A DNA stretch of 64,000 nucleotides, taken from contig CBDBOV010000005.1 in NCBI GenBank assembly GCA_965208575.1, positions 416,001 through 480,000 of the forward strand. The letters run 5' to 3'. Position numbers and translations under genes: made by a program. Below the pieces are notes generated by a model, which searched no databases, was not told where the DNA came from, and saw only the letters and a program-made list of their open reading frames with translations. Below, piece by piece: positions 1 through 64,000 of the stretch (position 1 is the first letter of the stretch; the number at the start of each line of letters is the position of its first letter). Source of the stretch: Spirochaetia bacterium. GTDB taxonomy: Bacteria > Spirochaetota > Spirochaetia > SZUA-6 > Bin103.

Positions 1-1736
1 AACTGGTGACGGTACAGGTTACCGAGGACGACGAAACAACTACTTACATTCATCTGCACGTGACCACCGTGGCAACTGGCAGAGCCGATGTCACGGTTAC
101 TGCGACGGACCCCGATGACCTGTCGGTCAGTGTCGTTCTGAGGCTCACCATCGAGGAAGCGGACCCGACGGACCCGACGGACCCGACGGATCCGACGGAC
201 CCGACGGACCCGGAAGAGGGAACTACTGCTGTCGGAACCATCGATGACGTAGCGGTAGACGTTGGTGCAACCACCGACGTGGACGTTGCTGACAACTTCA
301 GCGGCGACGGCCTCACCTATAGCGCCGAGTCGTCCGACACCGAGGTGGCGACCGTAGCCGTCGCCGGCAGCATGGTGACCGTAACCGGTGTGGCCGACGG
401 TACCGCAACGATTACGGTGACCGCGACCGATGCCGACGACGAGACGGCCGAGCAATCGTTCGACGTCACGGTCGGCGAGGGCGATCCCGAAGAGGTCACG
501 GATGTCAGCAGCGACTGCGGCACGCTCGACGTTGGCGACACCTGCAAGGTGATGGCTCCGGACGGCAACACCGTAAAGAGCGGAAACAGCAACCTGTTGA
601 CCGTTACAAAGAAGGACGGCTACTGGGAAGTCCTGGCCATTGCGAAGGGAAAGACCACGGTCGAAGTGCGCAACTCGGACACCAACGCCTTGGTGGAGAC
701 AATAGATGTGCAAGTCAATAACCAGGCTCCCAAGCGCAAGGGCGCGAATCCCGGATTGCACCAGTTGGCGATGGCTTCCACCGCGGTAGCCTCTCTGGAG
801 ACGCCAGATTATCCGGATGACGGCGCCGATCCTCTGTTCAAGGATGACGATGGCGACCCGATATTCGTGAACAGCCCCAAGGAACCTCTCTTCAAGATCG
901 TGGTGAGCAAGGCCGCTAACGCAGCTGCACTCAACCTCGACGACTATTTTACGGATCCTGACGGCGACGACATCAGGTTCACCGCGAAGTCAAGTCATCC
1001 CGAGCGAGCTATCGTCGTTGGTTACAACGAGGTCGCGGACGGGACTACCGAGGTGTTGGTTGACGTGCTCCACAACACGGGGGACGAGGTCACCTTCACC
1101 TTCAGTGCCACGGACAATGATGACGAGCGTGCGCAGTCGGCCGATGACAACTCGCTGCTCTTGCGCGTGGAGTTGAAGCCGGTGCTCAGTTGGAGATACG
1201 ACGTTGAACAGTATGATGCGCCGCAGAACTTCAACTTCCACAACCCCAAGGACGTGGACTATCGCAGGAATAACCCTGACAACCACAACGATCCGGCGGA
1301 TCCGGGACGTGACGGCTGGCACCAGTTGGTGTTCACCGGAGACGCAAACGCCGAAGCCGGGTTCAAGTTTGCACAACACATAGCAGGTGCGGACGGGGCG
1401 GACCACAACAAGATCTGCGGCGTCGGTCTGGACACCCCAATTCCAGCCAACAGGCTTGAAGAGGGAACCGCGGAAATGTCGTGCTACGTGGTTACATCGT
1501 CCGACACGTCGATCGTCAAGATCGGAGCTCCGACCAAGACACCTCCGGGTCTGGAGCAGGACGATGGTACGGGCACCGATCCAGGCACTCATACCATCAA
1601 CTTTCAGGTTCTCAAGCCCGGTAACGTCACCATCACGGTCACCTACAAGGCTTGGGGGGCTGAGGCCGACGGTACCCCGCTGACCGAGGACAGCAAGGAT
1701 CTTTCGGTTCGGGTGAACGAAGTACCGGAGCCGTAG
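1..1736 (+). CDS. Large acidic surface/secreted protein with Ig-like (cadherin/Big-type) domains, 5'-truncated by the window edge
   Basis: Frame is open from the window start. Contains repeated beta-rich modules (TAVGTIDDV...NFSGDGLTYSAESSDTEVATVAV...GTATITVTATD; LDDYFTDPDGDDIRFTA) and is D/T/V-rich. Confidence 0.7.
   Translation, partial: LVTVQVTEDDETTTYIHLHVTTVATGRADVTVTATDPDDLSVSVVLRLTIEEADPTDPTDPTDPTDPTDPEEGTTAVGTIDDVAVDVGATTDVDVADNFSGDGLTYSAESSDTEVATVAVAGSMVTVTGVADGTATITVTATDADDETAEQSFDVTVGEGDPEEVTDVSSDCGTLDVGDTCKVMAPDGNTVKSGNSNLLTVTKKDGYWEVLAIAKGKTTVEVRNSDTNALVETIDVQVNNQAPKRKGANPGLHQLAMASTAVASLETPDYPDDGADPLFKDDDGDPIFVNSPKEPLFKIVVSKAANAAALNLDDYFTDPDGDDIRFTAKSSHPERAIVVGYNEVADGTTEVLVDVLHNTGDEVTFTFSATDNDDERAQSADDNSLLLRVELKPVLSWRYDVEQYDAPQNFNFHNPKDVDYRRNNPDNHNDPADPGRDGWHQLVFTGDANAEAGFKFAQHIAGADGADHNKICGVGLDTPIPANRLEEGTAEMSCYVVTSSDTSIVKIGAPTKTPPGLEQDDGTGTDPGTHTINFQVLKPGNVTITVTYKAWGAEADGTPLTEDSKDLSVRVNEVPEP
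162..212 (+). repeat. 9-bp tandem repeat (GACCCGACG, about 5.7 units) encoding a DPT linker
   Basis: Read directly; one unit is GATCCGACG. Translates to DPTDPTDPTDPTDPTDP. Confidence 0.95.
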
Positions 1737-1759
1737 GAGATAGAAGAGATTGAAAACCG

Positions 1760-1826
1760 GGGCCACCAGAGCTTGTGCGGTATGGTCTAGACCTCCTGCC
1801 CGCTCGCGTCTGGTGGCCCTTTTCTT
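1760..1826 (+). terminator. Long hairpin with U-tract after the surface-protein gene
   Basis: GGGCCACCAGA (1760-1770) pairs with TCTGGTGGCCC (1809-1819) and is followed by TTTTCTT. Confidence 0.6.
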
Positions 1827-2031
1827 CCTCGTGGCTGCCGGAGCGCTGTTGGTATCGTGCTCAATCCCGCTATCGGCATGAGGCACGGAGCCGCACAACT
1901 CAGGTAACAAGAACACGACCGTTAACGGGACTGACTCGGGGAGGGTCAATATGGTAAGCGACCGTCACACCCTCGGGCCAGTCCCCTTTCATTCCCCGCA
2001 CCGTGCCCGACCGCGGTGGTAGGAAACGGGA

Positions 2032-2157
2032 ATGTTGAATACCACCGCCGACACTGGCTACCTGGTCGCAGGGGCCATCGCGCTGCTGGGGATAGCCGCG
2101 GCCCTGCTTGAGGTCTACTGCTTCCGTATCAGGAAGCGGCGACGGCAGCGCCGCTAG
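2032..2157 (+). CDS. 41-aa single-TM peptide with a basic C-terminal tail (not in the ORF track)
   Basis: MLNTTADTGYLVAGAIALLGIAAALLEVYCFRIRKRRRQRR. AGGA lies upstream and a small hairpin GCCGGC-AAGA-GCCGGC follows the stop. Confidence 0.5.
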   Translation: MLNTTADTGYLVAGAIALLGIAAALLEVYCFRIRKRRRQRR

Positions 2158-2556
2158 CCGGCAAGAGCCGGCGTTACGTGATGAAAATGTCGGGGCACCG
2201 TTGCTGTGGTGAGGGTACGTGAACGTAAGACCTTCTGCCCCTCCCCACGCCGCGGTGCCCCTTGTCTGTGCACCACGCCATGTCCAGCGCCTGGGGTCAG
2301 AACAGGAGGCACGTGGCGGTGGAGGGACGTGAACTCAAGACCCCTTCTGCCCCCTTCCTGCCGCCACCGTGCCTCGCCTCGTGGCAATCCTTCCGCGCCA
2401 TGCCGCCGTCGGACGGCGGCTTTCAACCTCACTCGTCCGTGGCGGACGGCGTGCCGAGACGCTGTCCACCAACCTAATCCCTATTCAGTGTGAACGTCCA
2501 GGGGGTCGACTTGACCGGCTTGACCGGGAAGGAAGGGGGCTTGCGTTTCCGGAACC

Positions 2557-2883
2557 ATGGCGGCGGTGGCTGCATGGCTAGTGGTATCGGGCATGGCGGC
2601 CACTGACAACGCGACCTGGCGGGCGCTGCGGTCCATCGCCGCGGTACCCGATGACGCGTGGTCGCCCCGGGAGGGAGACTGTGCCGAGACGTCTCACCAT
2701 CGCTGGGCGCTCGTGATGTACGTGCACACGAATCCCGGCGGCCGTGTTCAGTTCTGGCGATGTGTCCGTTGCGGGAAACACAAGTTGCAGGCGGTGAACT
2801 CCGGCGAGACCGTCTACGCCGACAGTGACCGGCAGGAGGGCTTGAACCAAGCGAGTGCCGACGTGACCAAGGCCAACCGCTAA
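2557..2883 (+). CDS. Small hypothetical protein (C..H.W..CxxC, possibly Zn-binding); its stop codon comes from the IS end
   Basis: Contains DCAETSHHRW...WRCVRCG. The TAA at 2881-2883 lies inside the IS1634 terminal repeat. Confidence 0.3.
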   Translation: MAAVAAWLVVSGMAATDNATWRALRSIAAVPDDAWSPREGDCAETSHHRWALVMYVHTNPGGRVQFWRCVRCGKHKLQAVNSGETVYADSDRQEGLNQASADVTKANR

Positions 2884-4868
2884 GCCGAAGTTCCAGAGCG
2901 GGGATTTTGTTAATTCGTTATTGATCTGAGAATTGCGCTCAACAGCCGATGTCCGTTACTGGCTACACTTGGGCGCTGACCTCCAGGAGATCGAAACAGC
3001 GCTGCTGCAGCGCGGTCGGTTCGCTGTGCATGGTGAACGTGGCGCCGCTGTCCACCATCCGCACGCGGTTGGCCGTCAGCGTCCCCAACTCGCTCATCAG
3101 GCCGCGAAAGCTGTGCACCGGCAGACCGTCGTCGGTGCGCTTGCTCGCCGCCTTCCGGTGTGCCGCCGGTGACCGTTGCGCCGGTTGCACCACCGACTCG
3201 CGCAACTGCTCGCCAGCTGCGGGATCGTGGTCGTCGAACAGCACCGGCGCCAGCTTCCTGCGCATGTGCCACTCCACGTAGTAGGCCAGCATGCACAGGA
3301 ACACGTGCGCCCGCACCCGGTCTGCGCTGCGGTGATAGATCGGTCGCACCTTCAGATCCACCGTCTTCATGCTGCGGAACGCACGTTCCACCTTGGCCAG
3401 GTCCTTGTACGCCGTCACCGTCTGCTCGGCGTCGAACAGCTCCGGCTCCACGTTGGAGCGCACGATGTAGAGCCCGTCCAGTTCTTCCTCGGCCGCGATC
3501 TTGTCCAGATCACGCGCGAACGAGAACGAGTCGTCGGTGATGGTGGTGGTGAAATGCTTGCCCACCTTGTAGTGGTTGATCACCTTGCCCACCCGCAGGC
3601 CGATCGCGCCGGCGCCGCGCAGCGGCTCCTTGGCGCGCTGCGTGGCCGTCACGATCGGCGTCAGTTCCTCCTCCGTGGAGGCCAGCAACGCCTGCCTCTT
3701 GCGCTGCCGTTGCTCGGCCAGGATCGGGTTGCGGCACACGATCAGCCGCTCGCCCGGGAACTCGGGTGAGCTGATCTCCGCCAGGTCACGCTCGTCGAAC
3801 ATGGTCTGCGCCACTTCACCGGCCTTGATCAGCTTGCGGATGGTGGGCGCCCGCAGGGTCGTGATCCAGCGCAGACCGTCGATCCCCTGCAGGTCCTCGC
3901 GGATGCGCGCGCCGGTGAGCATGCCGCGGTCGCCGACCAGCACGACGCGCTGCAAGCCGAAACGGTTGCGAATCTTGTCGACCTGAGCGGCGACCGTCTT
4001 GGGATCGCCGGTGGAGCCTTCGAAGACCTCGACGGCGATGGGGCAGCCGGCGGCGGTACACAGCAGGCCGAACACGATCTGCAAGGTGCCGCGCTTGCCG
4101 TCGCGGCTGTGACCGCGGCGCGCCAACGGGCAGGTGTGTCCCTCGAAGTAACTGGAAGTCAGGTCGTACAACATGAGCGTGTTGTCCTGCAGATGGCGCT
4201 TGGCCAAGCGCTTTTCGATGCCGTGCTGGCGAGCGAGTAGCCAGTCCATGGCGTTGTACAGCTCATTCTCGTCGACGGCTCCCAACTGCAGCAGGTGGCC
4301 GAGGGAGGAGACGGCGCTTTCGGGGTTGAGGCCGCGAGCGGTGGCGAGCTTGGAGCGTGCGTCGACGACGCGAGCGACGATCATGGCGACGACCAGGTCG
4401 CGCTCCCGGGAGGCGGGACGAGCGACGAGGGAATGGAGGGAGAGCTTGCGGAGGGAACCGAGGACGGCGGCGACGTGGCCGTGGGGATAGCTGCGCAAGA
4501 TGGAGAGCAGTTCGTTGGGAGAGCGGAGAGCGATACCGCCGTTGAGGAGGACGCGCAAACCATCGACGAGGTGATCGGGCCACTTGGAGAGGTTGGCGAT
4601 GGTGCGTTTTCGGACCTTGCCGTGCTGGCGGAAGGATTCGCGGAGGAGGACGGCTGGGGGAGAGTTGCGGTTGGGGACGGTGTCGATGTACATGGGCACC
4701 CTTCGGGAAGGAAGAGTAAATCATTTAATGATTGACTGTCAATTAGATGAGAGAAAAAGACCGCTGAAAACAAGGACGATTTACATGGACACGATTTACA
4801 CCCACAAACACGCTAATTCTTGTGATATAAAGTACTTACAAGAACGGGCCCCCAAACTTGGGGCTAAG
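2880..4868 (-). mobile_element. IS1634-family insertion sequence
   Basis: Imperfect terminal inverted repeats CTAAGCCGAAGTT (2880-2892) and AACTTGGGGCTAAG (4855-4868) bracket the transposase, with AT-rich ends. No clear target-site duplication. Confidence 0.75.
2963..4699 (-). CDS. IS1634-family DDE transposase
   Basis: N-terminus MYIDTVPNRNSPPAVLLRES; DDE-type segments LYDLTSSYFEG, VGDRGML and YKDLAKVERAFRSMK. Confidence 0.92.
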   Translation of the reverse strand: MPMYIDTVPNRNSPPAVLLRESFRQHGKVRKRTIANLSKWPDHLVDGLRVLLNGGIALRSPNELLSILRSYPHGHVAAVLGSLRKLSLHSLVARPASRERDLVVAMIVARVVDARSKLATARGLNPESAVSSLGHLLQLGAVDENELYNAMDWLLARQHGIEKRLAKRHLQDNTLMLYDLTSSYFEGHTCPLARRGHSRDGKRGTLQIVFGLLCTAAGCPIAVEVFEGSTGDPKTVAAQVDKIRNRFGLQRVVLVGDRGMLTGARIREDLQGIDGLRWITTLRAPTIRKLIKAGEVAQTMFDERDLAEISSPEFPGERLIVCRNPILAEQRQRKRQALLASTEEELTPIVTATQRAKEPLRGAGAIGLRVGKVINHYKVGKHFTTTITDDSFSFARDLDKIAAEEELDGLYIVRSNVEPELFDAEQTVTAYKDLAKVERAFRSMKTVDLKVRPIYHRSADRVRAHVFLCMLAYYVEWHMRRKLAPVLFDDHDPAAGEQLRESVVQPAQRSPAAHRKAASKRTDDGLPVHSFRGLMSELGTLTANRVRMVDSGATFTMHSEPTALQQRCFDLLEVSAQV

Positions 4869-4973
4869 GCGTCGCGCCCGCGAGCCAGAGTGGGTGGGCG
4901 GTGGCGGCTCGGGGGTTTGTCCTTTGTCTGCTATGCTGCGGTCGTGGTAGAAGCAGGCTATGGCGGGCAACGC

Positions 4974-5621
4974 ATGAGCCCGGAGGCACTGGTGGTGGAG
5001 ACGTTTGCGATCGGGAGCCTGGGGTGCAACTGCTCGCTGGTGTATGAGCGCGACAGCCGGCGGGCGATCGTGATCGATCCCGGCGACGACCCGGAGGCGC
5101 TGCTGCAGGCGGTGGGCGAGCGCGGACTGAAGGTGACGCAACTCCTGCACACGCATGCGCACTTCGATCACATCGGCGGATCGGATGCGGTGAAGCGGCG
5201 GCTGGAAGTGCCGATCCTGCTGCACCGGGACGACGAGGAGCTGTACCGGCGGCTGCAGGAGCAGGGGCTGCTGTTCGGGATTCCCGTTCAGCCGCCGGGC
5301 GAGGTGGATCAATTCATCGAGGAGGGCTTCGAAGTGGCGCTCGGCGGGCGCAAGCTGCTCACCACCATTCACACGCCTGGCCACTCGCCCGGCTCATGCT
5401 GCTTCTACACCGAGGCGCTCGGCGAGCCGCTGCTGTTCGCGGGAGATACCCTGTTCCGCCAGTCGGTGGGCCGCACCGACCTGCCCGGCGGCGACCCCTA
5501 CGCCCTGATCCGGTCGATCAAGCAGCGCTTGTTCGAGTTGCCCGAAGAATCCTACGTGGTGCCGGGACACGGCGAGCACACCACCTTGCACGCCGAGCAA
5601 CGGCTCAACCCGTTCCTGTAG
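4974..5621 (+). CDS. MBL-fold metallo-hydrolase (glyoxalase II/YcbL-like)
   Basis: THAHFDH, HTPGHSPG, AGDTLF..SVGRTDLPGG, PGHG and C-terminal NPFL motifs. Start reassigned to ATG 4974. Confidence 0.9.
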   Translation: MSPEALVVETFAIGSLGCNCSLVYERDSRRAIVIDPGDDPEALLQAVGERGLKVTQLLHTHAHFDHIGGSDAVKRRLEVPILLHRDDEELYRRLQEQGLLFGIPVQPPGEVDQFIEEGFEVALGGRKLLTTIHTPGHSPGSCCFYTEALGEPLLFAGDTLFRQSVGRTDLPGGDPYALIRSIKQRLFELPEESYVVPGHGEHTTLHAEQRLNPFL

Positions 5622-5658
5622 CGCGCGCTCTCGCAAGGGTCGCCGGAGGCGTCGGCGG

Positions 5659-6615
5659 TCAGCGCTGCGCGCCGAACTCGCGGTCGAGCTGTTCCCTGGC
5701 GTGCAGCCGGTCGAGGGCGTGTTGTACTTGGTCGAGTTCGTCCGGTTCGAGTTCCGTGCCGGCGGCGTCGAGGCGGCCGAGCTCCGTCTCCAGCTCAGGG
5801 TCCGCACGTGGAATCAACTCCGCCGCCGCCATGCTGTTCAGAGTGGTGTGCGCCTGCTCGGCGATGGTTCGTTCGATGATCCGGTCGCAGGCGGCCAGCC
5901 AGCGTTGCAGTTTCCGCATCGTGTCACGGCCCAGATCCGGCGCATCCAGGCCGCCCGCGCGCCACGTGGCGAGGAGGCGGTTGCCGCGCTCGCGGTGACG
6001 GTGCAGCTCATCGAGCCGCTCGCGCATCTGGCCGTAGCCGGAGCCCTCCGGCGGTGCCGCCACCAGGGGTTGCATCCCGTTGCGCCAGCGGATCAGCTCA
6101 AGCTTGGCCAGCTCGGCGGTATAGCGCCGGATGGCGCGTTCCACCGTGCCTTCCGCCTTGCGCAGGATGGTCAGGAGTTGTCCGGTGGCCGGCGAGCCAT
6201 TCTCGCCGCGCAGGCGGGCGGCCAGCTCGCGCACGTGGCGCCTGGACTGCAGTATCTCGGCCAGCCGTCCCGCCAGGCGCAACTCGCTGCTCTGCAGGGA
6301 AGGTGAGCGGCGCCGCCCCTGCAGGATGGCGGACACCTCGGAGAACAGACCCAATCCCCAGGCCAGGCCGGTGGCGCAGCCGGCAACGCACCCGTACAGC
6401 AGCAGGCTGCTTTCTGGGTGCCGGTAGAACACGCTTCCGCCGAGCACGCCGCCGAGCATGGTCGTGAACACCAGCCACGCGGACCGCTGCCCCCGCCCGG
6501 ACTGAAAGGGCCGGTACACGCCGCAGTCGGTGCAGAACCGATCCGCGCGCGTCACCCAGAAGCCGCAACCGCGGCATTGGCGCCAGAAGCTGTGCCGTTG
6601 GCCGTAGAGCATCAT
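5659..6615 (-). CDS. Hypothetical membrane protein with N-terminal zinc ribbon, two TM helices and a helical C-terminal region
   Basis: CRGCG...FCTDCG followed by two hydrophobic Gly-rich segments. Confidence 0.65.
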   Translation of the reverse strand: MMLYGQRHSFWRQCRGCGFWVTRADRFCTDCGVYRPFQSGRGQRSAWLVFTTMLGGVLGGSVFYRHPESSLLLYGCVAGCATGLAWGLGLFSEVSAILQGRRRSPSLQSSELRLAGRLAEILQSRRHVRELAARLRGENGSPATGQLLTILRKAEGTVERAIRRYTAELAKLELIRWRNGMQPLVAAPPEGSGYGQMRERLDELHRHRERGNRLLATWRAGGLDAPDLGRDTMRKLQRWLAACDRIIERTIAEQAHTTLNSMAAAELIPRADPELETELGRLDAAGTELEPDELDQVQHALDRLHAREQLDREFGAQR

Positions 6616-6800
6616 CCGATCCCGAAGAAGTAGAGGTGATGCAGTATAGGGCAGCGAACCCGCCGCGCCAACCTGCTCCGCTACCGTCGGCTACCACTTG
6701 CCACCGTACCGCTACCGTCCCATGCGCCGTCGTCGATCAATTGAATGCAATTGCCCGCACCCGCCTGATACGGCAATGATACGGTAAAATGAGGTTGCCG

Positions 6801-7295
6801 ATGCGTCGTATAGCCGTCGTTCTCTTTGCCGCCGTCTCCGGTGTGACCTTCGCCGAAGGACCCGGCGTTGCACTCGGTTACCAGTTTGTTCCCCTCTTGC
6901 CGGCCGGACTTTCGCTGTCGCTGCTCGACACGTTCGGGCTCCTCGGTGTCGAGGCCACAATCAACGCGGGTGGCAGCCGTGATGACGGGGCGCGGGCGGC
7001 CCGGTTCTCGGGCTCGCTCGGCGCCAACCTGGCCACCCCGATCAATCTCTACCCAAGCCTCGCCGTCAGCTTTCAGAACAATCGCCGGTGGCGCGAGGGT
7101 GACCTGATCGAGCGACGGACGGTGTGGGGACTGGACGTCAAGCTTACCGGCTACGTCTACTCCTGGATCGGAATCACCGTCGGCTACCGCGCGCCGTTCG
7201 GCCAACCCCTCGACGGATCCCTGATCCTCGGCGCCTCCCTGGTTCTGCTGCGCCAGGACGTCCGTCAGACCGCGGCCTGCAACCCACCATGCTGA
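6801..7295 (+). CDS. Hypothetical exported protein, possibly a small beta-barrel
   Basis: Signal-like N-terminus (MRRIAVVLFAAVSGVTFA) and alternating beta-strand patterns (GLDVKLTGYVY, GITVGYRA). Confidence 0.45.
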   Translation: MRRIAVVLFAAVSGVTFAEGPGVALGYQFVPLLPAGLSLSLLDTFGLLGVEATINAGGSRDDGARAARFSGSLGANLATPINLYPSLAVSFQNNRRWREGDLIERRTVWGLDVKLTGYVYSWIGITVGYRAPFGQPLDGSLILGASLVLLRQDVRQTAACNPPC

Positions 7296-7422
7296 ATCCT
7301 CAACATCGCCGACGTTGTTGACAACGACCGCTACGCGGGCATCGCCCAGCCACGTTCCAGGGCTTATTCTGGAGCCCGGCTGCGCTTCCCGGTACGCGAA
7401 GTGCGGGGATATTGCAATCGCC

Positions 7423-7442
7423 ATTTCGTGAATTCGCGAAAT
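7423..7442. promoter_or_regulatory. Palindromic operator-like motif ATTTCGTGAATTCGCGAAAT next to a TTGACA
   Basis: Near-perfect palindrome. The 14-bp core recurs at 10283 and 11159; TTGACA at 7442-7447. Confidence 0.55.
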
Positions 7443-8404
7443 TGACATCGAGCCTCGTGTCGGCGATTGGGGTCGATGCAGTTGATTTCGCGAAGCGGGT
7501 GCGTCACGATGGTGCGCGAGTGGTGGGACTCAAGCTGCACGACGTGAATTTGCCGGCACGCGGCGCGATGCGATCGGTGTACCAGGAGATGCTGAGCCGT
7601 CCAGCTATCCTGATCGCCATCGTCATGTTGGCCGTGGCCGCGTGCGCGGTGCTCGGGCCGATGGGGACCTATGATGCGCTTACCGCGGGGCAGCGCTTGG
7701 CGTTCGGTGCGTTGTACGCGGTTCTCGGCTGGCCTCTCGGTTACGCGGCAGTCGTGGTGGCGGCATACTTCTTGCGCCGCCAATCTGCGCTGACGATGGC
7801 CGTGACGCTGACGGCGGTGGCGCTGTTCGTGTCCTTGCCATGTACTGCGGTCGTGCACACGGTAGAAACGCTGGCGCATCCGCACTATTCCGCGTCCGCC
7901 GGCCTGACGCGGTTGTACGTTCAGGTGGCGACGGTAGCGGTGGTGTACGACCTTCTGTTTCTGTACTTGGTGTACGTGCGCACCAGGCACGGCCACGCGC
8001 TGGCGGCGGCTCGAGTTTCCAACACCAACAACGCCGTCACGGCCGCTCCTCCCGCCGGCGAGCCGGTCGACCAGGATGGGGCTGGCTCCGCGACATCTCC
8101 GGCGTTCACTTCCGCCGCCACCGGAGGTGCGAGCGCGTCCTCGGACGCCGGTGGCGCCGCGATCGGTAGGCGCCGCGAGCCGGACGCGGCACCCGCTCAT
8201 CGGCACCCGGAGCCGGGGCGCAGCTCGCGGGAACTGGACGGTACGCGGGACGACCGGGGCGAAGGCGTCTCGGAGTCGCCGCTTGCAGAGCTTGGCAGCG
8301 ACGTGATCTTCCTCAAGAGCTATCCCACCGGCCCCTGGGCCGGCGCAGTCATGAAAGAAACAAGGGTGAGCTATAGTGTGGGCAGAGTTCTGGGTGGAGC
8401 GCGA

Positions 8405-8580
8405 AAGTAGGCCGGCGCGTCACTGGCGTTACGTTCTGCGAACCCGTTCAAGAGCTTGGCCCCGGGGCGGGTGGCGTAGTCATTGGTGAGGTTGTCAGCC
8501 GGCGCGGCCGGGTGGCGATCATCCCGTTCAGGAGAATACCTGCTACACACGCCTTGGCCGCACCACTCAGTCGTAGCGGA
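8405..8580 (+). ncRNA. Putative IS110 bridge RNA (target-binding and donor-binding loops)
   Basis: CCCGTTCAAGAG (TCAAGAG at 8448-8454 equals the target) and CCCGTTCAGGAG (TCAGGAG at 8528-8534 equals the donor end), each inside a predicted stem-loop. TATAGT at 8372-8377 could be its -10. Confidence 0.7.
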
Positions 8581-8586
8581 GGTTTC

Positions 8587-9975
8587 ATGGCACGACGCAG
8601 ACACAGACGCAAGGGCAAGGGCAGTCGCACAGCGCAACCAAAGGTGATGCACCCGGACGCTGCCGGCTTGGACATAGGCGCTACCGAGGTGTACGCGGCT
8701 GTGCGCCCGGAGCGCGACCCGGACCCGATCCGGAACTTTGCTACGTTCACCGCGGACCTGCACGCCTTGGCCGACTGGCTCAAGGAATGCGAGGTCACCA
8801 CGGTGGCGATGGAGTCCACCGGTGTGTACTGGATTCCGGTGTATCAGATCCTGGAGGCACACGGCTTCGACGTGGTGCTGGTGAATGCGCGTCACGTGCA
8901 CTCGGTACCCGGTCGGAAGTCCGACGTGGCCGACTGCGAGTGGTTGCGCTACCTGCACTCGGTGGGATTGCTGCGCGGCTCATTCCGCCCTGCCGACGAG
9001 GTGTGTGCACTGCGCTCGGTGCTGCGCCATCGCGACACCTTGATCAAGATGGCGTCGCGCAGCGTGTTGCACATGCAGAAGGCGTACAGCCAGATGAACG
9101 TGCATCTGCACCATGCCATCTCTGACCTGACGGGGACGACCGGTCTGGCCATTACGGACGCTATCCTGGCGGGTGAGCGGGATCCGGCGCGGTTGGCCGC
9201 TCTGGCCGACCGGCGGATCAAAGCCAGCCGCGAGACCTTGATCAAGGCGCTGCAGGGCGACTGGCGCGCCGAGCACCTGTTGGCGTTGCGGCACGCGCGA
9301 GCGACCTATGCCCACTACCAACAACTCATCACGGAGTGCGATCAGGAAATCGAAGCCGGCATCCGCGCGTTCGAAGCCAGCAGCGAGCCACCCGGCGCGG
9401 TGGGCGACGACCCACCGGATGAGGGAATCGATGCGGAGCCCGAGGCGCCAACCGAGTCACCGGCCAAGCGGTTCGACCTGCGCGGCCACCTTACGCACCT
9501 GTTCGGCACTGACCTGACGCTGATTCCCGGCATCGGCGAAAGTACGGCGCTGGTTCTGTTCACCGAACTCGGCCCGGAACTGTCCCGCTTTCCGACCGCA
9601 CCGCAATTCGCCTCCTGGCTGCACCTGTGCCCCCACAACCAGATCACCGGCGGCAAGATCATCAGCTCGCACACCGGTCGGGGCACCAATCGGGCCGCCC
9701 AGGCGCTGCACTGGGCGACCCAGTCGTTGTACCGCAGCCCATCGGCCCTGGGCCAGCACTTCCGCCGCATGCGGGCGCGTCTGGGTACTCCCGAAGCGAC
9801 CACTGCAGTCGCGCATAAACTGGCTCGGATCATCTACCATCTGATCACGCATCGCGTGGCCTACGATGACAGCATCCTCGCCGCCGAGGAGCGCCAGGAC
9901 CGGCGCCGCTTTGAACGCCGGCTCCGAAGGCAGGCACACGCACTCGGTTATGAGCTTGTCCCGGAGGCCGCCTGA
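8587..9975 (+). CDS. IS110-family DEDD recombinase/transposase
   Basis: AGLDIG, MESTGVYW, KSDVADC (RuvC-like DEDD); IPGIG, FASWLHLCP and AVAHKLARIIY (C-terminal domain). GGAGG RBS before ATG 8587. Confidence 0.95.
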   Translation: MARRRHRRKGKGSRTAQPKVMHPDAAGLDIGATEVYAAVRPERDPDPIRNFATFTADLHALADWLKECEVTTVAMESTGVYWIPVYQILEAHGFDVVLVNARHVHSVPGRKSDVADCEWLRYLHSVGLLRGSFRPADEVCALRSVLRHRDTLIKMASRSVLHMQKAYSQMNVHLHHAISDLTGTTGLAITDAILAGERDPARLAALADRRIKASRETLIKALQGDWRAEHLLALRHARATYAHYQQLITECDQEIEAGIRAFEASSEPPGAVGDDPPDEGIDAEPEAPTESPAKRFDLRGHLTHLFGTDLTLIPGIGESTALVLFTELGPELSRFPTAPQFASWLHLCPHNQITGGKIISSHTGRGTNRAAQALHWATQSLYRSPSALGQHFRRMRARLGTPEATTAVAHKLARIIYHLITHRVAYDDSILAAEERQDRRRFERRLRRQAHALGYELVPEAA

Positions 9976-10374
9976 TTGTTGTTTCTCAGGAGTGAGGACC
10001 ACTATGTCCAGGTGCGGACTTCGGCGGGCTCGGCGCTGATCAAGATGCGGTTTGCGGAGGCCATCGCGGAGCTCGGCAGTGCGGGAATCCAGGTGCACCG
10101 TTCCTACTGGGTTGCTTTCCACCACATGAGGGGATTGACGAAGCGCGACCGGAAGCTGATGTTGCGGCTGAGCGGCGACCACCTCGTGCCGATAAGTGCC
10201 CGCCACCGTGTCGCGGTTCAATCGGCATTGCAATCGCCGAAGCAGGGCGTGAATTCGTCAGATTAGCGTCCGGAAGCAGCGAATTTCGCGAATTCGCTGC
10301 TGGTCGATGCAGACCGAAGCGCCTCACGCTTGCGGTCTCACCAATGGAGGCCATGCGTTGCCGATAATACTGGC

Positions 10375-10938
10375 ATGATGTGCGACAATGTTCGTTGCGG
10401 AGTTGTTCGTTGCGGAGTTCGTTGCGGATTGCTGATCCCGGTTCTGATTGTGTTCGGCGCGGCGCTTGGCGAGACGCAGACCCTTGACTGCGTTCCGGAT
10501 TGCCGCGGTGCAGACCTGGCAAACGCAAGCCTGGCGAATCTGAATCTGAACCGTGTTGACCTGGTCAATGCCGACCTGACCGACGCCGATCTGACGGGGG
10601 TGTCTCTGGTGGGAGCCGACCTGACCGGTGCTTCGCTGTTCTGCGCGACTCTGGTCGACGTCGACCTCACCGCCGCAACCCTGACCCGTGCCGACCTGCG
10701 GAAGGTGGACCTCTCCGGCAAGGGCGGCCCGCCTGCTACCTTGATTCGTGCCGATCTCACGGGCGCTGACCTCAGTAATGCGAATCTCAACGGCGCCGAC
10801 CTCCGAGGAGCGGACTTGAGCTACGTGAACTTGACCGACGCGTACCTCGGCAGCGCTATCCTGAACGGCGCGACCATGATAGACACGATCGGGTGCGACG
10901 ACAGTCGGCGGCTTCCCGGCTGCTACCCGGGCTCATAA
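10375..10938 (+). CDS. Exported pentapeptide-repeat protein
   Basis: Hydrophobic N-terminus, CVPDC, then many A(D/N)LxxA-type pentapeptides. Confidence 0.85.
   Translation: MMCDNVRCGVVRCGVRCGLLIPVLIVFGAALGETQTLDCVPDCRGADLANASLANLNLNRVDLVNADLTDADLTGVSLVGADLTGASLFCATLVDVDLTAATLTRADLRKVDLSGKGGPPATLIRADLTGADLSNANLNGADLRGADLSYVNLTDAYLGSAILNGATMIDTIGCDDSRRLPGCYPGS
10390..10428 (+). repeat. Three copies of GTTCGTTGCGGA (VRCG x3) in the pentapeptide gene 5' end
   Basis: Copies at 10390-10401, 10405-10416 and 10417-10428. Confidence 0.9.
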
Positions 10939-11319
10939 GTGCGTTTCGGGTGCCGGTCAACGGACCGGGGCGCAATGCAAAAGCCGCCGGGGTGACGATA
11001 ACCGGCTTGTGCAACAACCCGGGGCCCCGGCGGCAAGTTTTTCTCGTGCAGCCAATCGTGGGCGAAACGCTGAATTCGGTGAGTGCTCCGGCGATCGCCG
11101 CGGCAAAGATAGCAACCCAGGCGTGACAAATTGGGGAAAGTTCGTGAATGCTGCGGTTATTTCGTGAATTCGTCGATTTGTCCCGCTGCGGCAGAGTACG
11201 GACGCCAAGTATCGCTCGCACCTTGACGAAATCACGCACGGAATGACCTTCACTCGGGCAGGCGTCCGGCGCTTCGCCCGCGGCGGCGGCGCCGCGGTTG
11301 ACCTGGTCGGGATTCGCGC

Positions 11320-11620
11320 ACGGGGAGAGCGTGAGGGCCGTCCGCACCAGGTCTGCCCGGCGCACGATCCCGAGCTTGGCGTGGATCGGCTTCAGCAGTT
11401 CTCGGACGGTGCTCGGTGCGAGGCGGCCGCGACGTCCCGTATGGTGAGGCCATCGGCAGGTGCGGTTGCGAACCGGCCCTCCGCGGGCGTCAGGCCGAGC
11501 GCCGCCGCTACGTGGTCCGGGTCGACTGCCGCTTGTGCCGCCGGATCCCCGATCGGTGCCGGCGCCGCGCCGTGCCCGATACGGAAACCGCGGCTCCTGC
11601 GTCCGCGGGGGTAACGTGCC
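11320..11620 (-). pseudogene. Frameshifted LuxR-type HTH regulator remnant
   Basis: One frame reads DPDHVAAALGLTPAEGRFATAPADGLTIRDVAAAS; another continues STVRELLKPIHAKLGIVRRADLVRTAL. These are the two halves of a LuxR HTH. Boundaries approximate. Confidence 0.65.
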
Positions 11621-11845
11621 GCGCGAGCCGCGGCGACCCCGCCAGCCGCGCAACCGTCATTGAACCGCTCGCATCCGGGAGCCCGGAACGTGGCACGGCC
11701 CGAGAGGCGCGGCGATCGTCGGCGCGCGCCGGGCGGGCGCCGGGCCGCTATGCCTTCCGTTCAACCTTTTGTATACTATTGGCAGTTAACGGTTTTTCGC
11801 ACGGCCCCACCTCGCGGGCCCTCGACCTCATCTATCTGTACTTCT

Positions 11846-13861
11846 ATGACATTCCACGAGCTCGACCTTGATCCGAAGCTCCTGCAGGCGATTGACGAAC
11901 TGGGATTCACCCACTGTACGCCGGTGCAGGAGCAGACCTTCGTTTACAGTCTTATCGGTGCCGACGTGGCGGTCCAGTCGCAGACCGGCACCGGCAAGAC
12001 CGCCGCATTTCTGATCAGCATATTCCAGTTGTTCCTGGAGCAGCGCAGCCTCGATGACTGCGTCGCGCTGGTGGTCGCCCCCACCCGCGAACTCGCCGAC
12101 CAGATCGAAGACGACGCGCGCCTGCTCGGCAAGCACCTCGACGTTCCCATCGCCAGCTTCTACGGCGGGGTGGGCTACGCCAAGCAGGAGCGGGCACTGC
12201 AGGAGGGTGTGCGCCTGGCGATCGGCACCCCGGGGCGCCTGCTGGACTTCACCGAGCAGCGCAAGCTGGACCTGCGCAAGGTGGGCATCCTGGTGATCGA
12301 CGAGGCCGACCGCATGTTCGACATGGGATTCATCCCCGACCTGCGCCGGTTGATCCGGCAGATGCCGGGGCGGGACGAGCGCGTCACCATGTTGTACAGC
12401 GCCACCCTCTCGACGCGCGTCAAGACCCTGGCCTTCGACTACATGCGCAGCCCGGCCGAGATCACCATCACCCCGGAGCGGGTCACCGTCGACGAAATCT
12501 CGCAGGAGCTGTACCACGTCTCCCGCGAGCGCAAATTCAGCCTGTTGCTCGGCCTGATGGCGCGCGACCAGCCGGAAAACGCGCTGATCTTCACCAACAC
12601 CAAGCAGGCGGCGTTCGAACTCGCCACCCGCATGCAGCGCAATGGCCTCGCCTGCGAGTACATCATAGGCGACCTGCCGCAGAGCAAGCGGCAGAGCCTG
12701 ATCGACCAGTTGAAGGCGGGCGAGCTGCGCTACCTGGTGGCGACCGACGTGGCGGCGCGCGGCCTGCACATCGAGGGACTCGACCTGGTGGTCAATTACG
12801 AGCTTCCCGAGCACAGCGAGAACTACGTGCACCGAATTGGGCGCACCGCTCGCGCGGGGCGTAGCGGCAAGGCGGTCGCCCTGGCGTGCGAGGAGTGGGT
12901 GTTCGCGCTGCAGGGGATCGAGGAGTTCATCCGCAATCCGATACCGGTGTCCAAGGCCACCGACGACCTCTACCTGGAGGACATTACCGGCGGCGCGCGG
13001 CTCGGACACTACCTCGGGGGACGCGCTCGCGACGACCGCCGCCGTTCCGGCGCCGGCCGCGGCAGCGGGCGGGGTCCTGGCGGGCGCGGCGCCGGAGACC
13101 GCGGACGGCGCACTCCGGAGATGGTCGGCGCCGGCGGGGCGCGCGCCCGGCAGTCGCGCAGTGCCCGCCCCGAAGCGGCTCCCGCGGCGGCCCGCGATCG
13201 CACGCCGGGGGCACGCGCGCAGCACGCGCAACGCACCGAGCACAATGGCGCGGCGTCCGGTACTCGCGCAGGGTCCGGCACGCCGCGCGGGTCCGATACG
13301 GGCCGCGTGGCCGAGGGAGGCCGCGGGCGCAGCCGGAGCCGCAGCCGCGGACGCCGGAGCGGCGGCGCACCACGGTCGGCGGCCGGCGCCGTGTCCGCCG
13401 CCGGTGACGCGCCGGTGGCCGGCAACCGGCCGCCCGGCGACCGCGCGAATCGCGGCACACCCGCGCAGCGCAGCGGCGGCGATCGGACCCGGGGTGCCGG
13501 GCGGCCGGCGTCCGGGAACGGCAGCCGATCGCGGCCCCGTACTGCGGAGGAGCGCCTCGCCTACTACCGGGAGAAGTACGGCGAGGACTTCAAGGTGGTA
13601 GAGAAGCCCGCGGCACCGGCCAGGAGCCAAACCGAGGCGCCGGCCGGGAGGCAAACCGCGACACCTCCCAGGAGGCAAACCGCGACACCTCCCAGGAGGC
13701 AAACCGCGACACCTCCCAGGAGGCAAACCGCGGCACCGGCCGGGAGCCAGACGGAGTCGGCGCCCGCCGCGGTCAGCGAGCACGCGCCGGACAAGGCACG
13801 CGGGTTTTTCTCGCGCCTGCTCGGCCGGCGCTCGCGCGCGGCACGCAAGTCGGGCGCCTGA
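11846..13861 (+). CDS. DEAD-box RNA helicase (RhlB-like) with a long R/G/A-rich disordered tail
   Basis: QTGTGKT, PTRELA, DEADRM, SAT and HRIGRTAR motifs. Start ATG 11846. Confidence 0.93.
   Translation: MTFHELDLDPKLLQAIDELGFTHCTPVQEQTFVYSLIGADVAVQSQTGTGKTAAFLISIFQLFLEQRSLDDCVALVVAPTRELADQIEDDARLLGKHLDVPIASFYGGVGYAKQERALQEGVRLAIGTPGRLLDFTEQRKLDLRKVGILVIDEADRMFDMGFIPDLRRLIRQMPGRDERVTMLYSATLSTRVKTLAFDYMRSPAEITITPERVTVDEISQELYHVSRERKFSLLLGLMARDQPENALIFTNTKQAAFELATRMQRNGLACEYIIGDLPQSKRQSLIDQLKAGELRYLVATDVAARGLHIEGLDLVVNYELPEHSENYVHRIGRTARAGRSGKAVALACEEWVFALQGIEEFIRNPIPVSKATDDLYLEDITGGARLGHYLGGRARDDRRRSGAGRGSGRGPGGRGAGDRGRRTPEMVGAGGARARQSRSARPEAAPAAARDRTPGARAQHAQRTEHNGAASGTRAGSGTPRGSDTGRVAEGGRGRSRSRSRGRRSGGAPRSAAGAVSAAGDAPVAGNRPPGDRANRGTPAQRSGGDRTRGAGRPASGNGSRSRPRTAEERLAYYREKYGEDFKVVEKPAAPARSQTEAPAGRQTATPPRRQTATPPRRQTATPPRRQTAAPAGSQTESAPAAVSEHAPDKARGFFSRLLGRRSRAARKSGA
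13603..13746 (+). repeat. 24-bp tandem repeat (3 identical and 3 degenerate units; QTATPPRR)
   Basis: GCAAACCGCGACACCTCCCAGGAG at 13651, 13675 and 13699, with variant units on either side. Confidence 0.93.
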
Positions 13862-13874
13862 TCAGCCGGGACAG

Positions 13875-14720
13875 GTGAGCGCCCGCGTCATCAAGGGCGG
13901 GCCGGTTGCGGCGCGCATCCGGGCCGAGGTGAAGGCCGCGGTCGGCGAAGTGCCGCCGGTACTGCAGGTGCTGCTCGCCGGCGACGACCCCGGTTCACGC
14001 TGGTACGCCCAGGCCAAGGCGAAGCTCGGCGCCCGACTCGGCATCACCGTGCAGTTGGAGCGGTTTCCGGCGACCTGCACGAGTTCCGCATTACTGGCGT
14101 CGATCGCGCACTGGAACGAGGATCCTTCCATACACGGCATACTGGTGGAATTGCCGCTGCCCGCGGGCGTGGACAAGGCGCGGGTGCTGGCGGCGATCGA
14201 TCCGCGCAAGGACGTGGACGGGGTCACGCCGGCGAACCGCGGCCTGCTGTTCGGCGCCGCCGAGCAGCGCGCCCTGTTGCCGGCTACGCCGCTGGCCTGT
14301 CTGGAGCTGCTCGCAGAAGTACCGGTCCGGCCGGAGGGCAAGCTCGCCGCCGTGGTGGGCCGCGGCGACACGGTCGGGCGCCCGCTGGCCGCGCTGCTGG
14401 TGACCCGCCATGCAACCGTCACCGTGTGTCACACCCGCACGCCCGACCTCGCGGCGGTGGTGCGCAACGCCGACTTGGTATTCGCCGCCGCCGGGCGGCC
14501 CGGTGTGGTCACCGGCGCAATGATCCGCCCAGGCGCCACCGTGATCGACGCCGGCATCACCGAGGTGGACGGTGGACTGGCGGGAGACGTGGAGTGGGAG
14601 ACGGTCACCGCGGTGGCCGGCGCGGTCACCCCGGTACCGGGCGGGGTGGGCTCGGTGACCACCTCGATCATCATGCGCAACGTGCTGCGCGCCCGCGCGC
14701 TGCAGCGCGAACACGAATGA
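13875..14720 (+). CDS. folD: Bifunctional methylenetetrahydrofolate dehydrogenase/cyclohydrolase
   Basis: YxxxK, GILVELPLP, KDVDG, VGRPLA and TPVPGGVG motifs. Confidence 0.93.
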   Translation: MSARVIKGGPVAARIRAEVKAAVGEVPPVLQVLLAGDDPGSRWYAQAKAKLGARLGITVQLERFPATCTSSALLASIAHWNEDPSIHGILVELPLPAGVDKARVLAAIDPRKDVDGVTPANRGLLFGAAEQRALLPATPLACLELLAEVPVRPEGKLAAVVGRGDTVGRPLAALLVTRHATVTVCHTRTPDLAAVVRNADLVFAAAGRPGVVTGAMIRPGATVIDAGITEVDGGLAGDVEWETVTAVAGAVTPVPGGVGSVTTSIIMRNVLRARALQREHE

Positions 14721-14797
14721 GACCGGACGGACGCAGACCGGCCATGCGAACCGGCAGGAGCAGCAGCGGGAACACCATTCGGCGGGGGCAACACGAG

Positions 14798-15445
14798 ATG
14801 GCTGACGAACAGGACGCCGGGCAGCTCCTCGATCTGCCGGTCGGCGAGTTGCTCGCTCGCACCGCTTCGGCGTCGCCAACGCCGGGCGGCGGCTCGGTGG
14901 CGGCGGTGACCGGCGCGCTGGCAAGCGCGCTGGTAGCAATGGTGGCCCGGCTGACGGACCGCAAGAAGGGCTACGAGCAGGCGTGGGAGCTTGCCGGCGA
15001 GTCGGTCGATCGCGCTGACCGGCTCACGGCGGACCTGCAGGCCGCCGCGCTGGAAGACGTGCGCAGCTTCGAGGCATACATGGCCGCGCTGCGCCTGCCG
15101 AAAGGGTCGCCGGAGGAGCGGCAGGCGCGCCGTGCAGCCCTGGCAGCGGCCACCCGCCGCGCTACCGCGGCGCCGTTGGCGATTGCCGCCGCGTGCGCCG
15201 AGATACTGCACGTGGCCGAACGGCTGGCGCCGGTGGCGAACCGGCACGCCGTGTCGGACATCGGCGCGGCGGCCCACCTGGCTGCCGCCGCGGCCGGCGC
15301 AGCCCTGCTGACCGCGGAGATAAACCTCGGATCCGCTCCAGAAGGTGCATTTTTCGCAGAGGCACGTGAGCAGACGGCCAAATTACGCTCTAATGTCACC
15401 AAAACATCATCACTCGTCATAAAGTCCGTCGAAAATAGCATTTAG
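14798..15445 (+). CDS. Cyclodeaminase/cyclohydrolase family protein (FTCD C-terminal/FchA-like)
   Basis: SPTPGGGSVAA..GALASALVAMVARLT and AVSD motifs, adjacent to folD. Alternative start at 14717. Confidence 0.88.
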   Translation: MADEQDAGQLLDLPVGELLARTASASPTPGGGSVAAVTGALASALVAMVARLTDRKKGYEQAWELAGESVDRADRLTADLQAAALEDVRSFEAYMAALRLPKGSPEERQARRAALAAATRRATAAPLAIAAACAEILHVAERLAPVANRHAVSDIGAAAHLAAAAAGAALLTAEINLGSAPEGAFFAEAREQTAKLRSNVTKTSSLVIKSVENSI

Positions 15446-15602
15446 ATTGACATAAACTTCTCATCTATCCATTCCTTGGGCCGATTTAATTGGCCACAGT
15501 GAGAAATTGACCGGAAAACCGGATGATTTTCTCCCTCAGTGCTTGCCATGACGAGCGAAACCAGTCATATTCTCCTCTCTAATCGATCGAGGAGGGCGAC
15601 CC

Positions 15603-17333
15603 ATGGCATCATTGGATCAAAATGGCTACGATGGTGGCCAGGCATTGGTGAAGGCGCTGGAAAACGAGGGCATTGAGTACCTGTTCGGGCTCTCCGGCGG
15701 GGCGGCGCTGCCGATTTTCGACGCACTGGTCTCGACCGACAACAAGATGAAGTTCGTCCTGGTGCGGCATGAGCAGGGCGGCAGCCACATGGCCGACGGC
15801 TACGCCCGCGCCACCGGCAAGCCGGCCGTGGTGCTGGTCACCAGCGGCCCGGGCGCCACCAACACGCTGACCGGGATCATGACCGCGCACATGGATTCGG
15901 TGCCGATGCTGGTGGTAACCGGCCAGCAGGTCACCGGCATGCTCGGCAAGGACGCCTTCCAGGAGGCGGACATCTTCGGCATCACCATGCCGATCGTGAA
16001 GCACAGCTACCTGGTCAAGGACACCGACGCCATCCCGCGCATCGTGCGCGAGGCGTACCACATTGCCACCACCGGGCGGCCCGGGCCGGTACTGATCGAC
16101 GTGCCCAAGGACGTGAGCCAGGCGATGATGGGCAACGGCTCCTACCAGGCGATGGACATCCCCGGCTACGAGGTGCCCGAGGAAGGCGACCGCGACGTGA
16201 TCGTGCAGGCGGCCGCGGCTCTCAACGAGGCGAAGCGGCCGGTTATCCTGGTCGGCCACGGCGCACTTATCGCCAAGGCCTCCGACTCGGTGCGCCGCCT
16301 GGCGGAGCGCCTGCAGGCGCCGGTCACCACCACGCTGCTCGGCAAGGGCGCGTTCCCGGAGACCCACCCGCTGTCGCTGGGCATGCTCGGCATGCACGGC
16401 ACCGCCTACGCCAACAAGGCGATGGTGGAGTGCGACCTGGTGATGTCGATCGGGTCCCGCTTCGACGACCGCATCATCGGCCAGCCGCACCGCTTCTGCC
16501 GCAACGCGACGGTGATTCACGTCGACATCGATCCCGGTGAGAACGGCAAGATGATCCGGCCCGACCACTTCATCCAGGGGGACGCGCGGCTCGTGGTGGA
16601 GGAGTTGATCAAGCACGTCACCCGCCTCGACACCGAGGCCTGGCTGCACCGGCTCGACCGCTACAAGGTCAAGTTCCCGCTCAAGTACCGCAAACAGGGC
16701 GGCCTCAAGATGCAGCACATCATCGATGAGTTGTACAAGCTCACCGAGGGCAAGGCGATCGTCTCCACCGACGTGGGCCAGCACCAGATGTGGGCGGCGC
16801 AATTCTACAAGACCGACTACCCCGAGAACTGGCTCAGCTCCGGCGGCGCCGGCACCATGGGGTACGGCTTCCCGGCGGCCATCGGCGCCCAGTTCGGGCG
16901 GCCCGACGACCCGGTGCTGGCGATCGTCGGCGACGGCGGCTTTCAGATGACCATGTGCGAGCTGGCCACGGCGTGCATCCACCGGCTGCCGGTCAAGGTG
17001 ATCGTGCTCAACAACCACTACCTGGGCATGGTGCGGCAGTGGCAGGAGCTGTTCTACGACGAGCGCGAGAGCGGCGTCGACCTGGAGGGCAACCCCGACT
17101 TCGCCAAGCTGGCCGAGTCGTTCGGGGCCAAGGGCTTCACCCTGCGCCGCCCCGGCGACGTGCGTCGCATCCTGACCAAGGCGCTGGAATACAACGACGG
17201 CCCGTGCGTGATCAACGCCGAGGTGGAGAAGACCGACAACGTGTTCCCGATGATCCCGGCCGGCAGCGCCCTGGAAGACATGATCGTGGAGCCGCCCAAG
17301 GTGAAGCTCGCCAAGCCCACCGGTTCGACCTAG
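15603..17333 (+). CDS. ilvB: Acetolactate synthase large subunit
   Basis: [27 protein letters not shown] and GDGG...NN TPP motif. Confidence 0.96.
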
Positions 17334-17355
17334 CGGCTACGGAGAAGGCAAGGCA

Positions 17356-17871
17356 ATGGACCAAGGCAAGGCAATGGACAACGGATCGATACACACGCTC
17401 AGTGCCCTGGTGGCCAACAAGCCCGGCGTGCTGGCGCGCATCGCCCAGGTGTTCGCGCGCCGCGGCTTCAACATCGAGTCGCTGGTGGTGTCGCCGTCCA
17501 AGGATGGCGACTACTCGCGCATGACCATCGGCACGACCGGCGCGCAGGGCGGCCTCGATCAGATTCTGGCCCAGGTCAACAAGCTGGTGGACGTGCTGCA
17601 CTGCTACGATCACACATTCGACAACGCCGTGGTGCGCGAGTTGGCGCTGGTCAAGGTGGCGGTCGGCACCGGTGAGCGCACCGAGGCGCTGCAGATCGCC
17701 CAGCACTTCGGCTGCCGGACCGAGGACCTGACCGAGGAGTCGATGATCGTGATGGGCACCGGCGCCACCGAGAAGATCGACGCCCTGATCAGCATGCTGC
17801 GCAAGTTCACCATCGTCGAAATGGTGCGCACCGGCAAGGTAGTGATGGTCCGCGGCGAAGGCTCCACCTGA
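17356..17871 (+). CDS. ilvN: Acetolactate synthase small (regulatory) subunit
   Basis: ACT domain NKPGVLARI...RRGFNIESL; RELALVKV; EMVRTG. Confidence 0.95.
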   Translation: MDQGKAMDNGSIHTLSALVANKPGVLARIAQVFARRGFNIESLVVSPSKDGDYSRMTIGTTGAQGGLDQILAQVNKLVDVLHCYDHTFDNAVVRELALVKVAVGTGERTEALQIAQHFGCRTEDLTEESMIVMGTGATEKIDALISMLRKFTIVEMVRTGKVVMVRGEGST

Positions 17872-17960
17872 CCCTGACGCCGCCACCCATCCGCCATGTC
17901 ACTCGATCCCGAACGGACAGGCTACGCTGCCGCCTCGCCCCGGCGACTGAAGGTGTGGGA

Positions 17961-18638
17961 CTACTCGGGTCGCTGTGATGGTCCGCTGTCGGTGGGGTCA
18001 AGCTGGCGCTCCGGATCTCCTTGGCCCGGTGCGCTGAATGCCTTGCGCAATTCCTTCCCGCGACCGGTCGATCCGGGGAATTGAATACCCTGCCCGACTA
18101 CCAAGTCGACAACATCGTAAGTTAGATCGGCTGCACTACGACGGATTTGCGAGAGGTCACTCATGGAGAAACACCGAGACGTGCTCTGACGCCACTCCTT
18201 CTTTCTCCAGTAGCGCAGGGTGGCGATGCCGAGATCCGAGTCATAATCGACCCATGCGCCATGGCACAGCGCGTTACGCTCTTCCGTGACACGCTGCAAC
18301 CCGTTCTGGATCGCATCAAGGATGGTTGCGGGGTAACGCTCATCGTCCTTGAGCACGGTTACCAATCTGTCTGCCAGATTCTTGAGGGTCTCATTCAGCG
18401 AAGTCTCAAGGTCGCTCTGCCACGTGGCGAACGCTGTCTCCGCCTGCTCAACGGTCCGATAGGTGCGGGTAGCCGTGAGGGCCAGATTCGCTCGTTTCAG
18501 GCAGTCCTCAAGAAAAGCAAGCGTGCCGATCGTTCGTCCCAACTCCTCCCAAAACACGGAAGGAATCCTATGTGTAGGCCATTCGTCCGGCATCCGCTCG
18601 CGGTCGATCTCGAAGCGTCGCGGTTCGTTGCTGCTCAT
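17961..18638 (-). CDS. Hypothetical protein with a HEPN-like RxxxxH motif
   Basis: Helical protein with ELGR...LE and ERNALCHG; lower GC than its neighbours. Confidence 0.6.
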   Translation of the reverse strand: MSSNEPRRFEIDRERMPDEWPTHRIPSVFWEELGRTIGTLAFLEDCLKRANLALTATRTYRTVEQAETAFATWQSDLETSLNETLKNLADRLVTVLKDDERYPATILDAIQNGLQRVTEERNALCHGAWVDYDSDLGIATLRYWRKKEWRQSTSRCFSMSDLSQIRRSAADLTYDVVDLVVGQGIQFPGSTGRGKELRKAFSAPGQGDPERQLDPTDSGPSQRPE

Positions 18639-18782
18639 TGGCGACTTAGGAGAATAGCGCCTAGGTGCCGGCGGTCGCAACGCCGCGGAGCCGTTGGCGA
18701 GCCGTTGGCGGCGGTGCGATCGCGTATGACGTCGTTCTGTCGCGCGGCTGGTTCTCTCGCCGGGCGCAATACGTGTGACCGC

Positions 18783-19268
18783 TCAACGCGCTTCCCCTGC
18801 CAGCTCAAGCGTTGCTTGGCGGGTCCGGTCGCTCAACCAGAAACCGGACTGCTCCAGATCGTCCAATACTGCCTTGACCGACGGGATCATGGCCCGTTGC
18901 TTCGCGAAGAGTACCATGCCCAGGGTGCCCGTGAATCTCATCCCCTGCCTCTCTGCATAGCGCCGGGCAAGCATGTCGTCCAACAGCAGCACGGCTTGCG
19001 GCACATGCATCCCCAACGCGAGTACTGCCCGTTCGCCTGCTCCCAGCCCGCGGACGAGCCGGGGTAAACGGTATTGTGTCGAAACGATGGTGACCCAATC
19101 GAGATCCTCCGGCCTTGGAAGCGGCACGTTGCGCCGCCTGCCCTCTTCCAGTTCATCGGCGACTGCCTCCGGTACGAGCACTTGATGGAACCGCGCCGCC
19201 ACCGCGTCCAGAAGGTCGACCTGAAACAGATACTGGAGTGGGGAGGTGTTACAGATGACCTCGGGCAA
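18783..19268 (-). CDS. DUF3368-type PIN-domain toxin
   Basis: VICNTSPLQYL, GLGAGE..VL, LLLDD..AR, GTLG and GFWLS. TTG start overlaps the upstream gene end. Confidence 0.88.
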   Translation of the reverse strand: MPEVICNTSPLQYLFQVDLLDAVAARFHQVLVPEAVADELEEGRRRNVPLPRPEDLDWVTIVSTQYRLPRLVRGLGAGERAVLALGMHVPQAVLLLDDMLARRYAERQGMRFTGTLGMVLFAKQRAMIPSVKAVLDDLEQSGFWLSDRTRQATLELAGEAR

Positions 19269-19497
19269 CGGCCAAGTCCCGCCGTAACTCTTCGACCTCC
19301 TGGATGAAAGTGTCGACTCCAAACTCGGAGAGCTTCGTCAAGAAGAGAGGCTTCGGTACGCCCGCCCACTCCGCTGCGGCCCCGGTGGACATCAAGCCCT
19401 TCCGGTAGAGACCAACAGCCGCTTCGATACGGGCGTTCTCCAAGAACTGGTCCGGCATGAGGTCCGGCGCGCGATAGTCCTCAACGATTGCCGACAC
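19249..19497 (-). CDS. UPF0175-family antitoxin
   Basis: AVGLY..G.MSTGAAAEWAG...FL..L..FGV. AAGGAGG RBS before GTG 19497. Confidence 0.85.
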   Translation of the reverse strand: MSAIVEDYRAPDLMPDQFLENARIEAAVGLYRKGLMSTGAAAEWAGVPKPLFLTKLSEFGVDTFIQEVEELRRDLAVARGHL

Positions 19498-19577
19498 GTA
19501 CGACCTCCTTCGTCCGGTGCCGCCTGCTGCAGCCGCCATCTACCGAGTAATTGTGCTTATAATAGGGTAACACGACC

Positions 19578-22085
<2,508 letters not shown>

Positions 22086-22154
22086 CGCGCTGGCCGAGAA
22101 CTCCTCCTGCGATGAAGGACAAATGATGACGCAGCCCTTTTTCGAGGTATCTGT

Positions 22155-22625
22155 ATGGTAGCGTACCGCTATGGCGGCGCGCGGGCGCTGGTGCGGCTGC
22201 ACGAGCGGCACCTGTGGGAGTTCTGGGCTACTTGGTGCGAGGCGCGCAGCGCGGGGGTCGAGCTGCCCGACACCGACGACCCGAACTACGCCTCGCTGGA
22301 GGTACTGCTGCACCACGTGCTGCTGTGCGCGCGCGGCTACCTGCAGTGGATGTGCACGCAGTTGGAGCTGCCCGATCCCGGCATCGACCCGCCGCCGACG
22401 CCGGAGCGGGCGCCGGACGAGGCGGCCGGCTACCTGACCCACCTGCTGGGGCGCTGGCGCGACCCGCTGCGCGAGGTGCCGCGCGAGGCGTATCGCAAGC
22501 CGGTGACGCAGGCGCTCACCGCCACCAACGTGGAGGCGATGCTGGAGCACGCCGTGATGCACCCGATCCGGCACAGCTTCCAGTTGCGCAACCTGCTCGC
22601 GGCCGGGCAGGCGCGGCAGGAGTAG
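22155..22625 (+). CDS. DinB/YfiT-like four-helix protein
   Basis: LLHHV and EHAVMHPIRH metal-type His motifs. Confidence 0.6.
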   Translation: MVAYRYGGARALVRLHERHLWEFWATWCEARSAGVELPDTDDPNYASLEVLLHHVLLCARGYLQWMCTQLELPDPGIDPPPTPERAPDEAAGYLTHLLGRWRDPLREVPREAYRKPVTQALTATNVEAMLEHAVMHPIRHSFQLRNLLAAGQARQE

Positions 22626-22632
22626 GATCGAG

Positions 22633-25410
22633 ATGGCGGCGCGGCCCGGGCGCGACAAGCGTCTCTACCTGATCGACGGCATGCCGCTGGTGTACCGCGC
22701 CTACTTCGTGTTCCTGAACAATCCGCTGATCACCGCCAACGGCTTCAACTCGTCGGCGGTGTTCGGTTACACCACGTCGCTGCTGCAGATCCTCACCGAC
22801 GAGGAGCCTACCCACATCGCGGTGGTGTTCGATGCCCCCGGCCCCACTTGGCGTTCGCAGGAGTACGCCGACTACAAGGGCACCCGCGCCAAGGCTCCGG
22901 AGGGCGTGCGCGACTCGCTGCCGCACGTGCACCGCGTGACCGAGGCGATGGGCATCCCGATCATCAGCCACCCCGGCGTGGAGGCGGACGACGTGATCGG
23001 CACCGTCGCGCGGCGCGCCGAGGCGGCCGGCTTCGACACCTACATGGTCACGCTCGACAAGGACTTCGCGCAGCTCGTCAGCGAGCACACCTTTCTCTAC
23101 CGGCTGCCGCGCATGGGCGGCGACCCGCCGCTGATCTACGACGTGGCCGGCGTGCGCGAGCGGTTCGGCGTGGCGCGCCCGGAGCAGGTGATCGACCTGA
23201 TCGGCCTGGCCGGCGACAGCGTGGACAACATTCCCGGCATCCCGGGGGTAGGGGAGAAGACCGCGCAGAAACTGATCGACCGATTCGGCTCGGTGGAGGA
23301 GCTGGTGGCGGCAACCGATCAGCTCAAGGGCAAGCAGCGGGAGAAGATCGAGACCTTCGCGGAGCAGGCGCTGCTGTCCAAGCGCCTGGCCACCATCGAC
23401 CGCGAGCTGGAGCTGGAGGTGGAGCCGGTCGACCTGGCCACGCCGAAGCTGGACCCCGAGCGGGTGATCCCGGTGTTCCAGGAGTTCGAGTTCAACGCAC
23501 TGATCAAGCGCATCTTCGGGGACGCCGCGGCCGCTGCCGCCGCCACGCCCGGAGCGGCCGGTGCGGATGGCGGCGAACTGCGCTCGCTGGACGACCGCGA
23601 GCACGACTACGTGCTGGTGGAAGACGAGGCGGCGCGCGCCGGGCTGTGCGCCGACTTGCTGGAATGCGAGTCGGTAAGCGTGTTCGTGGTTGCCGGAGGG
23701 GGCGATGCCAAGACCTGTCCGCTGGCCGGCGTGGCGCTGTCCGGCCGGGAAGGCTCGGCAGCCTTCCTGCCGCTGCCGCAAGAGCGCGCTGCCGCCGCCG
23801 CGGTGCTGGCGGAGCTGGCGCCGTTCTGGGAACACGACGGCATCGCCAAGGTTGGGCACGACCTGAAGCGCTGGGTCACGGCGCTGCGCTGGCAGGGCGT
23901 GAGCGTGGCCGGCCGGCTGCTCGACACCCGGCTGGCCCACCAACTGGTGGAGTCGGACGGCGCGCACGACCTGGCGCTGCTGTGCGAGCACTACCTCGGC
24001 TACCAGCTCCTGACCCTGGACGAGGTCGCCGACGACCTGCTCAAGCGCGGCGACTTCAGCGCCGCGGCCCTGGCCGACGGCGGCTTGCCGCCGGCCAAGC
24101 TGGCCACCTGGGCCGGCGAACGCGCCGACCTGACCGCCGCGCTGCTGGACGCGTTGCAGGCCGAGATCGACCGCTGCGAGGAGCGCGAGTTGTGGGAGCG
24201 GATCGAGGTGCCGCTGATGCCGCTGCTGGTGGAGATGGAGTACGCCGGGGTCGGCGTGCGCGTGGACGCCCTGCGCGAATACTCGGGGGAACTGGAAAAG
24301 GAGGTCGTCGCGCACGAGCTGGAGCTGTACCGGCTTGCCGACGGTGCGTTCAACCTCAATTCCCCCAAGCAGCTCGGCGAACTGCTGTTCGAGCGGCTCA
24401 AGATCAGCGACAAGCCCAAGCGCACCCGCACCGGCCAGTACATGACCACCGAGCAGGAGCTGACCCGGCTGGCCGACCGCCACCCGATCATTCCGCTGAT
24501 CCTGGAATACCGCGCCGTGCAGAAGCTCAAGTCCACCTACGTGGACACTCTGCCGGGCGCCGTGATGCCGCAGACCGGCCGTATCCACACCACGTTCAAC
24601 CAACTGGTCGCGGCCACCGGGCGCCTCAACTCCGAGGGGCCCAACCTGCAGAACATTCCGATCCGCAGCGACCGCGGGCGGGAGATCCGGCGCGCCTTCG
24701 TGGCCCCCGAGGACCAGGTGCTGCTCGCCGCCGACTACTCGCAGATCGAACTGCGCATCATGGCGGCGATCACCGAAGATCCGGGCCTGGTGGAGGCGTT
24801 CGCGGAAGAGGTGGACATCCATGCCGCCACCTCGGCGCGCGTGTTCGGCGTGCCGCTGGACCAGGTGACCGCCGACATGCGCCGCCGCGCCAAGATGATC
24901 AACTTCGGGCTGATGTACGGCATGTCCGCGTTCGGCCTCGCGCAGCGCCTCAACATCGCCCGCGCCGAGGCGCGCGCCATCATCGAGCGCTACTTCGAGC
25001 AGTTCCCGAACATCAAGCAGTACATGGGCGACACCGTGGCGGGTGCCCGCGAGCATGGCTACGTGCAGACCATGCGCGGCCGGCGCCGCTACCTGCGCGA
25101 CATCAACTCACGCAACCACGCGGCGCGTGCGGCATCCGAGCGGATCGCCATCAACGCGCCGATCCAGGGCAGCGCGGCCGACATGATCAAGATCGCCATG
25201 CTCGACATCGACCGCGAACTGCGCGGCAATCGGCTGACGGCGCGGATGATCCTGCAAGTGCACGACGAACTGGTGTTCGAGGTGCCGCACGGCGAGTTGG
25301 AGCAGGTGCAGGACCTCGTGGTGCGCGGCATGCGCGACGCGCTGCCCCTCGGCCGGGTGCCGGTGGTGGTCGAAGTCGGCACCGGCCCCGACTGGCTGGA
25401 AGCACACTGA
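22633..25410 (+). CDS. polA: DNA polymerase I
   Basis: 5'-exonuclease (LIDG, EADD, GDSVDNIPG) and polymerase motifs (DYSQIELR, KMINFGLMYG, QVHDEL). Confidence 0.97.
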   Translation: MAARPGRDKRLYLIDGMPLVYRAYFVFLNNPLITANGFNSSAVFGYTTSLLQILTDEEPTHIAVVFDAPGPTWRSQEYADYKGTRAKAPEGVRDSLPHVHRVTEAMGIPIISHPGVEADDVIGTVARRAEAAGFDTYMVTLDKDFAQLVSEHTFLYRLPRMGGDPPLIYDVAGVRERFGVARPEQVIDLIGLAGDSVDNIPGIPGVGEKTAQKLIDRFGSVEELVAATDQLKGKQREKIETFAEQALLSKRLATIDRELELEVEPVDLATPKLDPERVIPVFQEFEFNALIKRIFGDAAAAAAATPGAAGADGGELRSLDDREHDYVLVEDEAARAGLCADLLECESVSVFVVAGGGDAKTCPLAGVALSGREGSAAFLPLPQERAAAAAVLAELAPFWEHDGIAKVGHDLKRWVTALRWQGVSVAGRLLDTRLAHQLVESDGAHDLALLCEHYLGYQLLTLDEVADDLLKRGDFSAAALADGGLPPAKLATWAGERADLTAALLDALQAEIDRCEERELWERIEVPLMPLLVEMEYAGVGVRVDALREYSGELEKEVVAHELELYRLADGAFNLNSPKQLGELLFERLKISDKPKRTRTGQYMTTEQELTRLADRHPIIPLILEYRAVQKLKSTYVDTLPGAVMPQTGRIHTTFNQLVAATGRLNSEGPNLQNIPIRSDRGREIRRAFVAPEDQVLLAADYSQIELRIMAAITEDPGLVEAFAEEVDIHAATSARVFGVPLDQVTADMRRRAKMINFGLMYGMSAFGLAQRLNIARAEARAIIERYFEQFPNIKQYMGDTVAGAREHGYVQTMRGRRRYLRDINSRNHAARAASERIAINAPIQGSAADMIKIAMLDIDRELRGNRLTARMILQVHDELVFEVPHGELEQVQDLVVRGMRDALPLGRVPVVVEVGTGPDWLEAH

Positions 25411-25504
25411 CCCGCCGGCCGGTGCGGCGGCGGCGCTACGCGCGGCCAGAGGCAATTGGCCGGGATGGGCCAAAGGCGACGCCCCGGGCGGCGCTCATGG
25501 GGCG

Positions 25505-26608
25505 CTATTGGCCGCTGCGGACGGTTTGCGCCTCCTGGCGCAGCAGGTGGTCGGCCAGGACCAGGTTGAACATGGCGTCCACCAGCGGCACCGCGCGCGG
25601 CAGCACACAGGGGTCGTGGCGGCCGCGCGGGCGCAGGATCACCTCGTTGCCCGCCTCGTCCACCGTCTGCTGCGGGCGCAGGATGGTGGCGGTGGGCTTG
25701 AAGGCGGCGCGGATGACGATCTGCTCGCCGTTGGAGATGCCGCCCTGCACGCCGCCGGAACGGTTGCTGCGCGTGCGCACGCGCCGCCCGCCGGAGTCCT
25801 CCGCCATGTAGAACGGGTCGTTGTGGGTGCTGCCGGTCATGCGCGTGCCGGCGAAGCCGGAGCCGATCTCGAAGCCGCGGCAGGCGGGCAGCGACAGCAT
25901 CGCCTTGGCCAGATCGGCGTCGAGCTTGTCGAACACCGGTTCGCCGAGGCCGGGCGGCACGCCGTGGGCGACCGACTCGACCACGCCGCCGAGCGAGTCG
26001 CCCGCCTTGCGGGCGGCGTCGATGCGCTGCTCGATGGCGGCCGCCGCCTCCGGGTCGGGGCAGCGGGTGATGTGCGCCTCCACGGCGTCGCGGGTCACCT
26101 CGCCCGCCACCACGCCGGCCTCGATGTCCTGCACCCGCTTGACGTAGGACACCACCGCGGCGCCGCAGCGCTCGCCCAGCAGCTTGGCCGCGATGGCGCC
26201 GGCCGCGACCCGCCCGATGGTCTCGCGCGCGCTCGCCCGGCCGCCGCCGCGCCAGTCGCGCCGCCCGTACTTGGCGTCGTAGGTGTAGTCGGCATGCGAC
26301 GGGCGGTACATGGTGCGCATCTCGTCGTAGTCGCGCGAGCGGGCGTCCTTGTTGCGCACCAGGATGTGGATCGCGGTGCCGGTGGTAAGGCCCTCGAACA
26401 CGCCGGACAGGATCTCGGCGCGGTCGCTCTCGGCGCGTTGGGTGGTGATGCGGCTCTGGCCGGGGCGGCGCCGGTCCAGCTCCGCCTGCACGTCGGCCTC
26501 GGCGAGGGCGATGCCCGGTGGGCAGCCGTCGATTACCACGCCGACCGCGGGTCCGTGCGACTCGCCCCAGGTGGTAATGCGAAACAGGTGCCCGAAGGTA
26601 CTTGCCAT
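25505..26608 (-). CDS. aroC: Chorismate synthase
   Basis: [24 protein letters not shown] and GRHDPC. Start ATG 26608. Confidence 0.97.
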
Positions 26609-26627
26609 GGCTCTCCCCCCGGCCCGG

Positions 26628-27872
26628 CTAGCCGACCGCCGCCGCCGCCGGGGCTGGTGCGCACGTCTCGGCGGCAACGGGAAACGGCTGCCGCGGGGTG
26701 GCGGCGTCCGGATACGCATCGGCGGGCAGCTCGGGCAGCGGCGCCGCCGGCCGGTCGCCGTTCAGCGGGTTGGGCTCGCGCCACACGGCGCCGTTCCAGG
26801 TGCGCACCAGCACCTCGTCGCCGGAGCGCCCAAGCAGGTACTGCGGCAGCAGCGGCACCTTCCCGTACGGCGTGTCGAGCACGTAGTTGGGTACGCCGAA
26901 GCCGGTGGTGTGGCCACGCAGCGCCTGCATGATCTCCAGTCCCTGCTCGATGGTGGTGCGCAGGTGGGCGGTGCCGGCCAGGAGCTGGCAGTGGAAGATG
27001 TAGTAGGGCCGCACGCGCATGCGCAGCAGGCCGTGCACCAGGGCGCGCATCACGCCGGCATCGTCGTTCACCCCCTTGAGGAGCACGGTCTGGTTGCCAA
27101 GCGGGATGCCCGCCGCCAGCAGCAGGTCGCACGCCCCGGCAGCCTCCGCGGTGAGCTCGCGCGGATGGTTGAAGTGGGTGTTGAGCCAGATCGGATGGTG
27201 GCGGGCGAGTATCCCGCACAGCTCCGGGGTGATGCGCTGCGGCAGCGTGCACGGGGTGCGGGTGCCGAAGCGGATGATCTCGACGTGGTCGATGGCGCGC
27301 AGGCGGCCGAGCAGCTCGTCGAGGCGCCGGTCCGAGAACAGGAACGGGTCGCCGCCGGTCACCAGCACGTCGCGGATCGCCTCGTGGGCGGCGATGTAGG
27401 CCAGGCCGGCGTCGATCTTGCGGCGCGTATGGTGCTCGTCTTCGTTACCCACGAAGTACTCGCGAAAGCAGTAGCGGCAATAGGTGGGGCACACGTTGGT
27501 GATCTTGAACGCCACCCGGTCGGGGTACACGTGCACTACCGCGTCCACCGGCGAGTTGTCCAGCTCGGACAGCGGGTCGGCGAGGCCGGACTCGTCGTCC
27601 AACTCCTGCACGGCGGGTACCTGCTGGCGGCGCAGCGGACAGGCCGGGTCGTCCGGGTCCATCAGGCTGGCGTAGTAGGGGGTGATGCTCCATCGGTAGT
27701 GGCGCCCGGCTGCCCGGATCTGTTCCCGCTCGGCGTGGCTCAGGCGCAGGTAGCGGCCCAATTCCTCCACGCTGGAGATGCGATGGGTCATCTGCCAGCG
27801 CCAGTCGTTCCACTGTGCAGTGTCGTGGCCGCCGTGGCCGCCGTGGCCGCCGCGGCCGCCGGGTGCGTTCAT
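26628..27872 (-). CDS. KamA-family radical SAM protein (lysine 2,3-aminomutase-like)
   Basis: [35 protein letters not shown] and GKVP. Confidence 0.9.
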
Positions 27873-27888
27873 CGCGGCCAATATAACA

Positions 27889-27969
27889 CGTGAGTCTGTG
27901 CGGTCACTCCGTGACAGCGAAGACGACGAAGACCGATACCCAAGCAGCGCCGCCGGCCGGCCCATTCGG
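27889..27969 (+). repeat. About 82-bp dispersed repeat, an inverted copy of 37357-37438
   Basis: CGTGAGTCTGTGCGGTCACTCCGTGACA... versus the reverse complement CGTGAGTCTGTACGGTCACTCCGTGACA... Confidence 0.9.
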
Positions 27970-28014
27970 CCCAGGCACCGGCGCCTGCCGGCGGCATCTG
28001 CTACAATCGTGCCG

Positions 28015-28485
28015 ATGTCGACACCGGATTGGCGCGACCAGGGGGTGCGCGTGGTCAAGGGAGACCGGCTCGACGGCAACACGCCGCAGACGCCCGGCAT
28101 GACGCGGGCGGCCGCGATCAACCGCGCTACGGTGGGGGCCGAGAAGCTGTGGGCCGGAACCGTCGAGATCCACCCCAACGCCAAGACCGGCGCGCACCAC
28201 CACGGCGCGCTGGAGAGCGTGATCTACGTGGTCAGCGGACGGGCGCGCATGCGCTGGGGAGATCGGCTGGAGTACGTGGCCGAAGCCGGGCCCGGCGACT
28301 TCATCTACGTGCCGCCATACGTCCCGCACCAGGAGATCAACGCCAGCCGTGACCGGCCGCTGTCATGCGTGCTGGTGCGCAGCGACCAGGAGCCGGTGGT
28401 GGTGAACCTCGACATTCCGGTGGCCGAGAAACCGGAACAGGTGGAGTGGATCGATCCGATCCATCCCTCCAACGCGTGGCGGTGA
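28015..28485 (+). CDS. Cupin-domain protein
   Basis: GAHHHGALESVIYVVSG...GDFIYVPPYVPHQE. Confidence 0.88.
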   Translation: MSTPDWRDQGVRVVKGDRLDGNTPQTPGMTRAAAINRATVGAEKLWAGTVEIHPNAKTGAHHHGALESVIYVVSGRARMRWGDRLEYVAEAGPGDFIYVPPYVPHQEINASRDRPLSCVLVRSDQEPVVVNLDIPVAEKPEQVEWIDPIHPSNAWR

Positions 28486-28552
28486 CGGCCGCGACGGCCG
28501 CGACATCCGCGACGGCCGGCACAATCGTCCCGAAACCGGTAGACTGCCGCCG

Positions 28553-29152
28553 ATGCGGGAAGTGAATGGCCGGCTGGAGCAGCAGATCGCGTTTCTGGTC
28601 GAGGCGGACAAGCTGAAGCGGGTGTTGCGGCGCAGTTCCATCAGCGGCGGGCAGCGGCTGGAGAACTCCGCCGAGCACTCGTGGCACCTGGCGCTGATGG
28701 CGCTGGTGCTGGCCGAGCACGCGGCGGCGCCCGGCCTCGATCTGCTCCAGGTGCTCAGGATGCTGGCCGTGCACGACCTGGTGGAGATCGACGCCGGCGA
28801 CACCTTCGCCTACGACGCGGAGGCGCGCAAGGGTCAGAAGGAGCGCGAGGAACGCGCCGCCGAGCGCATCTTCGCCCTGCTGCCGGGAACGCAGGGCGCC
28901 GAGCTGCGTGCGGCGTGGGACGAGTTCGAGGCGCGCGTCAGCCCCGAGGCGCGCTTCGCCGCGGCGCTCGACCGCCTGCAGCCGATGCTGCTCAACTACG
29001 TGAACGGCGGCTCCGGCTGGCAACGCAACGGCGTGCGCGCCGACCAGGTGCGCGACCTGAACCGCAGCATTGACGCCGGCGCGCCGGAGCTGTGGCGCTA
29101 CGCGGCCGGCCTGATCGAAGACGCCGTCCAGCGCGGCTACCTTGCGCCGTGA
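28553..29152 (+). CDS. HD-domain phosphohydrolase (YfbR/HD_3-like)
   Basis: ENSAEHSWH, HDLVEIDAGD and DRLQP. Confidence 0.9.
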   Translation: MREVNGRLEQQIAFLVEADKLKRVLRRSSISGGQRLENSAEHSWHLALMALVLAEHAAAPGLDLLQVLRMLAVHDLVEIDAGDTFAYDAEARKGQKEREERAAERIFALLPGTQGAELRAAWDEFEARVSPEARFAAALDRLQPMLLNYVNGGSGWQRNGVRADQVRDLNRSIDAGAPELWRYAAGLIEDAVQRGYLAP

Positions 29153-29223
29153 GCGGCATGAGCGTGTTGGTGTCCGCCGCGGTGAATCGGCGCTACCCTA
29201 TATATGCGGAGGGGGACAAGCAG

Positions 29224-29937
29224 ATGATTGATCGTACGTGCAAGGCCGCCCGGACCCTTGCGGTGGCAACATTGCTGCTGGCGGGCAGCATACTGGCAGG
29301 AGCGCAGAGCGGATCGCCTCCGGAGTACGGCTACGGCAACATTCCGTTCGGGAGCACGGCGCAGCAGGTGCTGGCCGAACTTGGCGGCTCGACCGTGGAG
29401 ACACCGGGCGCGGAGGCGCACTTCATCGGCCACTACGAAGTGTTGCGGGACTTCTTCGCCGAGGGGATGGAGCCCGACGTGATCGGGCTGCAGCAGCAGT
29501 TCAACGTCGACGTCGCCCGCATGTACCGGGTGTCGTACGCCGGCTGGAGCAACGTCAAGTCGATGGAACTGTACTTCTACCGCGAGCACGGTGCGCCGGA
29601 GGAACTGTCCTCCTACCGCCTGTTCATGGTGCGCAAGACGTTGAAGACCGGCGGCAGCGGCAGCCACACCGACGTGTCCGAAATCCTGGAGAACGCGATC
29701 ACGGACCGGCTCGCCGTGCAGCCGGTGAACTACGACGTGAAGTACATCGCGTTCTCCGCGCGCATCTCGAAGTGGGCTGCGCCCGACAGCGACATCTTCC
29801 TGCTGGTGTTCCAGAACATCTTCAGCGCCAGCGACGCCGACATCCTGTACCGCGACCGCGAGCAGTGGAGCAGCTACGTTGCCGCACACCGGAGCGAAGC
29901 CGGCGAGCAGACCCGCTCCGCCGGCAGCAGCTTCTGA
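29224..29937 (+). CDS. Hypothetical exported protein
   Basis: Signal peptide (LAVATLLLAGSILAGAQ) and codon usage like the host genes. Confidence 0.65.
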   Translation: MIDRTCKAARTLAVATLLLAGSILAGAQSGSPPEYGYGNIPFGSTAQQVLAELGGSTVETPGAEAHFIGHYEVLRDFFAEGMEPDVIGLQQQFNVDVARMYRVSYAGWSNVKSMELYFYREHGAPEELSSYRLFMVRKTLKTGGSGSHTDVSEILENAITDRLAVQPVNYDVKYIAFSARISKWAAPDSDIFLLVFQNIFSASDADILYRDREQWSSYVAAHRSEAGEQTRSAGSSF

Positions 29938-29942
29938 CGCCT

Positions 29943-30986
29943 ATGAGCGGGACCATGAAGAAGGCGGTGATCCACGGGCCGCGGCAGGCGGGGCTGGTCG
30001 AGATGCCGATCCCGGAGCCGCGCGCCGACCTGGTGCTGATCAAGGTGCGGGCGGTGCCGATGTGCACCGAGTACAAGACCTGGGAATCGGGCAGCACCGC
30101 GGAGTCTCTCGGGCATGAAGGGGTGGGCGAGGTGGCGGCCGTGGACGGCCACTCCGACCTGGCGGTCGGCGACCGGGTGGTGATTCTGGGGCTGTTGTCC
30201 TGCGGAACCTGCCGCTACTGCCGCACCGGGAACGTCATGCACTGCACGCGCAAGACCGCTCATCGGAGTCGGCACGGCAGCCAGCCCGGCGGCCAGGAAC
30301 GCACCGGCGCCTACGCGCAATACCGTCTGGCGCGGTCCTGGATGCTGCCGCGCATCCCGGCCGATGTCTCGTTCGACCAGGCGGCGCTGACCTGGTGCGG
30401 ACTGGGGCCCACGTTCGGCGCGATGCAGCGCATGGCGGTCGATGCGTTCGACACGGTGCTGGTTACCGGCGCCGGGCCGGTGGGGCTCGGCGCCCTGGTG
30501 AACGCCGCCTGGCGGGGGGCGCGCGCCATCGTGGTCGAGGGCGTGCCGTGGCGCGTCGAGCGCGCCCGCGCCATGGGCGCCGCCGAAGTGTTGGATCCGG
30601 GCGATCCCGACCTGGTAGAGCGCATCCGGTCGCTCACCGACGACGGCATCGGGGTCGACTGCGCCGTGGAGTGCGCCGGGGTGGTCGCCGCGCAACGGGT
30701 GTGCATCGAGGCGACCCGGCCGCGGGGTCAGGTCGCGTTCGTGGCCGAGTGCGACGACGAACTGCCGATCCGCATCAGCCCCGACATGATCAGGACCGGG
30801 TTGACGCTGATCGGCCAATGGCACTACAGCATGAACGACTTCGAGCGCCTGCTGGCGGTGGTGCGCTCGTCGCCGCTCTTGGAGCAGCACGTCAGCCACC
30901 GGCTGCCGATGAGCCGGGTGCAGGACGCCCTGGAGCTGTGCGCTTCGCACCAGTGCGGCAAGGTGATTCTCGATCCCTGGAAGTGA
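29943..30986 (+). CDS. Zinc-binding (MDR) dehydrogenase
   Basis: GHEGVG, CGTCRYC...C and GAGPVG. Confidence 0.92.
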   Translation: MSGTMKKAVIHGPRQAGLVEMPIPEPRADLVLIKVRAVPMCTEYKTWESGSTAESLGHEGVGEVAAVDGHSDLAVGDRVVILGLLSCGTCRYCRTGNVMHCTRKTAHRSRHGSQPGGQERTGAYAQYRLARSWMLPRIPADVSFDQAALTWCGLGPTFGAMQRMAVDAFDTVLVTGAGPVGLGALVNAAWRGARAIVVEGVPWRVERARAMGAAEVLDPGDPDLVERIRSLTDDGIGVDCAVECAGVVAAQRVCIEATRPRGQVAFVAECDDELPIRISPDMIRTGLTLIGQWHYSMNDFERLLAVVRSSPLLEQHVSHRLPMSRVQDALELCASHQCGKVILDPWK

Positions 30987-30992
30987 GGAAAC

Positions 30993-31865
30993 ATGAGTAA
31001 GCAGATACGGATCGGCGGGCCGGTGTTCGCCCCAGTCGAGACCCCGGAGCAGTTCGTGCGGCACCTGCAGGAGCAGGGGTTCGCGGCCACCTATCATCCG
31101 CACTTCGCGGATCCGGCGCTGCTCGCCGAGGCGGTGGCGGCGCTGGCGGAGGCGGACATCGTGATCGCCGAGACCGGCGCGTTCGGCATCAACGTCCTGG
31201 ATCCCAACGTGGAGCAGCGCGAACGCAACATCGCCGAGATCTGCCGGCGCCTGGAAAGCGCGGAGCAGATCGGTTCGCTGTGCTGCGTGGCGCACGGCGG
31301 CTGGGCGGGCAGCAACTCGTTCAACAAGCACTATCCGGACAACTTCAGCGCGCGCTCGGTCGACAACCTGGTGGCGGCGGTGCAGCGCATCATCGACACG
31401 GTACAGCCGAAGCGTACGAAGTTCGTGCTGGAGACCGAGTCGCGCTACCTGCCCGACTCCGCGGACCTCTACCTGGAGATCCTGCAGGCGGTGGACCGGC
31501 CGGCATTCGGCGCCCACCTGGATCCGGTCAACATCACCTCCAGCCCGCGCCGCTTCTACCGCAGCGGCGACTTCATCCGCGACTGTTTCGCCAGGCTTGG
31601 GCCGCACCTGGTGAGCTGCCACGCCAAGGACACCCAGATGCCGCGCCACGTGCAGGTGCGCTTCGACGAGACCTTCGCCGGCAACGGCAGCCTCGACTAC
31701 CATGCCTATTTCACCGAGCTTGCCAAGCTCGACGCCGACGTGCCGCTGATGATCGAGCACGTCAACGCGCGCCAGTTGCGCTGGGCCACCGACTACCTGT
31801 TCGAGCAGGCCGCCGGCGCCGGCGTCGCCATCCGCCACGCCGACCGCCGAACCGAACCGGCATAG
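30993..31865 (+). CDS. Sugar phosphate isomerase/epimerase (AP-endonuclease-2 TIM barrel)
   Basis: VLE, HLDPVN, CHAKD, G.G.LDY and MIEH. Confidence 0.88.
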   Translation: MSKQIRIGGPVFAPVETPEQFVRHLQEQGFAATYHPHFADPALLAEAVAALAEADIVIAETGAFGINVLDPNVEQRERNIAEICRRLESAEQIGSLCCVAHGGWAGSNSFNKHYPDNFSARSVDNLVAAVQRIIDTVQPKRTKFVLETESRYLPDSADLYLEILQAVDRPAFGAHLDPVNITSSPRRFYRSGDFIRDCFARLGPHLVSCHAKDTQMPRHVQVRFDETFAGNGSLDYHAYFTELAKLDADVPLMIEHVNARQLRWATDYLFEQAAGAGVAIRHADRRTEPA

Positions 31866-31891
31866 CACGCCTCCCTCCGGGCGGATCCGGG

Positions 31892-35137
<3,246 letters not shown>

Positions 35138-35150
35138 CGCCGGGAGCCGT

Positions 35151-36728
35151 TCACTCCACCCAGCCCTGCCGGTACCAGCGGTGGACGAGGCGGTCGTAGT
35201 AGATCCACTCCAAGGCGCCGCCCGCGGCACCGATGAAGTAGTAGGCGCGGTCGGCAGGGGTGCGCGCGAGACGTCTGCCGTCGGCGCCGGCGGCGGAGCC
35301 GCGGTCGTAGTGGACACGGTTGTCACGGACGTGGCCGGCGGGAGGGCCGGCGTTCGCCCACCACCAGCCGCTGGAGACCAGGAACGGCCCGCGGTGGGGC
35401 CGCCGCGGCGTTCGCGGGCGGGCTCCCGTTACCGGGATTTCCTGCGGCTTGGCGAGCACCCGCCGCACCAGGGGGACACCCGGCGCCGTGACCGCCGGCG
35501 GACGCGGTGCCGCCGGCGCGCCGACCGGCTGCCAGCGGTACTGCGCCTCCGGCAGGTGCGCCTCCTCCAGCACGGCACAGGCTACCGCGGCGTCGCCGAA
35601 CTCGGCGCGGATGCTCGCCAGGGCGGCGGCTCCGGCGGCCGGGTCGCGTCCCTGGCTGGTGCGGAACAGCTCGCCCTGACCGGCCGGCAGCGGGGTGTGG
35701 CGGGCGTCGAGGGCCAGTTCCTCCACCCCGGCGTTCAGGTCGAGGGCACGCAGCCGCAGGGCCAGCAGCTCCAGCAGCAGACCGCGCCGGCGGGTGGGGA
35801 AGGCGGGGCGGATCAGCTCATGCCGCCGCGAGCCGTCTTCCAGCAGGAGTTGCAGTTGCAGTTCGGCAACCGCGCCCGCCCTGTGCTGCAGGCGGTCGAG
35901 CAACCGGTCGAGGAGCACCCGGCAGTGGCGCAGCAGGCGCTCGGCATCGCTTGCGCGGTAGGTCAGCCGCCGCCGCTGCAGCAGCGGCGGCGGCGTGTCG
36001 TGGCCCTGCACGGGCAGCGAGGGAGCGCAGGCAGTACGGCGCAGCTCCGCCACCGGAGCGCCAAATCGGCGCAGCAGTTCGGCGTAGGGGAGCCGCAGGA
36101 AGTGCTCGACGGTGACCACGCCCAGTTTCTCCAGGAGGTCGCGTGCCGCCGGCTCCAGGGGCAGCCGGTCGAGCGGCAGGGCGGCGATGGCGGCGCGTTC
36201 TCCGTCCGCGTCGGCGACCACCAGCGGCCGGCAGCCGCCCCGCGCTACGCTCTCCCGAGCCAGCAGGCAGGTGCCCAGGCGGGTATGGCCGAGCACCACC
36301 GCGGCTACCAGGCCGGCGCTGCGCAGGAGCCGCCCGATGGTGTCGGCCAGCGCAACGCCCGAGGGGTAGTGGCGGCGCAATCCGGCTGCCTCCAGCCAGA
36401 ACACCCCGGGATCGGCCCAGCCGGAGCCCCCCCATTCGACCCGTGGGCTGACGGTCAGCAGCCGCTCCCGGATCAGCCGCACTCCCGTTGCCAGCTCGGC
36501 GGGGGAGATCGTTCCGGCATGCAGGTGGGAAACCAGGGAGAGCGCCGCGGCGTAGCGCATCCCGACCCGCACCCCGGCGGCGCGCGCTCGCCGGTTTACC
36601 GCCGTCACGGTGCCCAGCGGCTTGTCCTCGCTGACCACCGCGACCGGTTGCCGCTTCCAGCCGGGGTGCCGCCGCAGCAGCAGTTGCAGCGGCAGCTCGC
36701 CGACGTCAACACATGCCGTAGGGGGCAT
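35151..36728 (-). CDS. imuB: ImuB, catalytically inactive Y-family polymerase
   Basis: Y-family N-terminus ([14 protein letters not shown]), QGELF clamp-type motif, C-terminal GWW...RAYY...W...GWVE; lies between imuA and dnaE2. Confidence 0.88.
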
Positions 36729-37401
36729 GGCAGGTGACCGCCAGCGACCGGCCGGGGCCGTGGCGGCGATCCTTGAGTACACGGATGCCGTAATGAAAGG
36801 AGCCCGGGTGGCGTGTTGCGGTGCGAAAACCGCGCCCGCGGAGGGCCACCAGCGACCCGAGGGTGAGCTCCGATTCGGGGGTAGTGAGACACAGCAGAGC
36901 GGTATCGTGGCACCGTGCCAAGCGCGCCAGCCGGCCCAGGATTGCCGCCGGAACGTCCAGGTAAGCGCCCAGCTCCAGTACGATGAGCCCGAAGGCGCCG
37001 CACCGGGTGAGGCGGTCGGCGACGCCCAGCACCGCCTCCGGGCCGGGCACGGTGATCACCGGCAGGGCGGCCAGATCGACCCCGCAGAGGGCGGCGTCGG
37101 GCGGAAAGAAGGTGGCGCGGGAGGCGGTGACCCAGGCCGCGGGCTCCGCGGCCTGTTGAAAGGAGCGGATCAGCGCGCAGGCCAGGGTCAGATGGACCCC
37201 GTGCGGGCCGGACGCCAGTTCGCACAGGCGTCCGGCAAGCTCCGCCGGGCGCCACAACCGCCCGGCACTACCGGTCCGAGTGGGGGTGGAACGGCGCTCC
37301 CATTCCGTCAGCGCGGCTGCCGGCACCAGGGAACTCGTGGGTCCGGGGGATCTCGTCCGAAAAGGGCGTCCGGCGGGCGATGCTTGGGCATCGGTTTTCA
37401 T
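36706..37401 (-). CDS. imuA: ImuA (RecA-like mutasome factor)
   Basis: GRLCEL, FFPPDAA..GVDL and GAFGLIVLEL with a degenerate Walker A; operon position. Confidence 0.8.
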   Translation of the reverse strand: MKTDAQASPAGRPFRTRSPGPTSSLVPAAALTEWERRSTPTRTGSAGRLWRPAELAGRLCELASGPHGVHLTLACALIRSFQQAAEPAAWVTASRATFFPPDAALCGVDLAALPVITVPGPEAVLGVADRLTRCGAFGLIVLELGAYLDVPAAILGRLARLARCHDTALLCLTTPESELTLGSLVALRGRGFRTATRHPGSFHYGIRVLKDRRHGPGRSLAVTCHAPYGMC

Positions 37402-37433
37402 CGTCTTCCTTGTCACGGAGTGACCGTACAGAC

Positions 37434-38075
37434 TCACGGTTCCAGCACCGGGGTGCTGCCTTCCAGGTAGCGGCGCACCTCGATCACCTTGCCGAGGATC
37501 CGGACCCGCTCGGGGTCGGGCACGATCGGATCGAACGCCGGGTTGGCGGGATGCAGCTCGATGCGTCCGGCGCGCAGCTTGAGCCGCTTTACCGTGGCCT
37601 CGTCCTCCACCAGGGCCACCACGATCTCGCCCGAAAGAGCGCTCTCCCGGCGATGTACGATCACCACGTCGCCGGGCAGAATGGCGGCATCGCGCATGCT
37701 TTCGCCGCGCACGCGCAGGGCGAACAACTCGTCGCGCGGCTTGGCCGACTGCACCGGTACGTAGCCGTCGGGGTCTTCGCTGGCAGTGGTGAGGGCCCCC
37801 GCCTGGACGCGTCCGAGGAGCGGCACCAGCACCGCGGGATACGGCGTGCTCCCGGCCGGCAGCCGGTAGCCGCGCGCCTTGCCCGGCTCCTTGTCCAGCA
37901 GCCCGTCCCGCACCAGGGCCTCCAGGTAGTCGCGCGCCGATTGTACCGCGCGGAAGCCGAAGTGGGCCTGCACTTCGCGGGTGGTGGGCGGCGCTCCGGA
38001 CAGGATGCGGTCGCGTACGAACAGGAAGATGTGACGTTTCCGCTCCTGGGAGCGGTATCGGGTAGCGGCGGTCAT
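37434..38075 (-). CDS. lexA: LexA repressor
   Basis: PPTTREV wHTH, VQAG cleavage site, GESM (Ser) and EATVKR (Lys). Confidence 0.95.
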   Translation of the reverse strand: MTAATRYRSQERKRHIFLFVRDRILSGAPPTTREVQAHFGFRAVQSARDYLEALVRDGLLDKEPGKARGYRLPAGSTPYPAVLVPLLGRVQAGALTTASEDPDGYVPVQSAKPRDELFALRVRGESMRDAAILPGDVVIVHRRESALSGEIVVALVEDEATVKRLKLRAGRIELHPANPAFDPIVPDPERVRILGKVIEVRRYLEGSTPVLEP

Positions 38076-38084
38076 GGGAAATCG

Positions 38085-38127
38085 ACGGTACAGACGTATG
38101 TCTGTTGATGTCAAGACGCTTGTCTGT
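38085..38127 (-). promoter_or_regulatory. lexA promoter (TTGACA-18-TACCGT) overlapped by two palindromic operators
   Basis: ACAGAC-GTAT-GTCTGT (38090-38105) and CAAGAC-GCTT-GTCTGT (38112-38127); -35 at 38114-38109. Confidence 0.75.
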
Positions 38128-38164
38128 TTTTTTCCGAAGATTGTTTCGGGGCCGTTTCGTTCGG

Positions 38165-39343
38165 TTACCGGCGGCGCAAGGTCTCCTTGACGGAGAAGAT
38201 GAACAGTGCGGCTCCGGTAAGCCCGAACAGTCCCACCACCGGGCCGGCAACGGCCAGTGAAAGGATGCCGGCCACCGCCCCGATCACCGCCGGACCGGAG
38301 GCGGTGCCCACGTCGCCGATCAACCGCCACAGACCGATGAACTCGCCGGCTCCCCGCCTGGGGGCGAGATCGGTGCCCATGGTCATCAGGAACCCGCTGC
38401 CCAGCCCGTTGCCCGCGCCGGCCAGTATCCCGATCAGCAGCAAACTCAGAAAACTGCCGGTAAGGGGCATCAGGGCCAGGCTCAGGGACATGACCGCTAT
38501 CGAGCTGGTCGCCGCCCAGCGCCGGCCGAGACGGTCCATGACCACCCCGGTAGGATAGAACAGCACCATGTCGGCGATTCCGGAAGCGCTCATGGCGAGT
38601 CCTACTTCCGCCACCGACAGGCCGATCGATTCGCCCCACAGCGGGATGAACAGTTGCCTCCCGGCCCGGATCAGGTTGAGGGCAATGATGGCGGGACCGG
38701 CGCGCAGCAATACCCGCCAGTGGTCGCGCACGATCGCCACCGGATGATACCAGCCGCCGGCGCGCGCCGGCGCCGGCGGCGGGCGCCGCTGCGTCCAGCG
38801 CAGCACCGCGGCGCCGGCCAGGACCATCAGGCAGGAGAGGGCCGCGAACGGCGCCCACAGCCCCAGCAGTTCGGCCACCGCGCCTCCCACGGCCGGGCCG
38901 ATGGCGAACGAACCGATCCGGTTCATGCCGCCCAGCGTGGCCAGCGCCCGCCCGCGCTGGTGCGCCGGCACCGTTTCGCGCGCCACCGCCATGCGTGTCA
39001 CCATCCAGGTGCCGCGTCCGGCGCCGAGCAGCACCGCGGCGGCGCCGAGCAGCAGCACGCTGCCGCCGAGGGCGGCCAGCAGGCCGGCGACTGCCAGGGT
39101 GCCGAGCACGGTAAGCGCCAGCGTGCGCTGCGGCCAGCGTGCGGCCAGGACGCCGGCCGGGATGTCCACGATCAGGGTGCCCACCGCCACCAGGGCGACA
39201 ATGCCGGCGGCGCCGGCCACGCTGCCGCTCAGGCTGGTGGCCAGGCGCGGCAGAACGGGGAGAATCAGCCCCCAGCCGACGGTGTACAGCAGTTCCGGGA
39301 TATACAGGGTCAGGAACAGGCGGCGGATGTGCGGCGCGGGCAC
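38165..39343 (-). CDS. MFS transporter
   Basis: About 12 hydrophobic segments; G..MDRLGRR motif. Confidence 0.9.
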   Translation of the reverse strand: MPAPHIRRLFLTLYIPELLYTVGWGLILPVLPRLATSLSGSVAGAAGIVALVAVGTLIVDIPAGVLAARWPQRTLALTVLGTLAVAGLLAALGGSVLLLGAAAVLLGAGRGTWMVTRMAVARETVPAHQRGRALATLGGMNRIGSFAIGPAVGGAVAELLGLWAPFAALSCLMVLAGAAVLRWTQRRPPPAPARAGGWYHPVAIVRDHWRVLLRAGPAIIALNLIRAGRQLFIPLWGESIGLSVAEVGLAMSASGIADMVLFYPTGVVMDRLGRRWAATSSIAVMSLSLALMPLTGSFLSLLLIGILAGAGNGLGSGFLMTMGTDLAPRRGAGEFIGLWRLIGDVGTASGPAVIGAVAGILSLAVAGPVVGLFGLTGAALFIFSVKETLRRR

Positions 39344-39388
39344 GGACGCATTATCGGGGCAGGGCGCCGCCGCGGAAAGAGTGCGGCG

Positions 39389-40774
39389 CTATCCTCTCTG
39401 CCAGAGCAGCGTACCGGGGCGAAACTGGCTCCAGGCGAACCAGAACGCCTCGTGGCTCGGCGTCTCCCGGTCGTCGATGAAGGCGCGGATGCCGCTGCCG
39501 TCGATGGCCACCCGCACCCCGGCCAGCTCGACCGCGGCGCCCGCCTGCAGGGCCAGCACGGCGTTGGCCACCGGAAACGCCACCGCCGTGCCGTCGGCGC
39601 CGAGCACGCCGAGCACCCGCTCCTGCACCGGCAGCCGCGGGTCCACGTCGCCGACCGGGAAGATCGGACCATTGTCGTCGCGCCCGCGCAACGGGTCCAT
39701 CGGATAGCGGTTGCCGGGGACGCCGCCATCCTCGGCGATGATGGTGGTGTCGGGGTGCGCCTCCTTCCAGGCGCCCCAGGTGGAAGTGACCACGGTGAGC
39801 TGGTTGAGGATCACGCCGGCCTCGTGCAGCGGCCCCGACAGGGCGCGCCCGGTGAAGGTGTCGACGGCCGAGGTGGTGACCAGGTCGTACATGAACTTGT
39901 TGGAGCGGGACAGCAGCCCGGAGGTGCGCAGCACCGGGAAGAATCCCTTGATGTCGTCGGTGTAGTACGCCTGCGCCGAGCCGCACAGGGTGCAGTAGGG
40001 CATGCCGAAGGTGCGTCCGCCCAGGGCGTCGTTCACCATCTCGTGCACCTCCATGATGTTCTTGGGATAGGCGCGCGCCTCGCCGTTGACCACCAGGCCG
40101 AACACCAGGGCGGAATCGGGGTACCAGCTTCCGCCGGCGGCATCGGTGACCGGCGGACTGTCGAGTGCCGGGATGCAGCGGAAGCAGCGCTGTCCGGGGC
40201 CGGCGTCGCTGCGGTCGTCCATCAGCACGCCGCCCCACGCCACCAGCCGCCAGTCGATCGCCGAGTCTTCATCGGCGAAGAACGGCTCCCAGCGCGAATC
40301 GATCAGGGTCATCAGGTTGCCCTTGAGGCGGCGGTAGCCGGGGAACGCCGGCAGATCCCACGCCATCAGGTGATCGGGTATGGCGTTGTAGTCGCCGCGC
40401 GGCAGGGTTACGCCGGTCAGCTCCTCGAAGGTGACGTTCAGGGTCTCCATCTCGCGTTGACCGATGAAGCGCAGCAGGTCGGCCACGAACCACAGGATGC
40501 GCGGGTCGCCGCTCTCCTTGAGGCGTGCGAGCGCGCCGGTGTCGAGACTGCGCTCCGAGATGCTGGTAATGATCGATTCGATGTCGGCGCGCGTTGCCGG
40601 ATTCAGTTCGCCGTCCGGGTAGTCGGGCGGCGTACCGAACCGCTGCCCGAAGGCGCCGACCAGCTCTGCGCCGGAACCCGCGGGCGCCGATTCGGCGGCG
40701 GCCGGCAGGGCGGCGGTGACCAGCAGCATGGCCAGGAACGACGCCGGCAACCGGCGCCCGGTGACGGTTCTCAT
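39389..40774 (-). CDS. DUF3179-family exported protein
   Basis: IPALDSP, ARAYP, HEMVND, YCTLCGS, SGLL..SN..MYD and FWFAW. Confidence 0.85.
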   Translation of the reverse strand: MRTVTGRRLPASFLAMLLVTAALPAAAESAPAGSGAELVGAFGQRFGTPPDYPDGELNPATRADIESIITSISERSLDTGALARLKESGDPRILWFVADLLRFIGQREMETLNVTFEELTGVTLPRGDYNAIPDHLMAWDLPAFPGYRRLKGNLMTLIDSRWEPFFADEDSAIDWRLVAWGGVLMDDRSDAGPGQRCFRCIPALDSPPVTDAAGGSWYPDSALVFGLVVNGEARAYPKNIMEVHEMVNDALGGRTFGMPYCTLCGSAQAYYTDDIKGFFPVLRTSGLLSRSNKFMYDLVTTSAVDTFTGRALSGPLHEAGVILNQLTVVTSTWGAWKEAHPDTTIIAEDGGVPGNRYPMDPLRGRDDNGPIFPVGDVDPRLPVQERVLGVLGADGTAVAFPVANAVLALQAGAAVELAGVRVAIDGSGIRAFIDDRETPSHEAFWFAWSQFRPGTLLWQRG

Positions 40775-40878
40775 CGATACATCATACCGCCGTTTGCCGC
40801 GGGCGTTTTCCGCACGGTCCGGCACGGTCCTGGCACGGTCCCGTGAGCAGGTCACGCCATGTGTGGCACTATGGCTGC

Positions 40879-42057
40879 ATGGCGTCATCTTCAGGATCGT
40901 CCACGCCGCGGAGGGCGCCCGAGCCGCCCGCGCACCCGAGCGTCGTCGGGCCGGCGCCGGCGGCCGGCCGCCTGGCCGCGGTGCGCGAGTGGCTCGGTGC
41001 GCAGGCTGAGCTCGACGGTCTGCTGGTGGTCCGCCAGGAGAACCTGGAGGACTTCGACTTGCGCTACCTGACCGGGTTCACGGGATCGTCGGGATTCGCG
41101 GTGGTCACCGCCGGCGAGGCGCTGTTGCTGACCGACGTGCGCTACGTGGAGCAGGCGGCCCGACAATGCCCGGGTTGGCGGATCGAGCGGCATGGGCGTC
41201 CGGCGACCGAGGAGTTGGCGGCCGCGCTGCACGGCGCCGGCGTGCGCCGGCTGGCGTTCGACCCGGCCGGCCTCACCGTGGCGCTGTGCGACGAGCTGCG
41301 CGCCGGGCTGCCGGAAGTGGCCCTGCATTCCGCCGCCGGAACGGTGACCGCGTTGCGCGAACGCAAGGACGCGGCGGAGGTGGCCGCCATTGCCCGCGCC
41401 TGCGCGATCAGCGATGCCGCGTTTGCGCGGTTGCTTCCCGAGATCCGTCCCGGCATCAGCGAGCGTGAGTTGGCGCGCCGGCTGGAGGAGCTGCTCTACC
41501 GGCAGGGTGCCGACCGCGTGGCTTTCGAGGCGATCGCGGCATCGGGCCCCAACTCCGCGCTGCCGCACGCGCAGCCGTCGGCGCGGGAGATCGCGCCCGG
41601 TGACCTGATCACGTTCGACTTCGGCGCCGGAGTGGCCGGCTATTGCGCCGACATGACCCGCACCGTGGTCATGGGAGCGGCGTCGCCGCGCCAGCGGCGC
41701 CTGTACGAGGCGGTGCGCGGCGTGCAGGCGGCCGGTGTGGCCGCGCTGCGCGCCGGGGCGCGCTGCAGCGAGATCGACGCCGCCGCGAAGCAGGCGATCA
41801 AGGCCGCCGGCTACGGCGAGTATCCCACCCACAGCCTCGGCCACGGCGTCGGCCTGGCGATCCACGAGGCGCCGGCGATGCGGCCGGGCAGCGACGACGT
41901 GCTCGCTCCCGGCCACATGGTGACGGTGGAGCCCGGCATCTACATCCCCGGTTTCGGCGGGGTGCGGATCGAGGACACGGTAGTGATCGAAGCACATGCG
42001 CGGCGCGTGCTCACGACCACGACGCGTCGGCTGATCGAGCTGCCGGTGCCGCGCTGA
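40879..42057 (+). CDS. Xaa-Pro aminopeptidase (M24B)
   Basis: [12 protein letters not shown]...[23 protein letters not shown] and RIED. Confidence 0.93.
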
Positions 42058-42158
42058 CGGGTAGTGCCGTGCGCTGGCGTGTTGGTTGCGACACCGTGCT
42101 GCCCACGCGCGGCGCGGGTTGCGCGGCGTGCGGCGCCCGATGCGACGGTCAGCGGTGA

Positions 42159-43196
42159 TCAGTTCATACGGTTCGGAGGTGCATCACCGCGCAGCCGGGC
42201 GGCGATGGCGGCCGCTGCCATGCGTGCGCCGGTGCGGGCGCTGCCGCGGGAGGCGCCGGCGATATGCGGCGTGAGGGTGACGTTGGGCAGGGCCAGCAGC
42301 GGGTGGCCGGCGGGCAGCGGCTCCTCCGGAAACACGTCGATTGCCGCGCCGGCGAGCCGGCCGGCCGCCAGCGCCCGCGCCAGGGCGTCGTAGTCGAGCA
42401 GCGGGCTGCGCGCGGTCTGGATCAGGTAGGCGCCGCGGCGCATCAGCGCCAGTTCCCGCGCCCCGAGGAGCGGGGCGGCCCCGGGGCGGTGGCGGGCGTG
42501 CAGGCTCACCACGTCGGCGCCCGCCAACAGCGCCTCGATGGAGCACCGCTGCACTCCCGCCGCGGCGAATGCCTCGGGCGGAAGGTAGGGGTCGCAGGCC
42601 AGCACCCGGGCACCGAACGCCGTCAGCAGTGGTGCCAGCAGGCGGCCGATGTGGCCCATCCCCAGCAGGCCGACGGTAAGGGCGGTCAGATCCTCGCCCA
42701 CCGAGTCGTAGCGATACAGGTCGGCGCGCCAATGCGCCGCCGCGGTCAGGTCGCGGTGCCCGCGGGCGAGGCCCTTGGTAATGTCGATGATCATCGCCAC
42801 CGTGAACTCCGCCACCGCCCGCGCGTTGCGCCCCGGGGCGTTGCACACCACCACGCCGCGCCGCTTCGCTTCCTCCAGGTTCACGTTCACCGCGCCGCTG
42901 CGTGCGCACGCCACCAGCCGCAGCGCCGGCGCCGCCGCCAGCACCTGCGCGCCCAGGGCGGCCATGTGCACCGCCGCCAGCTCCGCCTCGCGCAGTACGG
43001 CGATTACGCGACCGGCATCGCCGGTGTACTCGCGGATCTCCTCGTCGTGGGCCATCGGCACGTCAGGCCACTCGTGCTCGTCGGCAACGAAGCGCAACTC
43101 GCCGGCGCGGCTGCCGACCGCCTCCTCGATGGCGCGCCGCAGGAGGACGGTGCGGACGAATCGGTCGCCGATTACCGCTATGGTGGTTCGCTTCAC
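42159..43196 (-). CDS. D-isomer-specific 2-hydroxyacid dehydrogenase
   Basis: GRNARAVAE, GMGHIG, TAR, DVFPEEP and TPHIAG. Confidence 0.92.
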   Translation of the reverse strand: MKRTTIAVIGDRFVRTVLLRRAIEEAVGSRAGELRFVADEHEWPDVPMAHDEEIREYTGDAGRVIAVLREAELAAVHMAALGAQVLAAAPALRLVACARSGAVNVNLEEAKRRGVVVCNAPGRNARAVAEFTVAMIIDITKGLARGHRDLTAAAHWRADLYRYDSVGEDLTALTVGLLGMGHIGRLLAPLLTAFGARVLACDPYLPPEAFAAAGVQRCSIEALLAGADVVSLHARHRPGAAPLLGARELALMRRGAYLIQTARSPLLDYDALARALAAGRLAGAAIDVFPEEPLPAGHPLLALPNVTLTPHIAGASRGSARTGARMAAAAIAARLRGDAPPNRMN

Positions 43197-43264
43197 TGTC
43201 CGGTTGCCTCGTTACCGATCGTCGCCGCGCGGCGGGCGGGGTCGCCGCGTCGACTGCGCCGCGT

Positions 43265-43645
43265 TCACGGGGCCGCGGCGTCGGTCACGTCGCGCACCCA
43301 GGAGAGCGCCGCCATGGCCGCGGACCAGCCGATCGAAGACACCGCGAGCAGCGGCACCTGCAGCAGCGCGGCCGCCGGGACGCCCTCGCGCAGGGCGCGC
43401 CGCGCGTGGGAGTGAACCGCGCCCTGCGAGCGCGCGCCCACCGCCAGGGCAAGCTTGACCAGCCGTTGCGAGCGGGCATCGAGAGGACCGGCCGCCGCGG
43501 CCGCATCGCCGAGCATCCGGTACGCCTGCCACACGTCCGGGTAGTCGCCGATCACCCGGTCCAGAAACCGGGGCAACCGTTCCTGACTGTGCGGCTGCGC
43601 CTCGCCGCTGCCCGGCTCCGATCGCGCAGAGCGGTCTTTATTCAC
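43265..43645 (-). CDS. Carboxymuconolactone decarboxylase (CMD/AhpD-like) protein
   Basis: GPLD...RLVKLALAVG...GAVHSH.RRA..EG. Confidence 0.85.
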   Translation of the reverse strand: MNKDRSARSEPGSGEAQPHSQERLPRFLDRVIGDYPDVWQAYRMLGDAAAAAGPLDARSQRLVKLALAVGARSQGAVHSHARRALREGVPAAALLQVPLLAVSSIGWSAAMAALSWVRDVTDAAAP

Positions 43646-43729
43646 GATCCCCTCCAATCACGGTATGCTTGATGGTGACGGAGCGACGGCCTTCATGTCG
43701 AGGGTGGGAATCCGACGCGTCTGGAGCGG

Positions 43730-43758
43730 TTGAAAGCATTCATGACGACAGTTATCTT
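43730..43758 (+). promoter_or_regulatory. Putative sigma70 promoter
   Basis: TTGAAA-17 bp-TATCTT upstream of the 43813 gene. Confidence 0.4.
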
Positions 43759-43812
43759 CACCGCGAATCACGATCAACTCGGGCGGCTGCCTGATCGACA
43801 AGGATGGATTGC

Positions 43813-44313
43813 ATGTCCAAGCGAACGACGGTAGTAGCGGTGGCGGCGGCGCTGCTGGCAATGACGGCGCATACGGCGGCCGGCGACGAGAGCGGAACCT
43901 TCTTCATGGTCAGAAGCTACGCGCACTCGTACATCACCGTGGAACACGCCGACGAGTCGTACACCGGTGGCATATTGCGCGGCACGCAAACGATCCTCGA
44001 CAGCAGCGGAGGCCCGTTCGTCGACGGTATGATCAGCACGTCGGACTGCCTGGTGTTTTCGCGCAGCTCGGATGCCGGCATTGCCCTGGAGGCGCCGTGC
44101 GAGAACACCGACGGCGACGGCGACGTGCTGTATACGACGGCGCTTCGGGAGCAGGGTACCGTTGACGCCGGCGGCGGCGGCCCAGGCCGCTGGGAGCTCC
44201 GTGGCGGCACCGGGAAGTATCAAGGCATCACCGGAGTCTGCCCCTACAATACGCAGTACCTGGAGGGCAACAGGGTGGTGACCGTCGGCGAGTGTACCTG
44301 GAGCAAGTCGTAG
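43813..44313 (+). CDS. Hypothetical exported beta-barrel protein (allene-oxide-cyclase/dirigent-like pattern)
   Basis: Signal peptide; D.DGD.LY and W...GGTGKY.GITG; four Cys residues in the mature region. Confidence 0.65.
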   Translation: MSKRTTVVAVAAALLAMTAHTAAGDESGTFFMVRSYAHSYITVEHADESYTGGILRGTQTILDSSGGPFVDGMISTSDCLVFSRSSDAGIALEAPCENTDGDGDVLYTTALREQGTVDAGGGGPGRWELRGGTGKYQGITGVCPYNTQYLEGNRVVTVGECTWSKS

Positions 44314-44446
44314 CCGAGGTTCGACGGTAGCAACCTGCCGGCGCGGCTCCTGGGGAGAGACGACGCGATCCTGACATCGGCTCCGGTCGTTTGCTCCTGA
44401 CCGCGATGCCGGGGTAGCCTGTCCGCACCCAGGGGACGTGACAGCA

Positions 44447-45622
44447 ATGAGCGCGGAGCAGCAGCCACACAAGATTCTCGTGGTCGACGATGAGCCGGAC
44501 GTCGAGCCGCTGATTAGGCAACGCATGCGGCGCGATGTGCGCGCCGGCCGCTACCGGTTCGTGTTCGCCCACGACGGCGTGGAAGCCCTGGAGGTGCTCC
44601 GGGAGCACACCGACATCGACATGGTGCTGTCGGACATCAACATGCCGAAGATGGACGGCCTCACCCTGCTGGCGCAGATCCCGAAGGTCGATCCCAACCT
44701 GCGCTGCGTCATCGTGTCGGCGTACGGCGACATGGACAACATCCGCACGGCCATGAACCGGGGCGCGTTCGACTTCGTCACCAAGCCGCTCGACTTCGAG
44801 GATCTCAAGGTCACCATCGAACGCACGCTGCGGCGGGTCGCCGAGTGGCGCGAGGCGCTGGCGTCGCGCGACCGGCTGGTGGTGCTGCAGAACGAGTTGG
44901 ACCTGGCCAGCAAGATGCAGCAGTCGATCCTGCCGACGCGGTTTCCCGGCGGCACCGACTTCCGGATCCACGGCCAGATGGAACCCGCGCGCGCCGTGGG
45001 CGGCGACTTCTTTGACATCATGAGGCTCGACAACGGGCTGGTCGGGGTGGCGATCGCCGACGTGTCGGACAAGGGCGTGCCCGCATCCCTGTTCATGATG
45101 TCCTCGCGCACCCTGTTGAAGGGCGCTGCCGTGGGGCGGGGCGAACCAGGCGAGGTGTTGCAGGAGGTCAACAACCTGCTCACCGAGGACAATCAGGGGT
45201 TGATGTTCGTCACGGTGCTGTATGCGACCTTCGATCCGGAGACGGGGGCGTTCAACTATGCCAATGGCGGACACAACTCGCCGTTGCTGGTGCGTGCGGA
45301 CGGCAGCTCCGAGTTGCTCCCGCTCACCGGCGGAGTGGCCCTCGGGGTGATGCCCGACTATCCCTACGCACAGTCCTCTATGACGCTCGGGCCGGGTGAG
45401 AAGCTGGTCATGTATACCGACGGCGTGACCGAGGCGATGAACGTCGCCCAGGAGGAGTTCGGCGTGGAGCGTCTGCGGGCGATCTTCGCCGGCGGCGCGC
45501 CGGAGGGCAGCAGGGCGACCAGCCAGGCGGTGTTCGACGCCGTGCACGCGTTCGCCGGTGACACGCCGCAGTCGGACGACGTCACCTGCCTGGTGCTCTC
45601 GCGCGGCGAGTTCGACACGTGA
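44447..45622 (+). CDS. Response-regulator receiver fused to a SpoIIE/PP2C phosphatase (RsbU-like)
   Basis: ILVVDDE, SDINMP, KP; GGDFFD, DVSDKG, YTDGVTE and SDDVT. Confidence 0.93.
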   Translation: MSAEQQPHKILVVDDEPDVEPLIRQRMRRDVRAGRYRFVFAHDGVEALEVLREHTDIDMVLSDINMPKMDGLTLLAQIPKVDPNLRCVIVSAYGDMDNIRTAMNRGAFDFVTKPLDFEDLKVTIERTLRRVAEWREALASRDRLVVLQNELDLASKMQQSILPTRFPGGTDFRIHGQMEPARAVGGDFFDIMRLDNGLVGVAIADVSDKGVPASLFMMSSRTLLKGAAVGRGEPGEVLQEVNNLLTEDNQGLMFVTVLYATFDPETGAFNYANGGHNSPLLVRADGSSELLPLTGGVALGVMPDYPYAQSSMTLGPGEKLVMYTDGVTEAMNVAQEEFGVERLRAIFAGGAPEGSRATSQAVFDAVHAFAGDTPQSDDVTCLVLSRGEFDT

Positions 45623-45725
45623 GCGCCGGCTGTCGGCGGTGCAACCCGGCGTCGCACCGCTTGCGTGTAGCGGGTGTTTCGCCACCGGCTGCCGGGTACG
45701 TGCCGGCCGAGACCAAGGGCATCAA

Positions 45726-47006
45726 GTGAGGCGCCGGCGGCGCACGCACCGGGCGGCCGCGGCGTCGCTCGCCGGCGCCGTGCTGCTTGCCGGGCCGCTG
45801 TCCTGCAGCCGCGACGACTCCACCGTACCTGCGCCACGCGTTTCGGCCGACGACCGGGCGAGCCGGTCCGCGCCCGCCGCGGCCACTGACGCGCGGGTGC
45901 CGGGGGTGACCGGGACGCGCATCCTGTTCGGGCAGTCGGCAGCTTTCAGCGGCCCGGCCCGCGAGCTGGGCCGGAACATGCGGCTGGGCATCGAGGCGGC
46001 GTTCCACGAGGCCAACGCCGGCGGCGGCGTCCACGGCCGCCGCCTGGAGCTGGTTGCCGTAGATGATTCCTACGAGCCGGAAGCGGCGATCGCCAACACC
46101 TTCCGGCTCATCGAACAGGAGAAGGTGTTCGCCCTGATCGGCGCCGTCGGCACGCCCACCTCGCGTTCCGCCACACCGGTCGCCGCCGAGGCGGGCGTGC
46201 CCTACATCGCCCCGTTCACGGGAGCGGAGTTTCTGCGCGACTCCGAGTGGGACAACGTGCTCAACCTGCGCGCCTCCTATTACCAGGAGACCGAGGAGAT
46301 GGTCGCCCGGCTGACCGAGGACCTGGGCGCGACCCGCATCGCGGTGCTGTACCAGGACGACTCGTTCGGCCGCGCCGGCTACCGCGGGGTGCGGCTGGCG
46401 CTCGACCGGCGCGCCATGGAGCCGGTGTCGATCGGGCTCTATCCGCGCAACACCACCGCGGTGAAGACCGCCCTGCTCGACCTGCGCCGCGGCGAGCCGG
46501 AGGCGGTGATCATGATCGGCGCCTACCAGCCGGTGGCGGAGCTGATCCGGTGGGCGCGTCACGTGGGGATGGACCCGACCTTCCTCACCGTGTCCTTCGT
46601 CGGCAGCAACGCGCTCGCCGAGGAACTCGGAGCGGAGGGAGAGGGGGTGTACGTGACGCAGGTGGTGCCGTTTCCTACCGACGACTCGCTGCCGGTGGTC
46701 GGCTCCTACCTGCGCGCACTGGCGGCATACGATCCCGAGATCGCGCCTGGATTCGTGTCCTTCGAGGGCTACCTGGCCGGCAGGCTCGCGGCGGCGGGAG
46801 TCGCCGCCTGCGGGGAGCAGGTGACGCGCGAGTGCTTTGTGGGCGGCCTGCGCGGCAGCGAGGCGATCGACATCGACGGCTTCGAGTTGCGCTACGGCGC
46901 CACCGACAACCAGGGCTCCGACGCCGTGTTCCTGACCCGGATCGGTGCCGACGGGCGGTACCACCCGGCCGCCACCCTGCAGGCCGGCGCCGCGCCGGAC
47001 CGGTAG
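45726..47006 (+). CDS. Periplasmic binding lipoprotein (branched-chain amino acid/type I PBP family)
   Basis: Lipobox-like PLSC; FGQSAAFSGP, DDSYEP, GAVGTPT, NLRASY and YQDD.FG. Confidence 0.85.
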   Translation: MRRRRRTHRAAAASLAGAVLLAGPLSCSRDDSTVPAPRVSADDRASRSAPAAATDARVPGVTGTRILFGQSAAFSGPARELGRNMRLGIEAAFHEANAGGGVHGRRLELVAVDDSYEPEAAIANTFRLIEQEKVFALIGAVGTPTSRSATPVAAEAGVPYIAPFTGAEFLRDSEWDNVLNLRASYYQETEEMVARLTEDLGATRIAVLYQDDSFGRAGYRGVRLALDRRAMEPVSIGLYPRNTTAVKTALLDLRRGEPEAVIMIGAYQPVAELIRWARHVGMDPTFLTVSFVGSNALAEELGAEGEGVYVTQVVPFPTDDSLPVVGSYLRALAAYDPEIAPGFVSFEGYLAGRLAAAGVAACGEQVTRECFVGGLRGSEAIDIDGFELRYGATDNQGSDAVFLTRIGADGRYHPAATLQAGAAPDR

Positions 47007-47009
47007 CCG

Positions 47010-49217
47010 GTGGCGGCGCATGGCCCGGAGCGGGTGCAGGTGAAGGAGCGCCTGCGGCGCCTGCGGCACTATCCGTCGCGGCTCTCCGGGCAGTTCTCGC
47101 TGGGCATCGGCGCCGCGGTGGCGCTGACCGTGGCGGCCAGCCTGGTGGCCTGGTTCTTCTTCGACCGCGTGGCCGGCCTGCAGCGGCGGGTCAACGAGGG
47201 CAGCGTTCCGGAGATGGTGGCCGCGTTCGGGGTGGCGCAGTTCGCCAGCAGCCTGGTGGCCGCCGCGCCGCGCCTGACCACGGCGGCGACGCCGGAGGAG
47301 TTCACCGCCGTCGCCGCCCGCATAACCGAAACCCACGACGCGCTGCAGGCGGAACTGGACGCGCTGCAGCAGGCCGGCGCCGACGCCGCCGCCATCGCGC
47401 GCGTGCGCGCCCACGCCGACACGCTGCTGGCCAACATCGAGGCGATCGAGGCCGGCATGACCGAGCTGTTTCCTTTGCACGAGCGCAGCGCCGCGCTGCG
47501 CACCGAACTGGCCGAGCTGCGCGGCCGGATGGAGGAACTGGTCATTCCCGCCATCGACGACCAGTTGTTCTACACCATCACCGGCTACCACACCCTCGGC
47601 GCTCCCCCGGCACCGCGTGCCGAGCACCTGTCGGAGCACGAACTGGGCCGCTACCGGCGGCTCGCCGACCTGCAGGCGGACGGCAACATCGCCGCCCAGC
47701 TCCTGGCGAGCGCGTTCAACCTGCAGGGCGCCTCGTCGATCGAGCCGCTGCGCGAGCGGTTCGAGTCGGCGGGCGGGCGCATCGAGCGCAGCCTGGCCGC
47801 GCTCGAGGAGTCGCCGCTGCGGGCCGCGGTGGTGCCGATCTTCGCCCGCCTGCTGGCGCTGGGGCTCGACGGCGAGAGCGGCTTCGACCTGCGCACGCGC
47901 GAGCTGCGGCTCGGCGAGCGGCAGCGCGGCCTGCTGGCGCGCAACCGCGACCTCGCGGTGGAACTGGTGGCCGCGGTGGATGAGCTGGTCGACACCGCGC
48001 ATGGCCAAACCCGGGAGGCAACGCAGGCCTCCACGCAGGCGATCGTGACCGCGCGCACGCTGCTGCTCGTGATCAGCGGCGTCAGCCTGGTCGGCGCCGT
48101 GCTGATCGCCTGGCTGTTCATCGGGCGGGTGCTGCTGCACCGGCTGGGCATGCTGTCGGACTGGATGCGGCGCATGGCCGGCGGCGACCTGGAGGCGCGC
48201 GTGGCGATCGGCGGGCGCGACGAGGTGGCCGACATGGCGGCGGCGCTGGAGGTGTTCCGCCGCCACGCCCTGGAGGTGCAGCGCCTGAACCTGGTGGAGC
48301 GGCTGGCGGAGGAGCTGAAGGGCAAGAACGAGCAGCTCGAGACCGCGCTCGATGACCTGGGCCGCGCGCAGGACCAGATCGTGATGCGCGAGAAGCTGGC
48401 CGCGCTCGGCGAGTTGACCGCCGGCGTCGCGCACGAGATCCGCAATCCCCTGAACTTCGTCAAGAACTTCTCGGAGGCCTCGGCCGAGCTGATCGACGAG
48501 CTGAAGGAGGTGCTCGAAGAGGAAAGCGACAAGCTGGACGAGGAGCAGCGCTCGCTGCTTGCCGAGATCACCGGCGACCTGGTCGACAACCTGGGCCGCA
48601 TCCGCTCGCACGGCGACCGCGCCAACCGCATCGTGCACGACATGCTGATGCTGGGGCGCCACTCCGCCGAGGTGCTGCAGGTCGACATCAACGGCCTCGT
48701 GGAGGAGTACGCGCGGCTCGCCTACCACAGCGCGCGCGCAACCGACCCCGAGTTCCAACTCGATGTGCAGTACGACCTGGATGCCGAGCTGGGGGAGATG
48801 GAGGTGATCCCGCAGGACCTTGGCCGGGTGTTCCTGAACATGGTGGCCAACGCCTGCGACGCCACCGACGACAAGCGCCGCACCACCGCCGCCGGCAACG
48901 GGAGCGGTTCCTACCAGCCGACCCTGCATATCTCCAGCCGGCGCACCGCCGACAGCGCCGTGATCCGCATCAAGGACAACGCCGACGGCATGCCGCCGGA
49001 GATCGTCGCCAAGATCTTCACGCCGTTCTTCACCACCAAGCCGGCCGGCAAGGGCACCGGCCTCGGTCTGGCGATGTCCGCCGACATCGTGCGCGAGCAC
49101 GGCGGTACGATTCAGGTCAACACCGAGCCCGGCGAATTTACGGAGATGGTGATCGAGCTGCCGCTGCAGCCGCCCGCCAAGCTGGGCGCCGCCGAGGAGG
49201 AGAGTGATGGCAGGTAG
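47010..49217 (+). CDS. HAMP-domain sensor histidine kinase with a large helical (TorS-like) periplasmic sensor
   Basis: Two TMs, RDEVADMA (HAMP), AHEIRNPLN, NA.DA and PFFTTK...GTGLGL. Confidence 0.92.
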   Translation: MAAHGPERVQVKERLRRLRHYPSRLSGQFSLGIGAAVALTVAASLVAWFFFDRVAGLQRRVNEGSVPEMVAAFGVAQFASSLVAAAPRLTTAATPEEFTAVAARITETHDALQAELDALQQAGADAAAIARVRAHADTLLANIEAIEAGMTELFPLHERSAALRTELAELRGRMEELVIPAIDDQLFYTITGYHTLGAPPAPRAEHLSEHELGRYRRLADLQADGNIAAQLLASAFNLQGASSIEPLRERFESAGGRIERSLAALEESPLRAAVVPIFARLLALGLDGESGFDLRTRELRLGERQRGLLARNRDLAVELVAAVDELVDTAHGQTREATQASTQAIVTARTLLLVISGVSLVGAVLIAWLFIGRVLLHRLGMLSDWMRRMAGGDLEARVAIGGRDEVADMAAALEVFRRHALEVQRLNLVERLAEELKGKNEQLETALDDLGRAQDQIVMREKLAALGELTAGVAHEIRNPLNFVKNFSEASAELIDELKEVLEEESDKLDEEQRSLLAEITGDLVDNLGRIRSHGDRANRIVHDMLMLGRHSAEVLQVDINGLVEEYARLAYHSARATDPEFQLDVQYDLDAELGEMEVIPQDLGRVFLNMVANACDATDDKRRTTAAGNGSGSYQPTLHISSRRTADSAVIRIKDNADGMPPEIVAKIFTPFFTTKPAGKGTGLGLAMSADIVREHGGTIQVNTEPGEFTEMVIELPLQPPAKLGAAEEESDGR

Positions 49218-50346
49218 CGAACAGGAGCGGCGCATCGCACGCGTGATCGAGGAATACGACCTGCAGGGCTGGCATCGCAGCGGCACCGAGGTGGACGCCG
49301 CCTCGGCGCGCTGGCTGGCCGACAAGGTGGCCGGCTGCGGCCTGGAGCCGACCCTGGAGAGCGTTCCGTTCGACCGCTTCGACCCCGGCCCCGCCTACGT
49401 GCACACCGGCGGGCGCAGGGTCGCCGGCGTACCCCTGTTCGACGGCGGCCTGACCGGGCCGGACGGCGTGTCGGGCTCGTTGGGCGCCCTTGGTTCCGGC
49501 TCGGCCATCGGCGTGACGGAGACCGGCGCCGAGCCGATGGCCCGCTACCGCGATGCGCGCCGCGCGGGCGCACACGACGCCATCGTCGCCGTTACCCCCG
49601 CCGGGCCGGGCGTCGCCCTGATGAACGCCGTTCACTTCTTTGAGCCGTTCGGGCCGCCGGTCCTGCAGGTGGGCAGCGAGGCTCGCCCGCACCTTGCAGA
49701 GCAGGCCCGCCGCGGTGCCGGCGCCCGGGTGGTCGTCTCGGCATCGCGTCAGCCCGCCGAGACCTGCAACGTAACGGCCGCGATACCCGGCCGAGACCCA
49801 GGTCTCGCCCCGGTCGTCGTAATGACGCCGCGCAGCGGCTGGTGGCACTGTGCCGGCGAGCGGGGCGGCGGCATCGCCTGCTGGCTCGAGGTGATGCGCG
49901 CCATGGCCGGGACCGGCCCGGCCCGCGATGTGCTGTTCGTGTCGACGACCGGACACGAGATAGGCCTGCCGGGCATCGAGGCTTTCCTGAAGGAACGACC
50001 GGCCGTCCTGGCCGGTGCACGACTCTGGGTCCACTTCGGGGCCAACATAGGCGCCACACCGCACGTTGGGCCGCTCTACGCCGCCACCGGCGACAAGCTG
50101 CGGGAGGCGGCCCGGGAGGCCCTCGTCGCGGCCGGTGCCGGGTCTGCCGAACCCTCGGACGCGATGGTGGGCGCGGAGTCCAGCCTCATAGCGGCCAGGG
50201 GCGCCCGCTGCGTGGCGATGGTGGGAGGCCGCTACGACCTGTTCCACCGCGAGGCCGACCGCTGGCCCGCTTCCATCGACCCCGAGGCCATAGCCCGATG
50301 CGCCAACGGCTTCGCGCGCATCGCCATGAACGCCACATCCGGGTAA
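49207..50346 (+). CDS. Divergent M28-like metallo-hydrolase
   Basis: HRSGT..D, TTGHEIG and FH...DR. Lacks a clear canonical HxD. Confidence 0.6.
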   Translation: MAGSEQERRIARVIEEYDLQGWHRSGTEVDAASARWLADKVAGCGLEPTLESVPFDRFDPGPAYVHTGGRRVAGVPLFDGGLTGPDGVSGSLGALGSGSAIGVTETGAEPMARYRDARRAGAHDAIVAVTPAGPGVALMNAVHFFEPFGPPVLQVGSEARPHLAEQARRGAGARVVVSASRQPAETCNVTAAIPGRDPGLAPVVVMTPRSGWWHCAGERGGGIACWLEVMRAMAGTGPARDVLFVSTTGHEIGLPGIEAFLKERPAVLAGARLWVHFGANIGATPHVGPLYAATGDKLREAAREALVAAGAGSAEPSDAMVGAESSLIAARGARCVAMVGGRYDLFHREADRWPASIDPEAIARCANGFARIAMNATSG

Positions 50347-50532
50347 CGGTGACCTTGCACCAACCCGGCTTCCGTCCCCTGCCGGCCGCCTGCGCTGGCC
50401 GCCTCCGCCGCTACGTCGCCGGCCGGGACGCAAAGTAGCCGACCTTGGTACGCGTGCGGCAAGGTCTTGTCTCGGTGTAGTTCGTTGGTGTATCTTGATG
50501 GTGTACTGGTGTGATGACTCATGAGGAGCCCG

Positions 50533-50739
50533 ATGAATCGCATTACCGTTACGATTGACAACCAGCTCATCGAAGAAGCTCGGCAAGCGTTGCGTGCGTC
50601 CACGAAGCGGGAAACGATCGAGTTGGCCCTTCGGGAGGCGGTCAAGGCCTGGAGGCGCAACGCGGCGTTGAGCCGCGCGGGCCGGTTGGACCTGGAGTTG
50701 GACCAGGAGGAACTTGCGCGGTTGCGCCGCCAGCCGTGA
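50533..50739 (+). CDS. vapB: VapB-type antitoxin
   Basis: RITVTID..LIEEA....TKRETIELALRE; GAGGAG RBS; overlaps vapC. Confidence 0.88.
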   Translation: MNRITVTIDNQLIEEARQALRASTKRETIELALREAVKAWRRNAALSRAGRLDLELDQEELARLRRQP

Positions 50740-51125
50740 TCCTGGTCGATAGCTCCGCGTGGATCGAGTACTACCGCCGGGGCGGGGAGGAGGAGGTCAG
50801 GGACCTTGTGTTCTCCGCGATTCGTGACCACCGGGCGGCAACCAACGGCATCATAAAGGTAGAGATCGTGGCCTACGCCACGCGCGACGCGGACTCTCGG
50901 GACGTGTGGTCAGACTTGTCGGGGTGCCACTGGCTTGAGCTCACGACGCCCGTCTTCGAACTTGCCGTCACAATGGGACGCCAATTGAGAACACTCGGGG
51001 TCACCGTACCGGCGACTGACTTGATCATCGCCAGTTCGGCTCGGCTCGCCGGTGCGGAACTGCTGCACTTCGACGGTCATTTCGAAATGATCGCGGAACA
51101 CCTGCCCCTGGTCACACAGTTTTGA
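50736..51125 (+). CDS. vapC: VapC PIN-domain toxin
   Basis: ILVDSSAWI, E, DLIIA and D.HF. Confidence 0.92.
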   Translation: MILVDSSAWIEYYRRGGEEEVRDLVFSAIRDHRAATNGIIKVEIVAYATRDADSRDVWSDLSGCHWLELTTPVFELAVTMGRQLRTLGVTVPATDLIIASSARLAGAELLHFDGHFEMIAEHLPLVTQF

Positions 51126-51175
51126 CGAGGACGCGCTGCGCTTCATCGGGTGACGGCTCGCTGCGGCCCGTCGCG

Positions 51176-52018
51176 CTAGTAGCTGGGTGGGGTGGCGGAG
51201 GGGGTGAGCTGCAGCTCGTGGGTCCAGCAGGAGCGGTCCTGGGTGTGCAGGTAGTAGAACGCCTCGGCGATCTTGACCGGGTTGATTACGGTCTCGGGCC
51301 GCTCCTGGGCGGCCGGCAGGGCGCGGGTGCCGGGTGAGTCGATCAGGCCGTCGATCACGATGTTGGCCACGTGCACGCCGTGCTCGGAGTATTCCTCGGT
51401 AAGCACCTGGGCGAGGTTGCGCATCATCACGCGCGGGTAGTAGAGCGACTGACCGGTGAGCCGCTTGCGCCCGCGCAGCGACGACGCGTTGTTGGTGAGC
51501 AGGAACGACCCGGAGCCGCGCTCGCGCATCGCCGGCAGCACCTCCTTGGCGACCAGGAACGGGCCGCGGCTGGCCACGTGCTGGGCGGTCTCGAACATCT
51601 CGGTGGGGATGTACTCCAGCAGTTCCCGGTCGGGCGGCAGTTCGCGGCCTTCGATGTAGCCGGCGTTGTACACCACCACGTCCGGCTCGCCGGCCTCGCG
51701 GCGGATGGCCGCGAACGCGCGCGCGATCGATCCCTCCGAAACCAGGTCCAGCTCCACGATCATCGACGTGCCGCCCTGGACATCGATCGCCGCCCCCAGC
51801 GCGGCCGCGTTGGCCGCGCGCCGCGTGGTGAGCACCGTGAGGTAGCCCTCGGCGGCGAACTTCTGCGCCACCGCGCCGCCCACGCCCCAGCGCACGCCCA
51901 CCGGCAGGCCGCTGTCGTCCAGCGTACCGCCGTGCACCAAGAGGGTGTTGCGCCCATCCGCCTGCCACTTGGAGGTGGCCCCGATCACCACCGCGATTTT
52001 TCCGGAATTGCCGTTCAT
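51176..52018 (-). CDS. Short-chain dehydrogenase/reductase, atypical
   Basis: AVVIGA...WGVG, VVYNAG, HVANIVIDG.I and WTHEL.L.P. Confidence 0.85.
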   Translation of the reverse strand: MNGNSGKIAVVIGATSKWQADGRNTLLVHGGTLDDSGLPVGVRWGVGGAVAQKFAAEGYLTVLTTRRAANAAALGAAIDVQGGTSMIVELDLVSEGSIARAFAAIRREAGEPDVVVYNAGYIEGRELPPDRELLEYIPTEMFETAQHVASRGPFLVAKEVLPAMRERGSGSFLLTNNASSLRGRKRLTGQSLYYPRVMMRNLAQVLTEEYSEHGVHVANIVIDGLIDSPGTRALPAAQERPETVINPVKIAEAFYYLHTQDRSCWTHELQLTPSATPPSY

Positions 52019-52122
52019 GTTCGCCGCGCATCTTAACCGCACATGACCGGAGCCGCCACACCCGCACATACCCGCACCGCGATATCCTTGACACTGCTCA
52101 CCGCCTGTGGCACGACGAGACC

Positions 52123-53070
52123 ATGCAGACCACGACCATCGGCACCGATTCCGCGGCCGTTGTCCTGGAGGCGGCCAAGGCGCACCTGGACGAGCACGGC
52201 TATTGCATCGTCGAAAACGCGATCAGCAGGGCGGAGGCGGATGCGCTGCGCACGCGCCTGACCGAGCAGGCGGAGGCGGAGGCGCAGATCGGCCTCGATC
52301 GTGTCCTCGGTGACCGGAAACAGCTTGTCGGGTTCCTGCTCAACAAGGGGCAGGGGTTTCGCGATCTGCTGTTCCACCCGGTGATGCGCAACATCGTCGA
52401 GCACGTGGTCGGCCCGCGCCACCTGCTGTCCTCCTACAACGGCCACCTGGCGCTGCCGGGCGGCACCACCCGGTTCCACACCGACCAGTGGTGGATGCCG
52501 CCGCCCACCAACGCCGCCCGGCAGACCCTGCTGCGCCCCGGCGACATGGACCGTGACGACACCCGCGGCCACCACCGCACCGGCGAGGATGGCATGCGCC
52601 CCGCCGCCATCTCGCCGGCGTGCGTGTGCAACATCATGTGGACCATCGACGACTTCACAGCCGAGAACGGCGCCACCATCGTGGTGCCGGGCAGCCATCT
52701 GTGCGGGCGCGAACCCGACCACGAGCTGGACGAGGATGCCGGGTGGGTGGCCGCGGAGGCGCCGGCGGGCAGCTTCATCGCACTCGACGGGCGGGTGTGG
52801 CACTCCACCGGCGAGAACCACACCGACCGGCCGCGCATTGGCCTGACCACCAACTTCTGCGCCTGGCAGTTCCGGCAGCAGGAGAACCTGGTGATGGGCG
52901 TCTCCGACGAGGTGCTCGCCCACGCCACGCCCGAGTTGCGCGACCTGATCGGTTTCCGCCCCGACTCCGGCTACGGCGGCATCGAAAGCCGCGAGCGGAT
53001 CGCCCGCGGCGAGTACGCCTTCGGCGAACTCAAGCCTGCCGCTTCGCGCGCTGGAAGATGCAATGAGTGA
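52123..53070 (+). CDS. Phytanoyl-CoA dioxygenase (PhyH) family Fe/2OG enzyme
   Basis: HTD, DFTAENGAT..VPGSH and WH..G.N...R. Confidence 0.9.
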   Translation: MQTTTIGTDSAAVVLEAAKAHLDEHGYCIVENAISRAEADALRTRLTEQAEAEAQIGLDRVLGDRKQLVGFLLNKGQGFRDLLFHPVMRNIVEHVVGPRHLLSSYNGHLALPGGTTRFHTDQWWMPPPTNAARQTLLRPGDMDRDDTRGHHRTGEDGMRPAAISPACVCNIMWTIDDFTAENGATIVVPGSHLCGREPDHELDEDAGWVAAEAPAGSFIALDGRVWHSTGENHTDRPRIGLTTNFCAWQFRQQENLVMGVSDEVLAHATPELRDLIGFRPDSGYGGIESRERIARGEYAFGELKPAASRAGRCNE

Positions 53071-54301
53071 AACCTCCCGGCTGATGCGACCCCAGCAGCT
53101 TGATCGTGAACTGCGCCGGTTGTTCGGGCCGCGGGCGCGCAGCGCGGGACCGCTGACCGCCAGCGGCGCCGGGCGGCGCCTGGTGGGCGTCGACCTGCGG
53201 CAGCGGCTCGCGCCGGAGCAGGTTGCTCTGCTGGTCGATGCGCTGAGCCAGTTCCGCATCGTGTGCCTTCCGGGGCAGGACCTGGCGTCGTTTTCGCTGG
53301 CCGATTTCGAGCGCTTCGCCAACCACTGGGGCGCGCCGGTGCCGCATCCGAGCAACTTCCTGCGCGGCGGCAAGCCGGCCCAGTCGGACGGCGCCACCGA
53401 CGGCGAAATCGAGGTGATTCCGTTCGCGCAGCGCAAGGCGGCAAGGGTGAACACGGCGTTCCCTGGCCAACTGCAGTGCCTGCCGCACGAGTCGCCGGCG
53501 GTCCTGGTGGTGGCCAACTTCCAGGGCAACGGCGCCGTGCAGCGGGGCGAGGTCACCACCGGCATGGGCGGCTCCTGGCACACCGACATCGAGTACGAAC
53601 CGCTGCCGATCTACGTGTCGATGTTTCTCGCCCACCACATGCCGGTACGGCGCGATGCCCCGGGCGGCACCTGGGTCGAAGCCCTGGATCTGTCCGGCGA
53701 GCCCGATCCGAGCCCCTACTTCGACGGCTCCGACCCGGAGTTGATCCGGCTGCGCAAGACGCTTCCTCTGAACGGCGAGACCGCGTTCGCGGACGCCGCC
53801 GGCGCGTTCGCGGCGCTGCCGCCGGAACGGCAGGCGCTGCTGGAGCGCACCCGGGTACGGCGCCGGCTGAACGAAGGCGACGAGGGCTGGCTGGCGCCGC
53901 TGGTGCGCACCAACCCGCGCTCCGGAATCAAGGCGCTGCACAGTCCGGTGTGGGCTTCGCGGCCCGGCGTGCGCCCGGCGATCGAGGTCGACGGCATGTC
54001 GAGCGAGGAGTCGCGCGCGTTTCTCGACGAGCTGGAGGCGCACGTGCTGCAGCCGCGCTTCCGCTACGACCACCTGCACCTACCCGGTGACGTGACGCTG
54101 TGGGACAACTACATGACCCTGCACAACACGCCGCTGGTCAAGCACAACATCGACTCGATCGACGACGCGCGCCTGCTCTACCGCCTGAGCTGCAAGGGCG
54201 AACCGGCGCTCACCCTGCCGCGCAATGATCCGCCGGAGTGGATTGCAGCCCACATCAACGCCGGCTACACCACTCCGCCCGCGATCATCGCCGCGACCTG
54301 A
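53063..54301 (+). CDS. TauD/TfdA-family dioxygenase
   Basis: WHTD, GETAFAD, PLVRT.P and GDV.LWDN..TLH. Confidence 0.88.
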   Translation: MSETSRLMRPQQLDRELRRLFGPRARSAGPLTASGAGRRLVGVDLRQRLAPEQVALLVDALSQFRIVCLPGQDLASFSLADFERFANHWGAPVPHPSNFLRGGKPAQSDGATDGEIEVIPFAQRKAARVNTAFPGQLQCLPHESPAVLVVANFQGNGAVQRGEVTTGMGGSWHTDIEYEPLPIYVSMFLAHHMPVRRDAPGGTWVEALDLSGEPDPSPYFDGSDPELIRLRKTLPLNGETAFADAAGAFAALPPERQALLERTRVRRRLNEGDEGWLAPLVRTNPRSGIKALHSPVWASRPGVRPAIEVDGMSSEESRAFLDELEAHVLQPRFRYDHLHLPGDVTLWDNYMTLHNTPLVKHNIDSIDDARLLYRLSCKGEPALTLPRNDPPEWIAAHINAGYTTPPAIIAAT

Positions 54302-54335
54302 GCCACGCCTCGGGCCAAGGCGGGCGACCGGCCGC

Positions 54336-54364
54336 ATGCAGCCGGTGTTTGGCCACGGGCTGCT
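54336..54364 (+). repeat. 29-bp hairpin-type repeat, copy 1 (inverted partner at 56082-56110; degenerate copy at 45665-45693)
   Basis: ATGCAGCCGGTGTTTGGCCACGGGCTGCT. Confidence 0.88.
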
Positions 54365-56063
54365 ATCGGCGGTGGAGGGCGATTCCCCAGGGATCGACGA
54401 GACCGCTGCTCACTACGTCCTCGACTTCGGTGCCGTCCAGGTTGGCGCGCCCGATCTTGTCGGTGCCCCAGTCGGTCCAGTACAGCTTGCCCGCTTCGGC
54501 GTCCAGCGCCAGGCTCTGCGGATTGGCGAGGCCGGACGTGACCAGGTCGCGGACGTCCGTGCCGTCCAGGTTGGCGCGCCCGATCTTGTCGGTGCGCCGG
54601 TCGGTCCAGTAGATCCGGCCGCCGCCGACGGCGATACCCTGCGGATTCACCAGGCCGTCGGCCGCGGTCACCAGCACCCGGATGTCGCTGCCGTCCAGGT
54701 TGGCGGACTGGATCGTGGCCGTGCCCTGGTCGGTCCAGTAGAGCCGCTGCGCGCCGGCATCCACGGCGATACCCTGCGGACTGACCAGGCCGTCCGCCTC
54801 GGTCAGCAGGTCTTCCACGCCGGTGCCGTCGAGGTTGGCACGCTGGATCCTGGCGTCCTGCCTGGTGTCCCCGCGGTTGGGGGCGGTCCAGTAGATCCTG
54901 CCGCCGGCCACGTCGAGCGCGATCGCCAGGGCGCCGCGCATGCCGTGCAGGACAAGCACCTCGCCGCCGGAGCCGTCCAGGTTGAAGCGCCGGATCTCGT
55001 TCGGCTTCGCTTCGTTCGGGTACGCGTCGACCGCGTAGATTGCGCCGCCGCTGCCGTCCACGGCGATGCCGCGCGGATCCAGAATCCCCATCGCCACCAG
55101 CAGTTCCACCCCGCTGCCGTCCAGGTTGGCGCGCTGAATCCCCTTCAGCAGGTCGGTCCAGTACATCTTCCCGGCGGCGGTGTCCAACGCGACTTCGTAG
55201 GGAGCGCCCGCGTCGCCGGCGACATCCTCGATGCCGGTGCCATCCAGGTTGGCGCGCTGGATTCTGCCGAGCGTGAGCTCGGTCCAGTACATCTTGCCGG
55301 CGCCGACGTCCAGCGCCAGGCCGTCGCGGCGGGAGGAGGTCAGTCCCGAAGTCGCCGGCGTCACCAAGTCCTCGACCTCGCTGCCGTCCAGGTTGGCGCG
55401 CTGGATCTTGTCCGTCGCGCGGTCGGTCCAGTACATCTTTCCGGCGGCCACGTCGAGCGCCAGGCCGCGCGGGCTCTGCAGGCCGGCAATCACCAGGTCT
55501 TCCACGTGCGAGCCGTCCAGGTCGGCGCGCTGAATCTTCTCGGTGCCGGCATCGGTCCAGTACACCTTGCCGCCGGCCACGTCCAAAGCGATCCCGTAGG
55601 GGTTGTCCAGGGTAGTGATGACCAGGTCTTCGACCGCCGAGCCGTCCAGGTCGGCGCGCCGGATCGTGTTCGCTCCGTAGTCGGTCCAGTAGATCTTGCC
55701 GCCGGCGGCATCCACGGCGATGCCGTTCGGGCGGGCGGTGCGCACCAGGGTCTCGACGCCGGAGCCGTCCAGGTTGGCGCGCTGAATGCCCACCTCCCAG
55801 TCGGTCCAGTAGATCTTGCCGCCGGCGACGGCCACCGCGATCCCGTACGGTTCGATCAAGCCCTGTGGCAGGAGGTCCTCGACGTGGGAACCGTCCAGGC
55901 GCGCGCGCTGGATCGTATTGGTGCCGGCGTCGGTCCAGTAGATGTGCGCATCTGCCGGCGCGGGCGGCGCGGGTACGGAGGTCATTCCGCCGCAGCCGGC
56001 CAGCAGGCCCAGCACGGGAACGATGAGCAACACTCCACGGTGATGCCCGGACAACTTGTTCAT
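54363..56063 (-). CDS. Lipoprotein with 12 LDL-receptor class B (YWTD) repeats
   Basis: Lipobox LLAGC; 12 repeats of P.GIA.D...GKIYWTD....I.RANLDGS. Confidence 0.93.
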   Translation of the reverse strand: MNKLSGHHRGVLLIVPVLGLLAGCGGMTSVPAPPAPADAHIYWTDAGTNTIQRARLDGSHVEDLLPQGLIEPYGIAVAVAGGKIYWTDWEVGIQRANLDGSGVETLVRTARPNGIAVDAAGGKIYWTDYGANTIRRADLDGSAVEDLVITTLDNPYGIALDVAGGKVYWTDAGTEKIQRADLDGSHVEDLVIAGLQSPRGLALDVAAGKMYWTDRATDKIQRANLDGSEVEDLVTPATSGLTSSRRDGLALDVGAGKMYWTELTLGRIQRANLDGTGIEDVAGDAGAPYEVALDTAAGKMYWTDLLKGIQRANLDGSGVELLVAMGILDPRGIAVDGSGGAIYAVDAYPNEAKPNEIRRFNLDGSGGEVLVLHGMRGALAIALDVAGGRIYWTAPNRGDTRQDARIQRANLDGTGVEDLLTEADGLVSPQGIAVDAGAQRLYWTDQGTATIQSANLDGSDIRVLVTAADGLVNPQGIAVGGGRIYWTDRRTDKIGRANLDGTDVRDLVTSGLANPQSLALDAEAGKLYWTDWGTDKIGRANLDGTEVEDVVSSGLVDPWGIALHRR

Positions 56064-56081
56064 AAATGAAGCATCGGCACG

Positions 56082-56110
56082 AGCAGTCCGTGGCGAAACA
56101 CCGGCTGCAT
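56082..56110 (-). repeat. 29-bp hairpin-type repeat, copy 2
   Basis: Reverse complement ATGCAGCCGGTGTTTCGCCACGGACTGCT; 27/29 identical to copy 1. Confidence 0.88.
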
Positions 56111-56147
56111 TCGAGCGGAGATACGCCGGCGGAGGATCAGTTCACGT

Positions 56148-56717
56148 TCAGGCCAGCCAGGTGGTGAGCTCGGCGGCCGGCTTGCGCTTCGAGACCGGTA
56201 CCCGTTCGGCAAATCCTGCGTACAGCAGGCCGACCACCCGTTCACGCTCGGGATCGACGCCCAGGACCGTCAGCGCCTCGGCATCCTCGGTCAACGCGCT
56301 GGTGCTCCACTGCATGCCGATGCCGTCCTCCCACGCCGCCAGCATGATGTTCTGGATGGCGCAGCAGGTGGCGGCGTAGTCCTCGCGATCGAGAAAGGCA
56401 TCGCCCGACACGGCGCAGGTCACCGCCATCACCGACGGCTTGCTCATCAGCTTCTTGATCGTCTTTCTGCCAATCTCGCGTAGCGCCTCCGGCTCGATGT
56501 CGACCTTGACGTCCGCCTGCTTGATGCGCGCATAGATCCGGCACAGCCGCTCCTTGGCCTCCGGTCCCACCACGATGAAGCGCCACGGCTCGGTGAGCTT
56601 GTGGTTGGGCGCCCACACCGCCGCCTGCAGCGCCCGCTCGAGCCGCTCGCGCGGCACGGCCGTGGGCTGAAAATCGAAAATCGAACGCCGTTCGGCGATG
56701 GTTTGGAGTACCGACAT
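56148..56717 (-). CDS. Nitroreductase family protein (YdjA-like)
   Basis: RRSI..F, WAPNH..TEPWRF and AIQNIMLAA..GIG..W. Confidence 0.92.
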   Translation of the reverse strand: MSVLQTIAERRSIFDFQPTAVPRERLERALQAAVWAPNHKLTEPWRFIVVGPEAKERLCRIYARIKQADVKVDIEPEALREIGRKTIKKLMSKPSVMAVTCAVSGDAFLDREDYAATCCAIQNIMLAAWEDGIGMQWSTSALTEDAEALTVLGVDPERERVVGLLYAGFAERVPVSKRKPAAELTTWLA

Positions 56718-56792
56718 CAGAGCTGCAATGCTATCGTCGCCGGTGAAATCCCGTCAACACACCAAAGAGAAGAGGATGGAGAGGATCCCGAC

Positions 56793-58235
56793 ATGTACGA
56801 CGAGTTGCACCGCCCGCAGTTCCACTTCAGTCCGCGCCATTCGTGGATGAACGACCCCAACGGGCTGGTCTGGTACCGCGGCGAGTACCACCTGTTCTTT
56901 CAGCACACGCCCGGTTTCATGAACCACGGCGCCAACTCCTGGGGCCACGCGGTGAGCACCGACCTGGTGCACTGGCGGGAACTGGACACCGCCATCGCAC
57001 CGGACGAGTACGGCTACATCTGGTCCGGCTCCGCGGTGATCGACCCCGACGACAGCGCCGGGTTCGCGGCCGACGGCGAGCAGGCCCTGGTAGCGGTGTA
57101 TACCACCGGCGGTTTCGGCGCACCGCGGCCCAACCAGCCGGGCGCCAACCGGTGCGTGCAGGCGATCGCCTACAGCACCGACCGCGGGCGCACCTTCCGG
57201 CGCTACGCCGGCAACCCGGTGCTCGGCCATCTGCGCGCCGAAAACCGCGACCCCAAGGTGATCCGGCACGCGGCCACCGGGCAGTGGATCATGGCGCTGT
57301 TCCTGGACGGCAACGACTTCACCCTGTACGGCTCGCCCGACCTGAAGGAGTGGCGCCACCTGTGCGACCTGGAGGTGGCCGACACCGGCGAGTGCCCGGA
57401 CCTGTTCGAGCTGCCGGTGGACGGCAACCCGGCCGACACCCGCTGGGTGTTCTGGGGCGCGGCGGGCGTGTATCGGCTGGGCAACTTCGATGGCGTCACC
57501 TTCACGCCCGACACGGCGGCGCTGCGCTGCGAGCTGGGTTCCAACGGCTACGCCGCGCAGACCTGGAGCGACGTGCCGGCGGAGGATGGCCGCCGGATCC
57601 AGATATCGTGGCTGCGCGGCGGGCACTTCCCGGCCATGCCGTTCAACGGCCAGATGTCGTTCCCGGTCGAACTGACCCTGCGCTCCACGCCGGAGGGCGT
57701 GCGCCTGTGCCGGCAGCCGGTGCGGGAGCTGGAACTGCTGCACCGGCGCACGCTGCGCTGGCAGGACCACCGCCTCAGCCCCGGCCTCGACCGCCACGAC
57801 CTGTACCACGTGCATGGCCCCGGCTGGCAGAGGCGCCTCGCCACCGACTACCGCAACCTGGCGCCCGAGACCACCTGGGATCTGTTCCACGTCGAGGCGG
57901 TGGTCGACCCCGGCGATGCCGCCGCGTTCGGGATCATCATCCAGGGCCACGACCTGCGCTACGACGTTGCCGGCGCCCGCTTCACCTGGCAAGACCACAC
58001 GATCCCGGCCCCGCGCGACGACGACGGAAGCCTGCGGCTGCAACTCCTGGTGGACCGCACCTCGCTGGAGCTGTTCGCCGCCGGCGGCCTCGCATCGGCG
58101 TCGTTCTGCTTCCTGCCGGCCGCCTGCGACATGCCGCTGGAACTGTACGCCGAGGGTGGCAGCGTTCGCCTGGTCTCGCTGGCGGTCCACGAACTGGCCT
58201 CCGCCTGGCCGGCTGCGACCGGGAACGGCGATTGA
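56793..58235 (+). CDS. GH32 glycoside hydrolase (levanase/beta-fructosidase-like)
   Basis: WMNDPNG, WGHAVS.DL..W, RDPKV and ECPD. Confidence 0.95.
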   Translation: MYDELHRPQFHFSPRHSWMNDPNGLVWYRGEYHLFFQHTPGFMNHGANSWGHAVSTDLVHWRELDTAIAPDEYGYIWSGSAVIDPDDSAGFAADGEQALVAVYTTGGFGAPRPNQPGANRCVQAIAYSTDRGRTFRRYAGNPVLGHLRAENRDPKVIRHAATGQWIMALFLDGNDFTLYGSPDLKEWRHLCDLEVADTGECPDLFELPVDGNPADTRWVFWGAAGVYRLGNFDGVTFTPDTAALRCELGSNGYAAQTWSDVPAEDGRRIQISWLRGGHFPAMPFNGQMSFPVELTLRSTPEGVRLCRQPVRELELLHRRTLRWQDHRLSPGLDRHDLYHVHGPGWQRRLATDYRNLAPETTWDLFHVEAVVDPGDAAAFGIIIQGHDLRYDVAGARFTWQDHTIPAPRDDDGSLRLQLLVDRTSLELFAAGGLASASFCFLPAACDMPLELYAEGGSVRLVSLAVHELASAWPAATGNGD

Positions 58236-59299
58236 ACGCGCCGAGCCAACCGCTTGCCGGCCAGGTTGCCGTGGTCGCCGGCGCCACGCGCGGCGCCGGC
58301 CGCGGCATTGCCCGCATGCTGGGGGCGGCGGGGGCAACCGTCTACTGCACGGGCCGCAGCGTGACCGGGCACCCCGCCACCGCCGGGCGTACCGAGACGA
58401 TCGACGAGACGGCGGCGCTGGTCACGGCGGAGGGCGGTCGCGGCATCGCGGTCCGGACCGACCACTCCGTGGAGCCGGAGGTCGAACGCCTGTTCGGACG
58501 GGTGCGCGCCGAGCAGGGCCGGCTCGACGTGCTGGTCAACGACATCTGGGGCGGCGACGAACTGACCGAGTGGGGATTGCCGTTCTGGGAGCTGTCCACG
58601 GTCAAGGGGCTGGAGATGCTGGAGCGCGCCGTGCACAGCCACATCATCACCAGCCGACACGGAGCGCCGCTGATGATCGAGCGCAACGCCGGCCTCATCG
58701 TGGAGGTGACCGACGGCGACACGCTCGGCTACCGCGGCAACCTGTTCTACGACCTGGCCAAGACCGCGGTCATCCGGCTCGCCTACGCCATGGCGGCGGA
58801 CCTGCACGCGCACCGCGTAACGGCGCTGGCGATCACGCCCGGGTTTCTGCGCTCCGAGGCGGTGCTCGACCGGTTCTGCGTCACCGAGGCGAACTGGCGG
58901 GACGGCATCCCCGCCGACCCCTATTTCGCCGAGTCGGAGACGCCCTGCTACGTCGGCCGCGCCGTGGCGGCGCTCGCCGCCGACCCGCAGGTTGCGAACA
59001 GGAGCGGCGGCCTGTTGTCGAGCTGGGCGCTCGCCAAGGAGTACGGCTTCACCGACCTGGACGGGCGCCGGCCCGACTGGGGCGCGTTCTTCGCGCGCCA
59101 GGTGCAGGCGATCGTCAGCCGTGGCGAGCCACCGGACGAGATGGACCTGTTCGTAGTCCGCTCCCGGCTCGGGCAGGCCGAACTCGACCCGTCCGCCGCC
59201 CAGGAAGCCGCCCACCTCCGCGCCTGGCTCGAATCGTCATCAGAGAAGGGTTTGCGCAACGAGCGCGCCTGCTCGGCGTGTTCCCGCTCGGCGACGTAG
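58232..59299 (+). CDS. SDR-family oxidoreductase
   Basis: VAGATRGAGRG, LVND and YDLAK. TTG start overlaps the GH32 stop. Confidence 0.9.
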   Translation: MNAPSQPLAGQVAVVAGATRGAGRGIARMLGAAGATVYCTGRSVTGHPATAGRTETIDETAALVTAEGGRGIAVRTDHSVEPEVERLFGRVRAEQGRLDVLVNDIWGGDELTEWGLPFWELSTVKGLEMLERAVHSHIITSRHGAPLMIERNAGLIVEVTDGDTLGYRGNLFYDLAKTAVIRLAYAMAADLHAHRVTALAITPGFLRSEAVLDRFCVTEANWRDGIPADPYFAESETPCYVGRAVAALAADPQVANRSGGLLSSWALAKEYGFTDLDGRRPDWGAFFARQVQAIVSRGEPPDEMDLFVVRSRLGQAELDPSAAQEAAHLRAWLESSSEKGLRNERACSACSRSAT

Positions 59300-59354
59300 C
59301 GGACGGCTGCAGACGAGCCCTTTGCGACAGAACCGCCCTGCTGCGCACCACAGG

Positions 59355-59395
59355 TGGACAAAAAGATCCCCTTCAGGTATTCAATAGGTACCTAT
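59355..59395 (+). promoter_or_regulatory. TA promoter with a palindromic operator
   Basis: TGGACA-17-TATTCA, then the perfect palindrome ATAGGTACCTAT (59384-59395) over the start codon. Confidence 0.5.
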
Positions 59396-59666
59396 GGTCA
59401 GATTTGCCACGGTCAAGGAGTTGCGGCAGGACACGCCCCGGCTGCTTGCCGAGATCGGTACGGGGGAGCGGTTCGTCATTACCAGGCGCGGTAAGCCGGT
59501 GGCGGTCCTTGCCCCGTTCGCGCCGCGCGATGAGCCGCACCAGCCGGCCAGGCCGTTCGCCGAGGCGTGGGAGGAGATCGAGTCTGTCCTCCTCGACAGC
59601 GAACCCGCCTTTGCCACGGTGGAGGAGGCGCTCGGCCACTCCCGGCAGCGGCCGGCTGCGAGCTAG
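59394..59666 (+). CDS. Phd/YefM-family antitoxin
   Basis: TVKELR....LL.....GE..VITRRGKPVAVL.P. Confidence 0.9.
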   Translation: MVRFATVKELRQDTPRLLAEIGTGERFVITRRGKPVAVLAPFAPRDEPHQPARPFAEAWEEIESVLLDSEPAFATVEEALGHSRQRPAAS

Positions 59667-59670
59667 CGAC

Positions 59671-60108
59671 ATGATACTGGTCGATTCGGACGTGTTCCTG
59701 ATCGACCTGCGCTACCCGCGGGATCGGCGCTTCGGAGACAACCGGGCCTTCCTGGATCGGCTGGCGATCTCCGGGCAGGGCGCTACGACGATCTACAACC
59801 TGCTCGAGGTGTGCGGAGTCCTGTCGTTCAATCTCAACCGGCAGCAACTCCGGGAGCTGTATGCGCACTTTGCTCGACGCTTTCATATACGCGTAGTGCC
59901 GAACGCGGAACCGCGGCAGCGCCTGCCTGCGTTTCGGGTCGGCGACCTCCTGTCGATTGTTGAACGCAGGGTCTCGTTCGGGGATGCGCTGGTATTCGCA
60001 CTGCTGGAAGCCCAAAGAGCGGAAGATACGACCTTCGTAACCTGGAATGCCCGCCACTTTCGGGGCCGCACCGAGGTCGACGTACGGGAACCTCCCGCGG
60101 CGCTGTGA
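59671..60108 (+). CDS. PIN-domain toxin
   Basis: ILVDSDV, E, DALV and FVTWN.RHF; directly after the antitoxin. Confidence 0.85.
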   Translation: MILVDSDVFLIDLRYPRDRRFGDNRAFLDRLAISGQGATTIYNLLEVCGVLSFNLNRQQLRELYAHFARRFHIRVVPNAEPRQRLPAFRVGDLLSIVERRVSFGDALVFALLEAQRAEDTTFVTWNARHFRGRTEVDVREPPAAL

Positions 60109-60130
60109 CAGCGAAGGTGTGTCGCTCGCA

Positions 60131-61060
60131 TCACCCCAGCTTGCGGCGGGGGGCGGAGAAGCGGCCGGCGCCGCCGCGCAGGCGGGGGTCGAGCAGGTCA
60201 CGCACCGCGTCGCCGAACATGTTGAAGCCGTACACCACGACGGTCAGGAAGATGCCCGGCCACATCGCCAGCCACGGCGCCACCTGCATGTAGCGGCGCC
60301 CCTCGCGGCTCAGCAGGCCGCCCCAGCTCGGCACGCTCAGCGGCAGCCCGAAGCCCAGGAAGCTCAAGCTGGCCTCGGTGATGATCACCGAGCCGATGGT
60401 GATGCTGAAGATGATGATGATCGGCGGCATCACGTTGGGCAGCACGTGGCGCAGCACCGTGTGCCAGGTCCGGCTGCCGACCGCCTGCGCGGCCTGGAAG
60501 TAGGCGTTCTCCTTGACGGCGATCACCGCGCCCCGGACCACGCGCGAGCTGCCGATCCCGAACACCAGCCCCAGTATCACGATCACCTGCAGCGTTCCGG
60601 TGCCCAGGATCGACATCACCGTCATCAGCAGCAGCAGTCCCGGGAACGCCAGCCAGGCATCGACGATCCGCTGCAGCAGCAGGTCGAGCCGGCCGCCGAC
60701 GAACCCCGACAGGCCGCCGACCACGGTGGCCACCAGCACCGCCACCGCGGTCGCCGCGAAGCCGACCAGCAGCGACAGGCGCGCACCGTAGATGTTGCGG
60801 CTCAGGAAGTCGCGCCCGGTGTGATCGGTGCCCAGCAGATGCTCGGCGGAGGGGGGCCGCATGCTCTTCGTCACGTCCTGGCGCTGCTCGGGGTCGGGCG
60901 CCAGCACGTCGGCGAATACGCTTACCAGGACGAACACCGCGACGATCGCCGCGCCGAGCAGCCCCAGCGGCTTCTCCCGCACCAGGCGGTAGGAGAAGTC
61001 CGCAAGCGGGCCGCGCCGGGGTCGCCGTTCTGCGCCCACGGGATCGGCGACATTGCTCAT
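60131..61060 (-). CDS. Peptide/nickel ABC transporter permease (DppC-like)
   Basis: LGTD..GRD..SR..YGAR.SL and EASLSFLG.G. Confidence 0.95.
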   Translation of the reverse strand: MSNVADPVGAERRPRRGPLADFSYRLVREKPLGLLGAAIVAVFVLVSVFADVLAPDPEQRQDVTKSMRPPSAEHLLGTDHTGRDFLSRNIYGARLSLLVGFAATAVAVLVATVVGGLSGFVGGRLDLLLQRIVDAWLAFPGLLLLMTVMSILGTGTLQVIVILGLVFGIGSSRVVRGAVIAVKENAYFQAAQAVGSRTWHTVLRHVLPNVMPPIIIIFSITIGSVIITEASLSFLGFGLPLSVPSWGGLLSREGRRYMQVAPWLAMWPGIFLTVVVYGFNMFGDAVRDLLDPRLRGGAGRFSAPRRKLG

Positions 61061-62019
61061 TGGTACCGGATCCTCGGGTCGAGGGTGGCGTACAGCAGGT
61101 CGATCAGCAGGTTGTTGAACAGGATGAAGGTGGCGAAGAACAGGTTGATGCCCGACACCATCGGGTAGTCACGGTTGGACAGCGCCTGGATGAGCTGCGA
61201 CCCCAGGCCGGGCAGGTTGAACAGCGTCTCGATGATCACCGAGCCGCCCACCAGGATCGGCAACTGCAGCCCGATGAGGGTTACCACCGGGATCAGCGCG
61301 TTCTTCAGCGCGTGGCGGATCACGACCAGCCGTTCGCGCAGGCCCTTGGCCCAGGCGGTGCGCACGTAGTCCTGGCGCAGCACCTCCAGCATCATGGTGC
61401 GCGTCATCCGCATGGTGGCGGCCGACAGGAAGGTGCCGAGGATGAGGCCCGGAATGAGGAACATGCCGATGTGGGCCAGCGGATCCTCGCTGAACGGATA
61501 CAGCCGCAGCGGCGGCGCCCAGCCCCACCAGTTGCCGGGAAAGATCAGCACCATCAGGCCGAGCCAGAAGTTGGGGGTGGCCAGCCCGAAGATGGCGACG
61601 CTGCGCCCGGCGAAGTCGCCGGCGCTGTCCTGGCGTACCGCCGAGTAGATGCCGACCGGCAGCGCGATCACCAGGCCGATGAGCAGCGCCGCCGCCCCCA
61701 GCTCCAGGGTGACCGGCACCCGGGACAGGATCTTCCCCTCCACGGGTGCGTTGCCGAGTTGCAGGGACTGGCCGAGCGTACCGCGCAACAGGATCCCGGA
61801 CACCCAGCGCACGTACGCCACGTGGGCGGGAACGTCCAGCCCCATCATCGCGCGCAGGCGTTCCTTCTCCTCTTCGCTGCTGACCCCGAACTGCGTCTCG
61901 GCCGTCAGGATGTCGACCAGGTCGCCGGGCAGCAGGCGCACGGAAAAGAACACCAGCATGCTCAGGATGAGCAGCGTGGGAATGAACAGCAGCAGGCGCC
62001 GGATGACGTAGGTGCGCAT
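61057..62019 (-). CDS. Peptide/nickel ABC transporter permease (DppB-like)
   Basis: YVRTAWAKGL, HALKNA and RDYP. Confidence 0.95.
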   Translation of the reverse strand: MRTYVIRRLLLFIPTLLILSMLVFFSVRLLPGDLVDILTAETQFGVSSEEEKERLRAMMGLDVPAHVAYVRWVSGILLRGTLGQSLQLGNAPVEGKILSRVPVTLELGAAALLIGLVIALPVGIYSAVRQDSAGDFAGRSVAIFGLATPNFWLGLMVLIFPGNWWGWAPPLRLYPFSEDPLAHIGMFLIPGLILGTFLSAATMRMTRTMMLEVLRQDYVRTAWAKGLRERLVVIRHALKNALIPVVTLIGLQLPILVGGSVIIETLFNLPGLGSQLIQALSNRDYPMVSGINLFFATFILFNNLLIDLLYATLDPRIRYQ

Positions 62020-62029
62020 CGCGAAAAGA

Positions 62030-62062
62030 GTGTCCGGGGCCGCACATGCCGACCCCGGACGC
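62030..62062. terminator. Intergenic hairpin between the binding-protein and permease genes
   Basis: GTCCGGGG...CCCCGGAC inverted repeat, with a U-tract on the minus strand. Confidence 0.45.
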
Positions 62063-62079
62063 GAAACTCGGGAGACCGC

Positions 62080-63864
62080 TTAGTTCATCTCGTCCTTGAG
62101 CTCACTATCCACCCACAGGCGCGCATAGATCTCGGTCCAGCCGCAGTTGCCCATCTGCATCTCGCCGTTGTAGCCGACCAGCCACGGCTGGGAAACGGTA
62201 AAGCTTGGCACCAGCGGTCCCCACAGGTAGGGGTGCTGCTCGACCACGTACAGGTCGAGCGCCTTCGCCATCTGGCGGTACTCGTCACCGGTGGTAGCCT
62301 GCAACTCGTTCCACTTGGCGTCGAACACCGGGTCGTTGAACGCGCCGCCGGTGAAGCTGGCGCCGGCGCGAAAGCCGCCGAGACTGCCGTCGAGGTTGCC
62401 GTAGTCGGCGCCGACGCTGACGTGCCAGACCAGACCGTCCCACTCTCCGGAACTGATCTGGCCGATGAACGATGCGTTGTCGGGCGCGCGGAGTTCCACC
62501 TCCACGCCGATCTCCTTCCAGTAGCCGACCTGCAACTCGTGGTAGCCGATGTCGGAGCGGTCGCCGTTGACCGACACCGTGGTGCGGAAGCGGACGCCGT
62601 CGGCGCCGCGTGGGTATCCGGCCTCGTCGAGCAGCCGTTCGGCACCTTCCGGGTCGTAGACCCAGTACTGCTGGAGTTCCTCCGGCCAGGTATCGAACGG
62701 GTTGTGGTAGCCGATCCATGCCGGCCCGATCGGCCCCCATGGCTGCGGCTTGGCCAGGCCGCGGTAGTAGTTGTCGTTGATCGCCTCGATGTCGATCGCC
62801 ATCTGCATCGCGCGCCGCACCATGACGTCGCTCAGGGGGCCTTGTTCCACCGCCTTGAACGCCAACGACGTCTCGGACCGGAACGAGATCGGCCAGTAGT
62901 GCATCTCCGGGTTGCGTTCCCGCAGATCCGCCACCGTGCTGATCGATCTGATGGCGGACGTCCCGAGGTCGCCGGAGATGTCGATCTGGCCGGAGCGCAG
63001 GGCCGCGACCCTGGTCGCCTCGTCACTCATCATCAGGAACACCAGCCGGTCGACGTAGGGGAGGCGGTTGCCGGGGAACTTCTCGTCGTCGCGCCAGTAG
63101 TTGGGGTTCTTGTCGAACGTGATCGACGTGGCGCTGACGAACTCGTCCATGATGAACGGCCCGGTGCCAATGACGTTGTTGGCGTCGTGCAGTGAGTCGA
63201 AGATCTCCGGCGGATAGGCCCGGATGTGGCAGTCGTCGAACAAACTCCGGGCCGTGTCGGCGTACGGCTGCGACAGCTTGATCTCGAGCGTCAGGTCGTC
63301 GATGGCGGTTACCGACTCCATCGGGATGCGCTTGGTTCCCCACGTATGCGCCGCGGGCTCCTGGCCGGCGAACCTGCCGATGCCGAGCAAGCGCTCGTAA
63401 TTGGCGGCCAAGTCGTCGGCGGTCAGTTGGCGGCCGTTCACCGGCGGCTTGTCGTGAAAGAACACGTTGTCGTGGATCGTGTAGCGGTAGGTCAGCGGAT
63501 CCGGGTTCTCCCAGCTCTCGGCCAGCAGCCCGGTTACCACGTTCTCGGGGTAATAGGTAGTGAACGGGCTCAGACTGCGGTCGATGGCCCAGTTCGCCTG
63601 GCCGAGCTTGTCCATCGCCGGCCCGGAGATGAGCCCGGCGCCGTGGGTGATCCAGGTGTCGCCGTGGTCGTACGGCCGGGTCAGCAGCGCCCCGGTAATG
63701 GTACCGCCATACTCCGGCTTGACCACCTGCTTGCCGGTGGACGGATCGGTCACGTACTCCTTGTCGGCGCTCGCCGCGCCGGCGTCGCTCTCGCCGCTCG
63801 CGAAAGTAACGGTAGCCACCAGCGCCAACGCCAGTGCCATGAACCAGGTGAATCGAATAGCCAT
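62080..63864 (-). CDS. ABC transporter substrate-binding protein (family 5)
   Basis: Signal peptide, PEYGG, LAESWE, GTGPF, NPNYW and LLDEAGY. Confidence 0.95.
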   Translation of the reverse strand: MAIRFTWFMALALALVATVTFASGESDAGAASADKEYVTDPSTGKQVVKPEYGGTITGALLTRPYDHGDTWITHGAGLISGPAMDKLGQANWAIDRSLSPFTTYYPENVVTGLLAESWENPDPLTYRYTIHDNVFFHDKPPVNGRQLTADDLAANYERLLGIGRFAGQEPAAHTWGTKRIPMESVTAIDDLTLEIKLSQPYADTARSLFDDCHIRAYPPEIFDSLHDANNVIGTGPFIMDEFVSATSITFDKNPNYWRDDEKFPGNRLPYVDRLVFLMMSDEATRVAALRSGQIDISGDLGTSAIRSISTVADLRERNPEMHYWPISFRSETSLAFKAVEQGPLSDVMVRRAMQMAIDIEAINDNYYRGLAKPQPWGPIGPAWIGYHNPFDTWPEELQQYWVYDPEGAERLLDEAGYPRGADGVRFRTTVSVNGDRSDIGYHELQVGYWKEIGVEVELRAPDNASFIGQISSGEWDGLVWHVSVGADYGNLDGSLGGFRAGASFTGGAFNDPVFDAKWNELQATTGDEYRQMAKALDLYVVEQHPYLWGPLVPSFTVSQPWLVGYNGEMQMGNCGWTEIYARLWVDSELKDEMN

Positions 63865-64000
63865 AAATGAGTGCCCCTCCTCGGGTCGGGCTGGCGGATC
63901 CTCGGGCCCGCCGAATCGTCATCGTGTCACACCCGCAGCCACCCGTCAAGGAAGCGTTCAGGCCGTTACTCGGCAGGTGGCGGCAGCAGTTCGTCCGAAT

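Follow-up and report, generated by a model that had tools for sequence, protein, structure and literature searches.

An IS110-family insertion sequence with a predicted bridge RNA upstream of its transposase gene and a guide layout like that of the IS1111 branch

The window analyzed here is a 64,000-nucleotide stretch of a Spirochaetia bacterium genome (GenBank assembly GCA_965208575.1, contig CBDBOV010000005.1, positions 416,001 to 480,000); all features described below lie on its + strand. A host gene encoding a LytTR-domain protein (7412–10266; Pfam LytTR on 9994–10263) is split at 8319/9993 by a 1673-bp insertion sequence (8320–9992). Removal of 8320–9992 in silico yields a single 393-codon LytTR reading frame. 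Another genome of the same genus (G006) carries an intact orthologue in which the flanks adjoin without the element, its empty site reading ...CTCAAGAG|TGAGGA or, more fully, TCTTCCTCAAGAG|TGAGGATCAC. The restored frame and this empty site bear out the target that an earlier reading of the DNA, made from the sequence alone, had reconstructed by removing the element. The genome contains 15 full copies with the same ends, each exactly 1673 bp long and 100% identical, in agreement with the boundaries given in that sequence-only reading. Because the AG at 8318–8319 and the AG at 9991–9992 represent a shared core, 8318–9990 is an equally valid boundary. AG is present at both junctions and only once in the empty site, and insertion is site-specific without terminal inverted repeats, a trait of IS110-family elements. 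The non-coding left and right ends measure 267 and 17 bp, respectively.

The transposase gene (8587–9975) encodes 462 amino acids, and its frame is open in all 15 copies. The protein matches the Pfam domains DEDD_Tnp_IS110 (PF01548, E = 6.4e-20) and Transposase_20 (PF02371, E = 1.5e-11) and scores 251 bits against NCBIfam NF033542, "IS110 family RNA-guided transposase" (cut-off 140), which supports the family to which the element had first been assigned. D29, E76, D113, and D116 were assigned by motif. The AMESTG motif aligns with IEATG of IS621, and Thr354 aligns with the nucleophilic serine of IS621 (YESG) in a weak alignment to the IS621 chain (E = 1.3e-7, 34 bits). This position is occupied by Ser in clade B relatives and by Thr in IS4321, which the element thus resembles (ITGG here, STGG in IS4321). 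Similarity to the IS4321 transposase is confined to two parts of the protein (25–28% identity, E = 8e-8), and the two differ in length (462 compared with 334 amino acids). A tblastn search of plasmids returned 448 records with a best identity of 50.7% and no specific element name among the matches listed. Annotated matches among these read just "IS110 family transposase", except for a partial one (H60) that is listed under an unrelated gene.

The left target with its core, TCAAG+AG (8313–8319), lies inside the interrupted gene. Other insertions of the element share it: TCAAGAG ends the left flank in 14 of the 15 copies, and the 15th stands head-to-tail behind another copy. The genome contains 346 TCAAGAG sites in all, and the preceding base is C at 11 of 14 occupied sites compared with 93 of 317 unoccupied ones. 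The right end of the element, TCAGG+AG (9986–9992), provides the left half of the donor with its core, as judged from the sequence, the copies, and the relatives. The left halves of donor and target differ at one of seven positions. The donor junction CAGGAG|CTATCC is found as DNA in a tandem pair on contig C4.

Both halves recur within the long left end. CCCGT-TCAAGAG (8443–8454) contains the left target plus AG, and CCCGT-TCAGGAG (8523–8534) contains the right end plus AG. The letters and positions reported previously for the motifs, TCAAGAG at 8448–8454 and TCAGGAG at 8528–8534 with CCCGT before each, proved accurate. The pattern CCCGTTCARGAG occurs twice in the window, compared with 0.01 occurrences expected from 100 shuffles. 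It could be argued that these matches are history recorded in a dead relic whose 15 copies arose by segmental duplication or assembly error. On contig C2 a partial copy lies ~700 bp from a full copy and both have the same right flank, indicating that some flank duplication occurs; the assembly is estimated to be 95% complete with 5.75% contamination. However, the copies have 14 distinct left and right flanks spread over 5 contigs, they are identical to one another and retain the open transposase frame, and the relative G006 has an empty site. We therefore give the relic explanation next to no credence.

Relatives of the element provide evidence that the two motifs specify DNA partners. In ~60 related copies, both motif positions in the predicted RNA change, one with the flank and the other with the right end of the element. 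Together with the identity between the motifs and the target and donor, this co-change makes bridge-RNA guidance well supported in silico. At 38 loci, the predicted target guide UCAAGAG (8448–8454) agrees with its own left flank at 0.63–0.95 per position over the 5 nt next to the core, compared with 0.24–0.70 for the flanks of other elements. The observed total was reached in 0 of 10000 permutations, a figure that overstates independence because the relatives are kin and clade B dominates the counts. Among the closest relatives (74–81% DNA identity), guide and flank match at 7/7 positions in 17 of 22 copies; of the other five, three differ at one position, one at two, and one at three positions. 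This group has the guides TGTCAAG, AGTCAAG, AGTAAAG, and TGTGAAG, and a truncated relative in the same genome combines guide TGTCAAG with flank TGTCAAG. CU at 8455–8456, which follows the target guide as a handshake-like extension, equals the first two bases of the element. Among 38 relatives, 36 show the same agreement between this dinucleotide and the opening 2 nt of the left end, with 5 matching versions. The predicted donor guide UCAGGAG (8528–8534) equals the last 7 nt of the element. In 35 of 36 full-length relatives, the 7-mer at this position of the RNA has an exact copy 10–119 bp (10–58 bp in all but L043) downstream of the transposase stop codon, with 8 versions represented; column-by-column identity between donor guide and right end is 0.97–1.0. 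Thus, both 7-nt segments co-vary with their DNA partners, which supports the assignment of the motifs to target and donor in the sequence-only reading. Every relative examined has AG as its core on the transposase strand.

Conservation of RNA structure points in the same direction. The proposed bridge RNA body of ~177 nt (8392–8568) is bounded by a closing helix (8392–8397/8563–8568 plus 8399–8401/8559–8561) and would form a three-way junction of this helix with a target-binding loop (8410–8461) and a donor-binding loop (8462–8557). The target-binding loop has a basal helix (8410–8413/8458–8461) and an apical helix in which 8425, 8426, 8428, and 8429 pair with 8445–8442. The donor-binding loop consists of an outer helix (8462–8469/8550–8557), an inner helix (8470–8472/8538–8540), and an apical helix in which 8485, 8486, 8488, and 8489 pair with 8525–8522. 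The two loops are paralogous, each with a 5′ strand ending in CA(C/U)U, an apical hairpin closed by GG.G(U/A)/(A/U)CCC, and a 3′ strand GU-N5-AG-NN-U. In an alignment of 37 sequences, 77.4% of the cells of this fold are paired compared with 69.6% in shuffles (0 of 500 as high) and 34–53% when the partners are slid as a control. The covariation score is 0.333 compared with 0.202 in shuffles, and 24 of 32 pairs show changes on both sides. The basal helix of the target loop is 98.6% paired and 3 of its 4 pairs show double changes, the outer helix of the donor loop is 80.6% paired with double changes in 7 of 8, and the apical helix of the donor loop is 100% paired; the closing helix alone reaches 53% on the same alignment. 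The minimum-energy fold of 8380–8590 is no better than shuffles (z = −0.41), and a single-sequence fold of this region is therefore uninformative. An Rfam scan of 8000–10300 with E values up to 10 returned no relevant family, just a chance lncRNA match.

The sequence-only reading had cast the left end in the mold of IS621, with TCAAGAG and TCAGGAG as 5′-side left guides in stem-loops at 8410–8509 and 8510–8568 and with tentative right-arm guides at ~8480 and 8573–8577. In IS621, the guide that reads like left target plus core is indeed the 5′-side left target guide (LTG), and the complementary runs GGCCG/CGGCC and GGGTGG/CCACTC are present in this copy. However, the proposed helices are not kept in the 37 relatives, where 49.5% of their cells are paired, shuffles give 47.6% (86 of 500 reach the observed value), and slid controls perform equally well; moreover, part of 8490–8520 is absent from Holosporales-type relatives. 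The conserved helices instead place both motifs on the 3′ side of their loops, and the 2-nt extension that co-varies with the element's start occupies the place that the handshake takes after the 3′-side guide in IS621. No support was found for TCATT (~8480) as a right-arm guide or for GTAGC (8573–8577), which lies outside the closing helix and the conserved fold and adjoins the ribosome-binding site. An IS621-type RNA is thus a very improbable reading of this left end. What survives of that earlier model is a pair of paralogous loops carrying target and donor segments; its arrangement of the segments and its clamping helices give way to 3′-side segments and other helices.

A different objection is that the motifs act as DNA, being internal copies of half-sites that serve as transposase binding sites or decoys while the protein chooses the site. 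DNA-level signals in the form of subterminal repeats exist in the element, and in one relative (L114) the right end of a full copy adjoins a truncated copy at the base that immediately follows the first motif of the latter, such that guide-coding DNA was used as a recombination site. The RNA data sets that we searched also gave no RNA over the left end. Metatranscriptome contig sets (X16 and X19) contain only pieces of the transposase gene that are 95–99% alike and nothing on 8250–8798; raw-read RNA runs (X23 and X24) contain 0 reads matching the element, and no data set has reads over 8372–8615. Against this, the fold around the motifs shows many compensatory changes, which are expected of an RNA and not of protein sites, and motif and site change together between elements with similar transposases (74–81% DNA identity). 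RNA guidance has also been demonstrated experimentally in the IS110 family (PMC11208160, PMC11208158, PMC11187229). We regard a purely DNA-level role as very unlikely.

We consider it highly likely from the sequence that the IS110-family insertion sequence at 8320–9992 is or recently was active and selects its site by means of a bridge RNA from its 267-bp left end, encoded on the transposase strand. Of the programmable bridge recombinase with an AG core that had been suggested at the outset, the core, the near-identical left halves of donor and target, and the guide covariation stand as observations; that the RNA is transcribed and programmable is what we infer from them. TATAGT at 8373–8378, picked out by eye, is a possible −10 box for the RNA, and TATACT or a similar sequence occurs there in relatives; a consensus scan of 8200–10100 found no promoter or terminator.

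The 5′ strand of the target loop, GGCGCGUCACU (8414–8424), is a candidate guide for the right flank, where its pairing partner would be the + strand. Clade B shows matched changes between guide strand and right flank (CGCCGA-C/TCGGC, CGGGGA-C/TCCCC, and CGGCGA/TCGCT), L092 has a perfect 8-nt complement to its right flank, and base 1 of the flank forms a pair with column 8420 in 81% of 27 loci. In the element itself, the 5′ strand fits the right flanks weakly: column 8420 predicts A or G, and the 14 sites have C (9), T (3), G (1), and A (1). A search for a right-target guide over nine offsets with two pairing rules gave a best p of 0.005 before correction for the 18 tests, a value that does not confidently withstand this correction. 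The sole right-flank signal is YG in 8 of 14 occupied sites compared with 70 of 317 unoccupied ones (p = 0.006), and YG is absent from six sites of a relative that has the same 5′ strand. For the right half of the donor, comparison of the donor-loop 5′ strand with AG plus the element's start at all offsets, a column-by-position scan, and comparison of close relatives by eye revealed no co-varying register. GGCGUAGU (8473–8480) can pair with G+CTATCCC in this element, but an A/U difference among relatives is unmatched in the DNA.

These assignments suggest a mechanism. UCAAG-AG, on the 3′ side of the first loop, has the sequence of the left target's + strand with the AG core and would therefore pair with the − strand. 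CU, which comes next, repeats the two bases with which the element begins, and UCAGG-AG, on the 3′ side of the second loop, repeats the element's right end. In relatives, the target loop's 5′ strand would pair with the right flank's + strand. Viewed from the − strand, the core is CT, and the 3′-strand guide with its 2-nt extension would occupy the places of the right target guide (RTG) and handshake guide of IS621. Given this match, RNA and DNA are probably arranged as in IS621, but with the arrangement reversed relative to the element's body. An exchange at AG between CAGGAG|CTATCC, the junction of the circle, and ...TCAAGAG|N would insert the element without duplication, and copy-and-paste spread would fit the 15 identical copies.

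Additional DNA features flank the donor junction. AGAAACAA (8356–8363) and TTGTTTCT (9979–9986) form a perfect subterminal inverted repeat. All of the 30 relatives that have both ends carry a repeat of at least 5 nt (mean 7.5) in the corresponding places, and its three versions co-vary (GTTTC/GAAAC, GTTAC/GTAAC, and GTTCC/GGAAC). Between the start of the element and the left repeat lies the palindrome CCGGCCCCTGGGCCGG (8329–8344). Among 12 relatives folded, several, though not all, have a hairpin with other letters at this position, most clearly L022, L023, L032, L042, L047, and L050.

We compared the element with the IS1111 group, represented by IS4321/IS5075, ISEc11, ISPa11, and ISKpn4 (Siddiquee et al. 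2024, PMC11187229), and with IS621 and the IS110 group (Durrant et al. 2024, PMC11208160; Hiraizumi et al. 2024, PMC11208158). According to PMC11187229, IS1111-type seekRNAs carry the top-strand complement 5′ of the bottom-strand complement, and a few IS1111 members have an upstream non-coding region. In IS4321 of plasmid R751, AAAACGGAA at position 14571 of L126 and the right junction, TTCCGTTTT at 14730, are reverse complements; the former is followed by a hairpin, a left-flank-like segment (TATTT), and CTGG. The target loop described here has the same order of right-flank complement, hairpin, and left-flank-like segment, judged by our reading of IS4321 and by PMC11187229, and subterminal inverted repeats likewise flank the donor junction. 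Unlike the IS1111 group, which has its non-coding RNA region downstream of the transposase gene, the element has it upstream. The repeat is 8 bp long compared with 11–13 bp in PMC11187229, the stretches outside it measure 36 bp (left) and 6 bp (right) compared with 7 and 3, and the core is AG rather than the TT that we read in IS4321.

The element shares with IS621 and the IS110 group a bridge RNA in a long left end, a short right end, and a non-coding region upstream of the transposase gene, as also in ISEc21. The predicted RNA of ~177 nt has two pseudo-symmetric internal loops for target and donor as in IS621, a 2-nt handshake after the 3′-side guide as in IS621, and a CT core on the strand paired with the 3′-side guide. 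In contrast to IS621, however, the 3′-side guide would recognize the left half and the 5′-side guide the right one, AG and not CT forms the core on the transposase strand, the closing helix encloses both loops whereas IS621 has a separate 5′ stem-loop, the left end has an 8-bp subterminal repeat and a hairpin, and no junction promoter was recognized by the consensus scan. As predicted from these sequences, the guide layout is that of the IS1111 branch and not that of IS621, and the RNA lies upstream as in the IS110 type. The literature searched yielded no report of a bridge RNA that is upstream and has the IS1111-type order; the supplementary tables of PMC11208160 may list the clade.

For the host, the element is an ordinary multicopy insertion sequence that has knocked out a LytTR regulator gene. 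Together with its relatives in Acidobacteriota, Pseudomonadota, Campylobacterota, Holosporales, and many plasmids, it may represent a third architecture of bridge-RNA insertion sequences, in which IS1111-type polarity and subterminal repeats are combined with an RNA located after the donor junction and upstream of the transposase gene. We put this forward tentatively, at somewhat less than even chances. If it is correct, the position of the RNA in the left or right end and the polarity of the guides would be separable traits, and the clade would represent the stage when the junction crossed the RNA gene. An occupied left junction may act as a "locked" substrate that confers built-in immunity against re-insertion, given that the element starts with the same bases as the handshake dinucleotide. 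Guide-coding DNA may also serve as a pseudo-target and thereby cause deletions where copies stand in tandem.

Genome-writing tools are currently being sought among bridge recombinases. Assigning guides by analogy to IS621 would mis-programme this clade, because the long, specific guide lies on the other side of each loop. The relatives constitute a natural reprogramming series in which near-identical scaffolds carry the guides TCAAGAG, TGTCAAG, AGTCAAG, AGTAAAG, TGTGAAG, and TCAGGAG, each matching its own sites. The target is effectively 7–8 nt with a weakly specified right half, which bears on the current discussion of half-site recombination and, more broadly, the element bears on the relation between the IS110 and IS1111 branches.

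The element occupies positions 8320–9992 of the window (1673 bp) and contains a single long gene. This gene (ATG at 8587 to stop at 9975, + strand) encodes a 462-amino acid transposase that contains the Pfam domains DEDD_Tnp_IS110 and Transposase_20 and matches the NCBIfam model NF033542, "IS110 family RNA-guided transposase", with 251 bits (cut-off 140). The element interrupts a gene with a LytTR domain; its removal in silico joins the flanks into one 393-codon open frame that contains ...DVIFLKSEDHYVQV... The empty site predicted by the sequence-only reading is present in G006, a genome from the same genus, in which both flanks are contiguous without the element (TCTTCCTCAAGAG joined to TGAGGATCAC). 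The interrupted gene (part downstream of the element, window 9993–10266) has several paralogues in the window's own genome, two of which lie just upstream of the window (contig C5 411574–414204).

Two motifs, CCCGT-TCAAGAG (8443–8454) and CCCGT-TCAGGAG (8523–8534), had been read as target and donor guides, respectively. Their letters and positions were correct, and the pattern common to both occurs twice in the window versus 0.01 expected. The correspondence of these motifs to the left target plus core and to the element's right end plus core is real and far beyond chance. Relatives were drawn from three sets: 52 loci with 42–69% protein identity from Acidobacteriota, Pseudomonadota, Campylobacterota, and Holosporales; families at 74–81% DNA identity, found in six genomes that span two genera of the same bacterial family; and a truncated relative within the same genome. 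In 35 of 36 full-length loci, an exact repeat of the 7-mer at the second motif's position stands 10–119 bp past the transposase stop (10–58 bp except in locus L043), and this 7-mer exists in eight versions (TCAGGAG, AAAGAAG, TTAGAAG, TTGGGAG, TTGAAAG, TTGAGAG, TTAGGAG, and TTAAGAG). Across 38 loci, the five bases beside AG in the first motif match the element's own left flank at 0.63–0.95 per position versus 0.24–0.70 with flanks of other elements, a total reached by none of 10,000 permutations. Close relatives carry the target guides TGTCAAG, AGTCAAG, AGTAAAG, and TGTGAAG, which match the flank at 7 of 7 positions in 17 of 22 copies (one mismatch in three copies, two in one, and three in one). 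Thus, the covariation of guide and target proposed as a check is observed for both motifs, which change with the flank and with the element's right end. AG terminates both motifs in all relatives except L028, in which the donor segment ends in AAAG and the core is displaced by one base in the alignment. The core is therefore AG; the alternative GAG, offered alongside it, does not hold. This comparative evidence supports the main claim of the sequence-only reading: an IS110-family element guided by a bridge RNA, with AG as its core and with left halves that are nearly the same in donor and target.

The genome that contains the window (6.5 Mb, 6 contigs, 67.3% G+C) harbors 15 copies of the element, each 1673 bp in length and 100% identical. 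As expected for the proposed target, the left flank ends in TCAAGAG in 14 of the 15 copies, preceded by C (11 copies), G (2), or A (1). The 346 TCAAGAG sites in the genome comprise these 14 occupied sites, 15 in guide-coding DNA within the copies, and 317 that are free. Right flanks are weakly constrained, with a pyrimidine followed by G after the core in 8/14 occupied versus 70/317 free sites (one-sided Fisher p = 0.006). The 15th copy lies head to tail behind another on contig C4, so the donor junction CAGGAG-CTATCC is present as DNA. These two identical copies (C4 ~1265899–1269244; L074, L089) have one common AG. Such a tandem would arise by insertion beside the right end of a resident copy, since TCAGGAG has a single mismatch to the 7-nt target, or by re-insertion at an occupied left junction. 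A partial right-end copy (C2 51410–51817; 95% identity) shares its right flank with a full copy ~700 bp away; here the end was duplicated locally together with its flank. The genome also contains a second, truncated relative (L017; C4 146529–147225; 74% identity) with both target guide and left flank TGTCAAG. Its gene ends abruptly at ~2205 of L017, beside a 13-bp inverted repeat (GGTAGTGGGTCAA...TGACCCACTACC) that may mark another insertion.

Six helices were placed on A1, an alignment of 37 relatives (all coordinates + strand). The closing helix is formed by 8392–8397/8563–8568 with 8399–8401/8559–8561. The target loop has a base (8410–8413/8458–8461; 98.6% paired) and an apical helix (8425, 8426, 8428, and 8429 with 8445–8442), and the donor loop has outer (8462–8469/8550–8557; 80.6% paired), inner (8470–8472/8538–8540), and apical helices (8485, 8486, 8488, and 8489 with 8525–8522; 100% paired). 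Overall, 77.4% of cells are paired versus 69.6 ± 0.6% in shuffled alignments (0/500 as high) and 34–53% with slid partners, and 24 of 32 base pairs exhibit changes on both sides across the 37 relatives. The closing helix is only 53% paired on A1 because clade B (relatives L024–L065, Acidobacteriaceae and others) is out of register there; its arms are complementary by eye (CCGGUCGGAUG/CAUCCGACCGG). The two stem-loops proposed previously are 49.5% paired versus 47.6% in shuffles, with slid controls equally good. That loop anatomy is not supported. In the covarying helices, each motif occupies the 3′ side of its loop. The thermodynamic fold of the single sequence was uninformative (z = −0.41).

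In clade B, the 5′ strand of the target loop (8414–8424) co-varies with the right flank (+ strand): CGCCGA-C with TCGGC (12 loci), CGGGGA-C with TCCCC or TCCCG (3 loci), CGGCGA with TCGCT (1 locus), and CCGGGA with TCCCA (1 locus); the match is partial or absent in 3 other loci. The right flank of a close relative, L092 (GCATCGCC), perfectly complements its own GGCGAUGC. This covariation and the 3′ position of the motifs indicate that the putative RNA carries the top-strand complement (right half) ahead of a segment pairing with the bottom strand (left half). The guide order of IS621 and ISEc21 is opposite, whereas IS1111-type seekRNAs place the top-strand complement first (PMC11187229), as in the window's element. 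In IS4321 of plasmid R751, an IS1111-group reference, AAAACGGAA downstream of the gene is the reverse complement of the right junction TTCCGTTTT; it is followed by a hairpin (GGCTCATTGAAGCC), by GTATATTTT, which resembles the left flank ...TTTATTT, and by CTGG. This guide frame is the same as GU-N7-NN-UGG in the window's element.

A handshake-like dinucleotide, CU at 8455–8456 directly after the first motif, equals the element's first two bases in 36 of 38 loci, with matching versions CG/CG, TC/TC, CT/CT, TT/TT, and CA/CA. According to the IS621 description in PMC11208158, handshake guides lie directly 3′ of the 3′-side guides and pair with non-cognate DNA beside the core after strand exchange. 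AA after the second motif does not match the right flanks of the window's element and matches partially in relatives. Read on the − strand, the core is CT; on that strand, the 3′-side guide with its extension takes the place that the right target guide (RTG) and the handshake guide have in IS621, and the complex would probably have IS621 geometry, reversed relative to the element. For the right-flank guide, the register kept in 81% of 27 relatives calls for A or G as the first base past the core, but sites of the window's element have C or T in 12/14. A shift of this register by one base fits YG (uncorrected p = 0.005, 18 tests); a relative that shares this 5′ strand has six sites, and these show no YG. 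Covariation and complementarity scans among relatives found no guide for the element start. About 25 clade B elements from different MAGs lie in near-identical sites, approximately ATTAGTACCGAGAAG followed by TCGGC, and therefore target a conserved or repeated host sequence.

Locus L075 (genome G005) contains two different relatives in tandem: one has donor guide TCAGAAG and a right end reading ...TCAGAAG, and directly past this end begins the other, with target guide TCAGGAG, so relatives' right ends serve as near-targets. In L114 (genome G014, C2 ~2412248–2415400), a full copy's right end runs into CTTGGTCCC, which starts at the base directly past the target guide of another copy, one missing roughly its first 132 bp. 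Recombination between a tandem pair's donor junction and guide-coding DNA, used as a pseudo-target, would yield this arrangement with loss of the intervening piece. In L022 (Acidobacteriota MAG, 69% protein identity), the AAAGAAG end is extended past the right junction by an (AAG)n microsatellite, and CCCGTAAAGAAG, eleven bases upstream of the left junction, is identical to its own donor-loop segment.

The transposase is distantly related to both references, matching the IS621 chain with E = 1.3e-7 (PDB search) and IS4321 with E = 8e-8 (pairwise; 25–28% identity over two parts). Thr354 (9646–9648, QITGGK) aligns with the catalytic nucleophile Ser241 of IS621. Threonine occupies this position in the window's element, close relatives, L023, L045, and L047, as in IS4321 (STGG), whereas clade B has serine. 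Either threonine acts as the nucleophile or the alignment is shifted by one residue. The right subterminal repeat TTGTTTCT (9979–9986, + strand) forms an inverted repeat with AGAAACAA at the left end (8356–8363, + strand). Such a repeat occurs at the same places in 30/30 relatives with both ends (mean 7.5 nt), in three co-varying versions. A palindrome (8329–8344) lies between the element start and left repeat, and several relatives have a hairpin of other sequence there. The left end also contains ATGAAA, adjoining the left repeat, and TATAGT 16 nt downstream (8351–8378), which may form a promoter inside the element, in contrast to IS621 with its junction promoter; a promoter scan did not call this pair. 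The element thus has subterminal inverted repeats and guide polarity in common with IS1111, and a non-coding region upstream of the gene in common with the IS110 type. Full-text literature searches yielded no account of this combination, although supplements of key papers may list the clade. The window's element is a variant of known bridge-RNA insertion sequences in which a putative RNA upstream of the gene is combined with guide polarity and subterminal repeats of the IS1111 type.
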